Of a DNA stretch of 37,540 bases, positions 1 to 37,540 are shown one piece after another (positions within the stretch are counted from its first letter, which is position 1; each line of letters begins with the position of its first letter). This DNA comes from Anaerolineae bacterium (GTDB taxonomy: Bacteria; Chloroflexota; Anaerolineae; B4-G1; DUEL01). Both the position numbers and the translations under genes were made by a program. The DNA lies in assembly GCA_041082215.1 (NCBI GenBank), contig JBDOIF010000070.1:1-37540 (forward strand), given 5' to 3'. The notes beneath the pieces are model-generated. The model worked only from the letters and a program-made list of their open reading frames with translations, ran no database searches and had not been told where the DNA came from.

Positions 1-2007
1 GTCCTCTGCGGCCCCGGCTCCGCCAAACCCGGCGCTGATGTGGTCCGCTGGGTGGGGGATCAGGTGGCCCTGGTCGTCGCCGGGACGGCGGAGGCCGCCG
101 CCCGCGCGCGGGACCGGATCCGGGTGGAGTATGAGGACCTGCCGGTGATCGCCGACCCCTTCGAGGCCCTCAAGCCCGGCGCCCCGCCCATCCACGAGCA
201 CCGCCAGCCCAGCGAGATCCACCCCGAGATCCGCACCGAGGGCAACCTCATCTGCCACCACCAGATCCGCAAAGGGGATGTGGAGGCCGCCTGGGCCGCC
301 TGCGACGTCATCGTCGAGGCCGACTACCACACCCCACCCCAGGAGCACGCCTACCTCCAGCCGGAGGCCGGCGTGGGCTACATAGACGAACAGGGCCGGG
401 TGACGGTGGTCGTCGGCGGGCAGTGGACCTGGGAGGACCAGCAGCAGATCGCCCACGCCCTCGACCTGCCGCCGGAGCAGGTCCGGGTGATCTACCCGGC
501 GATCGGCGGGGCCTTCGGCGGGCGGGAGGACATGTCGGTTCAGATTGTCCTGGCCCTGGCCGCCTGGAAGCTCCGCCGACCGGTCAGGATCGTCTGGAGC
601 CGGGAGGAGTCGGTCATCGGCCACTGCAAGCGCCACCCGATGTGGGCCCACTGCAAATGGGGCGCCACCCGCGATGGGAAGCTGGTCGCCGCTGAGGTCC
701 GCATCGTCGCCGACGGCGGCGCTTACTGCTACACCACCAACAAGGTCCTGGGCAACACCACGGTCACCTGCACCGGCCCCTACGAGATCCCCAACGTGAA
801 AGTAGATGTGGATGGGGTGTACACCAACAACCCGCCCAGCGGGGCCTTCCGCGGCTTCGGCGCGCCGCAGGGGATCTTCTTCGCCGAGATGCAGATGAAC
901 AGGCTGGCCGAGGCGCTGGGGATGGACCCCGTGGAGCTGCGGATGCGGAACCTCCTGCGGGAAGGGAGCCTCACCGCGATGGGCACCCCGCTGCCGGGCG
1001 GCGTGGGCCTGGTGGAGGTCACCGAGAAATGCGCCCTGGCCGCCGGCTGGGAAAAAACCGAACAGGGATGGCAGAAACCAAAGACGCGCCACGCACCACG
1101 CAATACGCAATACGCAGGAGGAATCGGCATCGCCGTCGGCTTCAAGAACGTCGGCTTCTCCTTCGGCTACCAGGAGAACTGCTGGGCGAAGATCGAACTG
1201 CGGGGTGGGGCGAAGATCGAGGAGGCGGTGGTCTATATCGGCGCGGCGGATGTGGGGCAGGGGAGCCATACGGTGATCCGGCAGATGGCGGCGGAGGCGC
1301 TGGGGGTGGAGCTGGAGCGGGTGCGGCTGGAGGTGGCGGATACGGCCACCAGCCCCCCCAGTTCTGGCTCCGTCTCCGCCTCGCGGATGACCTTTATGGC
1401 CGGCAACGCCATCCGTGGCGCAGCAGAGCGGGCGCTGGAGCGCTGGAAGGCCGAGGACCGGCCGGCGGTGGGGGAGTACACCTACCTGGCCCCCAGGACC
1501 ACCCCCTTCGACCCCCAGACCGGCTACGGAACCCCCAACTTCGCCTACGGCTACGTGGCCGAGGCGGTGGAGGTGGAGGTGGATACGGAGACGGGCCAGT
1601 TGCACCTGCTGCGCGTCGTCTGCGCCGACGACGTGGGCAGGGCGGTCAACCCCCGGCTGGTGGAGGGCCAGATCGAAGGGGGCGTGGTGCAGGCGCTGGG
1701 CTGGGCGACGGTGGAGAACTTCATCGCAGAGAAGGGCCGCATCCTCACCGACCGCCTCAGCACCTACCTCATCCCCACCGCGCTGGACGTGCCGGAGCGG
1801 GTGGAGTCCATCATCATAGAGAACCCCGACCCGCGCGGGCCGTGGGGGGCCAGGGGCATGGGGGAGATGCCCTTCATCTGCCTGGCCCCAGCCCTGGTTG
1901 CCGCCGTCCACGACGCTACAGGGGTCTGGTTCAACGAACTGCCGCTGACGCCGGAGAGGGTGCTTGAAGGGGTGACTGGGGGATTGGGTGACTGGGTGAC
2001 TGGGTGA
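1..2007 (+). CDS. Xanthine dehydrogenase family molybdopterin-binding subunit (5'-truncated by window)
   Basis: Frame is open from base 1. Motifs IGGAFGGR, AFRGFG, VGQG, GQIEGG and GARGMGE are typical of XdhA/CoxL-family large subunits. Confidence 0.93.
   Translation, partial: VLCGPGSAKPGADVVRWVGDQVALVVAGTAEAAARARDRIRVEYEDLPVIADPFEALKPGAPPIHEHRQPSEIHPEIRTEGNLICHHQIRKGDVEAAWAACDVIVEADYHTPPQEHAYLQPEAGVGYIDEQGRVTVVVGGQWTWEDQQQIAHALDLPPEQVRVIYPAIGGAFGGREDMSVQIVLALAAWKLRRPVRIVWSREESVIGHCKRHPMWAHCKWGATRDGKLVAAEVRIVADGGAYCYTTNKVLGNTTVTCTGPYEIPNVKVDVDGVYTNNPPSGAFRGFGAPQGIFFAEMQMNRLAEALGMDPVELRMRNLLREGSLTAMGTPLPGGVGLVEVTEKCALAAGWEKTEQGWQKPKTRHAPRNTQYAGGIGIAVGFKNVGFSFGYQENCWAKIELRGGAKIEEAVVYIGAADVGQGSHTVIRQMAAEALGVELERVRLEVADTATSPPSSGSVSASRMTFMAGNAIRGAAERALERWKAEDRPAVGEYTYLAPRTTPFDPQTGYGTPNFAYGYVAEAVEVEVDTETGQLHLLRVVCADDVGRAVNPRLVEGQIEGGVVQALGWATVENFIAEKGRILTDRLSTYLIPTALDVPERVESIIIENPDPRGPWGARGMGEMPFICLAPALVAAVHDATGVWFNELPLTPERVLEGVTGGLGDWVTG
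1081..1115 (+). repeat. Five 7-nt units (NNNACGC) inside the XDH coding sequence
   Basis: aagacgc gccacgc accacgc aatacgc aatacgc, encoding KTRHAPRNTQYA. The unit is the same as in the intergenic array at 24821. Confidence 0.8.
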
Positions 2008-2018
2008 TTGGGGGACTG
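1971..2018 (+). repeat. Six tandem 8-nt units GG(T/G)GA(C/T)TG
   Basis: ggtgactg ggggattg ggtgactg ggtgactg ggtgattg ggggactg; contains the XDH stop codon. Confidence 0.92.
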
Positions 2019-2050
2019 AGAGACAACGCAGATGACATGGAGGCAGTCCG

Positions 2051-2431
2051 ATGAGAAAGTACGAGGAGTTGGAGGACCTGGAGGTTTACCAATTGGCAGT
2101 GCGGTTGGCGGATCAGGTGTGGGAACTTGTGTCGAAATGGTCGCCCTTTGCGCAGGATACGCTGGGAAAACAACTGGTGCGGGCGGCCGATTCGATAGCG
2201 GCCAATATCGCCGGGTCCTGCGGACGGTTCCACTACGGTGAGCGAATCCAGCACCTGTATTATGCCCGTGGTTCTCTTTATGAAACCCACCATTGGGTCC
2301 GCCGCAGCCACGCCCGTGGCCTGATCGGCCAACCCGACCATAACGACCTTTCCCGCCAACTGATTATCCTGACCCCTAAACTCAATGCCTACATCACCAG
2401 TAAAAAGCACCAGCGCCAAATAACCAAGTAA
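2051..2431 (+). CDS. Four-helix-bundle protein (23S rRNA IVP / bAvd-like family)
   Basis: 126 aa with LEVYQLA, QLVRAADSIAANIAG and YARGSLYET motifs; GGAGG RBS upstream. Confidence 0.92.
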   Translation: MRKYEELEDLEVYQLAVRLADQVWELVSKWSPFAQDTLGKQLVRAADSIAANIAGSCGRFHYGERIQHLYYARGSLYETHHWVRRSHARGLIGQPDHNDLSRQLIILTPKLNAYITSKKHQRQITK

Positions 2432-2459
2432 CCAGTTGACAATGACCAACCATACCAAT
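2417..2459 (+). repeat. Degenerate 8-nt array (CAANTAAC-like) over the four-helix-bundle stop
   Basis: caaataac caagtaac cagttgac aatgac caac catac caat; loosely complementary to the upstream 8-mer array. Confidence 0.65.
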
Positions 2460-2942
2460 AGAAGATCACATAGCCTGTTCCACCCCGACGACCGCGTCCT
2501 GGTCGCTGTGATGAACAACCCCCGCGATTTCGAGATCGCCCGGGAAGAGGGCTGGTATCGCATCCCGTTGAAGCACGCCCCGCCCGCCACGACCGAGGCG
2601 ACGGTGCTGGCCTTTTACTTCACAAAGGCGTTTGGCGAAGAGAGCTGGGCTATCCACTGGTACGCACCGGTGCGGGGGCATGAGCTGGTGCGGCGGCGGG
2701 ACCTGCTGCCTGAAGAGCCGGACCACCCGCGGGCCGATGAGCTGTACTACAAGGTGCAGTTGGGGCCGCTGGAGCGGCTGGAGCCGCCCATCCCCAGCTT
2801 CCGCTGGCGCCGGATCGCCTTCATTGAAACCTCGTGGGACCGGTTCGTCACGGCGCGGGAGGTACATGAACTGCTCGGCCCCGACGCCGAAGGCCGGTTC
2901 GTGACGCTGATGGACGCCGCATGGGAGGAAGACGCTTACTGA
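2442..2942 (+). CDS. Hypothetical protein, possible PUA/EVE-like nucleic-acid-binding domain
   Basis: ORF with VLVAVMNN..D..IAREEGWYRIP and FYFTKAFG motifs. ATG at 2442 preferred to TTG at 2436. The fold call is inference. Confidence 0.7.
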   Translation: MTNHTNRRSHSLFHPDDRVLVAVMNNPRDFEIAREEGWYRIPLKHAPPATTEATVLAFYFTKAFGEESWAIHWYAPVRGHELVRRRDLLPEEPDHPRADELYYKVQLGPLERLEPPIPSFRWRRIAFIETSWDRFVTAREVHELLGPDAEGRFVTLMDAAWEEDAY

Positions 2943-2958
2943 CCGATGAGGAACCGCT

Positions 2959-4002
2959 ATGAACGAGACCGTACAACAGGAGCTGAAAGAGCCGTCCCCT
3001 CTGCTGGACGCAGCGGGCAGGCTGACCAGGGTCGGCTGGTCGAGGCAGCCGCTGCTGGACTGTAACCTGGAGAACGTCCGCTTCTATGCTTTCCGTCCGC
3101 TCCAGCGCTTCCGCATCAAGCGCTGGGATTACTACGGGGTGACGACCCCTGATCACTTCTTCTCCTTCACCCTGGCCGATTTAGGTTATGCCGGCCAGGT
3201 CTTCGCCTATGTGGTTGACTTCGGGACCAGGGTGGTCTATGAGGACACACTGACCATCCCCTTCGCTTCGGGGATCGTCCTCCCCCGCAACAGCACCGAT
3301 GGGCGAAGTGCGTATGAGGGGAAGAACGCGCGCCTCGTCTTCGAAGCGGAAGCGGGGGGGCGGCGTGTTCTGGCCGACTGGCCCGGTTTTGCCGGACGAG
3401 GGCTTTCGGCAGAGATCGCCCTCGAGCTGCCGGCGGAACACGAGTCTATGACCATCGTCATCCCCATCGGCAGGAAACGGTTCTACTACAACCGCAAGGT
3501 CAACTGCATGCCTGCCAGGGGGTGGGTGACGTTTGACGGCGAACGGATGGAGATCACGCCAGACCGGTGTCTGGGGAACCTGGACTGGGGCCGGGGGGTG
3601 TGGGAGTACCGCTCCTTCTGGGTCTGGGCCAGCGCCTCAGGGTTCCTCGCCGATGGACGCCGCCTGGGCCTCAACCTGGGCTTCGGCTTCGGCGACACGT
3701 CGGCCGCGACGGAAAACGGTCTCATCCTCGACGGTCGCATCCACAAACTGGCCCGGGTTGATTTCGCCTACGACCCCACGGACTTTATGAAGCCGTGGCG
3801 GATGGCCTCTCTGGACGGTCGGTTGGACCTGGAGTTCGTGCCTTTCCTGGAGCGGGTGGCAGCGACCCATCTCCTGATCATTGACAGCGAGGTCCACCAG
3901 ATGTTCGGCCGCTACCACGGCACGGTGCGGACAGATCAGGGGGAGACGGTCCGGCTGGAGGGGCTGGTCGGCTTTGCCGAGGAGCACCACGCCCGCTGGT
4001 AG
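2959..4002 (+). CDS. DUF2804 family protein
   Basis: 347 aa with KRWDYY, LDWGRGVW..W.WAS, TEN and VHQMFGRY..EEHHARW motifs. Confidence 0.85.
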   Translation: MNETVQQELKEPSPLLDAAGRLTRVGWSRQPLLDCNLENVRFYAFRPLQRFRIKRWDYYGVTTPDHFFSFTLADLGYAGQVFAYVVDFGTRVVYEDTLTIPFASGIVLPRNSTDGRSAYEGKNARLVFEAEAGGRRVLADWPGFAGRGLSAEIALELPAEHESMTIVIPIGRKRFYYNRKVNCMPARGWVTFDGERMEITPDRCLGNLDWGRGVWEYRSFWVWASASGFLADGRRLGLNLGFGFGDTSAATENGLILDGRIHKLARVDFAYDPTDFMKPWRMASLDGRLDLEFVPFLERVAATHLLIIDSEVHQMFGRYHGTVRTDQGETVRLEGLVGFAEEHHARW

Positions 4003-4010
4003 CGGCCACC

Positions 4011-5048
4011 CTATAACGTCAAAGTGACCTTGCGCAGGCCACGGGGGCTGTCGGGGTCGTACCCCTTGGCCCGGGTGAGGTGGTAACAGAAGAGCTGTGC
4101 GGGGATGATGCTGACCAGAGGGCTGACCCATTCGGGGAGGCCGCCCGGAAGAGGGAGTGGGGTGCGGGCCAGGGCCAGGGCCTCCTCCATATCCGAGATG
4201 ACGACCAGTTCGGCCCGATGCTCGTCGGCCAGTTCGTTCAGCAGGGAAAACATATCGGCGCAGGCGTCGCCGGACGGCGCGACCGCCAGCACGGGGAATC
4301 CGGGCTCCACCAGGGCGATGGGGCCGTGGCGGAGCTCGGCTGAGGAGTACGGTTCGGCGATGACGTAGGCCAGCTCCTTGATCTTCAACGCCCACTCAAA
4401 GGCGGTGGCGTAGTTGTACCCCCGGCCCAGCACCACGCACCGTTCCATGTATCGGTAGCGCTCCGTTCCCTCCTCCACTTTCGTCTCCAGCCCCAGCGCC
4501 TGCTCCGCCGCCTCCGGTACGTATTCCAGCGCCTTCCAGCGGTCTTCATCCCCCTCCATCGCCGCTGAGAGCATCGCCACCGCCATCAGTTGGGCAGTGT
4601 AGGTCTTGGTGGCGGCCACCGACCGCTCCTCTCCCGCGCCGATGTCCACCATCAGCTCCGCCGCCCGGCCCAGTGGCGAGTCGGGGGCGTTGGTGATGGC
4701 CAGGGTCAGCGCACCCTGCTGCCGCCCCTCGGCCACTACAGCGACGATGTCGGGCGACTGGCCGGACTGGGAGATCCCTACCACGAGGGCCCCCTCCAGG
4801 ACCGGGGGGCGCCGATAAAGGGTGAAGAGGGACGGAGCGGCCAGGGCGACCGGTAGCCGGTTGAAGGCCCCCCACAGGTACTTGGCGTACAGCCCGGCGT
4901 GGTCGGAGGTGCCCCGCGCCGCCAGGAAGACGAAGCGGACCCCCCTTTCGCGGATGGTCCGCCCTATCTCCTTGATGTTCTCCCTCTGGCCCTCCAGAAG
5001 GCGGGCCAGCACTGCCGGCTGTTCCCATATCTCCGAACGCAAACTCAT
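4011..5048 (-). CDS. Double-SIS-domain protein, GlmS-isomerase-like glucosamine-6-phosphate deaminase (NagB-II type)
   Basis: EIWEQP, ARGTS, ISQSGQSPD, VAATKTY, HGP and PRGLRKVT motifs; no glutaminase domain. ATG at 5048. Confidence 0.88.
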   Translation of the reverse strand: MSLRSEIWEQPAVLARLLEGQRENIKEIGRTIRERGVRFVFLAARGTSDHAGLYAKYLWGAFNRLPVALAAPSLFTLYRRPPVLEGALVVGISQSGQSPDIVAVVAEGRQQGALTLAITNAPDSPLGRAAELMVDIGAGEERSVAATKTYTAQLMAVAMLSAAMEGDEDRWKALEYVPEAAEQALGLETKVEEGTERYRYMERCVVLGRGYNYATAFEWALKIKELAYVIAEPYSSAELRHGPIALVEPGFPVLAVAPSGDACADMFSLLNELADEHRAELVVISDMEEALALARTPLPLPGGLPEWVSPLVSIIPAQLFCYHLTRAKGYDPDSPRGLRKVTLTL

Positions 5049-5065
5049 CCTTCCCCCTGTCCCCT

Positions 5066-6661
5066 TCACATCCTCACATTATACCCCAGAGGGTACATTC
5101 CCGGAATCGAGACAGGGAGCCGCCCCTGGAAGGGGACCTCACCCCAGAGTCCCTTTGCCAGGGCATCCATAGAGGGGTCCACAATGCTGTAGGTGCACAG
5201 ATAGGTGGGCGCGTCGGGATAGGCCAGCAGGTCGTAGGGCAGCCGCAGCGCGACGGCGATGACGTGTGCCCCCTCCTCCAGCAGCGCCCTCACCACCGCC
5301 GCCTGGCGGGGTTCCTGGAAGGCATTGATCGTGCCGACGACGAAGAGGTCATACCGGCCGGCCTGCTCCCGCAGGGCGGCGATGTCCCTACTGGAGGGAG
5401 CGTAGGGGATGACGAATTCCTCCACCGCCGGGTGGTATCGCCGCAATGCGTCCGCCAGCCGGCAGGTGATGGAGGAGGAGGTATCGGCGGGGGTCAGGTC
5501 GGTGGGGCGAACCACCACAGCGGCGATGCGTCCGTCCGGGGAGAGGCGCAGGGGGAGGAGGCCCGCCTCGTCGCGGACCAGGGTGATGGAGCGGGCGGCG
5601 ACCTCGGCGGCCAGTGCCTGGTGTTCAGCACAGCCCACCACCTCCAGCAGGGGCTGGGGCCGTCCGGCCAGCCACCGCTTCAGCGCCAGCACCCTCTCCG
5701 CCGACTGGACCACCTCGGCCGGGTCCAGCAGCCTCCGTTCGGCCGCCCGCAGTAATCCGGCATAGACTGCCTGTTGCGCCGCTCGATCCGCATCCAGCAG
5801 CAGCAGGTCCACCCCCGCCCGCGTGGCGGCGATGCTATCCACTACCAGCTCGTCCTTTCCCCCCAGGGCGGCCATATTCATCGCGTCGCTGATGATTACC
5901 CCTTCGAACCCCATCTCTCCCCGCAGCACCCCTTTCAGGAGGGCAGGCGAGAGGGTTGAGGGTAGAGGCACATCGTCGTTGAGGCGTGGGAAGGCTACGT
6001 GGGTCGTCATCACCACGCGCACCCCGGCCCCGACCGCCGCCCGGAAGGGCACCCACTCGACCTGCTCCAGCCGTTCTCGACTGTGGGGCACGATGGGCAG
6101 TTCGTAGTGGGAGTCGCTTGCGGTGTCGCCGTGGCCGGGGAAGTGCTTGGCCGTCGCCGCCACTCCCGCCGACTGAAGTCCCTCCACCATCGCCGCTCCC
6201 AGCCTGGCCACCAGGTGGGGATCCTCTCCAAAGGAGCGGACCCCGATGACGGGGTTGCGGGGGTTGCTGTTCACATCGCAGACGGGGGCGTAGTTCACGT
6301 TGACCCCCATCGCCGCCAGCTCCCGGCCCACCACCTCTCCTGCCCGCCGGGCCAGCTCCTCCGAGCCGGTTGCGCCCAGGGCCATGTTGCCGGGCAGGGG
6401 GGTCGTATCGCCGATCGCCGTCAACTGCCCCCCCTCCTGGTCGGCGGCGATGAGCAGCGGGGACTGGCCCGCCTCCGCCGCAGCCGCCTGGAGCGCTGCC
6501 GTCAGCCGCCGCACCTGGGCCGGATTCTCCACGTTGAGGAAGCGGAAGAGAGTAACGCCCCCTGCCCCCCACTCCCGGATTGCCCCCAGAACGTGCTCGT
6601 CCGGCTCCGTCCCGGCGAAGGCCACCATCAACTTCTGGCCGACGGCCTGCTCCAGCCTCAT
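5066..6661 (-). CDS. nagZ: GH3 beta-N-acetylhexosaminidase
   Basis: DQEGG, RSFG, KHFPGHGDTASDSH and SDAMNM motifs. Real start is MRLEQ at 6661, not 7384. Confidence 0.9.
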   Translation of the reverse strand: MRLEQAVGQKLMVAFAGTEPDEHVLGAIREWGAGGVTLFRFLNVENPAQVRRLTAALQAAAAEAGQSPLLIAADQEGGQLTAIGDTTPLPGNMALGATGSEELARRAGEVVGRELAAMGVNVNYAPVCDVNSNPRNPVIGVRSFGEDPHLVARLGAAMVEGLQSAGVAATAKHFPGHGDTASDSHYELPIVPHSRERLEQVEWVPFRAAVGAGVRVVMTTHVAFPRLNDDVPLPSTLSPALLKGVLRGEMGFEGVIISDAMNMAALGGKDELVVDSIAATRAGVDLLLLDADRAAQQAVYAGLLRAAERRLLDPAEVVQSAERVLALKRWLAGRPQPLLEVVGCAEHQALAAEVAARSITLVRDEAGLLPLRLSPDGRIAAVVVRPTDLTPADTSSSITCRLADALRRYHPAVEEFVIPYAPSSRDIAALREQAGRYDLFVVGTINAFQEPRQAAVVRALLEEGAHVIAVALRLPYDLLAYPDAPTYLCTYSIVDPSMDALAKGLWGEVPFQGRLPVSIPGMYPLGYNVRM

Positions 6662-6687
6662 CTTTCCCCTCCCCGTGTCTCCGCACC

Positions 6688-7539
6688 CTACCCCTTCACC
6701 CCGCTCAGGATCACGCTCTCGAAGACCTGGCGCTGGGCGGCGAGGAAGGCAGCCACCAGTGGCAGAAGGGTCAGCACCGAGGCGGCCATAATCGTGGGCC
6801 ACGGCTGCTCTACCATCTGGGGGTTCCGCATCGCGGCGATGGCGATGGGGAGGGTATGCAGCGACCGGCGCGTCAGATAGATCACCGGCAACTGGAGGGA
6901 GTTCCAGTGGGCCACGAAGAGGAAGATGGTGACCGTCGCCAGGATCGGTCGGCAGGCGGGGAGAAGGATGTGCCACCAGATCTGAAGGTGGTTGGCCCCG
7001 TCTATGAGCGCCGCCTCGTCCAGCTCCCGTGGGAGCGACATCATAAACTGCCGCAGGAGGAAGATGTAGAGGGCGCTCCCGGCGAAAAAGCCGGGGATGG
7101 TGATCGGGTTGAAGGTCCCCACCCACCCGATACGGCTGAAGAGCACGTATTGGGGCACCAGCGTCGTCTGCATCGGCAGCATCAGGGTGGAGAGCATCAG
7201 GAAGAAGACGACATCCCGCCCCGGCCACTCGATCCGGCTGAAAGCGTAGGCGGCCAGGCTGATGGAGATCACCGTCCCTCCCACAGCCAGAAGCGTCACG
7301 AAGACAGAGTTGCCGAAATAGACGAGCCAGTCGGGATCGGTCAGCAGCCGGGCGTATGCCTCCAGTTGCGGCCTCGCCGGCCACCAGACGACCCGTGGGG
7401 CGTTCGCCTCCTCCATCGTCTTTAACGAGGTGGAGACCATCCAGAAGAGCGGGAAGAGGGTGAAGAGACCCCCGGCGATGAGGAGCAGGTAGATGAGGAG
7501 GCGGTAAATCCCTCTTCGAACGACGAATCGGCTCGGCAT
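6688..7539 (-). CDS. Carbohydrate ABC transporter permease (MalG-like)
   Basis: EAA loop ELDEAALIDGA; multiple hydrophobic segments. Confidence 0.93.
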   Translation of the reverse strand: MPSRFVVRRGIYRLLIYLLLIAGGLFTLFPLFWMVSTSLKTMEEANAPRVVWWPARPQLEAYARLLTDPDWLVYFGNSVFVTLLAVGGTVISISLAAYAFSRIEWPGRDVVFFLMLSTLMLPMQTTLVPQYVLFSRIGWVGTFNPITIPGFFAGSALYIFLLRQFMMSLPRELDEAALIDGANHLQIWWHILLPACRPILATVTIFLFVAHWNSLQLPVIYLTRRSLHTLPIAIAAMRNPQMVEQPWPTIMAASVLTLLPLVAAFLAAQRQVFESVILSGVKG

Positions 7540-7551
7540 CTGCCTCCTCCT

Positions 7552-8715
7552 TCAGGCGTAATGGACCCAGCGCCTGCTCAGCCGGAACTGGATGAGGGTG
7601 AGGACCAGGACGATGACCAGCAGGAGCCAGGACATCGCCGCCCCATAACCGATCTTGTTGAAGCGGAAGGTGGAGCGCCAGAGGTAGTAGGCGACGAAGT
7701 AGGTGGACTCGGCTGGCCCCCCGTTCTCTGTGAGCACGTAGGACTGCTCAAAGATCTGCAGCGTGGCGATGATGCCGACCACCAGGTTGTAGAAGGTGGC
7801 AGGGGAAATGAGGGGGAGGATGACGTGCCGCAATTGCTGCCAGGGGCTGGCCCCGTCCACCCGCGCGGCCTCCAGGATCTCCCGGGGGATGCCCAGGAGG
7901 GCAGACAGGTAGATCAGCATCATCGCGCCGGAGCTCCAGATGCCGATCAGGATCAGGGCCGGCTTCGACCAGAGCTGGTCCTGGTGCCATAAAGGAATGG
8001 CGCCGGGGGTGGGGAACCCTCGTTCCACGATCCGGTGGAGCAGCGTGTAATCGCCTCGCTGTAGCCCCATCAGGGCAGCGCTGGATAGCTCCACCAGGTA
8101 CACCCCGGCCCGGGTGAGCCATTCGAAGGGAGGGATGGCCTCCCCTATTTCCCGGATGATGGTGTTGAGGATGCCGTTGTTGGGGTTCAGGACCAGCCGC
8201 CAGGTGATCAGCATTGCCGAGCTGGTTGCCAGCATCACCGGGAGGTAATAGATGATACGGAAGAGATGGTGGCCCCTGAGCTGCTGATAGAGCAGCAGAG
8301 CCACCGCCAGGGCTGCCCCCATCTGAAGCGGCAAACCCAGCACGGTCATGTAGAGGGAGTTGAGCAGCGACACACGAAACTTCTGGTCGCCTGTCAGCAG
8401 CTCGATGTAGTTCTCCAGCCCCACCCACTGGGGAGGCTCAGGGAGCTTGTAGCGGGTGAAGCCCCAGTAGAGGGAGGCCAGCGTCGGCCCGAGGACGAAG
8501 AGCAGGTAGCCCACGATCCAGGGTGAGGCGAAGAAGTATCCCCAGAAGGTGCGATGCCGGTACATCCGGTCTTTCCCCCGGACCCGGGCGAGCCACCTGG
8601 CCGCCCCGCCGACGGCGAGGCTGGAAAGAATGATGAAGACGACGGTCGCTGCAGCCCATATCGAGGTGAACAGCCTGGGGTTCGATTCAGCCAGATCGGC
8701 CAGAAAAGCCGGCAT
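7552..8715 (-). CDS. Carbohydrate ABC transporter permease (MalF-like)
   Basis: WVGLENY and EAARVDGA motifs; multiple hydrophobic segments. Confidence 0.93.
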   Translation of the reverse strand: MPAFLADLAESNPRLFTSIWAAATVVFIILSSLAVGGAARWLARVRGKDRMYRHRTFWGYFFASPWIVGYLLFVLGPTLASLYWGFTRYKLPEPPQWVGLENYIELLTGDQKFRVSLLNSLYMTVLGLPLQMGAALAVALLLYQQLRGHHLFRIIYYLPVMLATSSAMLITWRLVLNPNNGILNTIIREIGEAIPPFEWLTRAGVYLVELSSAALMGLQRGDYTLLHRIVERGFPTPGAIPLWHQDQLWSKPALILIGIWSSGAMMLIYLSALLGIPREILEAARVDGASPWQQLRHVILPLISPATFYNLVVGIIATLQIFEQSYVLTENGGPAESTYFVAYYLWRSTFRFNKIGYGAAMSWLLLVIVLVLTLIQFRLSRRWVHYA

Positions 8716-8731
8716 AGAGCTTCTCCTTGGG

Positions 8732-8784
8732 GGGAACCCTCACCCCCATGAGCCGGATGGACCGGCAAGGGGGGTGAGGGTCCC
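8732..8784. other. Strong intergenic hairpin between binding-protein and permease genes
   Basis: ACCCTCACCCCC pairs with GGGGGTGAGGGT, with an inner GCCGG/CCGGC stem; no U-tract. Confidence 0.7.
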
Positions 8785-8796
8785 GCTGCCCCGTCG

Positions 8797-10170
8797 TTAC
8801 GGAATGCGTCCTGCCTCTTCCAGAACTTCGGTGTACTGGCTCTGGATGTTCCCGATCGTCGTCTCCAGGTCCTGGGCGTCGGTCAGGAAGAGGGGGATCT
8901 CCGTCATCAGGATGTCCCGGAGCTGGGCCGTCTCCCGGATGTCGGCGAAGCCCTTGCCGTACTCCTGCATCAGCTCCGCCATCCGCTGCATCACAGCATC
9001 CTCCTCTACAAACCCGAACCAGGCGTCCTGGCGGGGCGGGAAGGAGCCGAAGTGGGAGTTGTAGGTGTTCAGGTTCTCCGCCGAGCCGAGGAACTTGAGG
9101 AATTCAGCCGCCTCCGCCACGTGCTCTGAGTAGGCCGGGACAGCCAGCCAGTCGTTGAAGACCTGCACCACCGGGCTGCTGGCGGGGAAGTCGGGGTGGG
9201 TGAAGCCGGGGAAGAGCTCGATCCGCTCCCAGATCGGGTCGTTGGTGGGCGGCGCGCCCCACAGGTTGCCCCAGTAGCAGGCGAGCATATCGCTGGCCAG
9301 AAGGGCGCCCGTGACCTCAGGCAGATCGGCGACGGTCTCATCCGGGAACTGGGCGCGGTGGATGTCGTACATGTACTGGAGCGCGGCGCGGGCCTCGGGG
9401 CTGTCGAAGTTGGGAGTGCCGTCCTCATTGTAGAGCGTGCCGCCCAGCGTCCAGATCAGGGAGATGAACTCCTGCCAGTCCCCCCGGCCGCCGGTGGCCG
9501 CCTCGCCGGTGGCCTGGAACCCCTTCAGCACAATCGCCCCGTTCTCGATGACCGTCACATCCCCCGCCATCTGCACCATCTCATCGAAGGTGGCGGGCAC
9601 GTGGTCCCACCCGGCGTTCTCCAGGAGGTCCATCCGGCACATATAGGCCCGCGGCGCTGTCAGCCAGGGGATGCCCCGTGGCTCCCCTTCCCAGGTGACC
9701 GTGTCCAGTGTGGAGGGGAGGAACTGGGCAAAGCCGTCCCAGTCGGCGAAATACTCGCCCAGCGGAGCCAGCCGATCGCCGTACTCGGCGATGTATTCGG
9801 AGCCCAGATTGATGATGTCGGCTCCCTGACCGGCAGCGAAGTACCCCTGCACCGTCTCATCCAGCGTTCCCCAGTTCACGTAAATGAACTCCACGTTGAT
9901 GTTGGGGTGTTCCGCCTGGAAGGCCGGGACCACCTCCTCCTCCAGCCACTTGTCCGTTCTGTCGGGGATGTAGTCCACCACCATCATCTGGATGGTGACA
10001 GCCTCCTCTGTGGGAGCCTCCGTCGCCTCCTCTGTCGGCGCTTCCGTCGCCTCTGTCGGCGCTTCCGTAGGGACCTCCGTCGGCTGCGGCGTGGGTTTGG
10101 GGGCGCAGGCGGAGAGGAGGAGCGCCAGCACACTTACAACCGCTACGAGGATCAAAAGTTTCTTGCCCAT
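8797..10170 (-). CDS. Sugar ABC transporter solute-binding lipoprotein
   Basis: Lipobox LLLSAC, PTEA-repeat linker, FQAEHPNINVE motif. ATG at 10170. Confidence 0.92.
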   Translation of the reverse strand: MGKKLLILVAVVSVLALLLSACAPKPTPQPTEVPTEAPTEATEAPTEEATEAPTEEAVTIQMMVVDYIPDRTDKWLEEEVVPAFQAEHPNINVEFIYVNWGTLDETVQGYFAAGQGADIINLGSEYIAEYGDRLAPLGEYFADWDGFAQFLPSTLDTVTWEGEPRGIPWLTAPRAYMCRMDLLENAGWDHVPATFDEMVQMAGDVTVIENGAIVLKGFQATGEAATGGRGDWQEFISLIWTLGGTLYNEDGTPNFDSPEARAALQYMYDIHRAQFPDETVADLPEVTGALLASDMLACYWGNLWGAPPTNDPIWERIELFPGFTHPDFPASSPVVQVFNDWLAVPAYSEHVAEAAEFLKFLGSAENLNTYNSHFGSFPPRQDAWFGFVEEDAVMQRMAELMQEYGKGFADIRETAQLRDILMTEIPLFLTDAQDLETTIGNIQSQYTEVLEEAGRIP

Positions 10171-10291
10171 CTCTTTCTTTCCTCCCTGAATGAGATGATA
10201 CATGGCTTACCCGTATTCGATTGTCGCTGTTTTATAGCCTGTTCCTTACCCCCCCCGTCACCTCCTTCAATGTTTCTGGGCAATTCTGGCT

Positions 10292-11140
10292 TTAGCGCAA
10301 TTTTTCGATCCGGTGTCGGACCTCCCCAGCAAACCGCTCGATGAAACCCTGGACATAGGCCGGAATGTCCCTGGACGGGTCTTCAATCAGCGGGGAAAGG
10401 TCCATCGCAAAGAGAAGCCCCGTGGCGACGTCCACCTCGTGAGAGGCGAAGTAGGTGGCGTGGGCCCGCCGCCGTCCCATCGTCGCCAGGTCGTACCGCT
10501 TCCCACCGCTGATCTGAGAGTCAAACACCCCCAGCAGCGCCGCCTGAAGGTTCTCGTGGGCCGAGCAGTCGAACGGGACCTTGTCCGCATCCACCATCCA
10601 ATCCAGGTCCCGCCAGATCTCACATCCGTAGAGGCGGCGGGGCCGCATCTCCGCCGGCAACCGACGGATCGCCTCGATCACTCGCAGCGCTGTCGCCACG
10701 TGGGTGTCGTGCTTGTCGGCCAGGTTGTGAGTGTAGACCACCTGAGGCCGGGCTGCCGTCAGCACCTGCACCAGGTCCTCCACCGGCCGGATATCCCTTC
10801 CGTTTTTCACAACGGAGCTGGGGTAGTCCAGCAGCACCTGGGCGCTGTACTCCCCCACCACGGCCGCCTTCTTCTGCTCCCCCCGCCGGACCGCCCGCAT
10901 CGCCTCGTCGGAGTAGCTTCCATAGAGGCCGGCTCTGGGCGACCCGCCGCCGTCGGTAAGGACCACGCCGCAGAACCACTTCTCCGGGTTCTGAAAGCAC
11001 TCCAGAATTCCTGGAATCCCCAGGATCTCCACGTCGTCCTGATGGGCGCCGATCCCCATGTGGGTCGTCCGCGCCAGCGCCTCCTGCATCGGGAGGCCGT
11101 CGGGGACGAAGACCTCTGCTCCGTCCTGGTGGAATTTCAT
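10292..11140 (-). CDS. PIG-L/LmbE family deacetylase
   Basis: AHQDD and HNLADKHDTH metal motifs. Start MKFHQ at 11140 overlaps the upstream stop. Confidence 0.9.
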   Translation of the reverse strand: MKFHQDGAEVFVPDGLPMQEALARTTHMGIGAHQDDVEILGIPGILECFQNPEKWFCGVVLTDGGGSPRAGLYGSYSDEAMRAVRRGEQKKAAVVGEYSAQVLLDYPSSVVKNGRDIRPVEDLVQVLTAARPQVVYTHNLADKHDTHVATALRVIEAIRRLPAEMRPRRLYGCEIWRDLDWMVDADKVPFDCSAHENLQAALLGVFDSQISGGKRYDLATMGRRRAHATYFASHEVDVATGLLFAMDLSPLIEDPSRDIPAYVQGFIERFAGEVRHRIEKLR

Positions 11141-12546
11141 CGTTCCCTCCGTTCGATCACCGGCAGGCTGGCCGCCGCCACCGCCTGCCCCACCCGCCGG
11201 CTCTTCTCGTCCGGCAGATGGAGCCGGACCCGGCCTGCCAGCTCCGGGAATTCCCCCTGCAGCACCTCGGCGGCCCCTTCCAGAATCAGGTGCCCACCCC
11301 GGCCGGAGGTGCATCGGCCCAGGATCAGCACGTGCTTCAGCTCGTAGAAATCGGCGTAGTGGGCGACGGCATAACCCAGGTACCGGCCCATGCTCTGCCA
11401 GATGCGGACCGCCCCCTCGTGCCCCGCCTCCAGCTTCTCCTGCACCCGCTTCAGCCTTTCGGCCTTGGGCAGGTCGGCATGGACCTCGATGCCGACCCGG
11501 GGGGCCAGGCGGAAGACCGCCTGCTGGGAAAGGTAGAGAGCGCCGCACCCCCGGTCGCCAGACCATTCGTCTATCGGGGCATGGGGGTTGTAGTCTATAG
11601 GGGCAAAGGCCAGTTCGTTCAGCCAGTTGGTGAGGGTCCCTTCCGGGGTCACGTAGCCGCCAGCTTCGCTGGAGCCGAGGGCGATCCCCAGCACGGCCGT
11701 GTCGTTCAAAGACATCGCCCCCGCCAGCGCCGCTACCTCCCCGTCGTTGACGATCTCCAGCGGTACTCCCATCTCCTCCCGGATGCGCAGGAATAGCTCC
11801 CGTACCTCGCCGAACCGCTCCCGGGGGACCCCCCGGAACAGGGAGGCGACACGGACCCGGTTGTCCACATAGATGCCGGCCGCGCTGCCCCCGATCCCAT
11901 CCACACGGGGCATCCTGGAGGCAGCCGACCGCAGGGCGGCCATGATCTCCTGGTAGTGGTACGACGGATCGCTCTGCACCGTTGGCTCCCAGACCACCTC
12001 CTCGCTGAAGACCACCTCCCCCTCCACAACGGCGGAGACCTTTCGGTCGGAGGCTCCCAGGTCGAAGCCGATGCGGCACCCGTCCAGATGCCCCCCCAGC
12101 GGCCGGTGGACCTCCCGTTCGGGGGGGACCTCCCCGGGCTGGCAGGGGATCACGGTGAAGGGGCTCTCGTAGACCTCTTCCCCCATAAAGTGGCAGTCGA
12201 AGGAGCGGGGACCGTCGGGGGCATAGCACTGCTGAATGTGCTCGCCGATGGGGCGCGGCCCCCCTACGTAAACCCGGTAGCCGCCGCGCTGCCAGAGGAG
12301 GAACTTGAACAGCCGCTCGGCGTAGGGAAGGTTGGCCGCGGCGTGGGGGTGATTGGAAGGGAGGACGCGGGTCTCGAAGCGGGAAAGGGAGCCATCAGGC
12401 CGTTCCAGGCCGAACACCAGCGGCAGGCCGCCGCCAGCCGCAGCGACCTCCTCCCGGAACGCGCGATTGACCAGCGCCGCCGGGCGGAATCCGGCGTCGA
12501 GAGGAGGGCAGAAGCGGGGTTTCACCGACCCGAGGAGCTCGTCCAT
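11137..12546 (-). CDS. ROK family protein (probable sugar kinase) with N-terminal extension
   Basis: GFDLGASDRK, NDGEVAALA, LGSSEAGG and EL motifs. ATG at 12546. Confidence 0.85.
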   Translation of the reverse strand: MDELLGSVKPRFCPPLDAGFRPAALVNRAFREEVAAAGGGLPLVFGLERPDGSLSRFETRVLPSNHPHAAANLPYAERLFKFLLWQRGGYRVYVGGPRPIGEHIQQCYAPDGPRSFDCHFMGEEVYESPFTVIPCQPGEVPPEREVHRPLGGHLDGCRIGFDLGASDRKVSAVVEGEVVFSEEVVWEPTVQSDPSYHYQEIMAALRSAASRMPRVDGIGGSAAGIYVDNRVRVASLFRGVPRERFGEVRELFLRIREEMGVPLEIVNDGEVAALAGAMSLNDTAVLGIALGSSEAGGYVTPEGTLTNWLNELAFAPIDYNPHAPIDEWSGDRGCGALYLSQQAVFRLAPRVGIEVHADLPKAERLKRVQEKLEAGHEGAVRIWQSMGRYLGYAVAHYADFYELKHVLILGRCTSGRGGHLILEGAAEVLQGEFPELAGRVRLHLPDEKSRRVGQAVAAASLPVIERRER

Positions 12547-12582
12547 AGATACACTGCTCCCGCCTGGCGCCTTCCCCACCTG

Positions 12583-13806
12583 TCACGGAGTGACCCCGCC
12601 GGACGTTGTCTCGGCGATCGTCGCGCCGATCCCGCCAGCCAGCGGGGCAAACAGCCCAAGCTCATAGGTCAACACCAGGGCGGAGGCCCCCAGGATCACG
12701 ATGTCGTCGGGGTCAATGGCGGAAAAACCCACCTCGGTCTGGCAGGCCACCGCCCCCAGCGATCGCCTGAGCATCTCCTGCCGGATGGCTTCCAGCCAGC
12801 CTTCCCCAAAGCAGGTCACACTCCCGGCGATCAGGATGCGTCGGACGCTGAGGGCGCCCACCAGGTTGGCCGCTGCCACGCCCAGGTACTTCGCCGCCTC
12901 CAGGACCGGCTGCCGGACCCGCTCGTCACCGTTCTGGAAGGCCCGGCAGACATCGGCGATGGTGGTGGTCTGAGCCGCGCGGCGGGCCCGCTGGAGGATG
13001 GCCCGGGCGCTGGCCACTGTCTCCAGGCAGCCGAAGTTGCCGCACCGACACCGCTCCCCCTCTTCGACCACGGCCACGTGGCCGATCTCCCCGGCGCCGA
13101 AGGTGCTGCCGTAGAAGAGCTGGCCGTTCAACACAATGCCGGCGCCGATGCCGTGCTCGATTTTGATGAGGACCAGATTGTCCACATCCTTCCCTTTGCC
13201 GAAGGTGTACTCCGCCAGGGCGGCCACCTGACAGTCATTGGCCACGTAGATAGGGAGGGCGTACCGTTCTTCCAGCAGGCGGCGGAGTGGTAGGTCCTGC
13301 CAGTCCAGGTTGACCGCCTGCCGCACGACGCCGTTGACGGGGTCCATCAGCCCGGGGGTACCGATGCCGATACCCAGCAGGGGGCGGTCGGTAGCGGAGG
13401 CCAGCTCGTCAATCAGCCGGTAGACGAGCTGGAGGGCTGCCTCTCCGTCCTGACCGTGCAGGGGTAGGTGGACGCGATGGCGGGTTTCCCCCCGGAGGTT
13501 AATCACAGCGCCGCGGAAGGCGTCGCTGGCCAGGTCTATGCCGATGAGATGGCGGGCGTCGTCCACGACGCTGAGGAGGATGGGGGGCTTGCCTCCTTCT
13601 GAGGGGCCCTGTCCTACTTCTTCGACCAGCCCCTCTTCCATCAGTTCAGCGACCATATCGGAGACGGTGGGGCGGGTCAGCCCGGTGATGCGGGCGATCT
13701 CGGCGCGGCTGATCCGGCCGTGATCATAGATTGTTTTCAACACCAGCCGGCTGTTGTGGAGACGGGTTTGCTGGTGTGTCGCCTTTCTGGACGAGTGGGC
13801 GGGCAT
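12583..13806 (-). CDS. ROK family transcriptional repressor (NagC/XylR-like)
   Basis: N-terminal HTH (ISRAEIARITGLTRPTVS), GEIGH motif and CRCGNFGCLE zinc motif. Confidence 0.93.
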   Translation of the reverse strand: MPAHSSRKATHQQTRLHNSRLVLKTIYDHGRISRAEIARITGLTRPTVSDMVAELMEEGLVEEVGQGPSEGGKPPILLSVVDDARHLIGIDLASDAFRGAVINLRGETRHRVHLPLHGQDGEAALQLVYRLIDELASATDRPLLGIGIGTPGLMDPVNGVVRQAVNLDWQDLPLRRLLEERYALPIYVANDCQVAALAEYTFGKGKDVDNLVLIKIEHGIGAGIVLNGQLFYGSTFGAGEIGHVAVVEEGERCRCGNFGCLETVASARAILQRARRAAQTTTIADVCRAFQNGDERVRQPVLEAAKYLGVAAANLVGALSVRRILIAGSVTCFGEGWLEAIRQEMLRRSLGAVACQTEVGFSAIDPDDIVILGASALVLTYELGLFAPLAGGIGATIAETTSGGVTP

Positions 13807-13835
13807 AGTCCTCCTCTCAGCGGGGACAACTTTGA

Positions 13836-13854
13836 TAGTAAAGTTAACTTACTA
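13836..13854. promoter_or_regulatory. Putative ROK repressor operator
   Basis: Palindrome TAGTAA-N7-TTACTA immediately downstream of the -10 box. Confidence 0.75.
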
Positions 13855-13860
13855 ACTGAT

Positions 13861-13889
13861 AGTATATACGAATTTTCTCCATTTGTCAA
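13861..13889 (-). promoter_or_regulatory. Sigma70-type promoter of the amino-sugar operon
   Basis: TTGACA (13889-13884), 17-nt spacer, TATACT (13866-13861). Confidence 0.85.
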
Positions 13890-13904
13890 TCCCCGGTTGC
13901 TGGT

Positions 13905-13997
13905 GAGTGTATTTCAGTTTGGGGGCGAGATGTCCCTGGCCCGGGCCGGACCTGGGGAAACACGAATGGCGCGAATGGAAACGAATACTGCGAATGG
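13905..13997 (+). mobile_element. Partial copy (one arm) of the MITE-like element at 20804-20995
   Basis: 13907-13988 matches the reverse complement of 20911-20992 at 79/82 nt and includes the 9-nt CGAAT units. Confidence 0.8.
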
Positions 13998-14078
13998 AGC
14001 AGGTAGGTGTTCGGGCCATTCTGCACGCGCAGGCTCCGCCGGACTGGCGGGCGGTGGGGTTTTGGTACTTTCTAACTA

Positions 14079-14106
14079 TTGACCAGATGGGAAATTGTGG
14101 TAAAAT
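14079..14106 (+). promoter_or_regulatory. Putative sigma70 promoter with extended -10
   Basis: TTGACC, 16-nt spacer, TAAAAT preceded by TGn. Confidence 0.6.
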
Positions 14107-14163
14107 CAAATAAAGTGAGGTCAGAAACCCGAAAGTTGATCAGGGCAATGCCCTGGGCTGATA

Positions 14164-14199
14164 AGCGTGTCACCTCTTTCGGTGACACGCTCTTTTTTT
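14164..14199 (+). terminator. Intrinsic terminator in the leader of the surface-protein gene
   Basis: 11-bp stem AGCGTGTCACC/GGTGACACGCT followed by C and T7. Confidence 0.85.
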
Positions 14200-14372
14200 C
14201 TTTTGGTTAGAAGACGGTTAGAATTCCCCGGCCTTTGCCGCCCTCGCTGTACCCTCCGGGAACGCTCAGACCAATCCTGAAGTGGCCTGTCTGAACTCAT
14301 CGCCCCTCCCACCGAACCAGGCCCCGCCGGTCCGCCAGCGGCCCGGGGCTCTCAGGCCACGGGAGGAATGAG

Positions 14373-17300
14373 ATGGGACTGATAAGATTCTCAAATAGAC
14401 AAATGTTCGTCCTGACAGCAGCGATTGGCGTACTCCTGACGGTCGGCGCCTGGCTCCTTCTCTCACCGTCCTGGGCAACTCAGCCAGCCCTCGCCGCACC
14501 CCTCAAGGAGGACCAGCCCGACGGCAGCATCCTCACCCCCACCCAGGCCATCAGCGGCACCTGGGGGCCGGGGACGGTCACCGCCACAGCCGATGTCACC
14601 ATCCTCCCCGGTGTGGTGATCACCGTGGCCCCCCACACCACAATCCTGGTAGCGGACGGGGTGGGGATCACCGTGCAGGGGGAGCTTCACACCGACGGCC
14701 CGGTCACCTTCACCACCGCCTCCTCCCCCGCCACACCCGGCGCCTGGAAGGGGCTTGCCTACGCCCCCGGAAGCAGCGGCTACCTCTATCAAACGACGGT
14801 TGAGTACGCCGAGCACGGCCTTGTGCTGAACACCGCTAACCCGATCACCATCTCCGGCTCCACCTTCCGCTATAACCGGCACGCGCCCCCCGCCGGGGAG
14901 GACGCCTTCGGAGCCGGGATCGCTATCTTCACCGGCTCCCACCTCATCACCGGTACCCATATCTACGGCAACCTCCTCCTCGCCACCGGCGACGGCGGCG
15001 ACGCCTTCGGCGGCGGCATCGCCATCCAGGGCGCAGGGTCGCAGGTGATCCGCTCCGCCGTCTACGCCAACGAGATCACCTCCACCCTCGGCTTCGCCGT
15101 CGGCGGCGGCATCGCCATCCTCGGCGATGGCAACGCCTCCCTCATCGAGGACAGCCAGGTGACCACCAACTCCCTCTACGCCCTGGGTGTGGACAGCGTG
15201 ACCCGGTACGGCGCTGGGGCCGGCATCGGCTTCCCGGAAGGCAGCCATACCCGTGCCGTGATCCGGGGGAACCTCATTGCCAATAACCAGAACCGTTCTG
15301 TCGTTGCGGCCGGCGGCGGGATCGGGATGGCCAGTGGGGCAGAGGCCGCCTCCATCGAGGGCAACGTGATTGTCAACAACCTCTGCGAAAGCCCCGGAGG
15401 GGACGTCTCCACGATGGACAACTACTGGGCCGAAGGGGGCGGGATTGACACCTGGGATCAGAACGTCGTCACAGTGACCAATAACCTGATCCTCAGCAAC
15501 ACGGTCCGGTGCGTGGGCCGCTGTTATCAGAACACCGGTCCGGTGGGTGGCGGGATGCTGGTGAACGGCCGCTCCGTCATCTCTCCCACCCGGGTGATCA
15601 ACAACACGGTCGTGGGGAACCGCGCCGAAGGGCAGACAAGCGGAGGATATGGCGGGGCCTTCGGCGCCCAGCGTTACGGGGTCTTTGCCAATAACGTCAT
15701 CGCAGACAACAGCAGCACCGGCTCCGGCGGCGCCTTCTACTGGTGGAGCGGAGTCTCGACGGGGTACAACGACCTCTGGAACAACACGCCGAACGATTAC
15801 GGCGGCGCTCCCCCCGCCTCCCGTCCGGGCGAGATCGCCCTCTCCCCCCAGTTCGCCGACACTGGCTTCTGGAAATACCACCTGAGCCTGGGCTCACCCG
15901 CGCGGGATGCAGGCACCTGCACCGGCGCGCCCGCCAGCGACTTCGAGGGGGATGCCCGCCCCCTGGGCTGGGGGTGCGATATGGGATGGGACGAAACCGG
16001 CTATCTGATGTTCTCCAAGTCCGTTGATCGGACCATCGCCAGCCCCGACCTTCCCATCCAGTACACCATCCGCGTCACCAACACCGACCTCCACATCGAG
16101 GCCCCCATCCTCATCACAGACCCCCTCGACATCAGCCTGCACTGGATTTCGGGCGGCGCTGAGATCGGCGGCGAGGTCATCCTGAGCGGAACGGTTCCCC
16201 CCGGCAGCGCGCTCGACTTCTCCTTCATCGCTGCCGCCAATCGGGGCGTGCCCGACGGCACGGTGGTGACCAACACCGCCTACATCTCCGACGGCCGTTA
16301 CATCTCCCCCACCAACTCGGTCACCACCACCATCTACAGCCCCGCCCTCACCGTCACCAAAGAGGCGGCTGACGGGGTCATCGGCGCCCCGCTCACCTAC
16401 ACCCTCCACGTCCACAACACCGGCGCCGGACTGGCGACGGACGTAGTGGTGACCGACGCCGTGCCGGCAGGGGCGACCTACCTCTCCGGCGGCGTGGAGA
16501 GCGACGGCGTGGTCTCGTGGACCATCCCGACCATCGGGCCCGGCGGCGAGGAGACGGTCACCTTCACCGTCCGTACCTGCCAGGAGAACCTGACCAATGA
16601 CGACTATCGGGTCGTCACCAGCACTCAGGGCATCGCCAGCCCGCCCGGTCCCGCTCTGGTTACGTTGCTGACACCGCCGGCCGTCGTCGCCGACTTCGCC
16701 TACGGCCCTGCGACACCGGTGGCAGGGGAGACGGTCTACTTCACCAGCACCAGCACCACCGATGGCAGTCCCCTCGTCGCCTGGACCTGGGATTTCGATG
16801 GCGGGGCCGGCTCCGGTGAGACGACTGCCCACACCTACAGTGCGCCGGGCACTTATACCGTCACCCTGGTCGTCACCGACGGCTGCGGCTATGCGGCCAC
16901 GATGGCAAAGCCAGTGGAGGTCTACGCCCTGCTCACCGTCCACACTATCGGCGGCGGCTCGGTGAGCGTCACGCCGGAGAAGCCCCTCTACCGATACGGG
17001 GACGTGGTCACTCTCACCGCCATACCCGACCCCGGCTGGCGTTTTGTCGGCTGGAGCGGCGACCTTTCCGGAAGCGACAACCCCATCACTCTTACCATTA
17101 CCGACAACACCACCGTCAACGCCACCTTCACGCAGGAAACGTATCGGCTCACCATCCACGTGGTCGGGAACGGCTCAGTGGGGGTGCGGCCGGACCGGGT
17201 GACGTTCTATTACGGCGAAGTGATTACGCTCACCGCCATACCCGGCCCCGGCTGGCGCTTTGCTGGCTGGAGTGGGGACCTGGGGGGCGCTGAGAACCCC

Positions 17301-17603
17301 ATCTCCTTCAATATCACCCACAATACGGTCGTCACCGCCACCTTCGAGCAGGAGGAGTACACCCTCACGATCAACGTGGTGGGGAATGGCACGGTGATCG
17401 TCGAGCCGGACCAGCCCACCTACCATTACGGCGACATAGTCACAATCACCGCCATCGCCGATCCCAACTGGAGCTTTGTTGGGTGGGGCGGCGACATCTC
17501 CGGCTCCAGTAATCCCAACACCATTGTCATCACCAGAGATACCGTCGTTACTGTCATCTTCAGCCAGCACGTCATCTACCTGCCGATAGTGATGAAAGGG
17601 TAG
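14373..17603 (+). CDS. Large secreted/surface protein: beta-helix region, two DUF11-like domains, PKD domain, three B-repeat-like domains
   Basis: Signal-like N-terminus, GGGI repeats, YTI.V.N motifs, WTWDFDG..HTYSAPGTYTVTLVV, three Y.YG.V.TLTA..P.W.F.GW.GD repeats, C-terminal VIYLPIVMKG. Confidence 0.88.
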   Translation: MGLIRFSNRQMFVLTAAIGVLLTVGAWLLLSPSWATQPALAAPLKEDQPDGSILTPTQAISGTWGPGTVTATADVTILPGVVITVAPHTTILVADGVGITVQGELHTDGPVTFTTASSPATPGAWKGLAYAPGSSGYLYQTTVEYAEHGLVLNTANPITISGSTFRYNRHAPPAGEDAFGAGIAIFTGSHLITGTHIYGNLLLATGDGGDAFGGGIAIQGAGSQVIRSAVYANEITSTLGFAVGGGIAILGDGNASLIEDSQVTTNSLYALGVDSVTRYGAGAGIGFPEGSHTRAVIRGNLIANNQNRSVVAAGGGIGMASGAEAASIEGNVIVNNLCESPGGDVSTMDNYWAEGGGIDTWDQNVVTVTNNLILSNTVRCVGRCYQNTGPVGGGMLVNGRSVISPTRVINNTVVGNRAEGQTSGGYGGAFGAQRYGVFANNVIADNSSTGSGGAFYWWSGVSTGYNDLWNNTPNDYGGAPPASRPGEIALSPQFADTGFWKYHLSLGSPARDAGTCTGAPASDFEGDARPLGWGCDMGWDETGYLMFSKSVDRTIASPDLPIQYTIRVTNTDLHIEAPILITDPLDISLHWISGGAEIGGEVILSGTVPPGSALDFSFIAAANRGVPDGTVVTNTAYISDGRYISPTNSVTTTIYSPALTVTKEAADGVIGAPLTYTLHVHNTGAGLATDVVVTDAVPAGATYLSGGVESDGVVSWTIPTIGPGGEETVTFTVRTCQENLTNDDYRVVTSTQGIASPPGPALVTLLTPPAVVADFAYGPATPVAGETVYFTSTSTTDGSPLVAWTWDFDGGAGSGETTAHTYSAPGTYTVTLVVTDGCGYAATMAKPVEVYALLTVHTIGGGSVSVTPEKPLYRYGDVVTLTAIPDPGWRFVGWSGDLSGSDNPITLTITDNTTVNATFTQETYRLTIHVVGNGSVGVRPDRVTFYYGEVITLTAIPGPGWRFAGWSGDLGGAENPISFNITHNTVVTATFEQEEYTLTINVVGNGTVIVEPDQPTYHYGDIVTITAIADPNWSFVGWGGDISGSSNPNTIVITRDTVVTVIFSQHVIYLPIVMKG

Positions 17604-17630
17604 GACAACTCCACAGGAGTTGTCCTACCC
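17598..17630. repeat. Perfect 15-bp GTAG-type palindrome between convergent genes (REP-like / bidirectional terminator)
   Basis: GGGTAGGACAACTCC-ACA-GGAGTTGTCCTACCC; supplies the TAG stop of the upstream gene. Confidence 0.8.
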
Positions 17631-17632
17631 GG

Positions 17633-18643
17633 TCAAATCCGTATCGGCACCCGGGGGTCGGGCCGGCGGGTTACCCACTCGACGGCGGCGCCCCCCCGAG
17701 AGGTAAGGGTATCGGCCAGCCGCCATGAGTCTCTCTCCTGCCGGTAGATGTGGAGGACCATATCCCCCACTTTGGTGTTATGGCAGTAGAGGGAACTCCC
17801 GTCGGTGTCCGTGTATGCTACCCCCACAAGGTCCTCGATCCGGCTCATCACCCGCCCCCGGAACCGTATCCCGCGCCCCTGGGCGAAGATGTCCCAGCTT
17901 CCCAGTTGGGAACGGCTCTGGTTGGCAAGCCATCGGGAGAGGCCGTTGAAGAGATACCAGCGGCCCTGGTAGCAGAAGGCATAGATGGTAAGCGCAGGAC
18001 TGGGCAGCGGCCCCACCTTCACCTGAGCGGAGAGCCCCTCGAAGACGGCTGTCGGGTCCTCGGCGAAGGCAGCGCAGTTCCCCCAGGTCCAGCGCAACCC
18101 CTGGCCGGTGCCCCAGATATGGGCCTGGTGGCCCGGCGCGTTTTCCAGATGATAGGTTACCCCGTTGACGGTGTAGGCCCCCCGCATCCGGACCGAGAGG
18201 TTGGGGGCCAGGACTTTTGTTTTGGGGAAGCCGAGCCGGTAGAGGGCTGGGCGAGGGAAGTGGTAGAAGGTTTCGCGGGCAGGCTCCCAGCTCAGGTCCC
18301 ACGCGATCGAACCGCCCTCGCCCGCCAGCCCGCCCATCGCCCGGTGGTGGCGGAGCACCGCCTCCCCTACACGGAAGGAGAAGGGGTCCCGCCCGATCGT
18401 CATGCGGGCCGTCGGATAGCTCCGTTTCAGGGCCACGTTACGGGTGGGATCGGCGCGGTCGAAGAAGACGGCCCACAGCTCCGCCACCGGCGGGTCCTGC
18501 CGGTCGCGGGGAGCCAGCAGCGTGTAGCGGGCCCACAGGGCGGTGTCGGTGCGGGGGTCGTTGACCTTGAGGTAGTAGACCTCGTAAAAGCCCCGTCTGT
18601 GGCCATCCCAGCGGGTCAGGTTGTCCTGTTCACTCTGGACCAT
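17633..18643 (-). CDS. Tocopherol-cyclase/AttH-like hypothetical protein
   Basis: GFYEVYY, GHQAHIWG..W.W and Y.D.DG...YCHN motifs. Confidence 0.7.
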   Translation of the reverse strand: MVQSEQDNLTRWDGHRRGFYEVYYLKVNDPRTDTALWARYTLLAPRDRQDPPVAELWAVFFDRADPTRNVALKRSYPTARMTIGRDPFSFRVGEAVLRHHRAMGGLAGEGGSIAWDLSWEPARETFYHFPRPALYRLGFPKTKVLAPNLSVRMRGAYTVNGVTYHLENAPGHQAHIWGTGQGLRWTWGNCAAFAEDPTAVFEGLSAQVKVGPLPSPALTIYAFCYQGRWYLFNGLSRWLANQSRSQLGSWDIFAQGRGIRFRGRVMSRIEDLVGVAYTDTDGSSLYCHNTKVGDMVLHIYRQERDSWRLADTLTSRGGAAVEWVTRRPDPRVPIRI

Positions 18644-18687
18644 TCCGTTTCACCATTCGCCCTCAAATGCACATATGGTCAAGGAGA

Positions 18688-19347
18688 TCAGGCCGCTGTG
18701 TCGCTCTCCGGGACGGGGCGGGACCGGACGTGGCGGACGTGGCGGTAGATATAGTAAACCAGCCCGGCGAGGACGGCGATGGCGATGGGGATGTCGAAGG
18801 GGCGCATAATTTCCCGGATCCGTTCCCACTCGCTGCCGAAAGCGTGGCCGGCCATCGCCAGTGCGGCGCACCAGATGAAGGAGCCGACGAAGCTGTAGAC
18901 GGCGAAGCGGAGGAAATGGGTCCGCACCACCCCGGCCGGGAAGGAGATGAAGGTACGGACGATGGGCAGGAGGCGGGAGAGGAAGGCCGCCCAATCCCCC
19001 CAGCGGGCAAACCACCGGTCCGCCTGTTTCAGGTCGTGCTCGGTGATGAGGATGTACCGGCCCCACCGCTCCAGGAAGGGCCGACCGCCCCAGTAGCCCA
19101 GCAGGTAGGAGACGATGGATCCCAGGGTGCAGCCCAGTGCCCCGAAGAACCCACCCTCCAGGCCCGCGCGCCAGAAAGGCAGCCCTCTGGCCTGGACCAG
19201 CATCCAGCCGGCCAGGGGCATGGTCACTTCGCTGGGAATCGGGATGTTGGCGCTTTCCAGTGCCATGATCGCTACCACCCCCGGCCAGCCTATAGCGTTC
19301 AGAACGGAGTGAAGGAACTGGACAATTGCTGCCTCAATTGTTTCCAC
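18688..19347 (-). CDS. dedA: DedA family membrane protein
   Basis: LESANIPIPSE and SRLLPIVRTFISFPAG motifs. Confidence 0.93.
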   Translation of the reverse strand: METIEAAIVQFLHSVLNAIGWPGVVAIMALESANIPIPSEVTMPLAGWMLVQARGLPFWRAGLEGGFFGALGCTLGSIVSYLLGYWGGRPFLERWGRYILITEHDLKQADRWFARWGDWAAFLSRLLPIVRTFISFPAGVVRTHFLRFAVYSFVGSFIWCAALAMAGHAFGSEWERIREIMRPFDIPIAIAVLAGLVYYIYRHVRHVRSRPVPESDTAA

Positions 19348-19399
19348 AGTGTTCCCTTTCAGTTGGAATGGCGGGTTTGATTATACCACACTGCTCAGG

Positions 19400-20758
19400 T
19401 CAACGATCCCGGGCCTTGTCGTCGCCTTTCATCCGCCGCAGCCGTTCCAGGATGGTCCTCTCGTAGCCGTGGCCTTTGAGCTGGAACCAGCCCCCTTTCA
19501 CCCCTTCCGGCAGATATTGCTGCTCGACCCACCCTTCCGGGTAGTCGTGGGGGTAGCGGTAGCCTTCGTGCTCCCCCAACGTCTGTTTGTAGTGCTCGCG
19601 GAGAACGCCGTGGAACCGGTCCGTCTTATCCCGGAGCGGGAGGGGGACGGGGGCCGGGCCGTGCTCCTCGATGTGGGCCAGTGCCTTCCAGTAGGCCCCG
19701 ACGGCGTTGGACTTGGGGGCGGTGGCCAGATAGAGGGTAGCCAGCGCCAGGTGGTACTGCCCCTCCGGCAGCCCCACCCACTCGAAGGCGTGCGCGCAGG
19801 CGTCCACCACCACCACCGCCTGAGGGTCGGCCAGGCCGATGTCCTCCGCGGCCAGGATGTAGAGCCGCCGGAGGATGAAGCGGGGGTCCTCCCCCGCGGC
19901 GACCATCTTCGCCAGCCAGTAGAGAGCGGCGTCGGGGTCGGAGCCACGGACCGATTTGATGAAGGCGGAGATGGTATCGTAGTGCTCGTCGCCCATCCGG
20001 TCGTACCGGAGCGCCCGCTGCTGGATGGAATCCTCTGCCACCGCCAGCGTGATATGAACCACCCCCTGCGCGTCCGGGGGTGTGCTCTCGACCGCCAGCT
20101 CCAGCGCGTTGAGGGCGGCCCGGGCATCCCCTCCAGCAATACGGATCATGTGGTCCAGCGCCTCGGGTGTCAGTTCGATCTGTCGCCTTCCGTACCCCCG
20201 CTCCGGGTCGGTCAACGCCCGCTCAAGGACCACCTGCACCTCTTCATCGGTCAGCGGCTTGAACTGGAAGACGCGGGAACGGGAAAGAAGGGGGCCGACA
20301 ACCTCGAAGTAGGGATTCTCGGTGGTGGCGCCGATCAGGATGATGGTGCCGTCCTCCACGTGGGGTAGCAGCGCGTCCTGCTGGGCGCGGTTGAAGCGGT
20401 GGATCTCATCCACCAGCAGGATGGTCCGCCGGCCATACATCCCCCGCCGCTCCTTCGCCTCCTGCACCACACGGCGGATGTCGGCCACGCCCGCCATCAC
20501 CGCGCTGATCGTCTCAAAATGGGCGCGGGTGGAGTTGGCGATGATCATCGCCAGCGTCGTCTTGCCCGTGCCGGGCGGCCCCCAGAAGATCAGGGAGGAG
20601 AAAAGCCGGTCCGCCTCGATGGCGCGACGCAACAGCCGCCCCGGCCCCAGGATATGTTCCTGGCCGACAAACTCCTCCAGCGTGCGGGGGCGCATCCGGG
20701 CCGCCAGCGGCGCCTCCCGCCGAACCTGCTCCTGCCGACTGTGCTCAAAAAGGTCCAT
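19400..20758 (-). CDS. rarA: Replication-associated recombination protein A (AAA+ ATPase)
   Basis: PLAARMRP, GPPGTGKT, DEIHRF, GATTENP, SAFIKSVRGSD and EDIG motifs. ATG at 20758. Confidence 0.96.
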   Translation of the reverse strand: MDLFEHSRQEQVRREAPLAARMRPRTLEEFVGQEHILGPGRLLRRAIEADRLFSSLIFWGPPGTGKTTLAMIIANSTRAHFETISAVMAGVADIRRVVQEAKERRGMYGRRTILLVDEIHRFNRAQQDALLPHVEDGTIILIGATTENPYFEVVGPLLSRSRVFQFKPLTDEEVQVVLERALTDPERGYGRRQIELTPEALDHMIRIAGGDARAALNALELAVESTPPDAQGVVHITLAVAEDSIQQRALRYDRMGDEHYDTISAFIKSVRGSDPDAALYWLAKMVAAGEDPRFILRRLYILAAEDIGLADPQAVVVVDACAHAFEWVGLPEGQYHLALATLYLATAPKSNAVGAYWKALAHIEEHGPAPVPLPLRDKTDRFHGVLREHYKQTLGEHEGYRYPHDYPEGWVEQQYLPEGVKGGWFQLKGHGYERTILERLRRMKGDDKARDR

Positions 20759-20803
20759 CCCTCTAATTATACCCTCACGGTAAAAAACAGGCCAGCCGGT
20801 TTG

Positions 20804-20995
20804 GGCGTATTTCAATTTCGGGGCGGGTGGCCCTCCCGCTCGCCGGTGGATCGCGAATCCCACGAATGGCCCGAATACCGCGAATAGGAAGTATCCCTGC
20901 CCCATCCGCGGTATTCGTTTCCATTCGCGCCATTCGTGTTTCCCCAGGTCTGGCCCGGGTCACGGACATCTCGCCCCCAAACTGAAATACACCTG
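20804..20995. mobile_element. MITE-like non-autonomous element with terminal inverted repeats and inverted 9-mer arrays
   Basis: Left end GGCGTATTTCAATTTCGGGGCG; right end reverse complement GGTGTATTTCAGTTTGGGGGCG. Flanked by direct repeat GCCGGTTTG (20795-20803 and 20996-21004). Internal CGAAT and ATTCG 9-mers. Confidence 0.78.
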
Positions 20996-21001
20996 GCCGG
21001 T

Positions 21002-21030
21002 TTGCTTCCTTCCCTCTATCCTTGTATACT
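21002..21030 (+). promoter_or_regulatory. Putative sigma70 promoter for the first oxidoreductase pair
   Basis: TTGCTT, 17-nt spacer, TATACT. Confidence 0.65.
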
Positions 21031-21112
21031 GGAAACCGTCAGCTCCCTTCCCGGGCGGGCCCCCGATCCGGGAGTGGACCCAGTACCCTTGAGGCACGGA
21101 GGACTTGGAGTT

Positions 21113-22222
21113 ATGCAACGGAACGGTCTGGTCCTGATAGATGGCTCCCGCCTGATCGCCGAGGCGTGTGCACAGGCGGGGGCCGATGTGTACGTCGGTT
21201 ATCCCATCACACCGGCCAGCCTGATCTACGGCTACGCCAGCCGCCGCTTCCCGGCGGTGCTGCCCGCGCCGGACGAGATCACCGCGCTACAATGGATGGC
21301 CGGGCTTTCCGCCGCGGGGCATCTTCCGGTGACAGCGACCTCCTTCCCCGGCTTTGCGCTGATGGTGGAGTCGGTCAATATGGCCTATATGATGGAACTG
21401 CCGATGCTGATCGTACTGGTGCAGCGGTTAGGACCTGCCACCGGCACGGCGACGGCGGGAGCGCAGGGGGACCTGCTACTGTTGCACGGGGTGATCTCCG
21501 GGGGATACCCGCTGCCGGTGCTGTGCGTCGCCGAACTGGAGGACTGCTGGCGGCTGCCACCCGTGGCGCTGCGGCTGGCGGTGGAGGGCCGGACCCCGGT
21601 GGTGCTTCTCACTTCCAAGGAAATGGTGATGACGGAGCGGAGGCTGGACCTGGCCTGTCTGGAGCCGGTCGAGCCGATCCGACGCACGTTCTACGACGGC
21701 CCGGCTCCATACCGCCCCTACGCTGCCGACGAATCCCTTGTCCCTCCCTTTCTGCCGGTAGGGAACCCGGCGCACCAGGTCCGCCTGACCGCATCCACTC
21801 ACGACACCTATGGCATCCTCCAGCACTCCACCGACGAGGCGCTGGCCAACACCCGGCGGCTGGAGGCGAAGGTGGAGGCCCACACCCCCGTCCTGTACAA
21901 GCTGGATGAGCAGGAGGGGGCGGAGACGCTGGTGGTGGCCTATGGAATTACCGCAGAGGCAGCGCGAGAGGCAGTGGCGGAACTGCGCGCGAAGGGGAGG
22001 CCGGTTTCTCTTCTCGTGCCGCAGACTCTCCTGCCGGTCCCTCCGGTCTATTACGAAATCCTGGACCGGTATCCCGACGTGGTTATGGCGGAAGAGAATC
22101 TGCAGGGGCAACTGGCCCGCCTGCTCTTCGGCCACCGGTTGCCCGAGGGGGTCCGGCTGGTGACCGGCATCGGACGGATGATCCCGCCCGACCGCATCGT
22201 CCAGGAGGTGGAGGTCCGATGA
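21113..22222 (+). CDS. 2-oxoacid:ferredoxin oxidoreductase alpha subunit (divergent)
   Basis: GYPITP, TATSFPGFALMVE, QRLGPATG..Q.D and EEN..GQ motifs. ATG at 21113. Confidence 0.88.
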   Translation: MQRNGLVLIDGSRLIAEACAQAGADVYVGYPITPASLIYGYASRRFPAVLPAPDEITALQWMAGLSAAGHLPVTATSFPGFALMVESVNMAYMMELPMLIVLVQRLGPATGTATAGAQGDLLLLHGVISGGYPLPVLCVAELEDCWRLPPVALRLAVEGRTPVVLLTSKEMVMTERRLDLACLEPVEPIRRTFYDGPAPYRPYAADESLVPPFLPVGNPAHQVRLTASTHDTYGILQHSTDEALANTRRLEAKVEAHTPVLYKLDEQEGAETLVVAYGITAEAAREAVAELRAKGRPVSLLVPQTLLPVPPVYYEILDRYPDVVMAEENLQGQLARLLFGHRLPEGVRLVTGIGRMIPPDRIVQEVEVR

Positions 22223-23478
22223 GCGAGTTCCTGACCACGAGCGCTTTTCCCTACTGCAAGGGATGTGGCCACCACCTGGTTGACCGCAACCTTGTCCGCG
22301 CGCTGGAGAGGATGGGGATGGGGCCACTGGATGTGGTCCTGGTGACCGATATCGGCTGTCATGGCATTGCCGACCGGGTCTTTGCCACCCACACCGTCCA
22401 CGGCCTGCACGGCCGGTCGGTGGCGCTGGGGGCGGGGATCTCGATGGGGCTTCCGCGGGGCAAGAAGGTCGTCGTGCTGATCGGCGACGGGGGTGCGACG
22501 ATCGGCCTGCAGCATCTGCTGGAGGCGGCCCGGCTGAACGTGGAGCTGACGGTGGTGGTGCACAACAACATGCTGTACGGGATGACCGGCGGGCAGCCCA
22601 GCGGGCTGACGCCGCCGGGGTTTCGCACATCCATCACGCCGGAGGGAAGCCCTCTCCCCCACCACGATCTCTGCCGGCTGGTCCTCGATGCCGGCGCCCC
22701 CTACGCCTGCCGGGTGATCGGCCTGGGGGATTTCTCCGACGCCCTGCAGGAGGCGATGGAGGTGGAAGGCTTGGCCCTGGTGGAGGTGCTGGAGCTGTGC
22801 GTGGCCTACGCTGCCAGGTGGAACCCCGACCTGCGGCTGAAGGAGCTGGCCCAGGCGGCCGGGTACGAACCGGGCGTCTGGCGCGGGAGGGACCGCCCCC
22901 CCTTCCGCCTTCCGCCACATGAGGAGAAGCTTTCGCTCCTGGAAGTGGAGCCGGTGTCGGTGCGCTTCTCCTCGCCGCTGGAAGGAAGGATGGGCATCGT
23001 GATCGGCGGCTCGGCTGGCGAGGGGGTGCAGCGGGCAGCGGAGATCTTCGCCCAGGCGGCGATAGCCTCCGGGCTGCACGCCACCCGGAAGGGGAGTTAC
23101 CCGGTCACAGTTGGGATCGGCTTTTCTACGGCGGAGGTGGTCCTCTCCCGGGACCCCATCGCCTACCATGGCATCTCCCATCCGGACGCGGTGCTGATCA
23201 CGTCGGAGGACGGCCTGCGCCATGAGCAGGAGCGGATCCGACGGATGGCGGGGGGAACGGTGGTCTGGGTGGACCAGAGCCTGCCCGTTCCGGAGACGGC
23301 GGCGGAGGTGCGGCGACGGGACTTCAGGGGAAAGGCTGGCCCCCAGAACAGTGCCGTCGTCGCCCTGCTCGCCCTGGCCCACGAGACCGGGGTTGTCCCA
23401 CCGGAGGCGTTCGTCGAGGCGGTGCGCCGGAGCTCCATCGGGCGGCACGTGCCGGAAGAGGCGCTGACGTATGGATAA
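22219..23478 (+). CDS. 2-oxoacid:ferredoxin oxidoreductase beta-gamma fusion (TPP-binding)
   Basis: YCKGCGH, DIGC, HGR and GDG..NNMLYGMTGGQ motifs, then gamma-type GSAGEGVQ. Confidence 0.88.
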   Translation: MSEFLTTSAFPYCKGCGHHLVDRNLVRALERMGMGPLDVVLVTDIGCHGIADRVFATHTVHGLHGRSVALGAGISMGLPRGKKVVVLIGDGGATIGLQHLLEAARLNVELTVVVHNNMLYGMTGGQPSGLTPPGFRTSITPEGSPLPHHDLCRLVLDAGAPYACRVIGLGDFSDALQEAMEVEGLALVEVLELCVAYAARWNPDLRLKELAQAAGYEPGVWRGRDRPPFRLPPHEEKLSLLEVEPVSVRFSSPLEGRMGIVIGGSAGEGVQRAAEIFAQAAIASGLHATRKGSYPVTVGIGFSTAEVVLSRDPIAYHGISHPDAVLITSEDGLRHEQERIRRMAGGTVVWVDQSLPVPETAAEVRRRDFRGKAGPQNSAVVALLALAHETGVVPPEAFVEAVRRSSIGRHVPEEALTYG

Positions 23479-23519
23479 CCCGTCAGCCCCAACAGGCACA
23501 AAAATAATTTAAAAAGGCA

Positions 23520-23548
23520 TTGACTTTATTCGAGGGATGTGGTATAAT
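23520..23548 (+). promoter_or_regulatory. Strong sigma70 promoter with AT-rich UP element
   Basis: TTGACT, 17-nt spacer, TATAAT with TG extension; AAAAATAATTTAAAAA upstream. Confidence 0.85.
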
Positions 23549-23653
23549 TGAAGATGAGAATGAGACTTATGGCAATTTGTGGTCGGTGAGCGCCCTGGAA
23601 GGCCGATCTCCGTCAGGCCGGAGAGCGAGGACCGAAAACAGAGGGAGAGAGCC

Positions 23654-24820
23654 GTGTTCGAAACCACCATCTATCTGGATAACGCCGCTGCAACGCGGAT
23701 GGACGAGCGGGTACTCGAAGCTATGAAGCCCTACTTTTTCGATCTGTACGCCGTCGCCACCTCTCAGTTCGGGTACTCCCTGGGGATCGAAGCGCGGGAC
23801 GCGCTGGATACCGCCCGGCAACAGATCGCGGATGTACTGGGAGCGGGCCCGGAGGAATTCATCTTTACCTCTGGCAGCACCGAGTCCAGCAACCTGGCGA
23901 TCAAGGGTGTGGCGCTGGCGCTGGGGGAGAAGAAGGGCAAGCACATCGTCATCACGCCTATCGAGGACTTCCCGGTGCTGCACAGCGCCCGCGCCCTGGA
24001 GCGGCAGGGGTTCCGGGTGACCCACGTCCGGGTGGACGAGACAGGCCGCGTGGACCTGGACCACCTGCGGGAGTCCATCACCGACGAAACCATCCTGGTC
24101 TCTATCCAGGCGGCCAACCAGGAGATCGGGACCCTGCAGGACCTGAAGGCCATTGCCAGTATCTGCAAGGAGAGGGGAACCCTCTTTCACACCGACGCCA
24201 CCCACAGCTTCCCCCGCGTACCGCTGGATGTGCGGGAGGTTCCGGTGGACCTGATCACCGTCTCCGCCCACACCATCCACGGGCCGAAGGGGATCGGCGG
24301 GCTGTACGTGCGCAAGGGGACTCCCATCCGCAAGTGGATGGATGGGGGGTATCAGGAGTTCGACCTGCGGCCGGGCGTGGAGAACATCCCCGGCGCGGTG
24401 GGGTTCGCCAGGGCGGTGGAGCTGATCACACCGGAGGAGACGGCCCGGCTTCAGGCAATGCGGGACCGGCTGCTGGAGCGGCTGCTGAACGAGGTCCCGC
24501 AAACCCGGCTGAACGGCCATCCTGTCCACCGTCTGCCGCAGAACGCCAACGTCTCCTTCCGCTTCATCGAAGGGGAGTCGCTTCTCCTGCACCTGGACAT
24601 GCGCGGCTTCGCTGTCAGCACCGGCTCCGCCTGCTTCAGCCGCTCCCTGGAGGCCAGCCACGTCATCCTGGGCATCGGCGGCGACCATGAGCGGGCCCAC
24701 GGCTCCGTCCGCTTCACCTTCGGCCGCTACAATCAGGAAGGGGACGTGGACGCCGTGGTCGAGGCGGTCAAAGAGGTGGTGGCAGAGTTGAGGAGAATCA
24801 GCCCATTGGGGAAGGAGTAG
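23654..24820 (+). CDS. Cysteine desulfurase (IscS/NifS)-like protein lacking the canonical PLP lysine
   Basis: YLDNAAAT, FTSGSTES and STGSAC motifs, but SAHTIHGPKG replaces SxHK. GTG start at 23654. Confidence 0.88.
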   Translation: MFETTIYLDNAAATRMDERVLEAMKPYFFDLYAVATSQFGYSLGIEARDALDTARQQIADVLGAGPEEFIFTSGSTESSNLAIKGVALALGEKKGKHIVITPIEDFPVLHSARALERQGFRVTHVRVDETGRVDLDHLRESITDETILVSIQAANQEIGTLQDLKAIASICKERGTLFHTDATHSFPRVPLDVREVPVDLITVSAHTIHGPKGIGGLYVRKGTPIRKWMDGGYQEFDLRPGVENIPGAVGFARAVELITPEETARLQAMRDRLLERLLNEVPQTRLNGHPVHRLPQNANVSFRFIEGESLLLHLDMRGFAVSTGSACFSRSLEASHVILGIGGDHERAHGSVRFTFGRYNQEGDVDAVVEAVKEVVAELRRISPLGKE

Positions 24821-24869
24821 TACGCAGTACGCAATACGCAATACGTACTCCGTATTCCGTATTCCGTTT
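24821..24869. repeat. Head-to-head 7-nt arrays
   Basis: tacgcag tacgcaa tacgcaa tacgtac tccgtat tccgtat tccgttt. Confidence 0.88.
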
Positions 24870-24882
24870 AGGAGGTAAGGAT

Positions 24883-25518
24883 ATGCCACTGCCGTACAGT
24901 GCGATTGTGATGGAACACTTCCGCAATCCACGCAATGTGGGGCGGATCGAGGACGCCGACGCCAGGGGGGTCGAGGGAAGCCCCGCCTGTGGGGATATGG
25001 TCGCTGTTTACCTGAAAGTGGACCCCGAGACCCACGTGATTACCGACATCAAGTTTGAGTCCTATGGGTGCGCTTCCAACATCGCCACCGGCTCCATTAT
25101 CACCGAGCTGGCCAAGGGCAAGACCATCGAAGAGGCGAAGAAGCTGACCTGGAAGGACGCGTCGGAGGCGCTGGGGGGCCTTCCTCCCATCAAGGTCCAT
25201 TGCTCCGTGCTGGCCATTGACGGCCTGCGGGCGGCGATCGAGAACTACGAGGAGCGGCACGGCCTGGTCAAAGAGCGCGAGCCAACCACAGTGGAGCTGG
25301 TCCATAAGCGCCTCAAGCGGGTGGTCAACCCGGTGGTGGGGCTGGATATCGTCCGCAGCAATCTGGTCAAAGAGGTGGAGGTCCAGAACGGCACGGTTCG
25401 GGTGGTGCTGGACCTGCCAGCGGACCATCAGTTTGCCGCCGCTATCCGGGAGGACATCGTGGACAAGCTCGAAGCCCGGTGGGATGTGGAGAAGGTGGTG
25501 GTGGAGTTCACAGAGTGA
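24883..25518 (+). CDS. iscU: IscU/NifU-N Fe-S scaffold fused to a C-terminal DUF59-like domain
   Basis: HFRNPRNVG, CGD, GCAS and KVHCS motifs; C-terminal LKRVVNPVVGLDIV..LV. Confidence 0.9.
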   Translation: MPLPYSAIVMEHFRNPRNVGRIEDADARGVEGSPACGDMVAVYLKVDPETHVITDIKFESYGCASNIATGSIITELAKGKTIEEAKKLTWKDASEALGGLPPIKVHCSVLAIDGLRAAIENYEERHGLVKEREPTTVELVHKRLKRVVNPVVGLDIVRSNLVKEVEVQNGTVRVVLDLPADHQFAAAIREDIVDKLEARWDVEKVVVEFTE

Positions 25519-25528
25519 GGAGGGAGCG

Positions 25529-25792
25529 ATGCCAGAGATCGAGGTAGACGTCCGGGAGCCCGCCTGCCCGATGACGGAGATCAGGGTGGACTGCCGGGGT
25601 GAGACCTGCCCGGTACCCCTGGTGGAGACGCGGAAGGCGCTCAGGAAGGCGAAGCCGGGCGACGTGGTGGTGGTCATCGGAACCCATCCCGCCTCCAAAG
25701 AGGAGATCCCGATGGCGGTGAAGGCCCTGGGGCTGACGCTTTTAGGGATCGAGGAGGAGGGGGAGGTATGGACGATCCGCATCCAGCGGTAG
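25529..25792 (+). CDS. tusA: TusA family sulfurtransferase
   Basis: DCRGETCPVP motif. ATG at 25529 has an RBS; alternative ATG at 25571. Confidence 0.88.
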   Translation: MPEIEVDVREPACPMTEIRVDCRGETCPVPLVETRKALRKAKPGDVVVVIGTHPASKEEIPMAVKALGLTLLGIEEEGEVWTIRIQR

Positions 25793-25809
25793 GGTGCGGG
25801 TCGTTTTTT

Positions 25810-25837
25810 TGACGCCTGGCGTCTGACGCTTGATGCT
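25810..25837 (+). repeat. Four degenerate 7-nt units (TGACGCT-like)
   Basis: tgacgcc tggcgtc tgacgct tgatgct. Confidence 0.65.
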
Positions 25838-25857
25838 GCGCAGGCGGGAGGGTAACT

Positions 25858-26295
25858 ATGGCAGAGCAGGGAGCAGGAGCCGAACGGCTCACTATTGTCC
25901 TCCACAGCGGAGATATGGACAAAGTGTACAGTGCGCTGATCATCGCCAACGGCGCGCTGGCGATGGGGATGGAGGCCACCATCTTCTTCACCTTCTGGGG
26001 ACTCCAGCGGCTCAAGAAGGGGGCCCTGGAAAAAGGCCCCCTCTCCAAGATGCACTTCCTGGGCCTGGGCAAGTGGATGGTCAAACAGCGGATGAAGCAG
26101 GCTAAAGTCGCCTCACTGGAACGGCTGCTGACCGACTTCAAGGAGCTGGGCGGCAAGGTGATGGCCTGCGATATGACGATGGAGATCATGGGCATCCGGC
26201 CAGAGGACCTGCGGCAGGACCTGATTGACGAGTACTGCGCCGTCGGCTCCTTTGTCCAGGAAGCCCGCAACTCGAAGATGACGTTATTCATATAA
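25858..26295 (+). CDS. DsrE/DsrF/DrsH-like (DsrE2) sulfur carrier
   Basis: IFFTFWGL, ACDMTMEIMG and C-terminal TLFI motifs. Confidence 0.92.
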   Translation: MAEQGAGAERLTIVLHSGDMDKVYSALIIANGALAMGMEATIFFTFWGLQRLKKGALEKGPLSKMHFLGLGKWMVKQRMKQAKVASLERLLTDFKELGGKVMACDMTMEIMGIRPEDLRQDLIDEYCAVGSFVQEARNSKMTLFI

Positions 26296-26367
26296 CCGTG
26301 AAGACGCTGAGATAGGGCTGTACCCCCTGCGTTCTCTGTGCCTTTGCTTTAAGACGCAAGTCAGGCT

Positions 26368-26417
26368 GTAGTGCAGGCTGTCAGCCTGTGAGAAACGGGC
26401 CTGGCGGCCCGCGCTAC
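26368..26417. repeat. Inverted pair of GTAG-type REP-like units
   Basis: GTAGTGCAGGCTGTCAGCCTG followed by CGGGCCTGGCGGCCCGCGCTAC; a related unit lies at 35272. Confidence 0.75.
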
Positions 26418-26438
26418 GTGGGCAGGTGATGACGAAAG

Positions 26439-27161
26439 ATGACAGGTGAAGAGTTGTCCGGGCGGGTGGTGGTGATCGCAGGCGCGACAGGGGGGCTGGG
26501 CTCCGCCGCGGTGCGGGAGTTCGCTCAGACAGAGGCCCGGCTGGTCCTGGTGGGCCGCTCCCCGGAGCGGCTGGGAAGGCTGGCAGAAGAGATTGAGGGG
26601 CTGGCGGAACGTGCGCTCCTTGCATCGGCCGACGTGACGCAGGAGGCCGACGTTCAGCGGATGGTGCAGGCGGCGCTCGACCGCTGGGGTCGGCTCGACG
26701 TGCTGTTGAACACTGTCGGCGGTTGGAGCGGTGGAAAGCCGGTGCAGGAGATCACCCTGGAGGAGTGGGACCGGATGATGGCGTTGAACCTCCGATCCGC
26801 TTTCCTCCTCTCCCGGGCGGTCCTTCCCCCGATGCTCAAGTCCGGCTGGGGCCGTATTGTCCACGTCGCCTCCAGGACAGCCGTCGCCCCCCGCCCCCAG
26901 CAGGCCGCCTACGCCGTCTCCAAAATGGGCCTGATCACCCTCACCGAGGCCATCGCCGCCGAGTTGAAGGGGACCGGCGTCACAGCCAACGTCATCCTCC
27001 CCAGCATCATTGACACCCCTGCCAACCGTCGCATGATGCCCAAAGCCGATCCCGCCACGTGGGCCCCGCCGGAGCAGATCGCCGCTATGATGCGCTTCCT
27101 CTGCACCGATGCGGCTGCCTCCATCAACGGGGCCCGCATTCCCATCTATGGAGCGGTCTGA
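26439..27161 (+). CDS. SDR family NAD(P)-dependent oxidoreductase
   Basis: GATGGLG and YAVSK motifs. Confidence 0.93.
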
Positions 27162-27189
27162 ACGTGTTGCGCGTTGCGTATTCCGTGAA
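27162..27189 (+). repeat. Four 7-nt units (NCGTRTT-like)
   Basis: acgtgtt gcgcgtt gcgtatt ccgtgaa; reverse-complement family of AATACGC. Confidence 0.7.
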
Positions 27190-27202
27190 GGAGGGAGATG
27201 CG

Positions 27203-27397
27203 ATGTCCGAAGAAACCCAGACCTGGTGGAAGTGTTCCAACTGTGGCTACACACTGCAGGCCCCTGCCCCGCCCGAGCAATGCCCGAGTTGCAAAGAAAA
27301 GTGTGCTTTCATTGACGTCACCTGCTACACCCCCGAGTGCGGCGGACCGGGCAATATTGACCCCCAGATTGGCCAGCGTTCATTAGGAGGGCGATGA
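27203..27397 (+). CDS. Small rubredoxin-like protein with extra Cys motifs
   Basis: [13 protein letters not shown]...[16 protein letters not shown]; 64 aa. Confidence 0.82.
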
Positions 27398-28023
27398 TGG
27401 CGCTGATCGAGTTCACGCGCAACTACAACGACCTCAGTACGGAACGGGGCTTTCAGTTTGAATTCTTCTGCGACCGGTGCGGCAACGGCTACCGCACCCG
27501 CTTCCAGCCGCTGGCGACGGGGGCGATCTCTGAGGCGCTGGATGCGGCGAGCGGCATCCTGGGCGGCATCTTCGGGCGGGCGGCGGAGGTCGCCGAGACG
27601 GTCCATTCGGCCGCCTGGGAGAAGGCCCACGACGCCGCCTTTGCCCGCGCCGTGGAGGAGGCCAAACCTCATTTCTACAAGTGCCGCCGTTGCGGCCAGT
27701 GGGTAGACGACGACTGCTGGAACGTCCAGCGGGGCCTGTGCAAAAACTGTGCCCCCGCGCTGGAGGAGGAGCTGGCCGCCATTCAGGTCGAAGCTACCCT
27801 GGCCGATGCCCGCGAGAAGGCGGGGACGGTGGAGTATGTGGACGCCGCCCGGTTCAAGGAAACCATCACCGTCACCTGCCCCCACTGCGGTGCGGCGGTC
27901 CCCGGCGGCAAATTCTGCGCTGAGTGTGGGAAGCCCCTGCAAGTGGAAGGCCAGTGCCCCAACTGCGGGGCAAAAGTCCCGGCTGGCGCCAGGTTCTGCC
28001 CCGAATGCGGGGCAAAACAGTGA
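27394..28023 (+). CDS. Double zinc ribbon protein
   Basis: Multiple CxxC pairs, including C-terminal CPHC, CAEC, CPNC and CPEC. Confidence 0.88.
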
Positions 28024-28069
28024 AAACACCATTAACCACCTGACACCTTTGTCGGAGCCCAGGATTCTT

Positions 28070-28196
28070 ATCGCGAATGGCGCGAACAGACCGAATCTCA
28101 CGAATATTTGCGGGCAGTTCTGGTCCTATTTGGGCCTGTTTCGCACAATTCGTCCATTTGCCTGATTCGTGGGATTCGTGATCTATAAAACTGTCC
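28070..28196. repeat. Inverted 9-nt arrays (CGAAT ... ATTCG)
   Basis: cgcgaatgg cgcgaacag accgaatct cacgaatat, followed by attcgt/atttg units. 28165-28196 matches 31680-31711 at 28/32 nt. Confidence 0.8.
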
Positions 28197-28237
28197 GGTG
28201 GCTGAAAACACCACAGAGTTTAAATGGGGAGGTTGAT

Positions 28238-28525
28238 ATGGAAGCGAAGGGAAGCGTTCCCGGTTCGCAGGACAAGCACCATGTGATGTTCTATGGCCTC
28301 TCCACGTGCGTCTGGTGCAGGCGCACCCGGCAATTTCTGGAGGACCAGGGAGTGGCTTTCAACTTTGTCTATGTGGACCTGATCCGGGGCAAGGAGCAGG
28401 AGGAGGCGCTGGCTCAGGTGGGGCGGTGGAACCCCGCCACCTCGTTCCCCACCCTCGTCATAGATGGGGAGCGGGCGGTGATCGGCTACCGGCCGGAAGA
28501 GATCAAGGAGGCGCTGGGCTTATGA
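28238..28525 (+). CDS. Glutaredoxin family protein
   Basis: LSTCVWC and SFPT motifs. ATG at 28238 with GGAGG RBS. Confidence 0.9.
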
Positions 28526-29037
28526 GCGGAGAGGTCATCGTATCGCCGGAGGAAATAGACGCCCTCTACGAGCGGCTCCATCAGGAAGCGGAGGCCTCCG
28601 GTTACCATCTTAACCCCGACCGGGAGTTCACACGGGAGCTGGTGGAGGGGCTGCTGGTCAACGAGAGGCGGTACGGCTACTGGGCATGCCCCTGCCGCCT
28701 GGCGACAGGGGATAGGCAGAAGGACCTGGACATCATCTGCCCCTGCGACTATCGGGACGCCGACCTGACTGAATGGGGGGCCTGCTACTGCGCCCTGTAT
28801 GTGTCCGACGAAGTCCTGCAGGGGAAACGGGAGGTCCAGCCGGTGCCGGAGCGCCGCCCTCCAGAGGGTCAGCGGCCCCAGGACCGGCCCGCCCGCGCTC
28901 CGGCCCGTCCGGGCGCTGAACCACCCCTCCCGGTCTGGCGCTGCCGCGTCTGCGGCTACCTCTGCGCCAGGGAGCAGCCGCCTGGCGTTTGTCCCATCTG
29001 TAAAGCAAAGCGAGACCGGTTCGAGCGGTTCTGGTAG
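28522..29037 (+). CDS. Ferredoxin:thioredoxin/glutaredoxin reductase catalytic subunit with C-terminal rubredoxin domain
   Basis: CPC, CPC and CYC motifs, then [12 protein letters not shown]. Confidence 0.92.
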
Positions 29038-29116
29038 ATAAACGCTGGGTTTTTCCTGCCGAACTCGGTGTCTCTGTGTCCTTGCGATAAGGAATTAACG
29101 AAAGGAGGAAAATCTG

Positions 29117-29332
29117 ATGAAGCCGAACGAAGGACCTGTGGATCGCATCATTCGCGCCGTTCTGGGCGCAGTCCTGCTGATCGTTGGCCTTTGGCCTCTG
29201 GGAGGGGTCCAGGGCGCCGCAGGGGGGATCGTCGCCGCCGTGATCGGGGCGATCCTGCTCTTCACCGCCATCACTGGTTTCTGCCTGATCTACCGGCTGC
29301 TGGGTATTTCCACCTTGAGAGGAGGAAATTGA
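29117..29332 (+). CDS. DUF2892/YgaP-like membrane protein
   Basis: NEG.VDRIIR and GFCLIYRLLGIST motifs. Confidence 0.9.
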   Translation: MKPNEGPVDRIIRAVLGAVLLIVGLWPLGGVQGAAGGIVAAVIGAILLFTAITGFCLIYRLLGISTLRGGN

Positions 29333-29499
29333 TCGGGCCTTAAGCGCCCTGCGGAAGCAGGGAGCGGAGAGATTTATTCTTCTCTACGGTGACTGCTCAG
29401 GCAATCCCTTAAGCCATATCGGTGAAGGCCAACCCCCAGCCGCAGGACTGCAGAGGTGACTTTCGGTCACCGCCTGAGGAATTGCGAAAGGAGGGCGAA

Positions 29500-29961
29500 A
29501 TGTATCAACGGATTCTGGTGCCGCTGGATGTGGAGGGCGGGCCGGATGCCCACCTCCGCCACGTCGAGGCCCTGGCGAGCCGCATCGGGGCCGAGGTGGT
29601 CCTCCTGCGGGTCGTCCCGGTCGTCGCCTCCGACGAATACTTCTTCCAGGCAGTCCAGGTGGAGGAGGGCTCCAGCGGTGCCCGACGCAGGGAGGAGGCC
29701 GAGGCGTACCTGGGCCGCCTGGCGGAACGGCTGCGCGGCAAAGGGGTGGCCGTGCAGACGAAGGTGCTGATCACCCCGAAGGCAGAGGACGAAGCGATCG
29801 TCGAGTTCGCCGGGGAGCAGGGCTGCGACCTGATCGCCCTGCCCAACGAGCGGCGGTCGCTGGTCAGCCGCTGGATTCAGGGCAACGTCCCTGCCCGCGT
29901 GCAACGCCGCTCCCCGGTCCCCATCCTGCTGGTCCGGGCCACTCAGGGAGGTGAAGCATGA
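29500..29961 (+). CDS. Universal stress protein
   Basis: MYQRILVPLD, DLIA and SPVPILLVR motifs. Confidence 0.9.
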   Translation: MYQRILVPLDVEGGPDAHLRHVEALASRIGAEVVLLRVVPVVASDEYFFQAVQVEEGSSGARRREEAEAYLGRLAERLRGKGVAVQTKVLITPKAEDEAIVEFAGEQGCDLIALPNERRSLVSRWIQGNVPARVQRRSPVPILLVRATQGGEA

Positions 29962-30398
29962 AACACGAGGAGATCATCGCTGCGCTGAACCATCATCTGC
30001 GTGCGGAGCTGAGCGCGGTGGAGATCTACGCTGCCCATGCCGGAGCGATCGCCGAGGACGCCATCGCCCAGGGGGTGCGGGCCATCCTCGCCGTCGAGCA
30101 ACGACACGCCCGCGACCTGACAGGCCGGATCCGGGAGCTGGGCGGCACCCCTGCCCAGCCCGGAGGGGTGGAAACGGTGGCAGGGCGCGTGGTGGCCGCC
30201 GCCAGCCAGCAGACGACAACGGCGGAAATGCTGCGGATCGAACTGGCTGAGGAACAGCAGGCCATCAAAGACTACGCCGCCCACCTGGCCGATCTGGTGC
30301 TCGATGAGGAGACCCACGATCTCCTGGAGCAAAACCTGAACGACGAGATCCAGCACGCCCGCTGGCTGAAGGGCCAGATCGCGGCGCTGGGAGGATGA
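29958..30398 (+). CDS. Ferritin-like domain protein
   Basis: Two ExxH motifs (EQRH, EIQH) with preceding helical Glu and Tyr residues. Confidence 0.88.
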   Translation: MKHEEIIAALNHHLRAELSAVEIYAAHAGAIAEDAIAQGVRAILAVEQRHARDLTGRIRELGGTPAQPGGVETVAGRVVAAASQQTTTAEMLRIELAEEQQAIKDYAAHLADLVLDEETHDLLEQNLNDEIQHARWLKGQIAALGG

Positions 30399-30411
30399 AG
30401 GAGGATAAGAT

Positions 30412-30960
30412 ATGGATTGGAATACACCCCAGGGGATTCTGCGCCGTGGCATGAGCCTGGAGCGGGACGGCTACCGCTTCTACACCCAGGCGGCAGAGCG
30501 GGCCTCCGGTGAGCGCGGCAGGCGCATGTTTCTGGACCTGGCCGCCCAGGAGGCGGACCACCTCCGGCTGCTCCTGGCGGAGTACCGGGCACTGGAGGAG
30601 GGGCGGGGGTGGCTCCCCTACAAAGAGGCGATGAAGGCCGACTTCCCACTCGATCCGGCCGACCCGGACCTGCCAGGGGAGGAGCCACCGGAGCCGATGC
30701 CCGTCTTCACCCCCGACCGGCAGGTCTCCCTGGAGGGAGACATCGCGGCCCTGGAGTTCGGGCTGGAGACGGAGCGCATCTCGCGGGAACTGTACGCCCA
30801 GGGGGCGAAGACGACAGACGACCCCCACGCCCGCCAGGCATACGAGTTCCTCACCCGTCAGGAAGAGGCGCACTTCCAACTGCTGCACAGCACCCACGAA
30901 TACCTCACCCGGAACCAGACCTGGTGGGATAGCGAAGAGCTGCCCTTCTTTACCGGTTGA
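30412..30960 (+). CDS. Rubrerythrin/ferritin family protein
   Basis: E..G..FY, QEADH and QEEAH motifs. Confidence 0.88.
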   Translation: MDWNTPQGILRRGMSLERDGYRFYTQAAERASGERGRRMFLDLAAQEADHLRLLLAEYRALEEGRGWLPYKEAMKADFPLDPADPDLPGEEPPEPMPVFTPDRQVSLEGDIAALEFGLETERISRELYAQGAKTTDDPHARQAYEFLTRQEEAHFQLLHSTHEYLTRNQTWWDSEELPFFTG

Positions 30961-30991
30961 GCAGGCAACAATTAGCAATAAGGAGGCAGAA

Positions 30992-31183
30992 ATGGACTGG
31001 TTAGGCTTCTTGAAGGTGATGATGCTGGAAGAGCAGGCCGCGCGGGATAAGTACCAGTTGGCCCTGGACCTGGCCGAGGACCCCGAGGTGAAAAAGGTGT
31101 TCGAAAAGCTCCGGGACGAGGAGGCTTTCCACGTAGACTTCCTGCAGGAAGAATACGAGCGGCTCAAAAAGGCCCTGGGATAG
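30992..31183 (+). CDS. 63-aa half-ferritin (two-helix) protein
   Basis: EE.A..KY and DEEAFH motifs; AAGGAGG RBS. Confidence 0.82.
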   Translation: MDWLGFLKVMMLEEQAARDKYQLALDLAEDPEVKKVFEKLRDEEAFHVDFLQEEYERLKKALG

Positions 31184-31189
31184 CACTGC

Positions 31190-31233
31190 AGGTGCGACGC
31201 CTTTTGTCAGGGGAGTGCGTCGCACCTTTTTTT
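31190..31233 (+). terminator. Intrinsic terminator
   Basis: AGGTGCGACGC/GCGTCGCACCT stem followed by a T-run. Confidence 0.75.
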
Positions 31234-31247
31234 AAAGGAGTAAGCTG

Positions 31248-31646
31248 ATGAATCTGGAGACGGTGAAATCCATCGCAACGACCATCGTCCTCCTGCTGGC
31301 TTTCCTGCAGGCGCTGGGGATGGCGCAGGTGCAGGGGGCTTTCCGCCTGCTGCCCATCGAGAAGCAGACGCTGCGCCGGCTTCACCGGGGCGGGGGGATC
31401 ACGGTGCTGCTCCTGATGGCCCTCGTGGCGGCGGCCTGTGTGTTCGGGGAGGGGCCTCGCCTGCACCCCCTGCGGGTTGGAGTCCATGCCGCCGCAGGCT
31501 CGCTGGCGATGGCCGTCCTTCTGGCCAAGATCGTCATCACCCACCGCGCCCGCCGTCTCCTGCGCTTCAACAAGGCCCTGGGAGGTGTGGCGGGAACGCT
31601 GATCCTGATCGCATTCATTGCCAGTGTGGTATGGTACTACCTTTAA
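31248..31646 (+). CDS. Four-TM membrane protein with His residues (DUF6529/cytochrome b-like)
   Basis: Four hydrophobic helices with LHR.GG and VH...G....LLAK motifs. Confidence 0.7.
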   Translation: MNLETVKSIATTIVLLLAFLQALGMAQVQGAFRLLPIEKQTLRRLHRGGGITVLLLMALVAAACVFGEGPRLHPLRVGVHAAAGSLAMAVLLAKIVITHRARRLLRFNKALGGVAGTLILIAFIASVVWYYL

Positions 31647-31661
31647 GGCCGATTGCCCTCT

Positions 31662-31711
31662 CATTCACGGCATTCGGCTATTCGTGGGATTCGCGATCTG
31701 CAAAATTGTCC
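31662..31711 (-). repeat. 9-nt array, same family as 20849 and 28165
   Basis: Reverse complement gatcgcgaatcccacgaatagccgaatgccgtgaat aligns with 20849-20885. Confidence 0.8.
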
Positions 31712-31743
31712 TTCCCGCTGGGGACATAGGAGAAATGTGAAAG

Positions 31744-32082
31744 ATGGAGCCATATACAAAGCCCCTGATCGCGCTCATCGCGCTGATGCTGTTGACAGTG
31801 TCGCTTCTGGCCGCCTGCGGCGGTGGGGCAGGGCCGGCAACGACCGCCCCCGCCACGGAGCAACAACCCGCCCCCCAGGGGCAACCTGCCACCCTGGACG
31901 GCGAGTCGCTGGTAGCGGAGCGGTGCTCCACCTGCCACAGCCTGTCGCGGATCCAGCAGGCCTCCAAGACCGGGGCAGAGTGGCAGGCGACGGTGGCCCG
32001 GATGGTCGGTAAAGGGGCCAGATTGAGCGCAGAGGAACAGGCAGCAGTGATCCAGTACCTGGCGGAGACCTATGGGCCGTAG
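31744..32082 (+). CDS. Monoheme c-type cytochrome lipoprotein
   Basis: Lipobox LLAAC, CSTCH heme motif, W..TV.RM axial Met region. Confidence 0.88.
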   Translation: MEPYTKPLIALIALMLLTVSLLAACGGGAGPATTAPATEQQPAPQGQPATLDGESLVAERCSTCHSLSRIQQASKTGAEWQATVARMVGKGARLSAEEQAAVIQYLAETYGP

Positions 32083-32117
32083 CACTCTTAACATAAATTG
32101 CCTTTCAGGAGGCCAAA

Positions 32118-32576
32118 ATGAAAGAGGGAGATAAGGCGCCTGATTTCACGCTGAAAGATCAGAACGATCAGGAGGTATCGCTGAGCGCCCTGCGCGGGAA
32201 GAGGGTGGTGCTCTCTTTCCACCCTCTGGCGTGGACCGGTGTCTGCAAGACACAGATGCAGGATTTGGAAAAACACAGGGGGGACTTCGAGCGATTGGGC
32301 GCGGTGGCCCTGGGGTTGAGTGTGGATAGCGTCCCGAGCAAAAAGGCCTGGGCCGAGGCGATCGGGGTGCAGGAGACCCCCCTTCTGGCCGATTTCTGGC
32401 CCCACGGCGGCGTGGCGCAGGCATATGGCATCTTCCGGGAGAAGAACGGCTTCAGTGAGCGTGCCGTTTTCATCGTGGACCAGGAAGGGATCATCCGCTT
32501 CCGAAAGGTCTATCCGATCCGGGAAGTGCCGGATATCGGCGAGATTCTGACCGTACTGGAAGGGATGCAGACATGA
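32118..32576 (+). CDS. Peroxiredoxin (AhpE/redoxin-like)
   Basis: PLAWTGVC, LLADFWPHG and ERA motifs. Confidence 0.92.
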   Translation: MKEGDKAPDFTLKDQNDQEVSLSALRGKRVVLSFHPLAWTGVCKTQMQDLEKHRGDFERLGAVALGLSVDSVPSKKAWAEAIGVQETPLLADFWPHGGVAQAYGIFREKNGFSERAVFIVDQEGIIRFRKVYPIREVPDIGEILTVLEGMQT

Positions 32577-34315
32577 AAGAGAGCCTCACCATTTGCATCG
32601 GCGGCGAAGCAGGGATGGGGCTGGAGTCGAGCGGGGCGGGGTTCGCCAAAGCGCTGACGCGGGGTGGTCTCTACGTCTTCGGTCTCCCCGACTACCACTC
32701 CCGCATCCGGGGCGGCCACAACTTCTTCTCCGTGCGCATCGCCCACCACCCCCTCTATTCCCACGCCGAGCCGGTCCACATCCTCCTGGCGCTGGATGTG
32801 GAGACAGTGCGGCGGCACATAGGAAGCGTGGTCCCTGGCGGAGCCGTGGTCTACGATGCGAAAGACGAACTGCCCGAAGAACTCCACCGGCCGGGCGTCA
32901 ACTTCTGCCCGATCCCCCTCTCCGCCCTGGCCGAGGAGAGGGGGGGACGGGCGGTGATGCGCAACACGCTCGCCTTCGCCCTCGCCGCCGGACTCATCGG
33001 CTTCGACCCCGCCTATATCGAGAGCGTGGTCCGGGACAACTTCGCCCGCAAGGGAGAGGCGGTGGTGGACGCCAATCTGCGGGTGGTGGAGGCGGGGGTT
33101 CAGGCTGGCTGCGCGTTCCAGACCGATTTCCCCTTCCGTATGGAGGCGGTACCGGAGGCTCCCCGCCGCCTCCTCCTCAACGGCAACGACGCATTCGCCA
33201 TGGGGGCGCTGGCGGGGGGTTGCCGGTTCGTCGCAGCCTATCCTATGACCCCTGGCTCGCCCGTCCTCCAGTGGTTCGCTGCCCGCGCCGGAGAATACGG
33301 TGCGGTGACCAAGCACGCCGAGGATGAGATCGCCGCCGTCAATATGGCGATCGGCGCGGCCTACGTGGGCGCCCGCGCGCTGGTCCCCACCTCCGGCGGC
33401 GGATTCTCCCTGATGGTCGAGGCGCTGGGGCTGGCCGGCATGACGGAGGTCCCTGTGGTCATCTACGAAGCCCAGCGGCCTGGCCCCTCCACCGGCCTGC
33501 CCACCCGCACCGAGCAGGGCGACCTCCTGTTCGTCACTTATGCCTCTCAGGGGGAATTCCCCCGCTTCGTCCTCGCCCCCGGCACGGTGGAGGAGTCCTT
33601 CCGCATCGGCTGGCAGGCCTTCAACCTGGCGGAGCGGTACCAGACCCCGGCCATCGTCCTCAGCGACCACTACCTGGCCGTGGCCTATCGGACAATCGAG
33701 GCGGACGCCCTGAACTTCGACGAAGTGACCATTGACCGGGGGAGCCTGATGGGCCGGGAGGAGCTGGACGCCCTCCAGGAACCCTACCGCCGCTTCCGCG
33801 TCACCGAGACGGGCGTCTCCCCCCGCGCTGTGCCCGGTCACCCCAACGCCGTCTGGAGCACCACCTCCGACGAGCACGACGAGTATGGCGCCATCAACGA
33901 GGAGGCGGACAACCGCAACGCCCAGGTGGAAAAGCGACTGCGAAAACTGGAGGGGATGGCGCGGGAGGTCCCCGGGCCATCCTGGTACGGCCCCGAAGAG
34001 GCGGAGGTGACCCTTCTCTGCTGGGGCTCCAGCTACGGCCCGGTGCGGGAGGCGGTGGACCGGCTGAACGGAGAGCGGACCGGCCGGGCCAACATGCTCC
34101 ACTTCAGCGCCCTCTACCCCCTCCCCCTGGAGGCGACGAAAGCGGCCCTGGGACGGACAAAGCGCACGGTCGTGGTGGAGGGAAACGCCACCGGTCAGTT
34201 CGAGACCCTTCTACGGGCCTACACCGGCTGGTCGCCCGACGGTGCGGTCCACCGCTACGACGGTCGGGCCTTCACCCCCGAATACATCCTCCGCCGCCTG
34301 CCGTTTGCCGTTTGA
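32573..34315 (+). CDS. korA: 2-oxoacid:acceptor oxidoreductase alpha subunit (gamma-alpha fusion)
   Basis: GGEAGMG, YHSRIRGG, YPMTP, EDE and QRPGPSTGLPT motifs. Confidence 0.92.
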   Translation: MKESLTICIGGEAGMGLESSGAGFAKALTRGGLYVFGLPDYHSRIRGGHNFFSVRIAHHPLYSHAEPVHILLALDVETVRRHIGSVVPGGAVVYDAKDELPEELHRPGVNFCPIPLSALAEERGGRAVMRNTLAFALAAGLIGFDPAYIESVVRDNFARKGEAVVDANLRVVEAGVQAGCAFQTDFPFRMEAVPEAPRRLLLNGNDAFAMGALAGGCRFVAAYPMTPGSPVLQWFAARAGEYGAVTKHAEDEIAAVNMAIGAAYVGARALVPTSGGGFSLMVEALGLAGMTEVPVVIYEAQRPGPSTGLPTRTEQGDLLFVTYASQGEFPRFVLAPGTVEESFRIGWQAFNLAERYQTPAIVLSDHYLAVAYRTIEADALNFDEVTIDRGSLMGREELDALQEPYRRFRVTETGVSPRAVPGHPNAVWSTTSDEHDEYGAINEEADNRNAQVEKRLRKLEGMAREVPGPSWYGPEEAEVTLLCWGSSYGPVREAVDRLNGERTGRANMLHFSALYPLPLEATKAALGRTKRTVVVEGNATGQFETLLRAYTGWSPDGAVHRYDGRAFTPEYILRRLPFAV

Positions 34316-34333
34316 CGCCCGACGTTTGACGTT
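34299..34333 (+). repeat. Five 7-nt units (TGMCGTT) spanning the korA stop
   Basis: tgccgtt tgccgtt tgacgcc cgacgtt tgacgtt. Confidence 0.8.
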
Positions 34334-34355
34334 TCGGATCAAAGGAGCGAAGCCT

Positions 34356-35228
34356 ATGCTCACTCGAAAAGACTTTGCGGGGAGGGAACGCCCCACCTGG
34401 TGCACGGGGTGTGGCAACTTTGGCATCCTCAATGCGATTACTTTAGCTCTGGTCGAGCGACAGATCGCTCCCCACGAGATCGCGATCATCACCGGCATCG
34501 GCTGTGGCAGCAAGCTGCCCCACTACATGAAGGTCAACGGCTTCCACACCCTCCACGGCCGACCGCTGGCGGTGGCCACCGGAGCGCGGCTTGCCAACCA
34601 CGGCCTGCGGGTGATGGTCGTCCACGGCGACGGCGACGGGTACGGAGAGGGGCTGAGCCACTTCCTCCACACCGCCCGTCGTAATCTGAACATTGTGGAC
34701 CTGGTGCAGGACAACCGCGTCTATGGCCTGACGCGGGGGCAGTACTCCCCCACCAGCGAATCAGGGAAGCGCACGCCGACGTCGCCGGAGGGCTCCATTG
34801 ACCGGCCCGTCAACCCGCTGGCGCTGGCCATCAGCGCTGGCGCCACCTTTGTCGCCCGGGGCTATTCGGGGGAGCTTCAGCACCTGGCCTGGCTCATCGG
34901 CGAGGCGCTGGATCATCCCGGCTATGCCCTGCTGGATGTCCTCCAGCCCTGCGTGACCTTCAACCGCTCCTATGCCTACGAGTACTACAACGAGCGCGTC
35001 TATAAACTGGAGGAGGAACCGGGATACGATCCTGCAGACCGGACCGCCGCCTGGGAGAAGGCATGGGAGTGGGGAGAGCGGATACCGATCGGCATCTTCT
35101 ACCGGGGGGAGCCGATCCCCACCTATGAAGAACAGGTGCCCGCTCTGCGGGCCGGCCCGCTGGTGGAGCGGCCGCTGGAGCGGCTGCGGGCGGAGCAGGT
35201 GGAGTCGCTGCTGGCGGAGATTGCCTGA
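34356..35228 (+). CDS. korB: 2-oxoacid:ferredoxin oxidoreductase beta subunit
   Basis: WCTGCG, GIGC, HGR, GDGD, YGLTRGQ and QPCVTFN motifs. ATG at 34356. Confidence 0.92.
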   Translation: MLTRKDFAGRERPTWCTGCGNFGILNAITLALVERQIAPHEIAIITGIGCGSKLPHYMKVNGFHTLHGRPLAVATGARLANHGLRVMVVHGDGDGYGEGLSHFLHTARRNLNIVDLVQDNRVYGLTRGQYSPTSESGKRTPTSPEGSIDRPVNPLALAISAGATFVARGYSGELQHLAWLIGEALDHPGYALLDVLQPCVTFNRSYAYEYYNERVYKLEEEPGYDPADRTAAWEKAWEWGERIPIGIFYRGEPIPTYEEQVPALRAGPLVERPLERLRAEQVESLLAEIA

Positions 35229-35271
35229 ACGGAGAAGTTGAGCTCTGACGGGGTTGCTGTATAATCCTCAG

Positions 35272-35295
35272 GTAGTGCAGGCCGCCAGGCCTGTT
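35272..35295 (+). repeat. Single GTAG REP-like unit
   Basis: GTAGTGCAGGCCGCCAGGCCTGTT versus reverse complement of 26394-26417, GTAGCGCGGGCCGCCAGGCCCGTT (21/24 nt). Confidence 0.75.
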
Positions 35296-35514
35296 GTTCG
35301 CAGGCTGAGTGCGGTCTAACAAATTCACCCGACCATAGCCCTTGACTCCAGGCGAAATCATCCCTCATCCCCCCTTGCTCGAAGGAGGGAAGAAGAAGGG
35401 GGAGGGGCGAGCCCTGAGACCCAGAAGCAGATTGCCGGAGTAATTTGTCAGGTTACAAATAACCTGCGCTGCGTATGATGAGAAAGTACCTGGCGGCGAG
35501 AGCATTGGCGAGCA

Positions 35515-37540
35515 GTGGACAACCAATTGAAATCCTATCTTCAATCTATTGCTGAGCTGACCCAGCACGGCGACGCCACCGAGGAGAGTTACTACCCGGC
35601 GCTGAAAGAGTTGCTCGAAGCGCTGGCTCAGGCGGAAGGCCGCGCCGTTCAGGTCACCGTCCTGCCCAAGCCCACCGAGGCCGGCAATCCAGACTTTCGC
35701 ATCTGGGATGGCTCCTATCAGGTCATCGGCTACATTGAGGCCAAGGCGCCCGGCACCAACCTGGACCAGGCCGAGACCTCAGACCAGCTCCAGCGCTATC
35801 TGCACACGTTCCCCAACCTCATCCTGACCGATTTCTACGAGTTCCGCCTGTACCGGGACAGAGTCCGGCTGGAAAGCGTCCGGCTTGCCCGCCCCGCCAT
35901 CGCCCAGTATACCAAACCCAAACTACAACCCGAGCAGGCAGAAGCCCTTGAGCGCCTTCTGACGACCTTCTTCTCCTTCGCCCTGCCCCCCAGCCTGACG
36001 CCCGAGGCCCTCTCTGTGGAACTGGCCCGGCGGACGCGCTTCCTGCGGGATGAGGTCATCCGCCCCGAACTGGCCCAGGGCCAGGGCCCCCTCTACGGCT
36101 TCTATCAGGCCTTCCAGAAGTACCTCATTGCGGGCCTGACGGAGGAGCAGTTCGCCGACCTCTACGCCCAGACCATCACCTACGGCCTCTTCGCCGCCCG
36201 CACCCGCGTATCCCCCTCCTCTCCCCCCGCCAGCGAAGGGAGGGTGTTCAACCGCCAACTGGCCTACTCCCTCATCCCCTCCACCATCGGCATCCTGCGG
36301 GACGTCTTCCAGTTCATCTCCCTGGGCAAGCCCTCCCCGCAGATGGAAGTCATCATAGACGACATTGCCGCTGTGCTGAACGGTGCCGATGTGCAGGCCA
36401 TTCTGGAGCAGTACTACAAGCAGGGCAGAGGCGATGACCCTGTCCTGCACTTCTACGAGACCTTCCTGGCCGAATATGACCCCGAAACCCGTGAGCGGCG
36501 CGGCGTCTATTACACACCCCAGCCGGTGGTCCGCTACATCGTCCGCGCTGTCCACCACCTGCTCCAGACTCGCTTTGGCCTGCCCGACGGCCTGGCGGAC
36601 GAACAGGTGACCCTGCTGGACCCCGCCGCCGGGACGCTCACCTTCGTCGCTGAGGCAGTCCAACTGGCCTTTGGGGAATTCATCGGCAAATACGGCGAAG
36701 GCGCAAAGGACGCCTTTCTGCGCCGCCACATTCTCCCCCACTTCTACGCCTTTGAGCTGCTCATGGCCCCTTACGCCATCGGTCATATGAAAATTGGCTT
36801 CCTGCTGGAGACGCTGAGCGTCCCCCTCCGGAACGGCGAACGGTTCCAGTTCTACCTGACCAATACACTGGAGATGGAAGACCTGCAGCAGATCGCTATC
36901 CCCGGCCTGGCCTCCCTCTCCGAGGAGAGCCACCAGGCCGCGCGGGTCAAAAAGGACGAGCCGATTCTGGTCATCCTGGGCAACCCACCCTACTCCGGCA
37001 TCTCCGCCAACCAGAACGCCTGGACGGAGCAGTTGCTCAAGACCGACATAGACGGTGTGCAGAGTTACTATACGGTGGACGGAAAACCGCTGGGCGAAAA
37101 GAACCCCAAATGGCTCCAGGACGACTACGTCAAATTCCTGCGCTTCGCCCAGTGGAAGATTCACCGGGCCGGGCGCGGCATCGTCGCTATGATCACCAAC
37201 CACAGTTACCTGGATAACCCCACATTTCGGGGCATGCGCCAGAGTTTGCTGCGGACCTTTGACGAAATCTACATCCTGGACCTGCATGGCAACAGCCTGA
37301 AGCGGGAGACCGCCCCTGACGGCAGCCCGGACGAGAACATCTTTGACATCCGCCAGGGTGTGGCGATCGCGTTATTTGCCAAATACGGCAAACAGCCTCC
37401 AGACCATCCCTATACTTACCGCTGGCAAACGCCAGCGGATATGTGGCGGCATCTCGGTCCCCAGGCCCGTGAAATGCGCAAGAATCCCACACCTGCCGAA
37501 GAGGCCCTCTGGCAGCACCTGCGCCAGGAGCAACTGGGCG
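35515..37540 (+). CDS. Type IIG/ISP-like restriction-modification fusion (PD-(D/E)XK nuclease plus N6-adenine MTase), 3'-truncated, with in-frame DUF559-like segment
   Basis: Absent from the ORF track because it has no stop in the window. Frame +1 gives NPDF..YIEAK, GVYYTP, LDPAAGT, GNPPY, LDLHGN and FDIRQGV, then AREMRKNPTPAEEALWQHLR. Start (GTG 35515 or TTG 35527) is uncertain. Confidence 0.9.
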   Translation, partial: MDNQLKSYLQSIAELTQHGDATEESYYPALKELLEALAQAEGRAVQVTVLPKPTEAGNPDFRIWDGSYQVIGYIEAKAPGTNLDQAETSDQLQRYLHTFPNLILTDFYEFRLYRDRVRLESVRLARPAIAQYTKPKLQPEQAEALERLLTTFFSFALPPSLTPEALSVELARRTRFLRDEVIRPELAQGQGPLYGFYQAFQKYLIAGLTEEQFADLYAQTITYGLFAARTRVSPSSPPASEGRVFNRQLAYSLIPSTIGILRDVFQFISLGKPSPQMEVIIDDIAAVLNGADVQAILEQYYKQGRGDDPVLHFYETFLAEYDPETRERRGVYYTPQPVVRYIVRAVHHLLQTRFGLPDGLADEQVTLLDPAAGTLTFVAEAVQLAFGEFIGKYGEGAKDAFLRRHILPHFYAFELLMAPYAIGHMKIGFLLETLSVPLRNGERFQFYLTNTLEMEDLQQIAIPGLASLSEESHQAARVKKDEPILVILGNPPYSGISANQNAWTEQLLKTDIDGVQSYYTVDGKPLGEKNPKWLQDDYVKFLRFAQWKIHRAGRGIVAMITNHSYLDNPTFRGMRQSLLRTFDEIYILDLHGNSLKRETAPDGSPDENIFDIRQGVAIALFAKYGKQPPDHPYTYRWQTPADMWRHLGPQAREMRKNPTPAEEALWQHLRQEQLG

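Follow-up and report, generated by a model that had tools for sequence, protein, structure and literature searches.

A four-helix-bundle gene cassette framed by 8-nucleotide repeat arrays appears to be an old, eroding resident of an operon junction in Anaerolineae

Between a gene for a xanthine-dehydrogenase-family molybdopterin subunit (xdh) and a conserved open reading frame (P0002), the window (the whole 37,540-nt stretch of DNA analysed here, contig C26 of the 3.53 Mb, 65% GC genome G000) carries a gene for a four-helix-bundle protein (P0001) that is framed by arrays of short tandem repeats. Our preferred reading, to which we assign a probability of about 0.55, is that the gene and its arrays form a cassette that has long resided at the xdh-P0002 junction and is eroding there lineage by lineage, likely as a selfish element that seldom moves and is related to the ORF-bearing intervening sequences (IVS) of rRNA, with arms predicted to pair in the operon transcript.

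The first genes of the window lie in the order xdh, P0001, P0002, DUF2804 (Table 1), and the cassette is thus situated between protein genes rather than inside an rRNA gene. The original prediction had taken DUF2804 for the next gene, wrongly, as P0002 intervenes, and DUF2804 was dropped as an informative neighbour because, of the 28 genomes with a match, G000 and G006 alone have it next to P0002. Nearly every genome of the order has P0002, in single copy, and a profile search against Pfam and NCBIfam gave no match for it. Its open frame here measures 172 aa, that of most relatives being longer (mostly 220–260 aa), and since the ancestral start codon (ATG or GTG in relatives) reads CTG in the window (2475–2477), translation likely begins at the ATG within the right arm. 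An Rfam scan of positions 1800–3100 gave no match near the gathering score, promoter and terminator scans of the locus yielded nothing above chance, and in RNA run X10, available as contigs, short stretches of xdh and P0002 are represented but not the cassette. Two further repeats in the window lie within reading frames: (i) an in-frame 7-mer array (ACGCAAT-like, 1084–1116) in a loop of xdh, with a related in-frame array in G085 and none in G002 and G026 (the loop was located in 4 of 21 loci); and (ii) a 216-nt tandem repeat (16995–17495) inside a 1076-aa PKD/InlB-B-repeat protein.

Table 1. Positions of the cassette, its host genes and two gene-less arrays in the window.
Feature	Position	Strand	Remarks
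Xanthine-dehydrogenase-family molybdopterin subunit gene (xdh), upstream host gene	40–2007	+	reading frame open at contig start
Left arm, six 8-nt units GG(T/G)GA(C/T)TG	1971–2018	+	G-rich on coding strand
Spacer with Shine-Dalgarno-like GGAGG (2039–2043)	2019–2050	+	homologous spacer in G013
Four-helix-bundle gene P0001, 126 aa	2051–2431	+	TIGR02436/PF05635
Right arm, decayed C/A-rich 8-nt units, CCAAGTAA-like	2416–2460	+	covers P0001 stop, contains ATG at 2442
P0002, downstream host gene, conserved ORF	2442–2942	+	present in 128 of 145 genomes of the order
DUF2804 gene, outside the cassette	2959–4002	+	
Gene-less 7-mer array, iscS-iscU	24821–24867		
Gene-less 7-mer array, korA-korB	34295–34334		

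The six units that had been predicted to overlap the xdh stop are present as consecutive, exact matches to GG(T/G)GA(C/T)TG; they encode the final 12 codons of xdh together with its stop, the TGA (2005–2007) falling in the fifth unit. The periodicity score of this left array (24.5) was reached by none of 5000 shuffles and places it in the top 1.6% of the upstream flanks of 2791 called genes. The gene does lie between two arrays, as foreseen, the right one being decayed and covering the gene's own stop: it comprises the units CAAATAAC, CAAGTAAC and CAGTTGAC plus another two or three that are decayed, and the second unit contains the P0001 stop TAA (2429–2431). Its periodicity is weak (score 8.5, attained by 19 of 5000 shuffles), and 10.7% of G000 genes equal it in their downstream flank. 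The further claim that the arrays are opposed holds for the same site in the relatives G013, G085 and G084, where 0, 1 and 0 of 100 shuffles, respectively, were as good as the observed complementarity, but is marginal in the window itself, where the arm-to-arm duplex is predicted at −31.3 kcal/mol, shuffling of the right arm giving −24.9 ± 4.1 and an equally good duplex in 18 of 300 cases, and the fold of the whole region is no better than that of shuffles (z −0.58). Because the right arm in family-f2 relatives is a near-exact reverse complement of the left arm, the window's right arm has, by this comparison of sequences, drifted, and the window copy looks like one at an early stage of decay. 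Copy number in the left arm also varies among strains (by −8, −16 and +24 nt).

A series of alleles was found at the same junction in relatives. Examination of 70 of the 130 P0002 matches (mostly from families f1 and f2) and of 14 metagenome loci, 84 in all, returned 25 with xdh upstream, and the addition of G013 across two overlapping contigs gave 26 syntenic loci. Three of them hold an intact cassette (G000, G013 with 78% identity and G085 with 66%), three a broken one, six the left array only, and 14 nothing, other repeats or other genes. The three breaks differ: in G084 26 codons are deleted in frame, in G083 the first three codons are fused to the same 3' breakpoint as in G084, and in L096 the four-helix-bundle gene is interrupted by a palindromic segment of ∼110 nt. 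(That segment, at 498–606 of the oriented locus, has inverted ends and is MITE-like.) Where only the left arm remains, it is fused to the ribosome-binding site of P0002 (G006, G011, G063, G074, L094 and, doubtfully, G073), while the remaining 14 loci comprise five that are empty, four with other repeat families and five with other genes. With the gene present in any form in only 6 of 26 syntenic loci, it is not syntenically fixed, and, as the original prediction had it, gene and arrays behave as one unit of which decayed and array-only forms exist at this site. Comparing filled with empty junctions by eye, we saw no target duplication, the insertion being too old to exclude one. Variation extends to strain level: in run X7, one contig (at depth 6.5) cleanly lacks 287 nt (2073–2359) and retains both arms, and in runs X9, X2 and X3 the ORF is covered with no indel listed and the arm lengths differ. 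At residues 55 and 57, where P0001 has G and C, one contig of run X9 (depth 4.2) encodes E and Y, like the closest relatives; a GS pair at this place was found in 1 of 106 family members. In G003 (locus L052), the xdh-P0002 junction holds a very long gene-less 7-mer array that faces an 8-mer array across 370 nt.

The association of gene and arrays recurs across the family. We assembled 105 family loci (the 30 best matches, 60 more picked mostly from f1 and f2, and 15 from order and phylum searches), of which 97 had a scorable gene. Arrays occurred at both ends in 75 of the 97, and the arms were mutually complementary in 76, versus 19% of mismatched pairs in an all-against-all arm comparison by a 6-mer coverage measure. 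Collapsed to sites, there are 48 (an upper bound, because short contigs can split one site), 39 with both-end arrays and 35 with inverted complementarity. Among ordinary genes, for which control rates were taken from G000 only, both-end arrays were seen in 76 of 2791 overall and in 46 of 1387 mid-operon genes (∼3%), and the arms were complementary in 10 of those 76. The expected enrichment of flanking arrays around paralogues was thus borne out, both by these relatives and by G000, where four of five PF05635 matches, all four non-DGR copies, are framed by arrays on either side. No array flanks the fifth, an Avd-like gene that on C154 (815–1914) lies between an apparent reverse-transcriptase tail and a template-repeat-like stretch and probably belongs to a diversity-generating retroelement (DGR). 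In another paralogous cassette of G000 (C135, 43390–43700) the family match is lost after residue 57 and both arrays are kept, its ORF probably being internally deleted. Of 24 protein clusters, 10 are found at more than one site, and a single junction harbours two clusters that are unrelated and have different units.

Short-period arrays are far more numerous in G000 than cassettes. Tandem Repeats Finder (TRF) gave 332 rows with a period of 7 or 8 and at least three copies (rows can overlap), and arrays lie at 200 of 2149 co-oriented junctions versus 0.35% of in-gene windows (with genes from our own caller); in the window itself, two weak degenerate arrays (13962–13998 and 20852–20886) lie in divergent intergenic regions. 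Three exact units of the window's repeat family are present in 16 of 145 genomes, and the five genomes with at least 10 matches (G013, G000, G065, G011 and G084) are all carriers or inferred recent losers. The unit occurs in 9 of 12 carrier-lineage genomes versus 7 of 133 others, a contrast that kinship inflates and in which the carrier-lineage group is partly defined by remnants of this very unit; for gene-bearing genomes alone the figures are 3 of 5 versus 12 of 140, and for a second unit family 5 of 8 carriers (own arms excluded) versus 7 of 53 others, both likewise inflated by kinship. G085 has an intact gene, yet no other array of the window's unit, and many arrays of the unit occur in G065, G011 and G054, where no matching gene was found. 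Cassettes might, in our proposal, seed gene-less arrays of their own unit elsewhere in the genome. More broadly, it is possible, and we suggest it only tentatively, that a family of elements without transposase has the four-helix-bundle cassettes as its autonomous members, and that in it each protein clade would recognise and propagate its own 7–8-nt unit and so seed operon junctions genome-wide.

Alternatively, the repeats could be an independent, genome-wide phenomenon (slippage, or another element that fills junctions) and the four-helix-bundle gene a passenger framed by chance. The sheer number of arrays speaks for this, at 9–12% of co-oriented junctions or ∼200 versus four cassettes, as do the four of 26 xdh-P0002 loci in which other repeat families have refilled the junction. 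So do the gene-less arrays at iscS-iscU and korA-korB, which the original prediction had regarded as empty or decayed relatives of the cassette. This part of the prediction found no support in the two arrays examined: they are 7-mers from repeat families other than that of the cassette's 8-mer, and among 29 syntenic loci each (window included), arrays occur in 15 at iscS-iscU and 16 at korA-korB, the unit turning over by lineage, and a four-helix-bundle gene in none. Junctions that are filled in relatives show no clear excess of matching scars in G000. Of 25 such junctions, 22 entered the array count and 18 the scar count (the gaps of the rest being too short or too long); G000 has a matching scar at 3 of 18 (each at p < 0.05; combined p 0.10) and an array at 5 of 22 versus a 12% background (p 0.12). 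Chance framing, however, sits poorly with arms that are complementary across the family gene in 76 of 97 cases versus 10 of 76 ordinary genes, with a repeat unit that tracks protein clade such that one genome has different units at different cassettes, and with the near confinement of the window's unit to carrier lineages. We therefore consider this explanation unlikely, and to judge from sequence, some gene-less arrays are cassette scars.

P0001 matches TIGR02436 (E 8.7e-24) and PF05635 (E 1e-24), both above cut-off, and is basic (pI 9.5). Its predicted structure comprises four helices (pLDDT 91) and matches 2GSC (TM 0.80) and 2RLD, with a weaker match to Avd (TM 0.71, E 0.03), to which it is 8–10% identical. 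The homology of Avd (PDB 4DWL, 8UB7), Xcc0516 (2GSC) and BT_0352 (2RLD) is noted in the available part of one source (PMC10053308), and P0001 shares with them its basic character and four-helix-bundle fold. Nothing other than the PF05635 protein is encoded between the arms: profile searches of the window revealed no transposase or reverse transcriptase linked to the cassette. The dN/dS of the cassette gene, 0.121 for G000-G013 and 0.07 for G085-G084, shows at the sequence level that the protein is under purifying selection.

Such long purifying selection in place would suit a protein that serves the host as an RNA-binding regulator, with the arrays as binding sites tuning translation or stability at junctions including its own. 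A basic protein with the fold of the five-chain 2GSC, 2RLD and Avd would be apt for this role, and 16 of 20 arrays of the window's unit lie at co-oriented junctions, near stops and starts. A regulator of this kind would nonetheless be a strange one, intact in only 3 of 26 loci and deleted repeatedly, with close relatives swapping units at the same junction and array-rich genomes lacking a matching gene, and we regard this role as rather improbable.

The history of the junction favours long residence. A tree of xdh and P0002 recovers families f1 and f2 (98/99) with carriers on both sides of the split, so placed that five state changes are needed, and monophyly of the carriers is rejected (p-AU 6e-6, two gappy rows left out). 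G065, which has no trace of the cassette, is sister (100/95) to the filled L096, and G011 and G001 are congeners of the filled G013. Synonymous divergence of the cassette gene is at least that of its neighbours (dS 1.02 versus 1.00 for P0002 and 0.51 for xdh) and is saturated between the families. Given that the carriers do not form one clade, that the gene is at least as diverged at synonymous sites as its neighbours and that dN/dS, where computable, is 0.07–0.12, the insert is, on sequence grounds, old, inherited and repeatedly eroded, and not the product of a recent jump. An early gain followed by many losses fits the sequences best, an old transfer between families being a less favoured possibility. 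Searches of 145 genomes of the order and 401 of the phylum revealed no close copy at a different site; the nearest relatives elsewhere (one aligned, 47% identical) sit at other operon junctions with other units, and the paralogues in G000 are 32–43% identical, with no near-identical copies. A pattern-based scan of 185,579 genomes for P0001 recovered one true relative (L090, Chloroflexi bacterium) and one spurious 11-residue match. With no near-identical copy at a second site, movement is inferred only from deep divergence.

The original prediction's mobile cassette might also have been taken in a stricter sense, as an insertion into an empty xdh junction that is recent and still actively mobile. 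This would account for the patchy presence, for the lower GC of the cassette gene (0.56 versus 0.65–0.69) and for its absence from the close relatives G006, G011 and G001, but we hold it to be very improbable: it is already largely refuted by the orthologues at the same site in two families with saturated synonymous sites, by the left-arm remnants in G011 and G006, and by the want of a close copy elsewhere. Least credible of all is that P0001 is an orphan accessory (Avd) gene of a DGR, a role that its structural likeness to Avd and the separate Avd-like gene on C154 might suggest but that was rejected, as no reverse transcriptase is found among its neighbours (xdh, P0002 and DUF2804) and the C154 gene has no arrays.

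How the long-resident cassette might operate can be pictured as follows. The predicted stem of the two arms in the operon transcript would loop the gene out, and RNase III, a gene for which is present in G000, could cut this stem, with cleavage expected between cistrons and hence at little cost, although cleavage in the left arm might do harm, since that arm overlaps the xdh stop. The protein, basic and probably a pentamer, would bind nucleic acid and be required for rare moves. Slippage would alter arm length, and deletions would fuse the left arm to the ribosome-binding site of the next gene, leaving array scars whose persistence would be due to the xdh stop within them.

RNase III removes ORF-bearing 23S rRNA IVS from the transcript, and the ends are not religated. 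The cassette shares with them its protein family (S23p/PF05635) and sporadic presence at a conserved site (6 of 26 loci), and differs in that its host site is a protein-coding operon junction rather than rRNA, that both arms are built of 8-nt tandem units, that a stop codon and probably a start codon of the neighbouring genes lie in the arms, and that its ORF has a Shine-Dalgarno-like sequence and is under purifying selection. The closest parallel is the Coxiella burnetii IVS in helix 45 of 23S rRNA, which, in the available part of the source (PMC4990558), is described as an S23p ORF within a 28-bp terminal stem, with two or three heptamer repeats (depending on the strain) upstream of the ORF, one strain with a 176-bp ORF deletion, and removal by RNase III; ORF-bearing IVS are there considered sporadic, acquired long ago and then vertically inherited. 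Akin to this IVS, as far as that text goes, the cassette has short tandem repeats of variable copy number and internal ORF deletions, and its terminal arms are clearly complementary at this site in relatives but marginally so in the window; by analogy it likely works in the same way. Not being located in rRNA, the cassette is no member of the 23S IVS; the best reading, again by analogy, would make it an operon-junction variant of the ORF-bearing ones.

Two other kinds of element invite comparison. Insertion sequences and MITEs exist in filled and gene-less forms bounded by inverted sequence. The cassette does so too, but lacks a transposase, a fixed terminal repeat and near-identical copies, and no target duplication is seen by eye. 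The available parts of two further sources describe intergenic heptamer families (GGGAATC in Xanthomonas and GGGGAYT in Nostoc, PMC4692102; TAACTGA in Beggiatoaceae, PMC4679880) whose arrays lie near or over stop and start codons, often as convergent pairs, and whose origin is left unexplained. To the extent of those texts, the cassette arrays resemble them in their short period and in lying close to or over stop and start codons, and differ in that the unit is 8 nt long and frames a gene; the main texts, as available, contain no mention of a helix-bundle gene. A literature search (few subscription journals, no supplements) found no description of four-helix-bundle genes framed by inverted 7–8-nt arrays at operon junctions.

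Distinctive of the present case are the history followed at a single site and the connection of the cassette with the spread of its unit. To our knowledge, the large PF05635/TIGR02436 family has no known function outside DGRs, and the locus links it to the 7–8-nt intergenic repeats. The junction also supplies matched natural alleles for assay side by side (intact and well paired, drifted, internally deleted, arm only, and clean). Most gene-less arrays cannot be taken simply for old cassette sites, and models must therefore allow arrays to arise without a gene at that spot. Clade-specific seeding, if true, would explain the bacterial excess of heptamer and octamer repeats and would give PF05635 a function.
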